DNA from: Heptranchias perlo
Lineage: Eukaryota
Assembly (NCBI RefSeq): GCF_035084215.1
Contig: NC_090340.1
Location: 4,712,001 to 4,776,000, forward strand
Length of the DNA stretch: 64,000 bases
Direction of reading: 5' to 3'
In this document: positions 1 to 64,000 of the stretch, one piece after another
Layout of the letters: each line of letters opens with the position of its first letter
Position numbering within the stretch: position 1 is the first letter of the stretch
Made by a program: the position numbers and the translations under genes
Notes under the pieces: generated by a model
What the model was told of the DNA's origin: nothing
Database searches by the model: none
What the model saw: only the letters and a program-made list of their open reading frames with translations

Positions 1-148
1 TTTCTGTTATTTACATGGGTCTTCCTTAGATGTTAGCGTAAAGAATGGCGATCATCCAAAGGTATTTCAAACCTGGGTACATGAACGTCTTGCATATTTA
101 TATTTTCTTGTGGAGGTTTTGATTTATTTCAACGTAACTTCAGTGGAT

Positions 149-331
149 GGGGCAATTTTAACTTTTGGTCAAAATGTTAAACCAACAATAATGGAAAAGC
201 CGCCCGCTTTAAGCCTCGCTTGACTTTACTTTCTATTAAAGACAATTGAAAGGAAAATCCGGTAAGATGCACAAATGGCTGTCATCCGATATTTCCAGAA
301 TTACACTATCCCAAAAGTTAAAATTACAACC
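149..331. mobile_element. Small MITE-like element
   Basis: 15-bp perfect inverted repeat aattttaacttttgg (154-168) / ccaaaagttaaaatt (311-325). Confidence 0.45.
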
Positions 332-2249
332 GATGATCGGAAGAAATATGTATAGAGAAGGCCAAAAGCGGCCATTTCCAATGTTTCCCAGGGTGTTCGT
401 CGATTTTATGCAAATGTTAGTGCAGAAATTATCTACTATTATATAATTTATTATACGGCCCTATATATTAATGGTCAACCAATCTAACATGATCAATCAT
501 AAAGAGACTTTGAAGTGAACGTCATGGTATAGATCCAGTGAGGCGGTTAGTTTCCTCCAAATAATAGCAGGTAAGGTTATTTTCATGCGGTATTTGCTAT
601 GAATTGATAAACTACTTTACAAAAAATTTGATATAGATATTTTAAGATTCACGGTGTGAATTTCCAAGAGGTTTCTTCCAATCCCTGCCATTTATGCTGT
701 TTATTTGGTGTTTCCACGGATGTTCCGCTGAAGTTACGACAAATGAGCGGGGTAATAACATGGCCGCAATTCATCCCTTTGTCGCGCTCTGTGTGAAATT
801 CAGTCTGAATCTATTCTCCAGATTGCGCACTCGTGTTTTGGCCACTTGGAGGCGTAGGGGCATTAATTTTGTTAAAGTGCAGCGGAGTGAATGTGAATAC
901 TTGCTGTTAAACTTAAAGTTAAATGCATCTGAATTTGTTTTATAAATTTGAACTGAACAGGGTGAACGATTTGATAAGATTATGCTGCTGCACCACTCAC
1001 TGCGAGTTTGGAGGTTAGAATATGAACATAACGCTTTCACAGACAGCACTTGCTTCTCCGAAGTTCACTGTGGTATAAATTCGTCCGGGGCGTCAGTGCA
1101 AATCGGGCTCCCGATTCGTCATCCAGCGTCTTGCATTTACGCTCATGACGAATTTCTACCCCATAGTCTCCAGATGGCGTTAATTTCAGGCAGTTACTTC
1201 AGAGAGCGGGAGAAACCACGCGGAAATTCACTTCCGTTCACATCTGAAAATTAAAATGACTTGTATAATGCCTTTGATGCAAAAAAAATAACAGAAGGCG
1301 TCACTAGCTAGAAGTGCCTGGACGCAGGGATACCTTTTTTTTTAAGGATGTGGTAAAATTGCATGGAGGGTTAATTGGGCATCACCTGTGCAAACTACGG
1401 CCCATATGAGCATAAGTCCACAGGAATTGCTAGACTAAGAGAATAAGTTCCATCTCGTTCACCTTCTACTATCCTGGTAGTAATTATGATACCAGCAGAA
1501 TGGAGTTGGTGATGAATCATAACCATCAATCTCCATCAATTACTCTACAACCGAGCCAAACATGTGGCGAGGAAAATTCCATTGGTAGAAAGCTTTAGAA
1601 ACCATGGCACACATTCATCAGTTCCTCCCAAGCGTGCTACACTTACCACATATCATGTCTCAAATTACTGATTCATGATTTCCCAAAATATTTTTTCTCA
1701 AAGAAATCTATCTAATTTGAATTTCAATTAATCAACACGTTATGCTTGCACTGGCAAGATGGGAAGCCTGTTGGATACATTTACTATTCGCTCATGCAAA
1801 TCATTTTTCTCCAGATTAGTTTGAATTTAGACCTTCAAGCGCAGACCATTTCATTCAGATTGTTACTGCGGAGCATTCCCTGTCGTAGCCAATTGGGCAG
1901 CCCTCTTTATACGCATTAAGTGGTTGAGTCTTAAATCCCTGAGGGAAACCAGCGATGGGCGATGAATGTTTCCATGCCAGTGTTCACCACGTCCCAGGAA
2001 CAAATGAAAATGCTTAAATCAATTGACATTTACAGTAATAATCGCAGCACCTAAGGACCAGTAATGTTCTGTCCATGCAGATGTGAGGATTTTGAGTAAG
2101 TGTTTTTTGTGTAAACGAATAGAAATGCGAGAATCATTTACATTTAAGATTAATTGACTAAATAATCTCAGAAGTTAAGACAAAGTTGAACACAATCCGA
2201 CACATCAGTTTTATTGAAGTCATTCTTTCAGCTGGGTTTGTAATTAACC

Positions 2250-2790
2250 ACGGGACAAAGGAGAGTGAAGAGGCACAAGTTGAGCAAATAATTCCAGTTC
2301 CAATTATCCTCTCCAACGAGTTTGAAGGACTGTCTTCCTGTGGAGAGCATTATGACTCAGACCATTATCATCAAATCTACTACAACAGCACCAATAAATC
2401 AGATGACACAAGGGGAAGATTATCAATTTAGATCGGATGTAGCAGGTTAGAGGAGTCGATATTCTTAATTGTCAGTCCAAGCTGAGAAACCTGGATGCTT
2501 TGTTGGCTATTACGTGGTGGGTAAGGGGCATTTTGGATCAGCTGGAAAAGATTCTGGGCGAGATGGAGGACAACCAGCCGCTATGCATAAGGTGCAAACC
2601 AATTATCTAAGAAAGCAAATGAAAGAATTGCTGCAGAAGATTTAGGAGATTAAGATGAATGCATAGGAGCAAGAATTCTACAGCGATAATCTTCAATTAG
2701 CACCCCTGCCCGTAAGCAAGGTGCTCGAGTCAAGGACAGCAAGGTAAGGGAGATCGGCACATGGCTGAAGGGAAGGTGAAGCTTGCTTGA
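2250..2790 (+). mobile_element. Highly decayed CR1 ORF1 relic
   Basis: LSNEFEGL, VRGILDQLEKIL and GDGGQP-like segments parallel ORF1 at 48449-49396. Confidence 0.5.
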
Positions 2791-2916
2791 ACAAACATTC
2801 CAGTCCCATGACCTCTGGGAATTCGGTGATGCAGAGAGGACTTAATATTTTGTTTGTTCCTAATTATCCTGAAAAGGTAACGATAGACCTATTTCTTCAA
2901 CCGCTGTTGTTCTTGG

Positions 2917-3690
2917 AATCACAAAATCATAGAATGCTACGGCACAGAAGGAGGCCATTAGATCCATTGTGCTTGTGTCGGCTATATAAAAGAGCAACCA
3001 ATTAGCCCCACACTCCTGCTCTTTCCCGATTGCCCTGCAATATTTTACCCTTTAAATATTTATCCAATTCCCCTTTGAAAGTTACAGTTGAATCTGCTTC
3101 CAACAGCATTTCAGGCAGTGTATTCCAGATCATAACAACTTGCTGCGCACTTTTTTCCTACCGTCACCTCTGGTTCTTTTGCCAATTTCTTTAAATCTGT
3201 GTCCTGTGGTTACCCACCCCACTTCCACTGGAAACAGTTTCTTGTTATTTACTCTAACAACACCCTTCATGATTTTCAACACCTTTATCAAATTTTCCCT
3301 CAACCTTCTCTGCTCGAAGGAGGACAATTCCAGCTTCTCTAGTCTTTCCAGATAACTGAAATCCCGAATCCCTGGTACCTATGTAACGAATCTCCTCTGC
3401 ACCCTCTCCAAGACCTTGACATCTTTCCTAAAGAGTAATGCCCAGAATTTGGCACAATACTCCAGCTGGGACCTAAATACAGTTTCATAAAGGTTCAATA
3501 TAACGTCCTCACTTTTGCATTCCATGTCTCTATTTATAAAACCGAGGATCCCTTGTACGTTTTTAAATCCTTCTCAACTTCGCTTGACACCTTCAAAGAT
3601 TTTTATACAAACACCCAACGTCTCTCTGGTCCTGCACCGCCTTTAAAATTGTGCCATTTAGTTAATATTGCCTCTCATTCTTCCGAACGA
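2917..3690 (-). mobile_element. Family A CR1 3' fragment
   Basis: SSFEQRRLRENLIKVLKIMKG...TGHRFK; tail at about 2917. Confidence 0.85.
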
Positions 3691-4027
3691 AACGAATTCT
3701 GATGCTCCTGGTGTTACCATGATGGTGTCAATTCGGGAATTTCAATGTTTGAACCAAATTGTGGTAAGTTCACAGGGATATTTGCCAACCTTGGATTTGT
3801 GTGCATCTTGGCGGCGATCTTGGTAGTGAGGATGTCCACATGATCTTGCTGCTCACGGTGTTTGAGGTCTCACTAACGCAACGGACTTTTGAAGCAAGAT
3901 TGGTGAGTTACTGCTAAGAATCCCGTAGATAGTATATACTGCAGTCACCTTGCGGTGGTGTATGGAATTGTGATAAGAGTCTGGTAGCAAAGACAATTAA
4001 CAACCAACCTGCTTCTCTTGGATCATG

Positions 4028-5530
4028 CATAGAAATATAGGAACATAGGAACATAGGAAAAGGTGTAAGCCATTCAGCCCCTCGAGCCTCTTCCGCCATT
4101 CATGAGATCATGGATGATCTTTACCCAACTACATCCATCCGCCTTGGCTCATATGCCTTAATGCCCTTGGCTAGCAAAAAGCTATCGATCTCAGATTTAA
4201 AATTAATAATTGAGCTTGCGTCTACTGATTTTAGTTGACGGCAGTTCCACACTTCTGCCATACTTTGTGTGAAGAAGTGTGTCCTAACTTCTCTCCTGAA
4301 CGGCTTAGCTCTGATTTTAAGGTTATGGCCCATCGCCCTGGACTCCCACACCAGAGGATAACGTTTCTCCCCATCTACTCTATAAATTCCTTTCAAAATC
4401 ATAAGAACTTTGATGAAATCACCCCTTACCCTTCCATATTCCAAGGAATAGAAACCTAGTTTTTGTAATCTCTCCTTTAATTTATACATTGGTACCCAGG
4501 TAACATTCTGGTGAATGTGGGCAGCTCTCCTTCCAACGGCCATATAGCCGTTCTAAGGTGCAGTGCACAGAACTGTACACAGTACTTCAGATTTGGTCTA
4601 ATCAGGGATTTGTATTTCTGTAGCAAAACGTATTTATTTTAATGTTCTAGTCCTCGAGATATAAAGGCTAACATTCCATTAGACTTTTTGTTTTTTTTGT
4701 ACCTGAGCACCACATTTTATGATATATGTAAATAGACTTCTAAAGCTCTGTGACCCTCCACTGTTCCTAACTTTTCACCATTTAAAAAATAATTAGATCT
4801 ATCCTTTTTTGCTTCAAATTGGATGAACTCACACTTACTTGTGTTGAAATCCATCTGCCACAGTATTGTCCACTTACTTAATCTGTCAGTGTATCTTTGT
4901 AATGTTATGCTCCCATCTGCACTCCTTTCCATGCGACCTGTATTTGTTTCATCGGCAAACTTGGATATATGTCTCTCTATTTTGTTATCGAAGTCATTAA
5001 TAAATATCGTGATAAGTTGATGCCGCAGCAACGACCCTTTTGGGAAACCACAAGTCATTTCCTTCCAATTCGAGTACATACCTATTATCCCTACTCCCTG
5101 TCTTCTAAGCCTAACCAAGCTCCTAACCAAGGCAATAAGTTACCTTCAATTCCATGAGCTTTAATTTTAGCTAATAGTCTCTTATGTGGAACCGAATCGA
5201 ATGTCTTCTGGAAGGCCTTTCAAATCGCATCCATAGTTATCATCTCCTACTAATTTAGTTACTTCCTTAAAAGCATTCAATTTGGTTCGTTCGACATGAC
5301 CTATCCTTTGCATATCAGTGTTGGTTCTCTGTGATCAGCTCAAATTTATCCAAGTGTTCAGTCACATTGCCCTTAATTTTAAATTCCAGTAACTTCGCCA
5401 GAACAGGCATTAGACCAACAGCTCTATAATCTACTCGTTACGCTCTGTCACCTTTCTTAAATAAACATTTACAATTTTCCAACCTAAAGGGACAATTCCA
5501 AATTAGAGAAAGCTTTGGAAGATTATGGCT
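4028..5530 (-). mobile_element. Family A CR1 RT/3' fragment
   Basis: ORFs 4121..4543- and 4717..5130- (SKFADET); cataggaa tail. Confidence 0.87.
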
Positions 5531-6889
5531 ACGGTAGATATAGTAATGAAAAAGAGAGGAATCCAAGAAACACAATGTCGCCTATCACCTGTGCCCTCGT
5601 TGAACTACATTAACTCCTGATGCCACAAAACGTCAAATTTAAAATTTGCATCTTTCGGCGTAATGCCCTGTTTTCCACTCCTCAGATATGCGTTTCTGAA
5701 TGATTATCTAGGATAACTTCACGTTCTTCTTCTTATCGTTGTTGTCGTCCACCACTGCAGATTACTTGGGAACTGTAAGAAGGTATGGAAAATGATTCGT
5801 GCCATTGAATGATATTCATCTCCATGAACATTCTCAAATGAATCCCCACTGGAACGAATGAATAAGACAGAAGATTTCTCTCAGACGCTGGAAATCTTAA
5901 TATTGGGTCTGTGTACATTCAGATGCAAAAGTCTCTCATTGCATAAAGAAATAATGATTGGACGATCATTTGTAAAGAATATTGACGGCAGGTGTCATTC
6001 ACAATCGAGACACACAACAGAGTGAACTCCTGCGGGCTGCCTATTCATCCAAATGGGAGACCAGCTTTATGGCCTCAGTTGAAGAAAGGAGTACGTAAAA
6101 TAATGCACGTCCTACCACTTCCTAAATGGCCATCAAACGACTTTGGAAGTTCCAAAGAATGGGAGATGCTGGTAGAAGCAGCTCCAACATCTGCATGAAC
6201 GTCTCAGGACTCTGCACCCAGAACTTCAAGGCTATTTCCAACCAAAGACAGGTTCGTAGCTTAGCTGTTTACCTGCTGCCAGAACGCTCCGGCCTTTTCA
6301 GGGAACAATGAGACATCGTTTGAAAATAATTTGAAGAAGTGCACATTTTCGGCTTAGTTAACATTAGTTTTCCATAACGACCAAAATAATTTTAATCTCT
6401 CTGTTGCTTACTAATAGGATCAAAGTGTTCGGAGATGCAGTGTAAATTATCCAAGAGTTGGAAGGGGGACAAGATAACAACTCTGCATCATAAAGCGACG
6501 ATGGTGCATAGAATGAGTTTTCCATTACTGGGAGTAAATCCATAGCACAGAGTTTCACTCCAATCTGCACGGTAGGACATCACATCTCTCTTTGTTTCCC
6601 TGATGCTAATTGCACTACTTCATCCTGTGGGAATGTTGCCACATCAGCCAATACATCGTCCTTCTGTAAGCCAATCTTTCTTTTAGTGGCTACATTTCAC
6701 TACAGAAAAGTTGGGTTTGCAGACTTTGGATCGACTGTAAAGTACCAGCCTTTTAAGTGGACTAAATAATGGCATCAGTCCGTAAGTATCCATATGGCAT
6801 GCTCAGCGACAAGTTTTGAGGTTGCCAGGGCCGCTCGGTATCTGCGCTTTGTTGCTGTGTGAAAGTTTCTAATTGTGGTCGTCAGAAAG

Positions 6890-8520
6890 GGTAGGATAGG
6901 AAATGATGAAGGTGGTTGCGGGGTGGGTTAGCTGTACTAATTAGAGACAACATAACGGCAATTGAAAAATGGGATATTAGTAGCATGAAGATAGAAACAG
7001 AATCCATATGGATTGAGACAAATGAGAAGACGTGGTCCATCAGGTTAGTTGTTATATTCTGCAGTCCAACATTCGTGGAAGGGAAATGGAGGGTGAAATA
7101 TACAGATAAATCTATGAAACGAGTAATAAACATCGAATAATAAAAATGGGAGATTTCAACTACCCCGAAATATACTGGCAAGAAGAGGTAGGGAAAGGAG
7201 AAAAGGGAATGGAGTGTTTATAATGTATACGGCTGCTGTCTTACTCCGTCTGTGAGAAGCCCAACACGAGAGGAATCACTGCCAGATCCAGTAATGGGAA
7301 ATGAAGCAGAACAGATAAGAGAAGTAAGGGTAACATCGAGGTAATAGCGATCATAACATAATAAGGTTTAAAATAATGATTGAGAAAGGCATAAGTTAGA
7401 CAAAAAACAAAGTAATAGATTGGAAAAAAGCTAATTTTTCGGATTTGAGCATGCAACTACGGCAGGAAAACTGGAAATAAATCTTGATAGACAAAGAGTG
7501 GAGGAAGAACAGCGGATAACATTTTGAAACGGTGACCAATAGAGTTTTGTAGGAATATATCCCTCGAGAAAGCAAGAACAACTATCCAATAATGAAACAC
7601 GACGAATGAATAAAGAGATAAGGGTAAAATTGAAACAAAAGAAAAATGCATACTCTAAGTGCATAAATAATAAAGGAAAGGATGACAAAAGGAAATATGA
7701 AGAGGTAAGGACAGAAGTCAGAAAAACAACCAGCAAAGCAAAGAGGAACGACATATTAAATTACCATGGAATCTATTAAGAAATAGTAATGTATTCTACA
7801 GACACATAAATAACAAATGAAAAATCAGAATATGGATAGGGCCAATAACGGATGCACAAGATAAACTCACAGGTAACCATAGCGAAATGGCAGAAATAAT
7901 AAATAGATATTTTGTCTCCTTATTTGCGATGCAGAATAACAAGGTGGGCAGGACATGAGAAGAAGAAATTCAAAAAGATATTGAAACGGAGAAAGGGGGA
8001 AGAAAATTGATGAACGAAACAAACTTAGTGAGGAAAAGAGTCCTGGTCCGGATGAATTTCATCCACAAATATTAAAAGCCCAATGGAGGGTGCAGAGGAG
8101 ATTTACAAGGATGTTGCCAGGTCTGGTGAATTTTAGCTATGAGGAAAGATTGGGTAGGCTGGGCTTTTTTTCATTAGAACAGAGGATGCTGTGGGATGAT
8201 TTAATTCAGGTGCATAAAATTATGAGGGGCCTAGATAGAGTAGATAGGAATGACCTCTTTCCCTTAGCTGGGGATGGGGGTGGAGTCAATAACCAAGGGG
8301 CATAGATTTAAATTAATTGGTAGAAGCATTAGAGGGTAGCTGAAGAGATTTTTTTTTTCACCCAGAGGCCTGGAACTCTTTGCCTGGAAGGGTGGTAGAG
8401 GCAGAAACCCTGAACACATATAAAAATAACTTGGATGTGCACTTGAAGCGCTGTAACCTGAAAGGCTACGGACCAAGTTCTCGAAAGTGGAATTTGGCTG
8501 AATAGCTTGTCGATGATTCT
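6890..8520 (+). mobile_element. Family A CR1 fragments (EN region joined to a 3' end)
   Basis: GGLAVLIRDNITA...ESIW; QRRFTRMLPGL. Confidence 0.8.
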
Positions 8521-8844
8521 CCGATTCCCTTATCATGCATACTGTGTGGATCACTGAATGCTCTAAGTGTCAACGTGTTTATTTATTATTTCCTGATGTA
8601 CCTTTGTTTGTCCAATAATTCATTCATTGATTCATTAACTACATTTTGTTGTCGAACAAATATTTCTGCTTATCTAATTGCATTACTGATGAACACACTA
8701 TTACTGGTTTGTCTCGCCTTATTTCATCGAAATTTTGTCCCTTAGTTCTAACGGAGATCCTCAAGTTTTATTAATATTTATAAACGATGTCAGACGATCT
8801 GAAGTGTTATATCAAAGAAGCTGGAGTATCGAATTTGCGAACAT

Positions 8845-11345
8845 GGGAACAGGAGGAGGACTTCCATCCCCTTGAGCCTGCCCCGCTATTCACTTCGATG
8901 ATCACTGCTCTGTACCTCAACACAATTTAGCCGCGTTTTCTCGATGTCCTATGATAGACTTACCGAATAAACATCCATCGATCTCATCCTTGAAAATTTA
9001 AATTCACTCAGCATCCATTGCATTTTTAAGGAATAGAGTTCCGGATTTCTACTAAGTGTTACTATTGCCCCCTGTTCTGAGTTCCCCCACCAGAGGAAAT
9101 AGTTTTTCTGTATCGACCCTATTAAATACTTTTATTATTTTAAAGACCTCGATATTTTAACAGCAACGTTCTAAACTCCAGCGAATAAAATTCAAATTTA
9201 ATTGAGCCTTCCCTCATAATTCAATCCTTTAAAACCCAGGTATCACCTGCTAAATCTGCGCTGTACCTCGTCCAAGGCCAAAGTATATTTCACGAGGTGC
9301 GGTGTCCAAAACGAACGCCGTACTGCAGATGGGGTGTGTTCATGGCTGTGTACGACTAAAGGACAAGTTCCTCCTCTGAATAGTCCATCCCCCTTGAGAT
9401 AAAAGACAATATTCCATTACCCTCTTAGATTGCCTTTTTGCACCTGCTAACTAGCTTTCAGCGATTTGTGTACATGGACACCTATGTCCCTTTTATCCTC
9501 CACAGCATCCAGCTTCTCACCATTCATACGAACGTACGAACTTACGAATTAAGAGCAGGCGTAGGCCATTCGGCCCCTCGAGCATGCTCTGCCATTTGAT
9601 AAGATCATGGCTGATCTGATTGCGACCTCAAACCTACTTTCCTGCCTACCTACTATAACCTTTGACTCCCTTGTTAATCAGGAATCTATCTAACTCAGCC
9701 TTAAAAATATTCAATGAACCTGCCTCCACCGCTCTCTGGAGCAGGGAGCTCCACAGACTCACGACCCTCTGAGAAAAAAGAAAAATCTCCTCATTTCCGT
9801 CTTAAATGAGAGACCCCGTTTTTTAAAGTCTGGCCCATAGTTCTAGTCTCTCCCCCAAGGTGAAACGTTCTCTCAGCATCTACTCCTTCTAGTCCCCTCA
9901 GGATCTTATATGTTTCAATAAGATCACCTCTCCTTCTTCTGAATTCCAGTGGAGACAGGCCCAACTTGTACAACCTTTCCTCATGGGATAACCCCCTCAT
10001 ACGAGGAATCAGTCAAGTGAACCTTCTCTCAACCGCCTCCAAAGAAATTATGTATTTTCTTAAATAAGGAGACCAAAACTGCACACAGTATTCCAGATGT
10101 GGTCTCACCAATGCCCTATACAACTGTAGCAAAACATCTCTATTTTTATATTCCATTCCCCTTGCAATAAATGACAAAATTCCATTTGCCTTCCTAATCA
10201 CTTGCTGTACCTGCATACTAAATTTTGTGATTCATATACTAGGGCAGCCAGATCCCTCTGTACCTCAGAGTTCTGCAATTTATCTCTATTTAAATAACGT
10301 ACTGCTTTTCTATTCCTCCTATCAAAGTGGACTAGTTCACGTTTTCCCACATTATATTCCACCTGCCAATTTTTTCCACACTCACTTAAGTTATCTATAT
10401 CCCTTTGCAGACTCATGATATCCTCTTCAGAACTTACTTTCCCACCTTCCTTTGCGTCATTGATATAGATTGTAAATAGTTGAGGCCAAAGCACTGATCC
10501 CTGTGGCATTCCACTCCTTACATCTTGCTAACCTGACAATGACCCATTTATGCCTACTCTCGGTTTCTTGTTAGCTAACCAATCCTTAATCCATGCTAAT
10601 ATGATACCCCCGACACCATGAGCTCTTCTTTTGTGTAGTAGCCTTTGATTTGGCACCTTGTCAAAAGTCTTCTGGAAATCCAAGTATACCACATCCGCAG
10701 GATCCCCTTTATCCACGTTGCTTGTTACTTCCTCAAAGAACTCCAATATATTTGTCAAACACGATTTCCCTTTCACAAAGCCTTGTTGACTCTGCCTGAT
10801 TGCATTCAGATTTTAAGTGCCCTAAGAGAACCTCCTTAATGATAGATTCTAGCATTTTTCCAATAACAGATGTTAAGCTAACTGGCCTGTAGTTTCCTGC
10901 TTTCTGTCTCCCTCCTTTCTTGAATAGAGGAGTTACATTCGTGATTTTCTATTCAGATAATATTCCCATTAGTCATTCTTGTACCTAAAGTGGATGACCT
11001 CATAATGCCGTATTTGTCCCAGTCACTTAGACTTCTTTGTCCCTTTGCAAATTCCTGTACCCTTCTGCGCTACTTACTGTCCCTCCTAACTTAGTGTCAT
11101 CTACAAATTTGAATATAACACTCTCTGTTCCTTCAACCTACTCATTAATATATATGGTGAAAAGCTGAGCAGCTAGTACATATCCATGGGGGACCGAACT
11201 TGTCACATCTCGCCAAAAAGAAAACGTTTCCTTTATCCCAAGTCTCAGTCGCCTACCTCCGAACAAATTAACAACCCATGTCACAAGGGCCCATCCAATT
11301 TCGTGCGCTTTAATTTCTTGATCTCTTGAGCGAAACCTTATCAAA
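8845..11345 (-). mobile_element. Nested family A CR1 fragments
   Basis: ORFs 9791-, 10013-, 10198-, 10528-, 11138-; internal second tail at about 9526. Confidence 0.82.
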
Positions 11346-11899
11346 TGAGAAAGCTCAAATAATGAAACAAAGTCAAATATTAAAATATGAAACTCTCATT
11401 TTATTACTTATTCTATTTCAACCGTGGGTTGATAGCTGTGGCCAGGAACAGCAACATATCAGAATGCTGCTGCTGACCTATGTGGCACATTGGCAGAAAA
11501 TGACGCATGAGCATTATGTCCGGTTCCCTGCTCCAAAAAGTTAATTAAGTACGAATATTATTGAGAGTGGGATGTCTGATAGATTGCCAACTAATCTTGA
11601 AAAGATTCATACTTCAGGTTAAGAATTTCCTGCGCAGAACAATGTACAAAATTTATATTCTTGTGTTAATTTCTGCAGGGATGATCCGGATGATCCGCAG
11701 TAACTTTGGAAGAGTAGCTGCGGAGCTCCAGAAAACTGTTTAAATTATATTGTTTTTCCAGGGTTTACGCAACTCCTTCCTGTATGTAACGGCAGAAGAG
11801 CAGCAGAACATTGCCCCGCCCCCACCGCTCCCTCCCACAGAAATTCACCCTCAGCCAAATATGATCAGAAGCACTGACTGAAAATATTTGGTCCCTTTA

Positions 11900-12790
11900 T
11901 TATAAAAACCCGTCTATATTCTGCAAAATGATATTCAAGCGCGGTGGAATGTGCAGATAAACATTTGCAAGGATATTAACAGAATTGAGAGGATGCAGCT
12001 GTCAGGGAAGATTGAGCAGGCTAGGGCTCTTTTCTCTGGAAAAGAGAAGACTGGGAGGACAACTGATAAAGGTATTTGAAGTTATGAAGCTTCTCGACAA
12101 GTTCGACGTGGAGAAATTGTTTACACTTGTGGGTGAACGCAAATCAAGGGGTCATAACGATAACTTAGTAACTAAGAGATCAAAAGAAGAATTCCGATCA
12201 ATTTCTTTACACAGAGTGGTGCGAAAGTGGAGCTAGTTGCGAGTTAGAGTCATAGAGTCATAGAGTTATACAGCACGGATAGAGGCCCTTCGGCCCATCG
12301 TGTCCGCGCCGGCCATCAGCCCTGTCTACTCTAATCCCATATTCCAGCATTTGGTCCGTAGCCTTGTATGCTATGGCATTTCAAGTGCTCATCCAAATGC
12401 TTCTTGAATGATGTGAGGGTTCCTGCCTCCACAACCCTTTCAGGCAGTGAGTTCCAGACTCCAACCACCCTCTGGGTGAAAACGTTCTTTCTCAAATCCC
12501 CTCTAAACCTCCCGCCTTTTACCTTGAATCTATGTCCCCTTGTTATAGAACCCTCAACGAAGGGGAAAAAAGCTCCTTAGTATCAAGTTGCTTTGGAGTG
12601 GTTGAAACGTTACCAATTCGACGTTTGAGTAAACGCTTACATGATGGGGAAGGGAATAGTGAGATATGGGGACAGGATGGGAAGAGATAATTAGAGTGGG
12701 AGAAAGCTCATGCGGAGTATATACTCCGGCATTGACCAGTTCATCCTTTTGGACCTGTTTCTATATTCTTGGTAAGTTACATGCAATTCT
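11900..12790. mobile_element. + strand CR1 3' fragment interrupted by a - strand CR1 3' end (about 12245-12585)
   Basis: LGLFSLEKRRL ORF; tcatagag tail at about 12250. Confidence 0.75.
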
Positions 12791-13814
12791 ATGTAACGGA
12801 GAATTAGATTTGAATTTCCTTGCGATGTTCCCGCTCCCCTCCCGTAACTTGTGCGAAGGCGCCACGGAAATCTAAAAACAAACAACGCTGGCCTTTATTT
12901 ATAATTCTAGAATCAGCCTTGAGTTATTAAATTAATGAATTGTACTCATTCAGCTGCAATTAAATGTCATGTTTTAGCTTTTTTGGGCGTTTATATGAAT
13001 TTTCTTTGTTGGTTCATTGACCAAGTGCAATGATATTGTATTGATATTGTTCTGCCAGAAGATGGTACTGCTGCACAGTGTAAGCTATGGCAAACGCAAC
13101 CGCAGCATCATGAATGTCAATCAAGTGCAGGCAAAATAATTTCCGTGCCGTTCTCCCAGTCTCCCACCAACCTCAGTGTTAACCCTTCAGAAGTGACGTG
13201 ACGGCCTGTGTTTCCCACAATCTTCACTGACTTGATGATGGGATATTTTGAAAACCGGCGCGGAAATTGCAGGCATGTGGTTGATAGCCTATTACATCGT
13301 TCAAACTTAGTTTCGGCCTCAGTGGCCGACAGATTGCCTTGAACTTTTATGGAACTGGCTTATTTCAAGTTACCACGTGTTATTTTGAACCACGTGGAAC
13401 TTCCAGGCTATTTTCTTTTGGATGCATTGGTGGCAAAAAATGCAGTCTTCTGCAAGAGCGGAGGACTCATGTACACAAATCTTTGAAAGTGGCAGCACAA
13501 GTTGAGAAGGCTGTTAAAAAAAATCATATGGGATCATGGACTTCATTAGTAGAGGCATAGCATACAAAAGCAAGGATGTTAAGCTGGACATTTAGTTAGG
13601 CGTCAATAAGATTGTTGTGTTCAATTCTGGACACCATATTTTAGGAAAGATGTCAAAGCCTTAGAGAGGGTGCAGAAAAAAATTAGTAGAATGGTAACAG
13701 GGTTGTGGGACTCAGTTATGTGGTGACACTGTAGAGGCTGTGGTTGTTCTCCTCATAGCAGAAAAGGTTAAGAGGAGATTTGATTGATCTCTTTAAAATC
13801 GTGAACGGTTGTTT

Positions 13815-14160
13815 ATTTATTCATTCATGGGATGCGGGCGTCGCTGGAAAGGCCAGCATTTATTGTCCACTACTAATTGACCTTGAGAAGGTGGAGGTGA
13901 GCCACCTTCTTGAACCGCTGCAGTCTGTGTTGACGGTGCTGTTCGATACGAAGTTCCAGGATTTTGACCCAGCGATGATGAAGGAACGGCAATATATTTC
14001 CAAGTCAGAATAGTGGGTGACTTGCAGGGGATCGTGCAGCTGGTGGTGTTCCAACGCGCCTGCTGCCCTTGACGTTCTAGTTGGTAGGGATCACGGGTTT
14101 GGGTGGTGCTGTCGAAGATACCTTGTTGCTGCAGTGCATCCTGTAGATGGTACACACTGC
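13815..14160 (-). mobile_element. Family B LINE 3' end
   Basis: Matches the reverse-complement tail also seen at 39545 and 30215 (ttttattc.ttcatgggatg). Confidence 0.85.
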
Positions 14161-16591
14161 AGAGGTGGCGGTACAGTGATATACAGTCAGGAGGGAGTGG
14201 TCCTGGGAGTCCTCAACATTGACTCTGGACCCCATGAAATCTCATGCCATCAGGTCAAACATGGGCAAGGAAACCTCCTGCTGATTACCACCTACCGTCC
14301 TCCCTCAGCTGATGAATCAGTCCTCCTCCATGTTGAACACCACTTGGAGGAAGCACTGAGGGTAGCAAGGGCACAAAATGTACTCTGGGTGGGGGACTTC
14401 AATGTCCATCACCAAGAGTGGCTCGGTAGCACCACGACTGACCGAGCTGGCCGAGTCCTGAAGGACATAGCTGCTAGACTGGGCCTGCGGCAGGTGGTGA
14501 GCGAACCAACACGAGGGAAAAACTTACTTGACCTCGTGTTCACCAATTTACCTGTCGCAAATGCATCTGTCCATGACAGTATTGGTTGGAGTGACCACCG
14601 CACAGCCCTCGTGGAGATGAAATCCCGTCTTCGCACTGAGGACAACATCGAACGTGTTGTGTGGCACTACCACCGTGCTAAATGGGATAGATTCAGAACA
14701 GATCAAGCAGCTCAAAACTGGGCATCCATGAGGCGCTGTGGGCCATCAGCAGCAGCAGAATTGTATTCCAGCACAATCTGTAACCTCATGGCCCGGCATA
14801 TTCCTCACTCTACCATTACCAACAAGCCAGGGGATCAACCCTGGTTCAATGAGGAGTGTAGAAGAGCATGCCAGGAGCAGCACCAGGCGTACCTAAAAAT
14901 GAGGTGCCAACCTGGTGAAGCTACAACTCAGGACTACATGCATGCTAAACAGCGGAAGCAACATGCTATAGACAGAGCTAAGCTATTCCACAACCAACGG
15001 ATCAGATCAAAGCTCTGCAGTCCTGCCACATCCAGTCGGGAATGGTGGTGGACAATTAAACAACTAACGGGAGGAGGAGGCTCTGCAAACATCCCCATTC
15101 TCAATGATGGCGGAGTCCAGCACGTGAGTGCAAAAGACAAGGCTGAAGCGTTTGCAACCATCTTCAGCCAGAAGTGCCGAGTGGATAATCCATCTCAGCC
15201 TCCTCCCGATATCCCCACCATCACGGAAGCCAGTCTTCGGCCAATTCGATTCGCTCCACGTGATATCAAGAAATGGCTGAGTGCACTGGATACAGCAAAG
15301 GCTATGGGCCCCGACAACACCCCAGCTGTAGTGCTGAAGACTTGTGCTCCAGAACTAGCTGCGCCTCTAGCCAAGCTGTTCCAGTACAGCTACAACACTG
15401 GCATCCACCCGACAATGTTGAAAATTGCCCAGGTATGTACTTTCCACAAAAAGCAGGACAAATCCAATCCGGCCAATTACCGCCCCATCAGTCTACTCTC
15501 AATCATCAGCAAAGTGATGGAAGGTGTCGTCGACAGTGCTATCAAGCGGCACTGACTCACCAATAACCTGCTCACCGATGCTCAGTTTGGGTTCCGCCAG
15601 GAACACTCGGCTCCAGACCTCATTACAGCCTTGGTCCAAAGATGGACAAAAGAGGTGAATTACAGAGGTGAGGTGAGAGTGACTGCCCTTGACATCAAGG
15701 CAGCATTTGACCGAGTGTGGCACCAAGGAGCCCGAGTAAAATTGAAGTAAATGGGAATCAGGGGGAAAAATCTCCAGTGGCTGGAGTCATACCTAGCACA
15801 AAGGAAGATGGTAGTGGTTGTTGGAGGCTAATCATCTCAGCCCCAGGGCATTGCTGCAGGAGTTCCTCAGTGCAGTGTCCTAGGCCCAACCATCTTCAGC
15901 TGCTTCATCAATGACCTTCCCTCCATCATAAGGTCAGAAATGGGGATGTTCGCTGATGACTGCACAGTGTTCAGTTCCATTCGCAACCCCTCAGATAATG
16001 AAGCAGTCCGAGCCTGCATGCAGCAAGACCTGGACAACATCCAGGCTTGGGCTCATAAGTGGCAAGTAACATTCGCGCCAGATAAGTGCCAGGCAATGAC
16101 CATCTCCAACAAGAGAGATTCCAACCACCTCCAATTGACATTCAACGGTATTACCATCGCCGAATCCCCCACCATCAACATCCTGGGGGTCACCATTGAC
16201 CAGAAACTTAACTGGACCAGCCATATAAATACCGTAGCTACGAGAGCAGATCAGAGGCTGGGTATTCTGCGGCGAGTGACTCACCTCCTGACTCCCCAAA
16301 GCCTTTCCACCATCTACAAGGCACAAGTCAGGAGTGTGATGGAATACTCTCCACTTGCCTGGATGAGTGCAGCTCCAACAATACTCAAGAAGCTCGACAC
16401 CATCCAAGATAAAGCAGCCCGCTTGATTGGCACCCCATCCACCACCCTAAACATTCACTCCCTTCACCACCGGCGCACTGTGGCTGCAGTGTGCACCATC
16501 CACAGGATGCACTGCAGCAACTCGCCAAGGCTTCTTCGACAGCTCCTCCCAAACCCGCGACCTCTACCACCTAGATGGACAAGGGCAGCAG
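14161..16591 (+). mobile_element. Young CR1-group LINE family B, ORF2 fragment (EN+RT), few stops
   Basis: YRPPS, WVGDFNVH, SDHR, NYRPISLL, FADD in ORFs 14017 and 15940. Clearly distinct from family A. Confidence 0.92.
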
Positions 16592-16596
16592 GTGCT

Positions 16597-17272
16597 ATTG
16601 TTCCCATGTGCCTGCTTCCCTTGTCCTTCTAGGTGGTAGAGGTCGTGGGTTTGGGAGGTGCTGTCGAAGAAGCCTTGTCGAATTGCTGCAGTGCATCCTG
16701 TGCAATGCTGGTGGAGGGATTGAACGTTTAAGATGGTGGATGGATTTTCATTCAATCGGGCTGCTTTGTTCTGGATGGTGTCGAGCTTCTTGAGTGTTGT
16801 TAAAGCTGCATTCCTCCAGGCAAGTGGAAAGTATCATATCACACTCCTGACTTCTGCCTTGTAGATGGCGGAAAGGCTTTGGGGCGTCAGGAGATGAGTC
16901 ACTCGCTGCAGGATACCCAATCTCCTACCTGCTCTTGTCGCCATAGTATTTATATGGTTGGTCCAGTTAAGTTTCTGGTCAATGGTGTCACCCAGGATTT
17001 GATTGTTGGGGTTTTGTCGATGGTAATGCCGTTGAATGTCAATAGGAGGAGGTTAGATTCTCTCTTCTTGGAAATGTTCATTGTCCGGCATTTACGTGGC
17101 TCGAATGTTACTTGCCTCTTAACAGCCCAAGCCTGGATGTTGTCCAGGTCTTGCTGCGTGTGGGCACGGGCTGCTTCATTGTCTGAGGAATTGCGAATGA
17201 AGCTGAAAACTGTGGAATCATCAGAAAACATACCCACTTCTGAACTTATGATGTGCGGGGAAGGTCATTGAT
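16597..17272 (-). mobile_element. Family B LINE RT fragment, inverted against the 14161-16591 copy
   Basis: ORF 16950..17237- reads MGMFSDDSTVFSFIRN. Confidence 0.88.
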
Positions 17273-17273
17273 G

Positions 17274-17322
17274 AAGTAAAGAAGTAATGAAGAAGTAATA
17301 AAGAAGTAATGAATTAATGAAG
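17274..17322 (+). repeat. GAAGTAA-based simple repeat
   Basis: Visible tandem gaagtaa units at the edge of the family B block. Confidence 0.8.
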
Positions 17323-18734
17323 CAAAGTTCTTTGATGGAGTAAACGATGAGAAACTGTTTCCAGTAGCAGAATGGTCGGTAGCCAGAGGACACAGATTTA
17401 AGGTGACGGAAAAAGAACCAGAGGCGACATGCGGAAATATTTGTTACGCAAGGTGTTGATATGCTCTGGAATATACTGCCTCAAAGGGTGGTGGAAGCAT
17501 TTTATTAATAACTTTCCAAATGGAATTAGATAAATACTTGAAGGGAAACAAATACAGGGCTATGAGGAAAGAGCAGGGCAGTGGGACTATCAAAGAGCCA
17601 GCACAGGCACGATGGGACGAATGGCCTCCTTCTGTGCTGTAATATAACATGACACTATGATACAGTGACACTGGCCTATGCAGACTATACCTGTATGAAC
17701 TGGATGTGAATCAGTGTCATGACAGGTATGAATCTTTTCCAAAGTTCTTTACCAGAGAACGAGGATAATGTAGATTATTATGAATAACGCAACCATGTGC
17801 AATTGTTTTATAACCTCTACAATATTCGTGCTTTTTGCATGATGCGAGCTGCCCTGTGTGAACCCTTCCACAACACTGAATGGAGATTATTATATTGCGA
17901 ATGAGGAAACTCAGTGAATTCCAATGAGAGCTGTTGGAAGGTACTTTCTACAGGTTTGGTCTGAGAATGCCAACTCCTATATCCGAATTGTCTTGTTAAG
18001 CTGCTACTGGATTCTACTTTGTCGTATGCTGTTATTTGTAGGGAAGCAGTGCAAAGAACGAAAATAATGTTAATACAAGGTTCAGACCAGCAATGTGAAG
18101 CAGACAAGGCCGATCCCATTAATTTGCAGCTCATGAAGTCGACTGCCTTAGTCAGAACTTTTCAAGGAGAATGCACACTTGTACTTAATGCATCCGCCAA
18201 ACGATCGTTTGTCTACGGCAGATGCCATTGGAGACGCCCTATGTTCCATGGTGGAATGCAGATCGTCCAACTAGTCAAAGACGACTGCACAGACGTTGCT
18301 TGTGAATGGATTCCAACCAGTTGTCCAGTCTGCGTTTTCCTGGTCCTCTGTTGCAAATTTCACTCGAAGCAGATACGCTGCTTCCTGAAAAATCTCAATG
18401 TCTAACTCCTACCAGACTGGTATTATTTTGCTGGGTTCCCGATTGGAAAAGTGCTTGATTATGTGGATGTGGATGCTCATCACGGTTGGCTTTGATTCTT
18501 GCCTCTTAAAGGAAATCGATGGAAACACCAAAATAAACATCTGTTACAATACGTGTTGTACGGAATTCCTCTTGCTCCATGAGAAAATTTTCCCGTGTTT
18601 TAGAACGAAGACGTGAATGTTTCAGTGTGCCAGGAAAGGAAAAGAATCAGTATTAATTCGTGCTGGTCTGTAACATGTCAAGACCCTTCTGTAATGCCCA
18701 GCATAATTTTGTCCATAGGTTTTGCATCACGAAT

Positions 18735-19160
18735 TCTAAGAGAAGTCTGCGGCTCTTTTCCATCGAAAAGAGAAGTCTGAAGAGTGACCTGATTGAAGTC
18801 TTTAAGATTATGGAAGGGTTTTGTAGAGTAGACGTAGAGAAGAAGTTTCCTCCTGTGGGGGAGACCAGAACTAGTGGCCAAAAATATATTGTAGCCACTC
18901 ATAAGCCCAATCGGGAATTCAGGAGAAAGTTATTTTCATCGAGAGTGGTTAGAATGTTGAACTCGCTGCCACAGGGAGTAGTTGAGGCCACTAGCATAGA
19001 TGTATTTAAGGGGCAGCTAGATAAACACGTGAGGGAGAAAGGAATAGATGGACATGCTGATAGGGTTAGATGAGGTAGCGAGGGAGGAGACTCGTGTGGA
19101 GCATAAACCTATTTGGCCGAATGGCCTGTTTCTAGCTGCACATTCTATATAATTCTATGT
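18735..19160 (+). mobile_element. Family A CR1 3' end
   Basis: LFSIEKRSLKSDLIEVFKIM; ttctat tail. Confidence 0.8.
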
Positions 19161-19499
19161 AAGAACTCCAGCCATCTTATGGATTTAAAATTGGGTAATA
19201 TCCATCGATTCAGTGACACTGACACACGCTATGTCTGATTCTGTAAAAATGCATAATAATTAGATTGTTTGCAGTGTGAAGAACATAGGCATTTTCCTGC
19301 AATTGGCCACCCTGGATCTGAAATAGGAGAATGGGCCTTTGACTGGCAGATTCCATTTATTGTAGCTGAGCGTAATGGGTTATGCCAATGCCATGCTTGT
19401 ATGCATGATGCAGGGTTGCGATCGTACAGCATTTAGGCAGGAGAAAAGTCCACGTGTCATACTAAATGAATCTCTGAAGGTTCACGACCAGTGCCACTA

Positions 19500-20300
19500 G
19501 ACTATTGTAAAAGCAAATAAAGCATTGGGATTTATTGCCAAGGTGAGTAAATACAAAACAAAACCAACTATACCGTTTAAGAACATGGTTAGGCCAAATT
19601 TGGAATGCTATCTTGAGTTTTGATCCCGTCAAATGGTGAGTGATATCGAGGCCCAACTAAAGGTACCGAACAGGGGCATTAGATTGATACTTAATTGGCC
19701 CGTAGTTGGAATGATAGGGTTAAACGGATGCGCCTTTTTAGACGAGATAATTCTAGACTTTGGGAACATTAAAATAATAAAAAGGATCAGATTTGATCCA
19801 TTTGGATAGGCTATTGCAGATAGACAGCTTCACAAGGGCGACGGGATATATTTATGAATTACATAAGGATATAAACGTGTTAGATGTCAGGCGGCATTTC
19901 CTTTCACAGAAGATCGTCTACCTTTGGAAGGAGTTGGCAGCTGGTGCAGTCCCCCGTGTACATTCACGGCAGACATTCGAAAGGAGGCTGCACGAATTCC
20001 TGCCTGCGGCTGGCTTCACTAACTATCGTAAGATGGTGGGAGACTGGGGCACGTTTCTCTCAGTCATTGAGATCTGTGGGAAGTGGTTTGATCGTGTTTG
20101 TTTTTCTGCTTTGGCCTAGGTGTTTTTCTGTCACTGTTTCCTCATTGAGCAGTTTGTCTGGCTGGTTGTCAGAGGTGATGGCCGGAGGGAAAGCGGCTTG
20201 TGGTGTCATGGCGTGCATAAGATGTTCTATAACAACATGGGACTGGTTTGGCAGAGCTGTTGGTCCATTCCTAGCCTTCGTTGTTAGTATGTTCGAGTTC
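19500..20300 (+). mobile_element. Old CR1/L2-type 3' fragment
   Basis: TRATGYIYEL...RRHFLSQKIVYLWKEL resembles the CR1 ORF2 C-terminus. Confidence 0.55.
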
Positions 20301-21599
20301 TAATACGGATGAGCAACAAAGTATCGCAATTCCTTATGAACTGCTACTGCGCAATATATTCTTCAATTGCGTAAGCAACTATGCTCCGATCTCGAGGACC
20401 AGTATTAATCCAGGCACAAATAGAACGGAGGCATTGCTATATTATTTATTTCAGTGGGGGTTCCCGATCTCCCACCTCAACTTTGGCGGAAATCAAGAAA
20501 AAACGATGGAAAGATCCAAAGCGCAGATTAATGGTGTTTGTGAATACCTCAGGGTGGACGGCAGAGCCTTATACTGACAGTAAACACGATCATTATTCAA
20601 CAAAAATACGTCCTCTGCGTTACCTGATTGCAATTATACACATGCTGCAAGCCAACGTGCACTTAGGCAAAAAAAGAAAATTAAAAGTCGACAGTAGAAT
20701 GACTATCTAAACTTTTGTTGTCCAAATCAAGGAATTAGAATGTAGAAATTACGGGTCAACCGACGTCTTCCTTTGTTATTAGTGGTTGCACCTTAACGTA
20801 AGGGGACCATGGGCCAAAATATACTGCAGACGATGAACTAACGATGCTTGGCCATGAGGCTTTGCACTGGAAGTTGCTGTAAGTGGGAGATGGAACAGGC
20901 ACGGGGCATCTGGGATAAGAGCGAACAGGGCAAGCAATTGTGATTCTCCTTTGCCAAACAGATTGAAGGATTGTGAAATGAACAGCGTAGATGCTCAACC
21001 AGGAAGTCTAAGGAAGAATAATGAATTCAATGTCAAATTAGGTACGCAAAGCGAAGGAAATAACGATTGGGTTACGAGAGAGAGAAAAGCGATAGAAATA
21101 AAAATTAACACTTTTAAAAATTGATGTTTCTTTTTTTAAATTTCCAAGAATAATTAAAACATGAAGGAATAAGATTCCATGCTTGTAGTCGAAATCTCCT
21201 GCTATCTCAAAGGATAAAACTAATTTATATGGCGGCCGTTAAAAAGCCGTTTTAGCGACCACAACACCCATGGGAATAACTCTCCTCCTTTTAAATTATA
21301 AACTGTAATCCACCTGGATCCTATCCAATGAAGTCTCTTGCTTTTGTGCTTATCAAACGGAGGAACGCTGATACTCTGAAAAAAATTCTTGTTATCCAAC
21401 GTCAGCATCTAGTACCCTGAGGTCAGGTGTAGCGCAAGTACTGCTGCAACATCTGAAAGGCGCCGCAACTGTTCCAGATTAACATTCGTATATTATTATG
21501 ATGATTTATCAAACTAACAGATTGTAAGCAAATCAGAAATGTGAAGCCTTCAAAGAGGACAGTGTTCGAGTACAGACTAGACACATTCCAACGAGGCCG

Positions 21600-24500
21600 A
21601 AAGGAAGGTCATCCAAAGCTGGAGCTTTTTGGATAAATAAAGATATAGAGATTAAAATGAAACAGAAAAAGGAGACTTATGATAAATGTCAGATTCATAA
21701 TACAGTAGGGAATCAAGCAAAATACCCAAAGTAGAGAGGAGTTAAGAAAAATGAAATAAGTGGAGCAAAGGGAGTGCATGAGAAAAGATTAGTGGGTAAC
21801 AAAAAAGGGTGCACTGAAGTTATTCATATGTACATAAAGAATAAAACAACAGTCAAAGGAAGCGTGAGGCTGATTGGAGAATAAAGAGGAAATTGTTTAG
21901 AAGTGACAGACGGGCACGTCTGAGGTACTAAATAAGATCTTTACGTCTGTCTTCACAAAACAAGAGGGTGCTGCCAATGTCACCGTAAAGAAGGAAGTAG
22001 TAAAGAGATTTAATATGATAAAATGGATAAAGAGGAGGTAATTAAAAGGTTGGCAGCGCTAAAAACAGAAAAGTAACCAGGTCCGGATGGACTGCAATCG
22101 AGGTTCCTGAGGCCAGTATGGGTAGAAATAGGGGAGGCACCAGTCACAATCTTTCTATCCTCTGTGGATATGGTAGTGGTGCCACAGGACTGGAGGGTTG
22201 CAAATGTTACACACCTCTTCAAAATAGAGAGAGAGATAAATCCGACAATTATAGGTCAGTCAGCCTGTTGTCGGTAGTGTGGGAAGCTTTAGCGATAATA
22301 AACCTGGACAAAATTAATTGTCACTTGGAAAAACATGGGATAATAAATGACAGCCAACACAGATTTGTTAAAGGCAAACTTGGTTGAGTTCTATACTGAA
22401 GTAGCAGAGAGGGTTGATGAGGGTTTAGCGGTTGATGTTTGGACGTAAATGTCGGGGGCGTAATTAAGAAGTTTGCAGATGACACAAAAATATCCGTTTG
22501 ATTGATAGTGAGGTGGAAAGCTGTGGACTGCAGGAAGATATCAATTAACTGGTCAAGCGGGCAGAAAAGTGGCCAATGGAATTCAATACGGAGAAGTGTG
22601 AAGTAATACATTTGGGGAGAGCAAACAAGGCAAAGGAGCAAATAATACATGGGAGGATACTGAAAAGTGTAGAGGAAATGAGAGACCTTGGAGTGCATGT
22701 CCACAGATCCTTGAAGGTAGCAGGACAGGTAGATAAGGTGGTTATGAAGGCATATGGAATACTTTGCTACATGGAAAAAAAACAGCTGAATTCCAGAGGT
22801 GAGGTGAGAGTGAATGCCCTTGACATTAAGGCAGCACTTGACCAATGTGGCACCAAGGAACCCTAGTAAAGTTGAAGTCAATGAGAACCAGGGGGAAAAC
22901 TCTCCAGTGGCTGGAGTCATATCTAGCAAAAAGGAGGATGGTAGTTGTTGTTGGAGGCCAATCATCTCAGCCTCAGGACATTGATGCAGGAGTTCCTCAG
23001 GGCAGTGTCCTAGGCCCAACCATCTTCAGCTGCTTCATCAATGAGGTCAGAAATGGAGATGTTCGCTGATGATTCCACAGTGTTCAGTTCCATTCGCAAC
23101 CACTCAGACAATGAAGCAGTCCGTGTCTGCATGCAACAAGAACTGGATAAAATCCAGGCTTGGGCTGATAAGTGGCAAGTAACATTCTCGCCAGACAAGT
23201 GCCAGGTAATGACCATCTCTAACAAGGGAGAGTCTAACCACCTCCCCATGACATTCAACAGCATTACCATTGCCGAATACCTCACCTTCAACATTCTAGG
23301 TTTCACCATTGACGAGAAACATAACTGGGCCAGCCATATAATAACTGTGGCTACAAGAGCAGATCAGAGGCTGTGTATTCTACGACGAATGACTCACCTC
23401 CTGATTCCCCAAAGCCTTTCCACCATCTACAAGACACAAGTCAGGAGTGTGAAGGTATACTCTCCACTTGCCTGAATGAGTGCATCTCCAACAAAACTGA
23501 AGAGGCTCGACACCATCCAGGACAAAACAATCACTAACTTCACCACCGGCGCACCGTGGCTGCAGTGTGTGCCATCTACAGGGTGCACTGCAGCAACCCG
23601 CAAAGCCTTCTTCGACAGCAACTTCCAAACACGCGACCTCTACCTCCTAGGACATGGGCAGCAGGCACAAGGTAACACCACCTTCAAGTCACGCACCATT
23701 CCGACTTGGAAATATATCGCCGTTTCTTCATCGTCGCTGGGTCAAATTCATGGGACTCCCTACCTAACAGCACCGTGGGAGAATCTTCAGCACAGGGACT
23801 GCAGCAGTTCAAGTAGGCTGATCACCAGCACCTTCTCAAGAGCAATTAAGGATTGACAATAAATCCTGGCCTTGCCATCGACGCCCACATCCCATGAATG
23901 AATAAAAACAATATTAGACGAGGCATACAATATACGGGCAGGGAGGTTTTGCTGGAACTATGCAAAACATCGGTTAGGCCACAGCTTTAAGTACTGTTTA
24001 CAGTTCAGGTCACCACATTACAGCAACGATGTAATTGCACTAGAGGGGGTACAGAGGAGATTTACGAGGATGTTGCCAGGACTGGAGAATTTTATCTATG
24101 AGGAAAGATTGGATAGGCTAGGTTTGTTCTTTTTGGAACAGCGGAGGCTGAGGGGTGATTTAATTGAGGTGTACAACATTATGAGGGTCTGAGATAGAGC
24201 GGATCGGAAGGACCTCTTTCACTTAGCAATGACGTCAATAACCTGGGGACATAGATTTAAAGTGATTGTTAGAAGGCTTAGAGGGGAGCTGATGAAAAAA
24301 CTTTCACCCAGAGGGTGGTAGTTGTCTGTAACTCACTGCCTGAAAGGCTGGTAGAGGTAGAAACCCTCAACTCATTTAAAAAGTACCTGGATGTGCATCT
24401 GAAGTGCAGTGACCTACAAGGCTACGGGCCAAGGACTGGAAAGTGGGGTTTGACTGGGTGGCTCGTTTTCGGCCTGCACGGACATGATGGACCGAATGTC

Positions 24501-25560
24501 CTCCTTCTGTGCTATAAATGTTCTATGATTCTATGATTCAATTGTGTTTTCAGACTTTCAAAAGGCGTTAGATAAAGTGCCATATATTTGAGCTGTTCGC
24601 AAAATTGAAGCCCATGGGATTAATGCGCAAGTGGCAGCTTGGCTTTGAAATTCGCTGATGGGCAGAAAGCAAATAGTGGTTTACGGTTGTTTTTACGACA
24701 GGAGGAACTTATACCGCGATGTCTCACAGGGGCGGTATTTGGACCACTGCTATCTTTGATATATATATTGAGGACTTGAACTTTAGTATACAGGAGATAA
24801 TTTCAAAGTTTGCAGATGTCATGAAACTCGGCAATGCAGCAAACAGTGAGGAGGACAGTAGCAGACTGAAGGAGGACAGAGACAGACTGGAGAAATGGCA
24901 GATGAAATTTAATGCAGAGCAGTGTGAAGCGATGCATGTGGGAAATAAGAACGAGGATGGGCAATATGAACTACAATTTTATAGAGAGTGCGGAAACAGA
25001 GAGCCCTAGGGGATAACGTGCACAAATCTTTCAAGTTGATGAAGTTGCAGAAAGGAATAACGGATCCTGCGCTTTATAAACAGGTATAGCGTACAAAAGG
25101 AAATAAGTTGTGCTAAACCTTGATAAAACACTGTTAGGCCTCAGCTGGAGTTTTGTATCCAATTCTGGTCACCACACTTTAGGAAGGATGTCAAGTCATT
25201 GGAGAGGGAGCAGAGGAGATTTACAAGAATGGTACCAGGGATGAGGGACTTCAGTTATGTCGAGAAACGAGAGAAGATGGGATTGTTCTCCTCAGAGCAG
25301 AGAAGGTTAAGGGGATACTTATTCGAAGTGTTCAAAATTATGAGGGATTTTGGTAGTGCACATTGGGAGAAACTGTTTTCTCTGACAGCACTATCAGCAA
25401 CCAAGGGGCTCAGATTTCAAATAATTGGCAAAAACGCCAAGGGGAGATGAGGAGATTTTTTTTTTACGCACCGAATTGTTATGAAATGGAATGCAGTGCC
25501 TAAAAGCGTGACGGAAGTAGATTAAAATAGCAACTTTCAAATGGGAATTGGATGCATAAT
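21600..25560 (+). mobile_element. Tandem family A CR1 fragments (hosting the 22772-23910 insert)
   Basis: NYRSVSL, SQHRFVKGK, KKFADDTK, WQMKFN, QRRFTRM; tail ttctatga at about 24521-24538. Confidence 0.8.
22772..23910 (+). mobile_element. Family B LINE 3' portion nested in a family A CR1
   Basis: MFADDSTVFSS ORF, tail catgaatgaataaaaa. The host CR1 sequence resumes after 23910. Confidence 0.85.
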
Positions 25561-25575
25561 TAATCTCATCAGAAC

Positions 25576-25706
25576 GAGTGTGACGAAGGGCCAGTGACCT
25601 GAAACGTTAAATCTTCTTTTCTCCACAGATGCTACCTGACTTGTTGAGTATTTCTAACATTTTCTGTTTTATTTCAGATTTCGAGCAGCCGCAGTATTTT
25701 ACTTTT
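25576..25706 (+). mobile_element. Penelope-type terminal fragment with degenerate hammerhead core
   Basis: gTGACGAagggccagtgacctGAAAcgttaa followed by ctccacagatgct...tttcagatt. Confidence 0.5.
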
Positions 25707-26124
25707 CACCAAGCACCCTAATAGCGTGCAGGCAGAAGAGACTGCAATCTCACCAAAGTGATCGGAACCCAAGCCACAGAGGCGAATGAACCGTGACTAA
25801 ATCACTGCATCACTCCGGCTCCTCGATGTTACTGGTTATTGGATTGATCGTTTATCGTGATGTTACTGTGGAGTTTCCAATGCACAGTGCGCTGTGAATA
25901 TCATGTTTTATTACGTGTATTAAAAACACCAAGACGTTCTAAATATCGATTGAACCTGGTTATCGATTCTGCACACAGGGCTACAATTGATTCAGCTATT
26001 CTTGGTGGTAAGGAACTGAGACTTTCGAGTATGCATCTCGCAGGCCATTAACGCTATCTATTTCTTACCGGCTGACAATCCGGATCCTGATTGAGCCATA
26101 CAGGCTCAGAAAAGGGAGTTTTCT

Positions 26125-29100
26125 GAAACATAAGAACATAGGAACAGGAGTAGGCCATTCAGCCCCTCATGCCTGCTCCGCCATTTGATAATATCATGGC
26201 TGACATGTGATCTAACTCCATGCAGCAGCCTTTGGCCCATATCCCTTAATACCGTTGGTTGCCAAAAAGCTATGTATCTCAGATTTAAATTCAGCAATTG
26301 AGCTAACATCAATTGCCATTTGCGGAAGAGAGTTCCACACTTTTACCACCCTTTATGTGCAGAAAAATTTTCTATTCTCGCTCCTGAAAGGTCTGGCTCT
26401 AATTTTTAGACTGTGCTCCCTACTCCTAGAATCCCCAACCAGCGGAAATAGTTTCTCTCCATCCACCCTATCTGTTCAGCTTAATATCTTATAAACTTCG
26501 ATCAGATCACTGCTTAACCTTCGAAACTCGAGAGAATACAACCCCAATTTGTGTAATCTCTCCTCGTAACTTAACCCTTGAATTCCGGGTATCATTCTTG
26601 AAAACCTACGCTGTGTTCCCTCCAAAGCCAATATGTCCTTCCGAAGGTGCGGTGCCCAGAACTGCTCACAGTACTCCAGGTGTGGTCTCACCAGGGTTTT
26701 GTACAGCTGCAGCATAACTTCTGCCCCCTTGTACTCGAGTCCTCCAGATCTAAAGGCCAGCATTCCATTAGCCTTATTGATTATTGTCTGCACCTGTTCA
26801 TGACACTTCAATGATTTATGTACCTGTACCCCTAGGTCCCTTTGGACATCCACTGTTTTTAACTTTATAGCATTGAGAAATTACCCTGTTCTATCCTTTT
26901 TTGATCCAAAGTTGATGAACTCACATTTGTCTATATTGAATTCCATTTGCCACAGTTTTGCCCATTCACCTAATCTATCAATATCGCTTTGTAATTTTAT
27001 GTTTTCATCTACACTGCTTGCAATGCCACCAATCTTTGTGTCATTGGCAAACTTGAATATGAGACTTTCTCTGCCTTCATCTAAGTGGTTAATAAATATT
27101 GTGAACAATTGAGGCCCCAAGACTGATAACTGCGGGACTCCACTAATCATATCCTGCCAATGAGGGAAACCACCCATTATCCCTACACTCTGTCGCCTTT
27201 CGCTCAGCCAAATTCCTAACCAAGTCCGAACATTCCCCTCGATTCCATGGGCTTCTATTATGGCTAACATTCTCTTATGTGGGACTTTATCAAACGCCTT
27301 CTGGAAGTCCATATAAATAACATCCATTTACATTCCCCTGTCCACTACTTCAGTGACCTCTTCAATAAAATCAATCAGGTTTGTCAGGCACGACCTACCT
27401 TTCACAAATCCATGCTGGCTCTCTCTGATTAACTGAAAATTCTCGAGGTTTTCAGTCACTCTATCCTTAATTATAGACTCCAGCATTTTCCCCAAAGGAG
27501 ATGTTAAGCGAACTGATCTACAATTCCCTGTTTTCTCTTTCTCTCCTTTCTTAAAAAGCGGAGTGACATGTGCAATTTTCCAATCTAGAGGGACAGCTCC
27601 TGAATCTACAGAACTTTGAACGATTAAGGCATCTGCAATGTGCTCACCTCCTTCCTTTAAAACCGTGGAATGGAAACCACCTGGTCCGGGGGAATTGTCA
27701 CACTTTAGTGCTATTATTTTCTTCATTAATGTTGCTTTACTTATGTTAATTTTATCGAGTCCCTGTCCCCGATTCATCATTAGTTTTCTTGGGATTTACG
27801 GCATGCTAGCCTCTTTTTCTGCTCTAAATACTGATGCAAAGTAATTATTCAACATGTCTGCCGTTTCCCCATTGTCGATGACAATATCCCCACTTTCAGT
27901 TTTTAAGGGGCCAACACTGCTCCTGACCACCCTCTTTTTCCAAATGTAACTATAAAAGTTCTTCGTATTGCTTTTGATATCCCTTGCAAGTTTCTTTTCA
28001 TACTCTCTTTTTGTAGCTCTTACTATCGGTTTTGTGACCCTTTCTTGATCTTTGTATCTTTCCAATTCGCCAGGATCTGTGCCATTTTTTGTCTTTTTGT
28101 ATGCCCTTTAGTTATGTCTTATACTGTCCCTTACCTCTTTAGTTGTCCATGGCTTTTTTTTTGGTAAGTCGAGTCCTTGCCCCTCAGGGGTATGAAACGA
28201 TTCTGTATCACGTTAAATCGTTCTTTAATTATTTCCCACTGATCATCAGCCGTTTTACCCATTAACAGATTTGCCCAGTTTACTGTGGACAGTCTCTGTC
28301 TCATCCCATTGAAGTCGGCCTTTCCCAAGTCTGGAATCTTAGCAGCTGATTCACTTTTTTTCCCTTTCAAACACTACATTGAACTCGATCATGTTTTGAT
28401 CGCTATTGGATAGATGTTCGCGTCAGTCAAGCTGTTAAATTAATCTGATTCATTCCTCATTACTCAATCTAGTATGGCTTGTCCCCTTGTTGCCTCTAGG
28501 ACATACTGCTGTAGAAAACTCTCCCGGACACATTCAAGAAAATCACTACCTTTCTGACAGTTGTTAGTCTGCTTTCCCAATCTATGTGAAGGTTGAAGTA
28601 CCTCATTAAGACCACTATGCCTTTGTTACACGTTTGTCTAATCTGTGCATTTATATAATCTAGCACTTCAGAGCTGCTGTCAGGGGTCCTATACACAACT
28701 TCCACTATAGTCTTACATCCTTTCCTATTTCTCAATTCAACCCATAAGGTCTCTGTTGGCTGCTTACCTCTCGTTATATCCTCCTTTATCATTGAGGTGA
28801 TTTCATCTCTTATCATTAAGGCTAATCCTCCCCCTCTTCCATTTTCCTATTCTCTCCTGTAGACCTTATTATCCGGTATGTTTAGTTCCCAATCCTGACC
28901 ATCCTGCAGCCATGTCTCAGTAATAGCTATCATGTCATACCCTCCAATTTGAATTTGAACCTATAGTTCATTTAATTTATTCCCTATAGTCCGTGCATTT
29001 GTATATAGAACTCTTCGTTGGGCCACACACCCTAGCCTGAATTTCAGCTTTGATGTTGGGTTAATCACCTTACGCCTTCTAGTTTTCACTTTATCTGTTG

Positions 29101-29603
29101 TGTCTAAAGTGCATATTCTTTCTGCTGCTCTATGGCTTTCCCTTTCACTTGTTCTTAAACAATTGTTTGTACGATTTTATTGTAAATTTCCCCCGGGTCT
29201 TCCCCTCTCTTGCTGCTCTCAACTTTACTCTCTTCTGACTCCCCGCTCACGTTCCCATCCCCATGCCACTCTCGTTTAAACCTTCCCCAACAGTACGAGC
29301 AAACAGCCCCGCTAGGACATTTGTCCCAGTCCGACACGGGTGTAACTCGTCCAGCTTGTACTGGCCCCACCTTCCCCAGAACCGGTCCCAATGTCCCAGG
29401 AATCTAAACCCCTTCCTCCTACACCATCCCTGCAGCCACGCATTCATCCGGTCTATTCTCCTGTTCCGAGACTCACTCGCACGTGGCACTGGTAATAATC
29501 CTGAGATCACTACCTGTGAAGTCCTGCTTTTTAATTTATCTCCTAACTCCTTAAATTCATCTTGCAGGACCTCATCCCATTTTTTAGCTATGTCGTTGGT
29601 ACC
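26125..29603 (-). mobile_element. Long family A CR1 (3' half of ORF1 plus ORF2), multiple stops
   Basis: Tiled ORFs: SGNH ORF1 end, EN (AITETW near 28915, YRTP), RT (QHGF, DFQKAFDKV, FANDTK), 3' tail at 26125. Confidence 0.92.
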
Positions 29604-30214
29604 GAAACGGCTTTCAGCCAAAATTGCCGGCTCTCTCAGCGTAGCGCAATGGACTGAGAGGCGCCGTCGTCTCCCTGTAATCTCTGTGTATAGAGATAAA
29701 GTGAATGGATTCATGTGGGTGGTAGTGTGACGTAAATGAGAAAGATAACAGTCAACGAGGGGAGAGCGATAGAAGTGCAGGCGGAGAAAGTGATAGCAAA
29801 AAATAGAGGGAGAGAACGAAGTGATGACGGAGATTACTGCCCAATTGAAGCAAAGAAAAGAAACGAAGTATATCGAATTGACAACTTCATCACCTGGACT
29901 AAGGAAGCACAAAAAAGTTTGGATACAGGATGAGGAATTGAGTCTGATTCGCGGACTAAGGCGTGACTCATTCGCTACTTCTGACACCAATGGGATCGCA
30001 ATTATCACTTGGCTCCTCCGAAGGCTCAAAAATGTGGTCCCGAATAGCAGCAGGGCTGCCACAGCTTTATTAGGATCACCGCAATATAGAATCATAGAGC
30101 ATAGAAGGAGGCCTTTCGGCCCATCGTGCCTGAGCTGGTTCTGAAATAGCGAACCATTCGGAGCCACTCCCCCATTCTTTCTCCATAACCCTGCAATATT
30201 TTCCATTAAAATAC

Positions 30215-31345
30215 TTTTTTTTCGTTCATGGTATGCGGGCGTTGCTGGCAAGGCCAACATTTATTCCCCATCCCGAATTGCCTTTGAGAAGGTTGTCATG
30301 AGCCAGATTCTGGAATTCTGCATTCCGTGCAGTGAAGGTTCTCCCACAGTGCTGGAAGATTGGGAATTCCGGGAGTTTGATCCATCGACGATGAAGGAAC
30401 AGCAAATTATTTCTAAGTTGGGATGGTGTGTGACTTGGAGGGGAACGTGCAGGTGGTGTTGCTCCAATGTGCCTGCTGCCCTTATCCTTCTAGGTGGTAG
30501 AGGCTGCCGGTTTGGGAGGTGCTGTAGAAGAAGCCTTGGCGAGTTGCTGCAGTGCATCCTGTAGATGGTTCACACTGCAGCCACGGTGCGCCGGTGGTGA
30601 AGGGAGTGAATGTTTAGGGTGGTGGATGGGGTGCCAATCAAGCGGGCTGCATTGTCCTGGATGGTGTCGAGCATCTTGAGTGCTGTTGGAGCTGTACTCA
30701 TTCAGGCAAGTGCAGAGTATTCCATCACGCTCCTGACTTATCCCTTTTATATTATGGAGACGCTTTGGGGAGTAAGGAGGTGAGTCACTCGCTGCAGATT
30801 ACCCCGCCTCAGGCTTGCTGTTGTAGCCACAGTATTTATGTGGTTGGTCCAGTTAAGTTTCTCGTCAATGGTGACCCTCCGGATTTTGATGATGGTGGAT
30901 TCGGCGATAGTAATGCCATTGAATATCAAGGGGAAGTGGTTAGACTCTCTCTTGTTGGAGATGTTGATTGCCTGGCACTTGTCTGGCGCGAATGTGTCTT
31001 GCCACTTATCAGCCCAAGACTGGATGTTGCCCAGGTCTTGCTGCATGCGCGCATGGAATGCTTCATTATCTGAGGGGTTGCGAATGGAACTGGACAATGT
31101 GCATTCATCAGCGTACATCCCCACCTCTGGCCTTATGATGGAGGGAAGCTCATTGATGAAGCAGCTGAAGATGTTTTGGAATTGGACACTGCCCTGAGGA
31201 ACTCCTGCAGCAATGTCCTTGGGCTGAGATGATTGGCCTCCAACAACCACTAACATCGTTCTTTGTGCTAGGTATGACTCCAGCCACCGGAGCATTTTTC
31301 CCATTGATTCACATTGATTTCAATTTTACTAGGGCTCCTTCGTGC
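30215..31345 (-). mobile_element. Family B LINE, 5'-truncated
   Basis: ORF 30747..31304- GVPQGS...MYADE; tail at 30215. Confidence 0.88.
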
Positions 31346-31460
31346 CAAAATTGTTCCAACTAATTATCTATTGAAAGTTGGTTGTGCTCCCATCACCCTT
31401 TTTGACAGCATATTCCAGATCATAACAATTTGTTGCGCAAAACAAATCCTTCTCATCTCT

Positions 31461-31928
31461 TGTAAGAATGTATCGACCTGACAACAGCTCGTTATGGTAA
31501 TCATTTTTTATTTAAATAAGAGCAAGGATTAATACATGCACGCGCATAAGCAGGTAATTATCAATGAACAAGGAATCATATTACCCGGTTGTCCTCTGGA
31601 TAGTGATCGTCAACCGATCACTGCCTCGAACCCTGCCTTCTACCTTCATGCTCAGCTGCTTTACTCCTCGACAACTAAATGTTGATTTGTTCTGGAATTT
31701 CTGGAATAATAATTCTTAAACTCACCCCAGGTGCTTGATGTGGTTCGGGGACCGTCTGTCTGCTCGTGTCTTTTTTTGCATTTTCTTGGCTAGTCTCCAA
31801 TATTAGCACATTTTAGCAGACATAGGATGTCTTCCACGCACTATGCGGAATGGGTCTGACCTGTCTGCTAGTCCATGTTTTTCCACTGTCCTGGCAAAAC
31901 GCCAATATTAGCATATCCTTTTCTGACA
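31461..31928 (-). repeat. Putative 3' LTR of the ERV
   Basis: TG...CA ends with 7/8 terminal inverted repeat (TGTCAGAA...TTCTTACA on minus). AATAAA on minus at about 31507-31512. Lies directly downstream of env. Confidence 0.6.
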
Positions 31929-32049
31929 ACGACCTTAGAATGTGATTAATTGTTCTTGAAAACAATTTTAAATGCTTCATCTTTCTAATTTACAGCCTGC
32001 CCGTGGTGGAAAAATTCTGAGTCTCCGTTAGAAAAATGCCAACTGCTGG

Positions 32050-33850
32050 ATACACTCCCAACCAAAGAGTAACTTCCACCAATGGTGCTTCGTTCGGGTC
32101 TTAACTCGTTCAAGAACCTTCGCGATCTGTATTCCACCCTGATGGACATTTGTGGTAATTACCATAGCATCACTTTCTACTGTATGCAATAGTTTAATTA
32201 ACTCCTTATACTGTAAAAGTTATTGCACCAATGCCAGGCTCATTCCCAATACTACAAGTTCTCTGTGTCTGTACAAAGTATAATTTCCATGTCCCTGATG
32301 GCGTAGCCATTTTAATATCACATTCCCGCATCGTTGTAACATTGCAAATACATACATTATTCCAGTTCGGGAATTCTATGAACACTTCTTTAATAGTTAT
32401 GTTGGGACAAGTCGTACGTACATACATTCACCCCTTTCCTATTACACGACTTTAGTTTCTCTTCTCCCATCAGATTTAAGATCAAAATGACACTTGTTTC
32501 TCGTCCCTTCTTGGGTTTAAACAAGGATCACTATTCTCAAGTTTACTTCCTTCACAAACAAATCCAAGACCTCCTTCGTGTGTGCATGCCTCCACTGACA
32601 TAAATTCCCATCGTCCATCTGTCCCTTTAGTTGCGACTGAGCGAAGATCAGTTGGCATTACGAGTGTCGTATTTTGCTCTAATCTTAGACTTATTGTAGG
32701 ATAAATGGAGAGGCAGGTCGCATTGTTCAAATTTAGTACATACCCAACATCATATGGAAAGTTTACTATATGCCAACAATTCTGCCATTTATGTTCAAAC
32801 TCTGAAGAGGTATCCCATCTTATCTTTTTGCATCTTTGGGTATATCATTCTTTTGCCCCATCCCTTTTCATTCCCATGCCCACAGTTTGTAGCCACGCTT
32901 GGCCTATTATGTGGAAATTGCTAAGAATGCATTCTCCTGTTCCATCCCTCGTGCTTCCAGGAGGAACAAATGATATTTTTCATTCCCGTGATTCCAATAA
33001 AGGAACAGGTGCGCTTGCATCCACTCACCCATTGCCATTTTCTCCAAACAGGTTACCAGAGGTTTACCCATACCCCTTACTGAGTGACGTAATTTATTCG
33101 TCAATGTTTCCACATTCATACTATTCAAAACACCTACCGCAGCACCTGTTCCTCCAAATACTCTACCCAGAATATCACGTTGACAACATGTATGCGATTT
33201 TTAAGATTGATATGGCAGCGTAAGCAACCTATTATTCTAACCTGAATTTAGTATTTTAATGAAGGGGGCGCACTTCGGTTTTATTGAGGAGATATTAATT
33301 CATTTTTGGGATATTACTATTTTCTTCAGGATACTACTTGGATTCTCCATTGATCCTTGTGGCGTATTTGGTCCTACTACATATGGACACACCCATGTTA
33401 CATTTGGAGTCATTGTTGGTAAACGGGAAATTTCTCCGTAAAAAATGGACGGTCCATAATTAGTCCAAATCCCTCCCATTTCTGGTCTCATGCGGGTCTG
33501 ATTTCCACCTTTACACCACACTATTAAGTGCACTTGTTGTGTGTTGTTACACCATCCATAATCACATTTATACCAGGGCCACGAGGTAACCATTTATGCC
33601 TGGGAGCATTACCGAATCTATTTTGTACAATTTAAACTAAAGGCCAGAAACTTACCATGTGGATTCACTATCGTGATGTTGTAATTTGGCCCATTTAATT
33701 TATTTGGTCCTACTTGACTATATCGTACTTCTTTATTAAGGTCTTTATCGAGTTTTGCATATAAGGGGTTATTCCATGTTATAAAATGACATTTATAACC
33801 TACGGCTACCCAAATGTCAATCAATTGTCCACATATTTTCAAGTGTCATC
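32050..33850 (-). pseudogene. Env-like fusion glycoprotein relic
   Basis: Cys/Trp-rich SU-like fragments; QR|DILGRVFGGTGAAVGVLNSMNVETLTNKL fusion-peptide-like segment (about 33180-33090); Cys-rich ectodomain; membrane-proximal HHWWKLLFGW (about 32060-32090). Multiple frameshifts. Confidence 0.7.
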
Positions 33851-36587
33851 TCCCAACAATCTCGCATCGTTTACAGTAGCTATACCCTCGCACCAGTAGA
33901 CTGCTAAGCTATGGTGTTTGCAATTGTTGGGTCAAGGACCAGTCCAGAACCGATTGTGACTCTACCTGACGTCCGTTGCTTTTCTCCGAAGGCAGGGGCA
34001 TATTACCATGACAGGTCCAAATTATAAAGGTGTTTTGCACTTCGTTACCTCTCAACGTTATTCCACCTACCCCGGGTAAGCATCTTGTCTCTAAATGATG
34101 ATGATCGCCTGGGTGGTGTTGGTCTCAAAACTATGCGGTGCCACATTAGGCCAGAAGGACATATTGAGTCTCCCGTACCCAACCATGCGTCATAGGCCAT
34201 AGACTCATGAATAACCGTAACATCTTAATTCGTGCGGCTAACTTGCTCTCTGTAATGTAAAGCACAGTGTCAGATTATCGTACAGTTTTATCTACTGCTG
34301 CTATCGATTTGAGCTGGTTAATATGGTACAATTCAATTACCTTTTCATTTCCTTTTCCTGTATACTGTATTAAGTACAGATCCAGATTTGCTCTGTATAC
34401 TATGGGGAAGAGTCTTTTCCATTTACGCTCAAATACGTGTTCTCGTTTCGCATAATTCAGAACCATAACTAAATCTCCTACCTAATTCAGAGGGTTTTAC
34501 TTCTTTGTGGAAGTACATTTTAACCTGATTATTAGAAATCCCAATGTTACTTGCCGCAAGTCGGTTAGTTTCGTTTACATATTTCACCGTCTGAATTAAC
34601 AATTTCCTTCCGATCATTCCCAACAACAAGAGTTGCAGTGGGCACTAAAATGGGTCTTGGTATGAGTATTAGTCTACCCGTCATGGTGAGATACCTATAA
34701 TGGCAGGAGGGATTGATCGAATTTCTATAAGACACATAGGCAGCATGTTCATCCATTGAGTGAGGTGATCTGCACGAAACGTCTTTAACATAGTTTTTAA
34801 TGTCCGATTTGTTCTTTCGACCTCACGCGACGATTGTGGGCGATGTGAGATGTTCAGTTTGTGCTCTGTTTTCATGAGCTTTTGGAGTTCAGTAAAGATG
34901 TTGTCTGTGAAATGTGATCCTTGATCATTATCTATTATATCCGTACTCCGCACTTGCAGACCAACGCACTCAACAATATTCTAGCTGCAATAATAACGGT
35001 GTTGGTCTTACATGGTAATAATTCCATCCACTTTGTGAATTTCTAAATAATGACCAAACAATGCAAGCATCCTGAAGGCGCCTGGTATAAAGGACCAATG
35101 AAATGAATCTGTAAATGCGTCCAATGTCCTTCGGGTGACGGGGGTGGTGGGGGGTGGGGGGTGGGGGGGGGGTGGTTGCGTGTACCTCGAAGAAAAGCAC
35201 GATTGATGTGTAAGGCTGGAATGTGTTGTGGGCATACTAAACATCTCGCTGCACGGTGAATGAAATCCTCTTTGCATTCAGGCCACCGTGCAATTTTTTG
35301 GATTTAATGCGCTGTGGTCACTGCAGAAAAATGCACCCCCGGCATGACCTTGGAACATGTCAAAGAATCCTTCAGCCATAGTAGGGGGAATACACACAAT
35401 TGGGAAATATTTGGCCTTGGATTGATACACGAGTATCGCCAAGCGTGGTTTCGTGAGACCATGGTGTGGGTTGAGATAGTAGTTTATTTTCTTGGTGCCA
35501 AACCATGGTTTGCTCATTCAATGACTTGGACATTTGTAGGATGTGTTAGTCACACGGACTGCAGCGGTTCAAAAAGGTGGCTCATCACCACATTCTCAAG
35601 GGCAATTGGGGATGGGCAATAAATGCTGGCCTCGCCAGCGACACCCACATCCCATGAACGAATACAAAAAAAAACTTGACGGATATGACTAGCTATGGCA
35701 CAGATACGGCCATTGGAAAATGGACCAAAATGATACCCGGTGTGGGCGGCCTTTTCGGCAGCCTTGTTGGCTTGGCAATTACCGACTGAATGTTGATCGG
35801 TTCCTTTGGTGTGGGCCTTTACCTTACCTATGAAGCGCGACTGTCTTCTATCTCTTTATGCGTTCCACAACATTCTAAATACATCACCATGTACTCGCAA
35901 TTTTGTTTCAGATGTGTGGTAGCTATTCTTGCAATACGGAGGAAGTGACAAATATAGCAATGATAGTGCCGATTGATGTGCTGTTTTGCAGCACATCCTT
36001 TTCATCCGATCATAAAAGCAAATGGAAACATTCTAGTGCTGTCAAAAGCCAAAAAGTGCAATTTGCAGATTTTGTCGGTAAACTGCAGAATCGCTACTGC
36101 TCTTTACAGCCAATAACAAAATAAACCAGTCCTTCTCTCAGATAGAGCATGTCAATTCAATACTAAGCTCAGCTCATCCATTAGCTCCGGTTCGGTAACA
36201 AATGTGCAGCAACGGACTTCAGCCATCGCTGATACATTACTTGACACGCCTTCTGTGACCCAGGCAATGTCGTGGCTGATGAGGGTTATTGAGCAAAATG
36301 AAATATTCGCCATGGCTTTCTCAGGAGTTCCCGCCGATGTTTTGCCCGTATTGCGGCGGGAGTTGGGAGGAAACGCTGCCGAAATTCAAGGACAATTAAT
36401 TGACACCAACGCTGAAGAACGGCTTTTTCTGCTACACCAATTAACTATACAGGACCGTAATTTACAATAAATAACAAAAAGGTTTTATTTTACGTCTACG
36501 CACATTAACCCGATGTATGAGGCAAGTATTTCGTTAAATTTACATTGCTGATTCGTGTCAGTTGCTAACTTAGCCTTGGGACGATCC

Positions 36588-37590
36588 TAGAATCATAGAA
36601 TGAAAGAATCGTATTAGCACAGAAGGAGGCTATCCAGCCCATCGAGTCCTTGTCGTCTCTTTGTAAGAGCAAACCAGTTACTCCCATTAACGCGCTCTTC
36701 CCCTTCGCAATGCATTTTTTTCCCTTCATATATTTATCCATTCCGTTTGGGAAGCCACGATTGAAGCCGCTCCCAACATCCTTTCTGGCAATGAATTCCT
36801 GATCATAACTACTCCCTGCGTAAAAACGTTTTTCTTCAAGTCGGCTTTGGTTCTTTTGCCAATAACCTTAAATCTGTGACCTCTGGTTTGCGACACTTCC
36901 ACCAATGGGAACAGTTTATCTTTATTTACTTTATCTAAAACCTTCATGATGTTGAATACTTCTATCAAATCTACTCTCAACCTGCTCTGCTCCAAGGAGA
37001 ACAACCCCAGCTTCTCCAGTCTATCCACGTAACTGAAATCCCACGTCTCTGGAACCATTCCAGTTAATCTTTTATGCGCCCTCTCTGAGGGCTTCAAATC
37101 CTTCCTTAAGTCTGGTGCCCAGAATTGGACACAATTCTCCAGTTGTGGCCGAACCAGTGTTTTGATCATCATAACTTCCTTGCATTTCTACTCTGTGCCT
37201 CTATTTTGAAGCTCAGGTTCCCGTATGCTTTTTAAATCGCTTTCTCAACCTGCCCTGTCACTTTCAAAGATTTGTGCACATGTATCCCCAAGTATCTCTG
37301 TTTCTGCACCCACTTTAGAATGGTACCATTTAGTTTGTAGTGCATCCCCTCATTCTTCCTGGCAAAATGTATCACTTCGCACTTTTCTGCATTAAACTTC
37401 ATCTGCCATGTGTCTGCCAGCCTGTCTATTTCCTCTTGAAGTCTATTACTATCCTACTCTTTGTTTACTACACTTCCATGTTTTGTGTTATCTGCAAATT
37501 TTGAAATTGTGCCCTGTGCACCCAAGATCAAGATATTATAATATATCAAAAACGCAACGGTCCTATTCCCGACACTTGGGAACCTTCTTC
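36588..37590 (-). mobile_element. Family A CR1 3' fragment
   Basis: ORF 36726..37172- KTLVRPQLENCVQFW. Confidence 0.85.
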
Positions 37591-37929
37591 TTCGTGAGAC
37601 GGTCAACATTGCAATTTATCATTGACAGCGAATTGTAAATGGAAATTCTCCACGAAATGGTATTTAAATTTAAATGTTGCCCAGGGGAACCTGTTGATCC
37701 AATGGATAGAATTTTCACCAATGTTTCGCTGAAGATATTGCGGGAGTTCAGGAAACAGAAATTGCGATAAAGCTACGCATTTTCACGTTGGGTTATAGGC
37801 TAAAGGGGTAATTTCAACTTCTGGTGATAGCTTACACAGGTTAACACTGTTCTTCAACGGCGGACCAAGTAATTTTCGAGAAACAGTTTAAGTGACTCAA
37901 TTTGAGAAATCCGCACCTCAATTTTACTT

Positions 37930-39500
37930 CATAGGTACATCGAAACAATAATAGCCTATTTAGCCTCTCCAGTCTCTTCCAACATTCAATGAATTCATGG
38001 CAGATCTGTATCCTGACTCCATGCATCCTCTTTGGCTCTATAAACTTTAATACCCTTGGCTAGAAAAAAATTATCGATATCAGATTAAAATAATTTAAAA
38101 TATCTGCTGCGTTCTGTGCAAGAGAGTTCTACAATTCGACAACACATTGCGTGAAAAAGTGTTTCATAACTTCTCTCCTGAATGGCTTGTCTCTGATTTT
38201 AAGATGATGTCCCGATGCCCTGGACTCCCCCAACAGCAGAAAACATTTATCTCCATCTACCCTATCAACTTTTTCGAAATCATAAAAACTTGAATGAAAT
38301 CACTTAAACTTCTGTATTCCAGGGAATACAAGACTAATTTATGCAATCCCTCCTCCTAATCAAACACTTGGAGCACTGGCAACATTCTGGTGAATGTACA
38401 CCACACTCCTTCCAAGGCCAATATATCCTTTCTAAGTTGCAGTGCCCAGAACTGTACACAGTACTCCAGAGGTGGACTAGTAAGGACTTTGTATACCTGT
38501 AGCAATAATTCCTCACTGTTATATTCTAGCCTTCCAGTTATAAAGGCTAACATTCCATTCGCCTTTTTGATGTTTTTTTGTGCCTGGCTACGACATTTCA
38601 GTGATCTGTGTAAATGGGCCCCTAAATCTCTCTGGACCTCCACTGTTCCTAACTTTTCACGGTTTGAAAAACGCTTGGATCTCTCGTTTTTTGGTCGAAA
38701 ATAGATGAACTCACACATTCCTGCATTGAAATCCATACGCCACAGTTTTATCCACTAAGTTAAACTGTCAATGTTTCTTTGTAATTTTATGCTCCCGTCC
38801 ACACTATTTACTATGCCAACAATGTGTCATTGTGTCATCAGCAAACGTGGATATATTTATCTCAATTTTGTTATCAAAGTCATTGATAAATGCAGTGAAT
38901 AGTTGAGGCCGCAGCACAGATCATTGTGGGAAACCACCAGTCACTTCCTTCCAATTCGAGTACTTGGCATTATCCCTACACTCTATCTTCTACTGCCTAA
39001 CCAATCTCCTAACCAGGTCAATAATTCGTTTTCAATTCCATGAGCTTTCATGTGAGCTAACAGTCTTTTATGTGAAACCTTTTCAAATTCCTTCTGGAAG
39101 TCCATATAAACTACTTCCATACAAAGCCATGTCTCTACTACATTAGTCACTTCCTCAAAAAGTTCAACTAGGTTCCTTAGACATGAGCTACTCTTTACAA
39201 ATACATATTAGATCTCTCTAATCAGCTCAAATTTCTCTAAGTGCTTAGTCACCCTGTACTTAATTATAGATTACAATAACTTCCCCTCAACAGATGTTAG
39301 ACTAAGCGTTATATACTTCCCTGGTTTCTCTCTCACAGCTTTCTTAAATGATGGAATTACATTTGCAAATTTCCAATCGGAAGTCACAATTCTCGAATAG
39401 AGAGAGCTTTCGAAGATTATGGCCAAAGCATATGAATTTCATCACTTACTTTCTTTAAAACTCAGGCTTGAAAACCCTAAGGTCCTGGTGAGTTGTCCAA
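37930..39500 (-). mobile_element. Family A CR1 RT/3' fragment
   Basis: ORF 38356..38736- LEYCVQFW. Confidence 0.82.
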
Positions 39501-39544
39501 TAGTTCATTTAGTGCTCCAGAAATCCGATTAATATTATTATTTG

Positions 39545-40428
39545 TTTTATTCGTTCATGGGATGTGGGCGTCGCTGGCGAGGCCGGCGTTTATTGCCCAT
39601 CCCTAATTGACCTCGAGAAGGTAGTGGTGAGCCGCCTTCTCGAACCGCTGCAGTCCGTGTGGTGACGGTTCTCCCACAGTGCTGTTAGGAAGGGAGTTCC
39701 AGGAATTTGACCCAGCGACGATGAAGGAACGGCGATATATTTCCAAGTCGGGATGGTGTGTGACTTGGAGGGGAACGTGCAGGTGGTGTTGTTCCCATGT
39801 GCCTGCTGCTCTTGTCTTTCTAAGTGGTAGAGGTCGCGGGTTTGGAAGGTGCTGTCGAAGAAGCCTGGGGGAGTTGCTGCAGTGCATCTTGTGGATGGTA
39901 CAGACTGCAGCCACAGTGCGCCGGTGGTGAAGGGAGTGAAAGTTTAGGGTGGTGGAAGGGGGGCCAATCAAGCGGGCTGCATTATCTTGGATGGTGTCGA
40001 GTTTCTTGAGTGTTGTTGGAGCTGCACTCATCCAAGCAAGTGGAGAGTATTCCATCACACTCCTGACTTGTGCCTTGTAGATGGTGGAAAGGCTTTGGGG
40101 AGTCAGGAGGTGAGTCACTCGCCGCAGAATACCCAGCCTCTGACCTGCTCTCGTAGCCACAGTATTTATATGGCTGGTCCAGCTAAGTTTCTGGTCAATG
40201 GTGACCGCCAGGATTTTGATGGTGGGGGATTCGGCGATGGTAATGCCGTTGAATGTCAATGGAAGGTGGTTAGACTCTCTCTTGTTGGAGATAGCCATTG
40301 CCTGGCACTTATCTGGCGCGAATGTTACTTGCCACTTATGAGCCCAAGCCTGGATGTCGTCCAGGTCTTGATGCATGCGGGCTCGGAGTGCTTCATTATT
40401 TGAGGGGTTGCGAATGGAACTGAACACT
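39545..40428 (-). mobile_element. Family B LINE, 5'-truncated, young
   Basis: 274-aa open RT C-terminal frame 39603..40427; intact tail. Confidence 0.9.
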
Positions 40429-40974
40429 TATAGGCCAAGCCTCATGTCTTAGCGGGCTGATTCTCCAGGCGTGGGGCATCTCACACTCGCACTGCTTGTC
40501 TCCAGTTATCTCTCGATTAAATTCGGAAATTGGCTGACGAGCTGTGTTGCCAATTTAGCCTTAACCTGATGTAAGTGTAGCTGCAGAGCTCGTAAAAAAA
40601 TGATTAACTTCCATAGTCCATATACGGCCCATAAATTTGTAATAATAACCCGAGGATAAATTTGAAACTCGACACATTTATTAAAACTACATTCAATTGC
40701 CTCCTCTACCACAATCTGTTCGGGCCATCAGATCAGGTAGTTTTGACACCATCCAAGAAACTATGGGACTTCCTCCCGTCCAAAATAGTACCTGTTACAC
40801 GAATGAACCCGATGATTGAATCTTTGGCACTGAAGCAATCCTCTTCAGCTCAACCATGCAAACATTAAACAGATTCTTCAGAATCAAAAATAGTAAAGAC
40901 TTGCAATATTCGTACTTCGTGGCTGGCGAAGAGCTCATGTATAATTTTAATAAACTCCCCCTACTTTTGCTGTA

Positions 40975-41110
40975 ACTACAGCTTCCTCGTTCCTGTTACC
41001 GATTCTGATCACAGCTGCACCCGCAAATCTTACTCGAAGGGGCATGTTTTTCTCCACTGTACACCACTCCGCAACAAAACAGTAATGTGGTATTTGACGT
41101 CACAGATAAT
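40975..41110 (+). promoter_or_regulatory. Putative haematopoietic promoter cluster for the IgSF gene
   Basis: ETS-like CTTCCT/GTTCCT near 40982-40994, E-box CAGCTG, RUNX TGTGGT 41086-41091, perfect CRE TGACGTCA 41095-41102 and GATA AGATAA 41104-41109, all 200-340 bp upstream of the candidate ATG. Confidence 0.4.
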
Positions 41111-41317
41111 AATGAAATTATATTAGATACACAGCCGCCCATTCATCAATTTTTCATCCATTCAGTTCTCAGTCACAAAGGATGATATACTGTACTTTCA
41201 GTACACGATATGTCTATGAGTTTGTCACTTTGGAGCATTTGTTCCTTGGGCATATTCTATCAAGGCAGGCTTTTATTTTTGTTGTTATCAATCAATTTTT
41301 CCTGAAAAAGAAACAGC

Positions 41318-41340
41318 ATGAAGCCGATAATATATTTGAG
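41318..41340 (+). CDS. Candidate first coding exon (MKPIIYLR, phase-2 donor)
   Basis: agcATGa context (A at -3). GAG|gtacaa donor is phase 2, matching the acceptor ttcag|a at 41556. Branch-point-like TACTAAT at about 41507-41513. Confidence 0.55.
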
Positions 41341-44300
41341 GTACAATCGGATATTGTTTCATGCTGGATTAATTTGAAGTATTTTTTATCATTTCCCTTG
41401 CCAAAGGGAAACATCAAGTTGAGAAAGGTGATGTTATTTTTCGTCATTCAATGAGGAAACAATTTCATCAGATGGAGAATAATTCTCCGCGTTAGGTACA
41501 TTCAATTACTAATGTATCAATGGATTGGATGGAAAAACTTATTTTGGTGGTTCAGATCATCTTCCCTGTGTAAGAATTATTTAATCGTGTGGCTTCTTTT
41601 GTTGATAGTTGCTGTGGACATTTCAGGCAAATTGATTCCGGATATTACAAAAAAGAAGGCAGTAAGAGGTACGAACATTACCTTGAAATGTCCTTTTCCC
41701 TTCGATCTCAATCATTCAAACATGAAGGTTCACTGGTGGAGAGAGGGCAACTTTACCTTTCTGAAAGAAGACAGTAGAACACAGTTCCAAATAGAGAAAG
41801 GCTGCGCCTTTCTTCATCTCCTGAATGTGACTGTCTCGGACAACGGGACGTATCGTTGTGCAATTAAAAATCAGAAGCAAACTGTTGGAAAAGGAACGCG
41901 TGTCGAAGTTGTTGTATATGGTAAGTATCAGTGGAACTGGAAACTTGAAGAGTTTAGTTGCTGTCGATACTCAAACTACGTTTGACATGGAATTCCAATA
42001 AGGAAATGCCCTGTGTATAAAAGAGTACAGCTTTCTAGTTGTTTATAACGACACGCATTCAACAATATGGAAACTTTCCCACTTCCAGAGTCTCTGCAAA
42101 ATGTGACAACTGACCTATATCAGCAATGTTATTGAATGTTATGTTCATCAAGGGAAGTAAATTCAAGGCTGAGAACTAAAATGCTTCTTTCCAATTTTAG
42201 CACTAAGTATCACTATGAAACACCTCGGGGTTATTTACAATGTTATAGATGTTTACAGGTCCAGTGGAGAGAAGAGGTTAGAAGAGGAAGATTCCCATTC
42301 CCTCGTTTAGACAGCGCGCTTCCCGCTTCTGCGAACCAGATACAATTCCTGAATCGGTGGAACAGGGGTGACACACACGATAAATCAGGTGTCATAGTCC
42401 AGACCAAGGTTTAAACTGGATCCTTTACGTACAAATGAAGGACATGTTCTGGCTGTAACAACAGAACGCGTTCTGTACTATTTCAACGGTTTAAGCGCAG
42501 CATGGCCATTCGTACATCATAATATCAATAAAAAGAGGTCCAACATTGAAAATAAATGTTGTTAAATTCAAAAGTGATACGTCAGTACTGCTGGCAATAA
42601 AATTGGTTAATACCTGTAGATACAGTGAAGAAAAAAATAGTTTGAGTTCCAGTCAGGATAAACAATAATTACCGTTACAAATACGATGCCCCGTCACAGG
42701 CATTGATTAATTAATGAAAACAGAGTGTAGATAAGAGTACTGGCCAAATATTTTGCTTTATCTCTTTTTGATTATTACCATTTAGCTGTTCCCACTCCGC
42801 TGAAGATTGTCGCCATAACATCCGAAGCGGCTTCTTCCGCTTCTCTGCGACTGCAGTGCAGAACAACTCCTTTTTACCCGAAGGACTTTAATCTCATCTG
42901 GCAAAAAAATGGTACCGAAATCGTGACTGGAGTTGGAACTGAACAACAGTCAAACACAGAGGGACTGTATGAAGTTATTAGCACCTTAGAAGAGACACAT
43001 CCAATCGAGCGCGGCACAATTTACACCTGTCAAGTATATCACGATTCAAACTCAATTCCAGCAAATGCCAGCTACACCGTTGGTAACGATGGTAATATTA
43101 TTGCACACGTTCTACTTGTATCAATTTCTGTGTTTCTTTGCGCAGTAATTGAGTTTGCATCGCAGATAGTGGGTAAATACAAGAAAACGCGGAAAGTGTT
43201 TACTGCATTTGTTTGCATATCATTCTGTCACCTCCGAAGTCTGGTTTTATTCCAGCTCCCATCGATCGGGTGAAGATTCTCTTTCTGTTGGTTATTGGGA
43301 TATGATGAGAAATAATTTGGACTCAAGCAACTTGGCTAATATTGGGCACCAGACCTCAGCATATTTTCCATAATATTTTGCGAACTGGCAAATATTATTG
43401 CAAGTTCACTGAGAAAGGGCACGGGTGATACCGGAAACCGAACCATGCATCATTGGGATTGGAATCGTTAGTGAGGGTTGGAGGCATGGAGTGGCGGAAT
43501 TGATGAATTTGACATTCCCGCAGCCATGACGCAATCCAAGGTAATCCCGCATCATCAGATGCACAGTGCGGAGCCCTCGAAACTGCACTAAATATGGAAT
43601 ACTTAGGTTGTTCTTGTGGAAAGATGGAAAATGTGTTCGTGAGGATTTGTTCCGAAAGGCAATTCTAGCAAATTTGTAAATGCGTCCCATTATCTGTATG
43701 CGTTCGCCTTCAATCAGCAATTGTTATTTAATGTTAAGTTTTTCAAGGAAAGTAGATTCAAGGCTGCGAACTAAAATGCTTCTTTCTAATTTTAGCACTA
43801 AGTTTACGTATAAAACATATTGGGGTCATTTGCAATGTTGTAGATGTTTAAAGGACCAATGGAAGGAAGAGGATAAAGGAGGAAGATTCCCATTCCCTCA
43901 TTTTGATGACGCGCTTCCTGTTTCTGCGCTCCAGATAAAATTCCAGAATCGTCGGTCGGTGAAACAGGCAAGACACACACGATAAATCAGATGCCGTAGT
44001 CCAGACCGAGGTTTAAACTGGATCCTTTAGGTACAGATGAAGAAAATGTTCTCGAACAGCAGAACGCGTCCTGTACTATTCCAACTGTTTAGCACAGCAT
44101 GGCGATTCGTGCACCATAAAAAGAGGCCCAATTTTGGAGAAAAAAAATTGTAAATACAACAGTGATACATCAGTACTGCTAGGGAGGAAATTGAGTAATA
44201 GAAAACACCCAAAACATATTTAATATTTTCCAACATGTCGCGACCAGATGAATTTTTATCCCAATGAACTATACTCCCATCAATTTGTGGAGGATCATTC

Positions 44301-47300
44301 TGTGTGTTTTTTCCACCTTTTTACGGATTGCTGCTAATTATCCAAACTACGCGTTATTTGAAACACGTTGTTGCCGATTTCATGCAAATCAGATGAATAA
44401 AGAGTTAATGAAATGGACCTGCTGATGCTTTATGTATTGTATTAGTGTATTCTCATAGGATTATTTTTGTAAGTGATGTTTGTGATATATAAACTTACGT
44501 ATATTCATTTTAATTTCCAAATTTTCTAATTTTGTTTAGATATCAATCTGATAGATGTTGACTCTGCATTCAGTGTTGCTCTGATCGCTAAATGTGCCGG
44601 GATTGCAGTGGTAATTCTACTGTTGACAGTTATGATTGTGAAGGGACTTCAATTCATTACATCCAAAGGTATGAAGCATCCCGACTTTCTTGATCATTGA
44701 CTATCTGTTAGCAAATTATAACAAATTCCTTAAATTAGAAATTAACGTTATAATTGATACCGATACACGCAGGCAGAGACTGTATAACATCAGTATCACA
44801 TCATTGGTAGTGGAGCTGCCCAGTTGTACAAACTATCCGAGGGATTAATGTTTAAATATTTCTGAACGTTCATCCCCATATCTGTTTGCTTCAACTCAAA
44901 TATTAGATCATAACGCGACATTAGCAGTCTTGTAGCTGGAGTTTGCTGAACTCTGTTGGTGTAGGTCTAAATCTCGTGCAGTGAATGTCTTGGGTGCATG
45001 AAGTTTACACAGCTTCATCACAAGGGACATAACACAATGGAAGCGCGCGTTTCTAGAAACCTGGAGATAAGGCGTGATACTTGCGGCCCTATTAGATCCT
45101 GCGAACTAAACTAATTGCATTTGATTTCGTGGTTCTTGTGAAACACCGAAATATTGAGCAATTCTTGGCGATTCATTTCGATTTTATTTCCCGCCAGGTA
45201 CAACGAGAAATCCAGTGAATTCTGCTCGGCATGAAGATCGGGTAACGTCACCTTACTTTTCACTCTACTTTGTTTCAAAAGGACTGAGATTTTGCACTCA
45301 AATGAGACCACGTTAAGAATGTTTCCTGCTTGGATTTATTCTGTGCTTCTAGCTGTTCTGTAATAAAAAAAGCAATTTGTGCTAAAAAAAATAACATTGT
45401 AATATAGAATAACGAACGGTGTGTTTAGAAACTCTCGCATCGATTTTAAAAGGACAGATATATTATAGAATCATAGAATCATAGAAGTTACAACATGGAA
45501 ACAGGCCCTTCGGCCCAACATGTCCATGTCGCCCAGTTTATACCACTAAGCTAGTCCCAATTGCCTGCACTTGGCCCATATCCCTCGATACCCATCTTCC
45601 CCATGTAACTGTCCAAATGCTTTTTAAAAGACAAAATTGTACCCGCCTCTACTACTGCCTCTGGCAGCTCGTTCCAGACACTCACCACCCTTTGAGTGAA
45701 AAAATTGCCCCTCTGGATCCTTTTGTATCTCTCCCCTCTCACCTTAAATCTGTGCCCCCTCGTTATAGACTCCCCTACCTTTGGGAAAAGATTTTGACTA
45801 TCGACCTTATCTATGCCCCTCATTATTTTATAGACTTCTATAAGATCACCCCTTAACCTCCTACTCTCCAGGGAATAAAGTCCCAGTCTGTCTAACCTCT
45901 CCCTGTATGTCAAACCATCAAGTCCCGGTAGCATCCTAGTAAATCTTTTCTGCACTCTTTCTAGTTTAATAATATCCTTTCTATAATAGGGTGACCAGAA
46001 CTGTACACAGTACTCCAAGTGTGGCCTCACCAATGCCCTGTACAACTTCAACAAGACATCCCAACTCCTGCATTCAATGTTCTGACCAATGAAACCAAGC
46101 ATGCTGAATGCCTTCTTCACCACCCTATCCACCTGTGACTCCACTTTCAAGGAGCTATGAATCTGTACTCCTAGATCTCTTTGTTCTATAACTCTCCCCA
46201 ACGCCCTACCATTAACGGAGTAGGTCCTGGCCCGATTCGATCTACCAAAATGCATCACCTCACATTTATCTAAATTAAACTCCATCTGCCATTCATCGGC
46301 CCACTGGCCCAATTTATCAAGATCCCGTTGCAATCCTAGATAACCTTCTTCACTGTCCACAATGCCACCAATCTTGCCTCCTAAATTCTCATCCAAATCA
46401 TTAATATAAATAACAAATAACAGCGGACCCAGCACCGATCCCTGAGGCACACCGCTGGACACAGGCATCCAGTTTGAAAAACAACCCTCTACAACCACCC
46501 TCTGTCTTCTGTCGTCAAGCCAATTTTGTATCCAATTGGCTACCTCACCTTGGATCCCATGAGATTTAACCTTATGTAACAACCTACCATGCGGTACCTT
46601 GTCAAATGCTTTGCTGAAGTCCATGTAGACCACGTCAACTGCACAGCCCTCATCTATCTTCTTGGTTACCCCTTCAAAAAACCCAATCAAATTCGTGAGA
46701 CATGATTTTCCTCTCACAAAACCATGCTGACTGTTCCTAATTAGTCCCTGCCTCTCCAAATGCCTGTAGATCCTGTCCCTCAGAATACCCTCTAACAACT
46801 TACCCACTACAGATGTCAGGCTCACTGGTCTGTAGTTCCCAGGCTTTTCCCTGCCGCCCTTCTTAAACAAAGGCACAACATTTGCTACCCTCCAATCTTC
46901 AGGCACCTCACCTGTCGCGGTGGATGATTCAAATATCTCTGCTAGGGGACCCGCAATTTCCTCCCTAACCTCCCATAACGTCCTGGGATACATTTCATCA
47001 GGTCCCGGAGATTTATCTACCTTGATGCGCGTTAAGACTTCCAGCACCTCCCTCTCTGTAATATGTACACTCCTCAAGACATCACTATTTATTTCCCCAA
47101 GTTCCCTAACATCCATGCCTTTCTCAACCGTAAATACCGATGTGAAATATTCATTCAGGATCTCACCCATCTCTTGTGGTTCCGCACTTAGATGACCTTG
47201 TTGATCCTTAAGAGGCCCTACTCTCTCCCTAGTTACCCTTTTGCCCTTTATGTATTTGTAGAAGCTCTTTGGATTCACCTTTGCCTGATCTGCCAAAGCA

Positions 47301-50300
47301 ATCTCATATCCCCTTTTTGCCCTCCTGATTTCTCTCTTAACTCTACTCCGGCAATCTCTATACTCTTCAAGGGATCCACTTGATCCCAGCTGCCTATGCA
47401 TGTCATATGCCTCCTTCTTATTTTTGACTAGTGCCTCAATCTCCCGAGTCATCCAAGGTTCCCTACTTCTACCAGCCTTGCCCTTCACTTTATAAGGAAT
47501 GTGCTTGCCCTGAACCCTGGTTAACACACTTTTGAAAGCCTCCCACTTACCAGACGTCCCTTTGCCTGCCAACAGACTTTCCCAATCAACTTCTGAAAGT
47601 TCCTGTCTAATACCATCAAAATTGGCCTTTCCCCAATTTAGAATTTTAACTTTTGGGCCAGACCTATCCTTCTCCATAGCTATCTTAAAACTAATGGAAT
47701 TATGATCACTGGTCCCAAAGTGATCCCTCACTAACACTTCTGTCACCTGCCCTTCCTTATTTCCCAAGAGGAGGTCAAGTTTTGCCCCCTCTCTAGTCGG
47801 GCCATCCACATACTGAATGAGAAATTCCTCCTGAATACACTCAACAAATTTCTCTCCATCCAAGCCCCTAATGCTATGGCTGTCCCAGTCAATGTTGGGA
47901 AAGTTAAAGTCCCCTACTATTACCACCCTATTTTTCTTGCATCTGTCTGTAATCTCCTTACATATTTGCTCCTCAATTTCCCGTTGACTATTTGGGGGTC
48001 TGTAGTACAATCCTATCAAAGTGATCTCTCCCTTCTTATTTTTCAGTTCTACCCATATGGACTCAGTGGGCGAACCCTCGGATATATCCCCTCTCACTAC
48101 TGCCGTGATGTTCTCCCTAATCAAGAACGCAACTCCCCCTCCTCTCTTACCTCCTGCTCTATCTTTCCTATAGCATCTGTACCCTGGAACATTGAGCTGC
48201 CAGTCCTGCCCCTCCCTGCCCCTCCCTTAGCCATGTACCCATCCATGCCCTGAGTTCATCTGCCTTGCCCATCAGACTTCTTGCATTGAAATAAATGCAG
48301 TTTAATCTAGACTTCCATTGGTCTTTGCCCTGCTTTCTCAGACCATCTGTCCGGTCATGTTCTGTACACTCTCCCTTACTGCCTTTTGTTTCTGTCACCA
48401 CTTTATTTCCCACTGACTTCCTGCATCGGTTCCCATCCCCCTGCCACATTAGTTTAAACCCTCCCCAACAGCACTGGCAAACACTCCCCCTCGGACATTG
48501 GTTCCAGTCCTGCCCAGATGCAGACCGTCCAATTTGTACTGGTCCCACCTCCCCCAGAACCGGTTCCAATGGCCCAGGAATTTGAATCCCTCCAGCTTGC
48601 ACCATCTCTCAAGCCACGTATTCATCTTAGCTATCCTGTCATTCCTACTCTGACTAACCCGTGGCACTGGTAGCAATCCTGAGATTACTACCTTTGAGGT
48701 CCTACTCTTTAGTTTAACTCCTAACTCCCTAAATTCAGCTTGTAGGACCTCATCCTGTTTTTTACCTATATCGTTGGTGCCTATATGCACCACGACAACT
48801 GGCTGTTCACCCTCCCCCTCCAGAATGTCCTGCAGCCGCTCCGAGACATCCTTGACCCTTGCACCAGGGAGGCAACATACCATCCTGGAGTCTCGGTTGC
48901 GTCCGCAGAAACGCCTGTCTATTCCCCTTACAATCGAGTCCCCTATCACTATAGCTCTGCCACTCTTTTTCCTGCCCTCCTGTGCAGCAGAGCCAGCCAC
49001 GGTGCCATGAACCTGGCCACTGCCACCTTCCCCTGGTGAGCCATCTCCGCCAACAGTATCCAAAACGGTATACCTGTTTTGGAGGGAGATGACCGCAGGG
49101 GACCCCTGCACTGCCTTCCTACTCTTCCTCTGTCTGTTGGTCACCCATTCACTATCTCCCTCAGTAATTTTTATCTGCGGTGTGACCAACTCACTGAACG
49201 TGCTATCCACGACTTTCTCAGCATCGCGGATGCTCCAAAGTGAGTCCATCCGCAGCTCCAGAGCCGTCAAGCGGTCAAACAATAGCTGCAGCTGGACACA
49301 CTTCCCGCAGGTGAAGGAATCAGGGATACAGGAAGGAGCCCTGAATTCCCACATCCCACAAGAGGAACATGACACGGCGCTGGGATCTCCTGCCATGACT
49401 TAACCCTTAAATTAGCTTAAGAACAACTACAATGTCAAGAGAAAAAAAAAGGAAAGAAAAACTACTTACCACTCCCTTTAAGGAGTTTACTCCTTTAAAT
49501 TGTTCTCAATTTAGAGAATGTTAACTACACTGGGGACCTTGATTCATTAAAAATAAACGCTACTTCCTATAAGACCTGCAGACCTTCCCTTTCCTTTTAC
49601 TTCAGTTACTGTAGATAAGGAGAAATACTCACCTGAACCTACTCACCAATCAGGTGCCTCCCCTGTGTCGCGTCCCGATCTGATTCCTGACGTCACTTCG
49701 AACTCGGTCGCAGCTCCGCTCGGCTCCTCTCAGCTGTTCTCAGCGCTCTGAAATCCCGCCTTTTATCGGACGCTCCCTCCGCTCGGCTCGGCTCCTCTCA
49801 GCTCCTCTCAGCGCTCTGAAATCCCGCCTTTTATCGGACGCTCCCTCCGCTCGGCTCGGCTCCTCTCAGCTGTTCTCAGCGCTCTGAAATCCCGCCTTTT
49901 ATCGGACGCTCCCTCCGCTCGGCTCGGCTCCTCTCAGCTGTTCTCAGCGCTCTGAAATCCCGCCTTTTATCGGACGCTCCCTCCGCTCGGCTCGGCTCCT
50001 CTCAGCGCTCTGAAATCCCGCCTTTTATCGGACGCTCCCTCCGCTCGGCTCGGCTCCTCTCAGCTGTTCTCAGCGCTCTGAAATCCCGCCTTTTATCGGA
50101 CGCTCCCTCCGCTCGGCTCGGCTCCTCTCAGCTTCTACCTTCTTAAAAATTGCCTTAATATTTAAAGCACAACAGTAGTATTGAGCATTACAAAACGTTG
50201 TTCGTTTCTTTGTGCTAACCAGGTGATGGCATGGAAATGTAAACTCCCAACATTGATCCTTGTTCATCAATTGACAACAGAACTCCATAGTCGATTTGGA

Positions 50301-53300
50301 CCTTCCTAAACAGTCCATTATTGTTACCATACTTCCACTCCGCCTTTCTGCGCTGCGTCCGTTTAGACCGGTGACCTAACCTGCCTTCTCCCAGGTGACC
50401 GAACCCAAAGGGTATAGGCCGTGCAGCCAATCTGCGGTTATCTTTCATAAGCTAGTGGCCTCAAACAGTGTCATATTAGAGGCTGTTCCCGCCCATAGTT
50501 CCAAAAGTGGAGGCGTGGAAGTTGGATCAAGTTGCTGTTAGAGCACACATTTCTTTATTATTCAGTCTCGGGATCTGGGTTTCGTTGGCAAGGCCGATAT
50601 TTATTGCCCATTCCCTAGTTATCCTGAGAAGGTGGTGGTGGGCTTTCTTCTTGAACCGCTTTAGAAATTAAGTGGCTTGCTCGGCCACTTCAGAGGACAG
50701 TTAAGAGTTAACCACTTTGTTGTACGTCTGGATTTACTAGTAGGCTGGACCGGGTAAGGATGGCAGGTTTCCTTCCCTAAAGGATATTATAGAACCAGCT
50801 GGGTTCTTACGACAATTCAACAGATTCCTGTCACTGTCACTGATACCACCTTTTTTCCCAAATATTTTAAACTAAATTCAAGTTCTAAAACTATTATTTA
50901 AACTCAGCTGCTCAGGATTATTATTCCAGGCCCCTGGATATGGTGACTAAAGTTGAAAAAATATTCTGGAATTATATGCGCTTCACCATTTTAGGAATAA
51001 TGTGACATCGCTTTCTACCTTCCTTATAAACATCGAGTCAGCATGAGATGTTTGCTCGGCTCAGGGCCATGGACCCTCCCCTAAGCGGGCATTGTGCCCC
51101 CAGTGACATGCAAATCAATATCCAATTATATGATAGTCTCACCAGAGAGCTCTAACAATAAGACCCGTACTTTGTCTGCGTTGTATACTGTGATCTGGCA
51201 CATGCCCACATGTGCGTTCCTACTAGATTCCAAATGATAAGGATTGCGATGAATCCAGGTCAATTATGGACCAACAAGTTATTCAATTTTATATGGCATA
51301 CATGAATCATAGATTCATAGAAAATGTACGGCACAGAAGGAGGCAATTCGGCCCATCGTGTCCGCGCTGGCTGAGAAACGAACCACACAGCCTAATCCCA
51401 CTTTTCCGTATTTGGTCCAGAGCCCTGCAGGTCTCGGCTCTTCAGGTGCACATCGAGGTAATTTTTAAATGAGTTGAAGGTTTCTGCCTCTACCACCCTC
51501 TCAGGCAATGAGTTCCAGACCGCCCCCCCCCCCCCCCACCATCTGGGTGAAAAAATCCTCATTTCTGCTCTAATCCTGCCACCAATCACTTAAAATCTAT
51601 GATCTCTGGTTATTCACCCTCTGCTAAGGGAATTATCAACTCACTCTAGGCCCCTCATAATTTTGTACAGCCCACTACAATCACCCCCAGCCTCCTCTGT
51701 TCCAAAGAAAACAACCCAAGCCTACCGAATCTGTCATCATAGCTAAAATTCTCCAGCCCTGGCAACATCCTCGTAAATCTCCCCTGTACCCTCGATAGCG
51801 CAATTACATCCTTCGTGTAATGTGGTGACCAGAACTGTGCGTACTTCTCAAGCTGTGGCCTAACTAGTGTTTTATACAGTTCCAGCACAACATCCCTGCT
51901 TTTATATTCTATGCTTTGGCTAATAAAGAAAGCATTCCATATGCCTTCTTAACCACTTCATCTACCTGTCCTACTACTTTCAGGGATCTGCGGACATGCA
52001 CTCCAAGGACCCTCGCTTCTTCTACAACTCTCAGTATCCTCCCATTTATTGTTTATTCCCTTGCCTTGTTTGCTTTCCACAAATGCATCACCTCACACTT
52101 CTCCAGATTGAACTCCATTTGCCACCTTTCTGCCCACCTGACCAGTCCATTGAAATCTTCTTGCAGTCTACAGCTTTCCTCCTCACTATCAACCAAACGA
52201 CCTATCTTTTTGTCAACCGCAAATTTCTTAATCATGCCCTCTATGGTAAATTCCAAATCGTTGATGTATACCACGAAAAGCAAAGGACCTTGTACCGAGC
52301 CCCGCGGCACCCCACTGGAAACAGCCTTCCAGTCGCAAAAACACCCGTCGACAATTACCCTTTGCTACCTGCCACTGACCCAATTTTAGATCCAATTTGC
52401 CACATTCCCTTGCATCCCATGGGCCTTTACTAATGATTATGTTTATCACAGCAAGATTGACCAAGTTTCTATAACTACTCCTATATTATGAAACGAAGAT
52501 CCATTATATGGGCCGACGGCCTGGAATTTCCTTTCATAGATCCAACGCGGAGGTTAGATTCGATAACGGTTACATTCCCGTGCTCATTCTGCCAAAGTTG
52601 TTAGGCTCCAATTTACTGTCAATCTCATTTCAATACGCTCCACCGTAAAATGGGAGTGAATCACCTTATACACTCGGGGCCCAAGCAAAGCACCGAGCTG
52701 AAACGATATATTCCTTCTTTAAGTAAAAAAAAGTAAGGTTTCAATTCATTCATCCATCATAAGTACGTCATTGTGTGTAAAGCGATTCGGAATGTCCTGC
52801 GATTCTGAAAGGCGCTATACAATGCAAAATCATCCTTTATTGATGAACGTTAAGCACTATGTTTAGGCACGCACAATCGGGGAAACTTTTCAAGTTGTAA
52901 GGTGACTTCTCTTTGTGCTATAAAATCCATGAAAAGAAACATCTAACGGAGTGCCGGTCGCAGTAATCATACATGAAATAAAACGCTCGGTAAATTACAA
53001 TAGAACACCGGAAAATCACGTTGTTTCCTACTGCGCCTCAACAACAGGTAGTAATTTTAAGAGAGCCCCTGGGCAAGTGCAACTGCAGGAAACTTGCGTA
53101 TTAGTCCCTGTAAATTGGGACCGGGGCCATATTTATGGTCGGAGATTTGTTCAGTTGGAGGTATTGATAGACAGTCGTAAAAGATCGAGTAAGTATGCAC
53201 ATCATGGTTACGCAAATAACAATGAAATAAATGATTAGTTAATCTGTGTTGTTGGTGTTGGCTAAAGTATCATTTCTGGGCTAGGACATCAGGAGAACTC

Positions 53301-55468
53301 GCCTGCTGTTTTTAAAATCTTGTGCTCGTATCTTTTAAGTGCACTTATAGGAAGCCTTGGTTTTTCGTCTCATCTGACAATGGGACAATGCAACACTCCC
53401 CGAGTACTGCACGTGAACGTCAACTGACATTATAGGATTAGCTTCTGCAGTGGTGGTTTAATGCACGACCTTCTGATAAGAGTGCTATAGCGGAGTAAAG
53501 AACGTTGGGCTGGAATTGATGTAATTTCCGTGGAAGATGCACATAAAGGCCGTTTACGCCATTTCTCACAGGTTTCTGTCGAAGTTACAGTTGACGGCTT
53601 AAATTGCCTCTGTACTTGATGCCTAGAGACATGCGTAACCTGGTTGCAAACCAATTACGTATTTAAAAATCGCAGAATTTTGGGCAAAAGTGAGTTATGT
53701 GCCTGACAACAATACGCCGACATCTCCTCGATCTTTTACGACTGTCTATCAATACCTCCAACTGAACAAATCTCCGACCATAAATATGGCCCCAGTCCCA
53801 ATTTACAGGGACTAATACGCAAGTTTCCTGCAGTTGCACTTGCCCAGGGGCTCTCTTAAAATTACTACCTGTTGTTGAGGCGCAGTAGGAAACAACGTGA
53901 TTTTCCGGTGTTCTATTGTAATTTACCGAGCGTTTTATTTCATGTATGATTACTGCGACCGGCACTCCGTTAGATGTTTCTTTTCATGGATTTTATAGCA
54001 CAAAGAGAAGTCACCTTACAACTTGAAAAGTTTCCCCGATTGTGCGTGCCTAAACATAGTGCTTAACGTTCATCAATAAAGGATGATTTTGCATTGTATA
54101 GCGCCTTTCAGAATCGCAGGACATTCCGAATCGCTTTACACACAATGACGTACTTATGATGGATGAATGAGTTGAAACCTTACTTTTTTTTACTTATTTA
54201 TTTTGCTGCATAGAAACAGTATTTATGTTATACAAATAATTAATTTGCTATGAAACGCTTCGGGACATCCAGACATCCACAGTATCTGGACGCCTCTATG
54301 TAAATGCATTTTCTTCTTCCTCCGCCGCCCCACACTTGTCTGCGCTGAGGATTAATTTGCACAGCTGCCAATCGAAACGATCACGTTTCCCTTGTTTTGG
54401 GTGCATCGGTATTTAACTTATTATCTATGTCAGAATGTATTTACTTGTTTCTTTACTCTCGTTTATTTATTAATGTTTTAATTGAACTTTCATACGGGAG
54501 CGACAACATGTTTTTGTCCAGTTGTTGCACCCAACAACCTAAACTAAGGACGAAACTATTGAATTATGTGCCTCAATTTATTTATTTATATTTTTCATCC
54601 CGAACAAGGCAAAAATAATTCAACTTGTTTTATTAATATTTATAATGTAATTTCACACCAAATTGCAACTTGAATGATTGAGTATAAAACAAATTACATT
54701 CTGAATTTATTACACTATTGTAATGAAGGAGGATGTGATTTATCTGAATAACAAAAATCGATTAATTCGCAGTGACGCGTAAAACTCTTGTTCCTGGAAA
54801 TTTAATAGTTGCCAAAATTCGCGGCTAACTTTCAAAATATTAAAAATTGAAATTATTTAGTTTCTCAGTTGTTTACCATTTTCTAAACCAGCGGCTCGGG
54901 GTTATTGATGCCTGGCGAGCGTTGGACCGCAGAAAGAAATAGTAAACTTCATTAACATCCACAGAACTAATAATAAGGTCAATGCGACTATGCTGTCTGA
55001 ATTGTCTATTAGATGCAAAGGCTTCATGAATCTTGAAACTCCAGAAAAAGCACCTCAATGAATGCTAAACATTGACTTTCCAGAAAGAACGAGGGTCCAC
55101 TGAGGAGAAGCTGACGTACGCTGCTCTGGATCTGATCGGCTCCAAGAAAACGCTCAATTCGAAGCAACATGAAGAGCGTACAGTGTATGCAAAGGTACAG
55201 TTGAGTTCACACAGGGAAATAATAATCATGCAAAAGAGTATACGTTTGCTTTTGAGATGATACTGAGAATTAATTTGACTTCATTTTCATTTTTTTTTGG
55301 AAGAAAATGACAACATTATTCTTAATTTTTGTTTTACACACCAAACAGGTCGCCGCTGATAGTCAATTGACTTACGCTACTTTGAATTTGACTGGTTCCA
55401 AGAAAACGTCGAAACGTAAACAGAAAGAAACAAACCTAATATACGCAGCAGCGAAGACCAGCATCTAA
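41318..55468 (+). CDS. Multi-exon IgSF type I receptor: leader-V(J-joined)-C1-TM-cytoplasmic ITIM/ITSM (SIRP-like / VJ-C1 antigen-receptor-like); join(41318..41340,41556..41920,42786..43091,44540..44668,53048..53160?,55084..55194,55349..55468)
   Basis: All junctions are GT-AG with compatible phases (2,1,1,1,0,0) and give one stop-free ORF: MKPIIYLR|SSSLCKNYLIVWLLLLIVAVDISG-V-C1-TM-...LTYAAL...TVYAK|V...LTYATL...LIYAAAKTSI*. Exon 1 and the boundaries of the 53048 exon are least certain. Confidence 0.8.
41556..41920 (+). CDS. Signal-peptide h-region plus Ig V-set domain exon with J-like motif
   Basis: LIVWLLLLIVAVDISG, then ITLKC...VHWW...LHLLNVTVSDNGTYRC...VGKGTRVEVVVY (B-strand Cys, C-strand Trp, DxGxYxC, GxGT). 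Strong phase-1 donor G|gtaagt at 41921. Alternative phase-1 acceptors at 41609 and 41627. Confidence 0.92.
42119..42612 (+). repeat. Intronic direct repeat, copy 1 (V-C1 intron)
   Basis: Colinear with 43713-44200 at roughly 80% identity by eye, e.g. shared aactaaaatgcttctttc, ggaagattcccattccctc, ggtttaaactggatccttta. Confidence 0.9.
42786..43091 (+). CDS. Ig C1-set domain exon
   Basis: tttag|CT acceptor, phase 1. AVPTPLKIV...LRLQCRTTPFYPKDFNLIWQKNG...GLYEVISTL...YTCQVYH contains C1 hallmarks CxxxxFYP, W and YxCxVxH. Donor G|gtaata (alternative 9 nt earlier). Confidence 0.92.
43713..44200 (+). repeat. Intronic direct repeat, copy 2 (C1-TM intron)
   Basis: Colinear with 42119-42612. Confidence 0.9.
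44540..44668 (+). CDS. Transmembrane exon
   Basis: T-rich tract plus tttag|AT. Encodes DINLIDVDSAFSVALIAKCAGIAVVILLLTVMIVKGLQFITSK. Donor AAG|gtatga, phase 1. Confidence 0.85.
45551..48300 (-). pseudogene. CR1 ORF2 (APE endonuclease plus reverse transcriptase), inactivated by small indels
   Basis: 857-aa open stretch (YRPP, GDFN, SDH, QHGF, DFSKAFDKV, GVPQGS). The FADD motif is absent at about 46375. The N-terminus (CIYFNARSL) is frameshifted by a 10-bp duplication at 48205-48224 and lacks the ITETW motif. Confidence 0.9.
48449..49396 (-). CDS. CR1 ORF1 protein (Zn-finger/leucine zipper plus SGNH esterase-like domain)
   Basis: Intact 315 aa: CSSC...CGKC, heptad LLFDRLTALELRM, IVIGDSIVR, PGARVKD, HIGTND, DGLHL. 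Confidence 0.92.
   Translation of the reverse strand: MAGDPSAVSCSSCGMWEFRAPSCIPDSFTCGKCVQLQLLFDRLTALELRMDSLWSIRDAEKVVDSTFSELVTPQIKITEGDSEWVTNRQRKSRKAVQGSPAVISLQNRYTVLDTVGGDGSPGEGGSGQVHGTVAGSAAQEGRKKSGRAIVIGDSIVRGIDRRFCGRNRDSRMVCCLPGARVKDVSERLQDILEGEGEQPVVVVHIGTNDIGKKQDEVLQAEFRELGVKLKSRTSKVVISGLLPVPRVSQSRNDRIAKMNTWLERWCKLEGFKFLGHWNRFWGRWDQYKLDGLHLGRTGTNVRGGVFASAVGEGLN
49713..50132 (-). repeat. CpG-rich tandem array of 68-bp monomers at the CR1 5' end
   Basis: gcgctctgaaatcccgcc recurs at 49743, 49811, 49879, 49947, 50005, 50073 (periods 68,68,68,58,68). Confidence 0.95.
51303..52430 (-). mobile_element. Family A CR1 3' fragment (intronic)
   Basis: ORFs 51655- and 52053- (GPLLFVVYIND, WQMEFN). 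Confidence 0.85.
53048..53160 (+). CDS. Candidate small cytoplasmic exon (phase 1 to 0) linking TM to the ITIM exons
   Basis: The phase mismatch between the TM exon and the 55084 exon requires such an exon. Acceptor ttgtttcctactgcgcctcaacaacag|GT gives GSNFKRAPGQVQLQETC... Phase-0 donors at 53098 (weak, gtatta) or 53161 (GAG|gtattg). Confidence 0.55.
53190..53490 (-). mobile_element. 5' and central part of a tRNA/Deu-domain-type SINE; its 3' tail appears on the + strand at 54197-54308
   Basis: Resembles my recollection of shark Deu-SINE consensus (agcactc...tcagaaggt...gcagtact...agatgagacg...gagttctcc...tgtcct...). Tail aaacgcttcgggacatcc...taaatgca after 54196. Confidence 0.6.
55084..55194 (+). 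CDS. Cytoplasmic tyrosine-motif exon 1 (ITIM LTYAAL; TVYAK)
   Basis: ctttccag|AAA ... AAG|gtacag, phase 0-0. KERGSTEEKLTYAALDLIGSKKTLNSKQHEERTVYAK. Confidence 0.82.
55349..55468 (+). CDS. Terminal coding exon (ITIM LTYATL; LIYAAA; stop)
   Basis: T-rich tract plus aaacag|GTC. VAADSQLTYATLNLTGSKKTSKRKQKETNLIYAAAKTSI then TAA at 55466-55468. Confidence 0.82.
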   Translation, partial: VAADSQLTYATLNLTGSKKTSKRKQKETNLIYAAAKTSI

Positions 55469-58400
55469 TTGAGGCAAACACGGATACGTTGCAAAGATTC
55501 GAGGGATGTTTCAGTCACACGTTTACGTTGCTTGTGCATTTTATCCAGCTACTGGCCTATCTGCAGCCTTCCCTTCTTTTCCAAAGTCCTGGAACGCATT
55601 GTTGCCTCCCACCATTCTTTATTGCACACTCTCCATTCCGACTTCTAACTCACGCACTGTGTCTCTCAAAATCACAACTGGCTTCTTTGTAAATGTCAAT
55701 ACTGTCCAAACCCTTTTGCCCTCTCCATCAAGGATACCCTGAGCCATTCCATTAATCTCCTATATTTCTGTCTACAGTCCGATTCCATGATATACTTTCT
55801 CGTGAATCCGCTTGTAACGTGAAACAAGGGCATCAATTTATATCCATTTAAATATTACCCTATCTGCAGTTTATGCGTTTTTTCAATTTGGGATGCCGCT
55901 TACAGCACCAACTGTTCACGAGTTATTTGCTTGTTTAATGTCTTTAAGTTCTTAATCTTTCATTCGATTTCCTAACAGATGAATTATCATTTCATTCTAT
56001 TATCATTCCACCTATAGTTCGTCTCGATTTATTTTCCCCTCACACCCATTTCCCTTTTCACAGTTCTTATTAATATGTTTCATTTTTCATTTTTGTATTC
56101 AGAAGAGGAACCAAGTCCCATACGTTAACGTGTCTTGTATGCACAGTCGCTGGCTGGTTCGTGTGTTTCCTGTTTTTATTGTGTGACTTTTGTACAGAAT
56201 TAGAAGGATTTTTTACAATTATTTTTTTTTATTAGCGCACTCCCAGTGCAAACCAGCCCCCTGCCCACACAACCAACTCGAGTTTAGCCCAGTGTTCCAT
56301 CCATAATCCCCTACCACTTAATCATTGATATGCGATCTCATTGCAATATGATTCAGCGGGACAGAATCAGGTTTGAGATGCACACTCGATACCCAGTTTA
56401 CTTTTCGAATGAGTATATTGTTCTAAAGGCTGTTGTTCCCATCTCCCAAATTCAGGCCCTGATGATTCAACAATTTATTCAATTAATGTCAACAAAACAT
56501 TAGTTGCTCTTGCATTGCGTGTGTCCCCCAACATCCGCGGTTTCAGCATTAGTATCAGTCATCATCTAGAAAGCCTCAGTTTACAGGTTTAATGAGATCT
56601 AAGATAAGCACCGCACTCACATCGAATTTGCTATCAAGACCACTTATTTGCATCCTCTCAACATCTTCCTCCTCCATTCACCACCCTCTCTCTGAACTCT
56701 CGCAAGAGTGCCCTACTCTACTGGTGCATTTCACACACCCAGCCCTACCTTGACGCACGCCTAACTCATATCGCAGCTCAGTTTTGCTAACCCTCTCCAC
56801 TGCTATTTGTGCCGCCACTCTCCATCAATCTCAACATGTTCAGAACATTGGAATTCGTTTTCGCACTTACAGAATGTTCGTATACCCGAATTTCCATAAT
56901 TTCCAAGCTGCAGTGGTTCTCTGGGCCCAAAACCCTCGTCCACTTCTATAAATCGTTAACTGGTCTCGCCTGACTCTACTTTGGCGATATTCTCGAAACA
57001 TAAATTCCACATGCAACCGCGGCCCCTCTGAAATCATGTTATTCCTTCTTATCTCCTCCTCTGATCCACCACTGGAGATTGCAGTTTTAGCCACTGCATG
57101 TCTTCTCTTTGGAATTCACTTCCTGCATCTAACTGGCTCATTGTTTCCCTCCCTGCAAAAAATCTCCGAAAACCGTTTCATTTCCCCGTACCATTGCCCT
57201 CCTCAAACTTCTCTAGTTTATTTTTTCATCCGGCCAAGCCAACATTTCATTACTTGCGTTACATAAAACGTTCTGGACGTGCTTTACACATGGAAGTTGT
57301 TTCTTCGTTTCGCTGCCAGCATACTCGAATAATTTACGGCTAACATTTATTTTTTGACTTATGATGAATAACAGTTTCAGACATCACACGTTTTAACGTT
57401 TCACAGCTTCAGCAAATCTTTTCTCTGATGTTACTTATTTGATCGGTGAGAACTGTGCTACAAAAATGTAAGAAATGCATTTCCCGTGAATATTCTGAAT
57501 AACAGAAATGGGAAGTTATTCTTGGGGGAAGTGGTGACGAAATTTTGGGGTCTGAAGTAATTCTTTTTCATTCATGCTCAAATATGTGTAAGCAATATCT
57601 TAATGTCTTATATGCAAATAGTGATTGATACTTTGCCGAGCTACTGTCTGATTAATATGGTTTCCAATTAAAATTTAATTGACGTGACGAAATCACGGGT
57701 ATTGTTTATTCAAACGCAGTTCAATTGGTCCGCCCACTATTGTTCCGGAAAACACACCAATCTAATCAATAAAAGTCAATATTTGACTTCTATTTGAAGT
57801 TATGTTTGGACATGTATGGCAGTAAAACAAACGCAAAGAATTGAGGTGAAGGAAAATGCCCTTTTTTGAATACATTCAAGTTCATTTTTAACATTCAGAA
57901 TGGACGAAATCCGGATATATATATATATATATATATGTGTACTAACGACCAAACCAAATGGAATGCCTCCATCTTTCTCCGGACCTTCGTTGATCCACGT
58001 TGTGGCTTGAATTTGCAAAGCACGGCTGTACGCATACAGCACGCCTGCGACCCTTCCGCTGACCGCTGACAGCTAATCAGCAAAGATAACGGCGCTCTTC
58101 TGCATTAGAATAACCGGTTTTAGAGCAAAAGTAATTGGAGCAAAGACATAGCGGCTACGACAGGAGTTAACGAGCCGTCGCAGCTTGAAGAGAAATTTTC
58201 AGTAACTGTGGCATTGACCAAGATCAGAGAGGTCATGGCAACAGAAAGCGATTTTGTAATTTCGGTGAAGCAAATATGGTATATTACTAGAAGATGTGGC
58301 ATCAGGAAGGATAAGGCTGTTTTCACAAAAGGAAATAAAATAATTCGGGCCATAGCGCGGGTAGATTGGAGGCAGATGGCTGCAACTCTTAGTGCTACCT

Positions 58401-58525
58401 CCACATCGTCTCTGGGTCATCAGGGAACAAGTAATTGTGTCCAGAATGAGCAATGCAAGTGCCATACTAACCACAATGAAAATGTACATATACATCAAAG
58501 CTTATATTTATCAATGTGTAATATG

Positions 58526-58557
<32 letters not shown>

Positions 58558-58560
58558 ATT
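58526..58560. repeat. (TA)n microsatellite (another at about 57915-57936)
   Basis: Direct observation. Confidence 0.9.
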
Positions 58561-59974
58561 CATAATTCGAGCACTTTTCCATTCCAGACGACACCAGCAC
58601 TGTGAACCTTTATTTTTTTCTCCCCCAGCAGCTTTCTTTCCTGCTGCAATATTTCCTTTATACATTGTGCACCTTCATTTTTCTGATAAGCCTCCTGTGT
58701 GATTTATTATAGAATATGCTCTGTGAATTGACAAACACTAAGGGGTAAGGATTTCTCCTTTGTGTGATTGGCGCATGCTTCTGATGGATGCATATTGCGA
58801 CCCACAAAAAGTACCACGTACTGACCAGGCAGGTGGCAATCAATTGGGAATAATAGACAACTCACTGCCACGTGGTGCAAGACCGCTCCCCCCCCCGCCC
58901 CCGACCCCGCCGTCCCTGTAGAATATTAGTAGAATGGTTGATATAGTCTCATAACTTATGAAAGCGCGTGTACGGTCTGATATCAAGAGTTAAGTATTGG
59001 TCCTGTGCAGGTTATTCTCTTGCAGCATGTCTTTTGCGTTGGATCAAGCTGTTAAATGGTTTTATTTCAGATGAAATAAGTACAATCAATATTTTAATCA
59101 ATTATATGTCTGAGTGCTACGGCTCAAGTACAGAAAGACAATCATTTTTTCATGAAATACCTTTGTTTGGGAGACAAGACACGAGTAGGGACAAAATCGA
59201 ATAGCACCAAGCGAATTGCGACCTGTCGCTATGTACTGAACGACCAGCACTGATTCAACATTAATTAATAAAGGAATCATCAGGCCCAGTTTCCCAACCA
59301 GATATTAATCTACACTTATAAGAAATTTTGAAAATTCCCAAAGTGCTTCTCATATTTATAATCTTGGTAATGAAATCCCATCACTAACATTCACAGATAA
59401 AACCCGCAATACGAATTGCATGTCGCAAACAGTAGCCTGCTTACTCATCCTTGCATTAAGGAGTAGGGTTCCAGCTACGGAGCCATGCAACTAAATTATG
59501 TTAAATGCATACCATTCTGCATCACTTTTAAATCAGCTTCTAAGTTATTCTGTATTTTTCTGAATATGGTGAAATAATTATTCACCGTTCGATTACGGGA
59601 ATCATTGTCATACATATGCTAAACTTTCATTAACTGATTCAAAATCAGATTAATTTTTCATCAAACTCATTTCACAGTAATTCAAATATGAAAAAGAGCT
59701 ACAAATAGGTTACATTTTGCGAAGGTTTCCGTATCGTTTATGAAACATAATGTGAGTGAAAGAATCCAGTTTTCCGACAGATATTGCCAAGCAACCTGAA
59801 GCATCCGCCAGTTTTCACTGAATTATATTGAAATTAATTACCTTTGAATTATTTTAAACAACTATTAAAGGTCATTGTATTGATGCCAGTATCGAACAAC
59901 CCGAAACAAAATGACTGTCCAGGGCCACTGGAGATTGGGGTTCACAAAAGTAAATCTAAATGGTTTTATAGTGG

Positions 59975-60725
59975 AAGTGTGACGTAATTCATTTTGGCCC
60001 TAAGATATATAGATCAGAGTATTTTCTACATGGTGAGAAGCTAACAACTGTGGAGGAGCGAAGAGATCTGGTGGTCCATGTACAGAAATCACTAATATTA
60101 GTGGACTGGTACAAAAACATAATCAAAGAGAATAATATAATGGTAGGCTTTATCTCAAGTCGGCTCCAGTACAAAGGGGTGGAAGTTATGCTTAGAGGTG
60201 TAAATAGTTCTGGTTACACTGCATCTGGAGTATTGCTTTCAATTCTGGGCACCGTACCTCATGAAGCATAGAACGGATGCAGATTCACCAGAATGATACT
60301 GGGTTAAATTCTGAGGACAATTTGCACAGCTCAGGCTTGTATAGTAAATTGCGTAGAGAAGATTAACGAGTGATCGAATTGAGGAAGTTAAGATGATTTA
60401 GAGGAACTATTTCTATAGTGGGGGAATCCAGGTCAAGCGGGCTTAACCCTGAAATTAGCGCTCGGCCGTTCAGGCGTGTTGTCAGGAAGCGTTTCTTCAC
60501 ACAAATAGCACTGGGAATCTGGAACCGTCTCGCCAAAATGCTGTTGAGGTCAGATCAATTGAAAATTCCAAAACTGCGATTAATAGATTTTTATAAGGTA
60601 AGGGTATTAAGTTATATGGAAGCAAAGCGGGTAAGTGGAGTAAAGACACTGATCTCCATGATTTAACTGAATCTCGGAAGAGGCTGGAAGGGCTGAATCG
60701 CCTATTCATGTTCTTTGTTCCTCTG
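59975..60725 (+). mobile_element. Family A CR1 3' fragment
   Basis: EERRDLVVHVQKSL; RPFRRVVRKRFFTQ. Confidence 0.75.
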
Positions 60726-60884
60726 TTAAAATAATACTTGCAGCAACATTTAAAAATATTCTAAGCTGTTTGTTTAGTTATTTTTTGCCATTTGCTGTTA
60801 CAACGTATTTTAAGATGAGACTTTATACTAAGGGTTCGTGCATTGCCATTTGTGGTAGCTTGAAGAATTAGGGAATTCAAGAAT

Positions 60885-61537
60885 CAGTGTCGTAGGCCCA
60901 ACCATCTTCAGCTGCTTCATCAATGACCTTCCCTCCATCATAAGGTCAGAATTGGGGATGTTCGCTGATGACTACACAGTGTTCAGTTCCATTTGCAACC
61001 CCTCAAATAATGAAGCAGTCCGAGCCCGCATGCAGCAAGACCTGGACAACATCCAGGCTTGGGCTCATAAGTGGCAAGTAACATTCGCGCCAGGTAAGTG
61101 CGAGGCAATGACCATCTCCAACAAGAGAGAGTCTAACCACCTCCAATTGACATTCAACGGCATTACCCTCGCCGAATCCCCCACCATCAACATCCTGGGG
61201 GTCACCATTGACCAGAAACTTAACTGGACCAGCCATATAAATACTATGGCGACGATAGCAGGTCAGAGGCTGGGTATTCTGCGGCAAGTGACTCACCTCC
61301 TTTCTCCCCAAAGCCTTTCCACCATCTACAAGGCACAAGTCAGGAGTGTGGTGGAATACTCTCCACTTGCTTGGATGAGTGCAGCTCCAACAACACTCAA
61401 GAAGCTCGACACCATCCAAGATAAAGCAGCCCGCTTGATTGGCACCCCATCCACCACCCTAAACATTCATTCCCTTCACCACCGGCGCACTGTGGCTGCA
61501 GTGTGTACCATCCACAGGATGCACTGCAGCAACTCGC
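60885..61537 (+). mobile_element. Family B LINE RT fragment
   Basis: MFADDYTVFSS...MHCSNS, near-identical to 15880-16525. Confidence 0.9.
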
Positions 61538-62243
61538 ACCCCCCCACCAGGTGCATGGTTCATACTCCTGTGACTCGGCCAACGTTGTCTACCTCATACG
61601 TTGCAGGAAAGGATGCCCCAGAGCATGGTACATTGGCGAGACCATGCAGACGCTGCGACAACGGATGAACGGACACCGCGCAACAATCACCAAACAGGAG
61701 GGTTCCCTCCCAGTCGGGGAACACTTCAGCAGTCAAGGACATTCAGCCACCAACCTTCGGGTAAGCGTACTCCAAGGCGGCCTTCGAGACACACGACAAC
61801 GCAAAATCGTGGAGCAGAAATTGATAGCCAAGTTCCGCACCCGTGAGGACGGCCTCAACCGGGATCTTGGGTTCATGTCACGCTACACGTTACCCCACCA
61901 GTGAACAAATGTTATCTGTTTTTAATATAACGGGTCAGTTGCTGTCTTTTCGATGTTTCTACCTCTCTATCTCTGTTTTTTTTTGTGTTTTTTTTGGTGA
62001 TTTGTATATTCAGAGACCTTGCAGGTAACACCTGTCTGTCGGCACACTGATTGCCTTGGCAACGGTCAGTTGAAAAAGCTTTCTATAATCATCATGCATT
62101 GTTCTGTGATTTATAAATGCGATTTCATTTCGAGGATTTCATTTCCAACAACGTTCACCTGAGGAAGGAGGAAGCCTCCGAAAGCTTGTGAATTTAAAAT
62201 AAAATTGCTGGACTATAACTTGGTGTTGTAAAATTGTTTACAA
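61538..62243 (+). mobile_element. Penelope-like element 3' end (GIY-YIG endonuclease plus terminal region)
   Basis: SCDSANVVYLIRC...WYIGET...LRQRMNGH...PVGEHF...E...GLN-type GIY-YIG, stop at 61904; hammerhead motif and AATAAA at 62198. Confidence 0.9.
62154..62192 (+). ncRNA. Minimal type I hammerhead ribozyme (Penelope-associated)
   Basis: TTCAC-CTGAGGA-A-GGAGG/AAG/CCTCC-GAAA-GCTT-GTGAA: CUGANGA and GAAA cores, stem I TTCAC/GTGAA, stem II, palindromic AAGCTT stem III. Confidence 0.75.
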
Positions 62244-64000
62244 TTAAAGTTCACGCATGTTCTCTGGAGGGAAGCCAGGCACCTGAATTTGCTCCAGAGG
62301 CAGCTTCCAATCATCTGCCAATATTTTGCCATCCACATTTTCAGGCAATGTCCACATATCTGGGAATGGAAAGGCAAAGCGAGGTGGACAACAACAACAA
62401 CAACAAATTGCAATGACAGTACATTTAACGTAGAAAAAAAGGTTCGAAGACGTTTCACAGAAATGTAATTAGATACAAATCGTCACTGAAAAAAAGCGCT
62501 ATTGGGAGGAGTGACGAAAATCGTGGTCAAAGATATGGGCTTTAAAGTTGGTTTTAAAGGAGTGGAGGAAGGTGGGCAAGCGGTGAGGTTTGGGATGTCA
62601 TTTCAGTTTTGGAGGAAGAAGAGTTTTTGGAGGGTTCTGTGGCGAGAGAAGGTTACAGAGATAGTGACGGGCGAGACAGTGATGGGATTTGAACACCACG
62701 GTTAGAATTTTAAAGTTGAGGTGCTTGGAAACCAAAGACAATGTAGGTCAATGAGTTAAATAAGTATCACTTCCGTTCCTCCTATGGAGATGGGCCTCCC
62801 GAAAACATCGTCTCGGAGTTGGCGATGGGTTCAGATTCCTTCAGATATCGGTCAGTCTGGCCGAATGTACATTTCAATTCTTCATTTTGTTCCCCTAACT
62901 CTGAAACCTAATACTTTACCACCTGATATTCATTTTCAAGATTGTACCTTCCTACAGTGACTTTAAGTAAAGATTCCGAGCAGACCACTCCGGCTGAATA
63001 TTGTTCTACTATCTTATCTTTACGTTCCTGTACATCCTGTTTCTGTCTCTGTTTAACCTTCTGTTTCTGCCCTTTAGCTTGGATTTTGAGTCCGATATTT
63101 TCCTGAATTACAGTGTTTCTGACGGTGCAACTCTCGTATCGCCTAGAATTGACCTTGAATCAAAATAAACTGAACTTTCTTTTTACTTGTATTTCGGTGC
63201 CTGAGATAGCCCTCCAGACACTCAGTGACGGCATCGGTCGAATGTTCCGATCCCTGGAGTTGTTTGACTTGCAGGACCGATCTATGATGTCGACCGAGAT
63301 AATCATCGACATATTCATTTATCTTATCAATTTCTCCCAACTTTAATGACTTACGATTGAGCCCCTGACTGCCAGGGTTGGCCACTCCCAAGTTGACACT
63401 CTTATTAATACCTCAGAGAGACCATAGTTAGCATTGTTAATACTTCATTAAGAAATAAAAAATAATCAGTCATTTTAAGTAAGCGAGTGATTACATCTGT
63501 ATACTTATAAGCAGACAACCTGTTTTATGAACCTAATATAAGCTTGACTTCCTGTGTCTGCAGTAAAAGTTTCCCGCATTCCACTAGAATGCACGAACCA
63601 TTATACCGCTTCTTAAAAAGAACCTTTATAACATTAAATTAAAAAAATATTATAAACTACTGTTAATCATGTTGATTCCTTAAAATCTTACTTTGTTAGT
63701 TCTTAATTAAGTTTGCATTGTGATTAACTATGAGCTATCACAGCTTCCTTATCTCCGGCTTTCCATGTTACAAACGTTGCCTTGCAGGATTCTTCAAAGA
63801 TGTCACCCCTGTGTCAGCAGAAATAAGTTATGTGCCAGTGGCCATCTGTATTAATTGATTTAGGCAAAATTCGTTAGGAAGAATGAGGGGAGGCAATGTA
63901 AAGTAAAGGCCACAATTCTAAAAGGGGTTCAGGGACAGAGAGATCTGGGGTTATATGTACACAAATCGTTGAAGGTGGTGGTGCAGGTTGAGAAAGCGGT

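Follow-up and report, generated by a model that had tools for sequence, protein, structure and literature searches.

Several described receptor systems come close to the gene analyzed here. The KIR, LILR, PIR, and CHIR genes form large tandem clusters that evolve by birth and death and contain ITIM and Arg-transmembrane members with similar ectodomains, and NKp30/NCR3 consists of a single VJ domain directly before the transmembrane (TM) segment. SIRPs are defined by one V-set and two C1-set domains (PMC12975943); a 2022 review gives their origin as unknown (PMC9652883), and a 2026 survey assigns the family to tetrapods (PMC13262535). UrIg and UrIg2 of elasmobranchs combine a non-rearranging joined V with several C1 domains and show linkage to the MHC or an antigen-receptor complex, and UrIg has a secreted form (PMC12227049, PMC10751288). 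NITRs are clustered activating and inhibitory receptors with a joined V-J exon, whose second domain is of the I-type with a J-like end (10.1101/2021.06.11.448072), and skate MDIRs have CD300/TREM/pIgR-like domains (PMC3031540). Shark innate on/off receptors are poorly charted.

Here, we report a gene that is likely an inhibitory member of a large cartilaginous-fish family of paired receptors, namely a non-rearranging V-C1 type I membrane protein. Like UrIg, it joins a non-rearranging V to C1, but its C1 is single, and the protein continues into a membrane segment and an ITIM-bearing tail. It shares clustering and the joined V exon with NITR, whereas its second domain is C1-set. As in KIR/LILR/PIR/CHIR, ITIM and Arg-TM members with similar ectodomains are clustered, but the shark family uses V and C1 domains instead of C2-type ones. 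The gene differs from NKp30 in having a C1 exon between V and TM, and the C1 domain also speaks against membership in the MDIRs as these are described. Our literature search returned no paper treating these V-C1 genes as a family; they may be mentioned in supplements or in papers beyond that search.

The gene comprises seven exons with consistent splice phases and one open frame of 358 residues, encoding a leader, a single-exon V-type domain, C1, a TM segment, and a four-tyrosine tail. The features in the window (the whole 64-kb stretch of DNA analyzed) are as follows.

41210-41264, forward strand: leader exon, counted from its ATG (18 codons and one extra base), with a GC donor
41609-41920, forward strand: V-type domain including the G strand, joined VJ type, in a single exon (Pfam V-set, 43.3 bits)
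42786-43091, forward strand: C1-set exon (Pfam C1-set, 47.5 bits), both ends matching splice points seen in a paralogue contig
44540-44668, forward strand: stalk and TM exon, uncharged class (best 21-residue hydropathy 2.7)
45198-45241, forward strand: 44-base cytoplasmic exon that sets the tail frame, identified by AG/GT ends and phase and present in the twin copy and four paralogues
45551-50201, reverse strand: LINE in intron 5, outside receptor coding, with an endonuclease/RT frame at 45551-48226
48449-49399, reverse strand: esterase frame of the same LINE
49651-50201, reverse strand: 68-base tandem repeats of the same LINE
55084-55194, forward strand: first tyrosine-motif exon, with ITIM-like Tyr294 and ITSM-like Tyr317, the latter motif completed by a residue of the next exon
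55349-55468, forward strand: last coding exon, with ITIM-like Tyr328, a weakened motif at Tyr351, and the stop codon, kept in the twin and three paralogues

The first-pass annotation, which had begun the gene at 41318, correctly recognized the V, C1, TM, and tyrosine-tail exons but overlooked the 44-base exon, and its start does not hold, as the frame from there ends after 19 codons. The leader at 41210-41264, in a checked frame, resembles those of proteins P0001 and P0002 and of nine paralogous loci. The window contains a single V exon and a single C1 exon, and the last coding exon is a duplicate of the first tyrosine-motif exon (approximately 80% identity over 40 bases). The link over the 9.8-kb intron 5 (45241 to 55084), which contains the LINE (presumably of the CR1 type, judging from its domain layout), rests on phase and paralogues: three paralogues, whose introns are of other lengths, repeat the TM-to-tail exon order, and all large exons align in order with P0012 of the horn shark. 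The first-pass annotation had named the lack of a spliced transcript linking these exons as a refuting outcome; a spliced contig was found for a paralogue and not for this copy. In run X1, an intronless contig joined the V end, C1, and an Arg-class TM, with its loose ends judged by eye against P0001; it is approximately 87% identical and belongs to a paralogue, and nothing in that run matched the V, TM, or 44-base exon of this copy. P0001 corresponds to locus L033 (100% over all four exons), and the copy's own protein was not among the database matches returned.

The gene had been taken for a single uncharacterized one; we found no characterized one-to-one orthologue, but it is one of about 80-100 copies. 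The paralog count proposed at the outset yielded approximately 100 C1 exons and 84 V exons, which form two clusters on a single contig (C18) of this genome. Of 150 C1 candidates scored, 130 were matches, and 103 of these lay on C18; of 120 V candidates scored, 88 were matches, 87 of them on C18. These C1 and V matches fall at 2.7-6.0, 14.5-15.6, and 19.0 Mb of the contig, and a same-strand V lay within 14 kb upstream at 83 of 100 C1 places. The first tyrosine exon gave 49 matches at E ≤ 10, of which 48 were on C18. Among 69 loci read with TM profiles seeded partly with proteins from the same cluster, 37 were uncharged like this gene, 15 belonged to an Arg class, and 17 were unassigned. The Arg class combines a short tail with Arg (14 loci) or Gln (1 locus) at the outer TM edge. 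An uncharged TM is insufficient proof of an ITIM tail; some such loci apparently stop soon past the membrane. The V of the twin copy, which is 99.5% identical to this one and may be a true duplication or a second haplotype left in the assembly, was 75-78% identical to three Arg-class neighbors, whereas its identity to uncharged-class paralogues was 60-70% in three cases out of four, a pattern that ectodomain sharing between signaling classes would produce. As point estimates from few synonymous changes, dN/dS of V was 1.5-2.0 against the four closest paralogues and 0.64 over 36 pairs, and that of C1 was 0.47.

The V exon scored 43.3 bits for V-set versus 31.7 for I-set, but the domain is short and I-set-like, with a Cys-Cys distance of 56 versus 62-64 in eight sauropsid SIRPs, and it has an additional unpaired Cys at residue 84. 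In its predicted structure (pLDDT 85), the C' strand is short and C'' is missing. A fold search based on prediction left I-set, NKp44, TREM2, and VNAR tied (Z 11.5-12.6); NKp30 and SIRP V were absent from the top fold-match lists, an absence compatible with kinship. The gene lacks separate V and J segments with recombination signal sequences (RSS) of the kind found in Ig/TCR chains: the G strand lies inside the V exon, and a scan of the whole window found no RSS near that exon, confirming what had first been noted. A single loose RSS-like match lies approximately 770 bases downstream of the V exon in intron 2, and another follows the V exon of paralogue L082, the sole one among the paralogues scanned; we regard both as chance. 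The J-like GKGTRVEV is encoded in the V exon as originally described, but its GKGT is two residues off the family register and lacks Phe; in that register, the gene carries Arg in place of the second Gly. The 61 family V exons compared share the ending x-N-G-T-G-S-x-L-x-V, and two of them contain [FW]GxG. One report gives the J consensus as FGxGTxLxV and describes GxG in a joined V exon as common, occurring in CD79, NITR, SIRP, CD8, NKp30, PRARP, and the CD28 family (PMC11599192). It is therefore no marker of special kinship to a pre-RAG receptor.

The second domain is a genuine C1, as first proposed, with 47.5 bits for C1-set and 21.6 for the next Pfam family (other Ig families <22). A two-domain model of a paralogue predicted a linear, B7-like arrangement, superposing on B7-type chains at an rmsd of approximately 3 Å but on Fab/TCR chains at 9-12 Å, with B7-H6 as the best match (Z 15.2, rmsd 3.0 Å, 182 residues; tied with several others). 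However, this genome's B7-H6-like genes are located on C12 and make up a separate V clade, and they are ligands without such a tail. The light-chain/TCR-like ectodomain suggested by the first-pass annotation finds no support: the V is short, C'' is lacking in the model, FGxG is missing, and a paralogue model is nearer B7-type chains. PDB searches by sequence and fold were dominated by titin-like and antibody chains and named no close relative.

Separate V and C1 phylogenies gave the family no decisive place among SIRPs, antigen receptors, B7-H6-like domains, and MHC. In each of three trees, the family C1 domains were a single, fully supported clade; two of these trees placed it on the Ig/TCR side (51/49, and 85/81 together with two other rows), whereas the remaining one, a quick tree whose careful search was unfinished, grouped it with B7-H6-like domains. 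NKp30 sequences were absent from the trees, and the shark outgroup rows are those that we recognized from sequence as presumably IgL, IgM, TCR-like, UrIg-like, MHC, tapasin, and B7-H6-like. Seven AU tests on a 46-row C1 tree rejected no placement (p = 0.11-0.40): p was 0.28 with SIRP C1a, 0.36 with SIRP C1b, 0.25 with IgL and TCR, 0.40 with all antigen receptors, 0.15 with B7-H6-like domains, 0.11 with MHC, and 0.24 with the V-C1 genes of C11. The V domains did not group with SIRP V in a tree with open deep nodes, in which family member L070 was placed outside and two C1 domains had been included by mistake.

The TM segment is supported by its hydropathy, and the tail carries four tyrosine motifs at residues 294, 317, 328, and 351. 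Scored against the ITIM/ITSM consensus, three of the four fit, whereas the fourth closes with Ala in place of the Val of three paralogues, so that the predicted four-tyrosine inhibitory tail originally claimed stands with one motif weakened. The family is clustered, its ectodomains are alike, and its members carry ITIM tails or else a charged TM residue with a short tail, as in paired systems. As the gene belongs to a clustered set of about 80-100 similar copies, some of them predicted to be activating, its product is probably an on/off receptor of innate immunity and not a leftover of an antibody ancestor. The earlier proposal of a non-rearranging V-C1 innate receptor with a predicted inhibitory tail in a cartilaginous fish is supported. 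The V domain may bind a self ligand on the surface of a second cell, upon which Src-family kinases would phosphorylate the two ITIM plus ITSM-like pairs, and each pair could engage the tandem SH2 domains of SHP-1/SHP-2, damping a myeloid or NK-like cell. The almost tailless Arg-class neighbors would signal via an FcR-gamma/CD3-zeta-type adaptor and might intercept pathogen molecules that imitate that ligand. A V-C1 paired family of 80-100 genes offers a concrete gene set for studying missing-self recognition and the origin of SIRP-type checkpoints, and it shows how widely C1 domains are used beyond Ig, TCR, and MHC. On its own, the gene in this window contributes little to what the family already shows, and it may be in decay.

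Decay is the alternative that survives best. GC-AG introns can be spliced, and the leader donor here retains the consensus at positions −3 to −1, +3, and +5. Nevertheless, the change from GT to GC occurs in this copy and its twin only, with GT in all nine other close loci, and it is accompanied by the loss of Val from the fourth motif, a long LINE in intron 5, and a Lys in the membrane segment just ahead of the conserved Cys, a position occupied by Glu in two close paralogues and by Gly in others. Broken paralogues with stops or split exons are also frequent in the cluster. A young pseudogene or weak, drifting allele within a real family is accordingly a possibility to be taken seriously, if the less probable one; with no stop or frameshift in any exon and three tyrosine motifs intact, we lean toward this copy still making a full-length protein.

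The family could also be a true cartilaginous-fish SIRP lineage, relocated and with one C1 in place of two, making the gene a SIRP-alpha counterpart that reads a CD47-like self signal. A turtle SIRP-alpha-like protein was the best non-chondrichthyan match of the family profile, and when it was searched back, the top six genome matches were family C1 exons (35-38% identity), although the margin over Ig C1 was small (E = 4e-9 versus 2e-7). SIRP-alpha also ranked third among PDB matches of the profile, and grouping with SIRP C1, though recovered in no tree, was not rejected. Both share a joined V and C1-set ectodomain, clustered paired members, and a tail with two copies of an LTYAxL ... xYAxV module, in which the ITIM and ITSM-like tyrosines are 23 residues apart in this gene and 25-26 in SIRP. 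However, ITIM plus ITSM pairs are present in many unrelated receptors, which counts against this reading, as do the V domains lying outside SIRP V. The family further differs in its single C1, shorter V, copy number, and activating partners, which have Arg at the membrane edge, whereas the 13 sauropsid SIRP-beta-like proteins listed have Glu-Lys mid-TM; in SIRP, the mid-membrane Lys of the activating member serves DAP12. The synteny check gave no support: of PSMF1 (PI31) and NSFL1C (SEP), which we take to be human SIRP neighbors, the PI31 domain lay on C22 and SEP domains on C22 and C3, while C18, with the receptor clusters, carries CBF-beta (genes identified by Pfam family only). A Pfam search for CD47 gave no match, but neither did its controls, so the result carries no weight. 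SIRP-like membership, as first suggested, is thus disfavored, and we consider this origin unlikely.

The paired-receptor reading can be extended further. The C18 clusters may serve sharks as the main self/non-self receptor complex of their NK-like or myeloid cells, in the role of KIR/LILR and perhaps with MHC class I as ligand, built from an unsplit V-C1 unit whose C1 would be sister to Ig/TCR constant domains and near the SIRP root; this third, germline-diversified outcome of the V-C1 module is a speculation to which we give little credence. Most doubtful of all is descent from an unsplit VJ-C1 lineage that also gave Ig/TCR, with an ectodomain pairing like a light chain: the joined V exon with a true C1 and no RSS, the two trees on the Ig/TCR side, a cost of just 0.8 log-likelihood units for grouping with all antigen-receptor C1, and UrIg2 as the top PDB match of the C1 exon (a multi-domain sum) would fit, but the third C1 tree, the rarity of FGxG, the short V without C'', the linear B7-like model, the location of IgH-, IgL-, and TCR-like C1 exons on other contigs, and 0 of 43 MHC class I matches on C18 (the other contigs being high-numbered and possibly unplaced) speak against it, and the published ancestor candidates are UrIg/UrIg2, linked to the MHC or antigen-receptor complex (PMC12227049).

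Among database proteins, relatives occur in sharks, rays, and a chimaera (Callorhinchus), and their automatic labels are inconsistent, ranging over SIRP-like, tapasin-related-like, and NCR3LG1-like (for example, XP_067853494, XP_038662025, and XP_007902824).

The gene under study is real and of the inhibitory type, and it belongs to a large family of cartilaginous-fish paired receptors that combine one V and one C1 domain. Its exons were read from the sequence and its splice sites and then assembled by coordinates, as follows.

41210-41264, plus strand: exon 1, leader
41609-41920, plus strand: exon 2, V domain
42786-43091, plus strand: exon 3, C1 domain
44540-44668, plus strand: exon 4
45198-45241, plus strand: exon 5
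55084-55194, plus strand: exon 6
55349-55468, plus strand: exon 7

These seven exons form one open frame of 358 residues, with a GC-AG intron 1 and GT-AG for every other intron. The first-pass annotation had started the gene at ATG 41318, a position that falls within intron 1 and whose frame ends after 19 codons. The leader at 41210 resembles those of database relatives and of nine close loci, all of which have a GT leader donor, whereas the studied gene has GC. Exon 2 matched the Pfam V-set at 43.3 bits, against 31.7 for the I-set, and exon 3 matched the C1-set at 47.5 bits; profile scans returned no further V or C1 exons in the window, in agreement with the single V and single C1 proposed earlier. 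An old direct repeat in introns 2 and 3 (42127-42450 and 43722-44052, 83-88%) flanks the C1 exon on both sides. Intron 5 (9.8 kb) contains a long minus-strand LINE at 45551-50201, presumably of CR1 type; it has one frame of 891 residues for endonuclease/RT and another for an esterase, and its 5' end carries 68-base tandem repeats. The same intron carries a perfect 470-base inverted repeat (52720-53189 and 53727-54196, 537-base spacer), also found in the twin, a near-identical second gene copy. At about 32400-36500, short open frames look by eye like LTR retroelement remnants; three gave no Pfam match.

Genome-wide, the C1 exon had 130 matches (150 candidates scored), 103 of them on the same contig, C18, or 100 places once three split exons were merged. 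The V exon had 88 matches (120 candidates scored), all but one of which (87) were on C18; three fragments were then dropped. An upstream V was present at 83 of the 100 C1 places, with one V common to the members of a pair in two cases. Family positions span 2.7-6.0 and 14.5-15.6 Mb, plus one gene at 19.0 Mb, and the counts take in a block about 0.8 Mb long that is duplicated. The earlier proposal of a single uncharacterised VJ-C1 innate receptor stands as to a non-rearranging V-C1 gene but not as to a single one, given the 100 C1 places. The twin, at 3.916 Mb, is 99.5% identical to the studied gene over 29 kb. The block stands in tandem (about 3.46-4.02 and 4.26-4.86 Mb), its copies differing in gene content and being 99.5% identical around the gene, and a similar pair lies at 14.69 and 14.99 Mb. 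These may be true duplications or haplotypes that the assembly left uncollapsed. Relatives in sharks, rays, and Callorhinchus carry automatically assigned names (SIRP-, tapasin- or NCR3LG1-like), and the family is already present in databases as protein models; a literature search, with key subscription papers and supplements outside its reach, found no paper on it. Scores in a family profile search dropped after the weakest cartilaginous-fish match (151 bits) to the 80 bits of a turtle SIRP-alpha-like protein. Turtle tandem joined-V receptors (P0022 and P0160, auto-labelled pIgR-like and FCRL5-like), which include an Arg-TM form and an ITIM-like form, match the profile yet form a separate V clade of their own.

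Membrane classes, assigned by profiles seeded from stored proteins, were read at 69 of the 100 C1 places, a set omitting most twins and several broken places. The uncharged TM class comprised 37 loci, including the studied gene; 15 had Arg at the outer membrane edge (Gln in one), usually with a very short tail, and are putatively activating; 17 were left unassigned. Known receptors with an edge Arg use FcR-gamma or CD3-zeta, and the Arg-class loci may do likewise. The studied V was 75-78% identical to those of Arg-class neighbours L028, L030, and L032, above three of four uncharged-class paralogues. In each of these neighbours (4.646, 4.685, and 3.847 Mb), the intact V is closely preceded by a duplicated leader and a truncated V fragment. 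The dN/dS of V was 0.64 overall and 1.5-2.0 in comparisons with the four nearest paralogues, and that of C1 was 0.47, a pattern that is only suggestive. One contig from sequencing run X1, assumed to be RNA, covers the C1 exon and is about 87% identical to it; judged by eye, the loose ends of this contig correspond to where the V of the shark family member P0001 ends and its TM begins; V-C1-TM splicing was therefore observed for a paralogue, not the studied copy.

The four-tyrosine tail noted earlier is borne out: tyrosines 294, 317, 328, and 351 lie in the open frame as two modules from two duplicated exons. Three paralogues keep both tail exons in the same order (introns 5.0-8.5 kb), and their fourth motif ends in Val, against Ala in the studied copy. 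The first tyrosine exon matched 48 C18 places (E<=10), many being both tail exons of one gene. Known motif pairs of this kind recruit SHP-1/SHP-2, and those of this tail may do so too. The two-module arrangement is shared with SIRP-alpha of turtle, rhea, and skink. Paired receptors are a familiar principle, of which this family is a variant in its combination of domains and its scale.

As previously suggested, the V is joined: its G strand is encoded by the same exon, and no RSS adjoins it. The GKGT likened to a J segment is two residues out of the family register (x-N-G-T-G-S-x-L-x-V), whose two Gly positions are conserved in 53/61 and 49/61 exons and whose second Gly is Arg in the studied gene. 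[FW]GxG occurs in 2/61 family V exons. Perfect FGxGTxxxV look-alikes in close paralogues L024 and L028, likewise two residues out of register, seem to have arisen through drift. According to PMC11599192, CD79, NITR, SIRP, CD8, NKp30, PRARP, and CD28-family members share a GxG in their joined V exons. The domain is short, with a Cys-Cys distance of 56 against 62-64 in eight sauropsid SIRPs (54-59 in 55 of the 64 family V exons where the pattern matched). In structure comparisons, all on predictions for a lone chain, the twin V, identical in sequence to the studied V (pLDDT 85), gave similar scores (Z 11.5-12.6) with titin I-set, NKp44, TREM2, and VNAR. The two-domain model of paralogue P0002 (pLDDT 87) superposed on B7-H6, B7-H3, ICOS-L, and BTN2A1 to within about 3-3.6 A, with about 180-190 residues aligned; the deviation was 5.8 A for SIRP-gamma and 9-12 A for chains of Fab, TCR, and UrIg2.

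The studied gene can make no special claim to the pre-RAG receptor role, a subject also raised earlier. The published candidates are UrIg/UrIg2 (PMC12227049, in whose main text SIRP, ITIM, and inhibitory never occur). Regarding SIRP, a turtle SIRP searched against the genome found the studied family first, by a narrow margin. The family C1 formed a clade on a long stem in all three C1 trees, with a B7-H6-like sister in the first and an Ig-type sister in the second; in the third it joined Ig/TCR together with two further rows, SIRP C1b coming next. Placement tests rejected no tested position, and the V tree resolved no sister group of the family V domains. On C18, CBF-beta, a gene of 16q22 in human, lies at 18.2 Mb, and none of 43 genome matches to MHC class I is present; PI31 and SEP-domain genes are on C22 and C3. 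Therefore, the studied gene probably works like SIRP-alpha, but it lacks three SIRP features, having one C1 rather than two, Arg rather than Lys partners, and a different contig from the PI31 and SEP-domain genes.

Other receptor genes were also met. C1 domains of lungfish P0116 and P0150 group with the first SIRP C1 (support 97-100), which hints at SIRP relatives beyond tetrapods. Three genes on C11 (48.03-48.15 Mb, L111-L113), each with one C1 and a joined V encoded by a single exon, make up another, distinct family that is possibly nearer antigen receptors than the C18 family; its V weakly matches VNAR, TCR-alpha, and light chains, and the trees place its C1 on the side of Ig/TCR. At 54.368-54.372 Mb on C11 (L148/L137), a V exon with EIPPP, a motif known from CD28H and relatives (PMC11599192), precedes a same-strand C1 exon by about 2.6 kb; a CD28H-like V joined to C1, if so, would be unusual.
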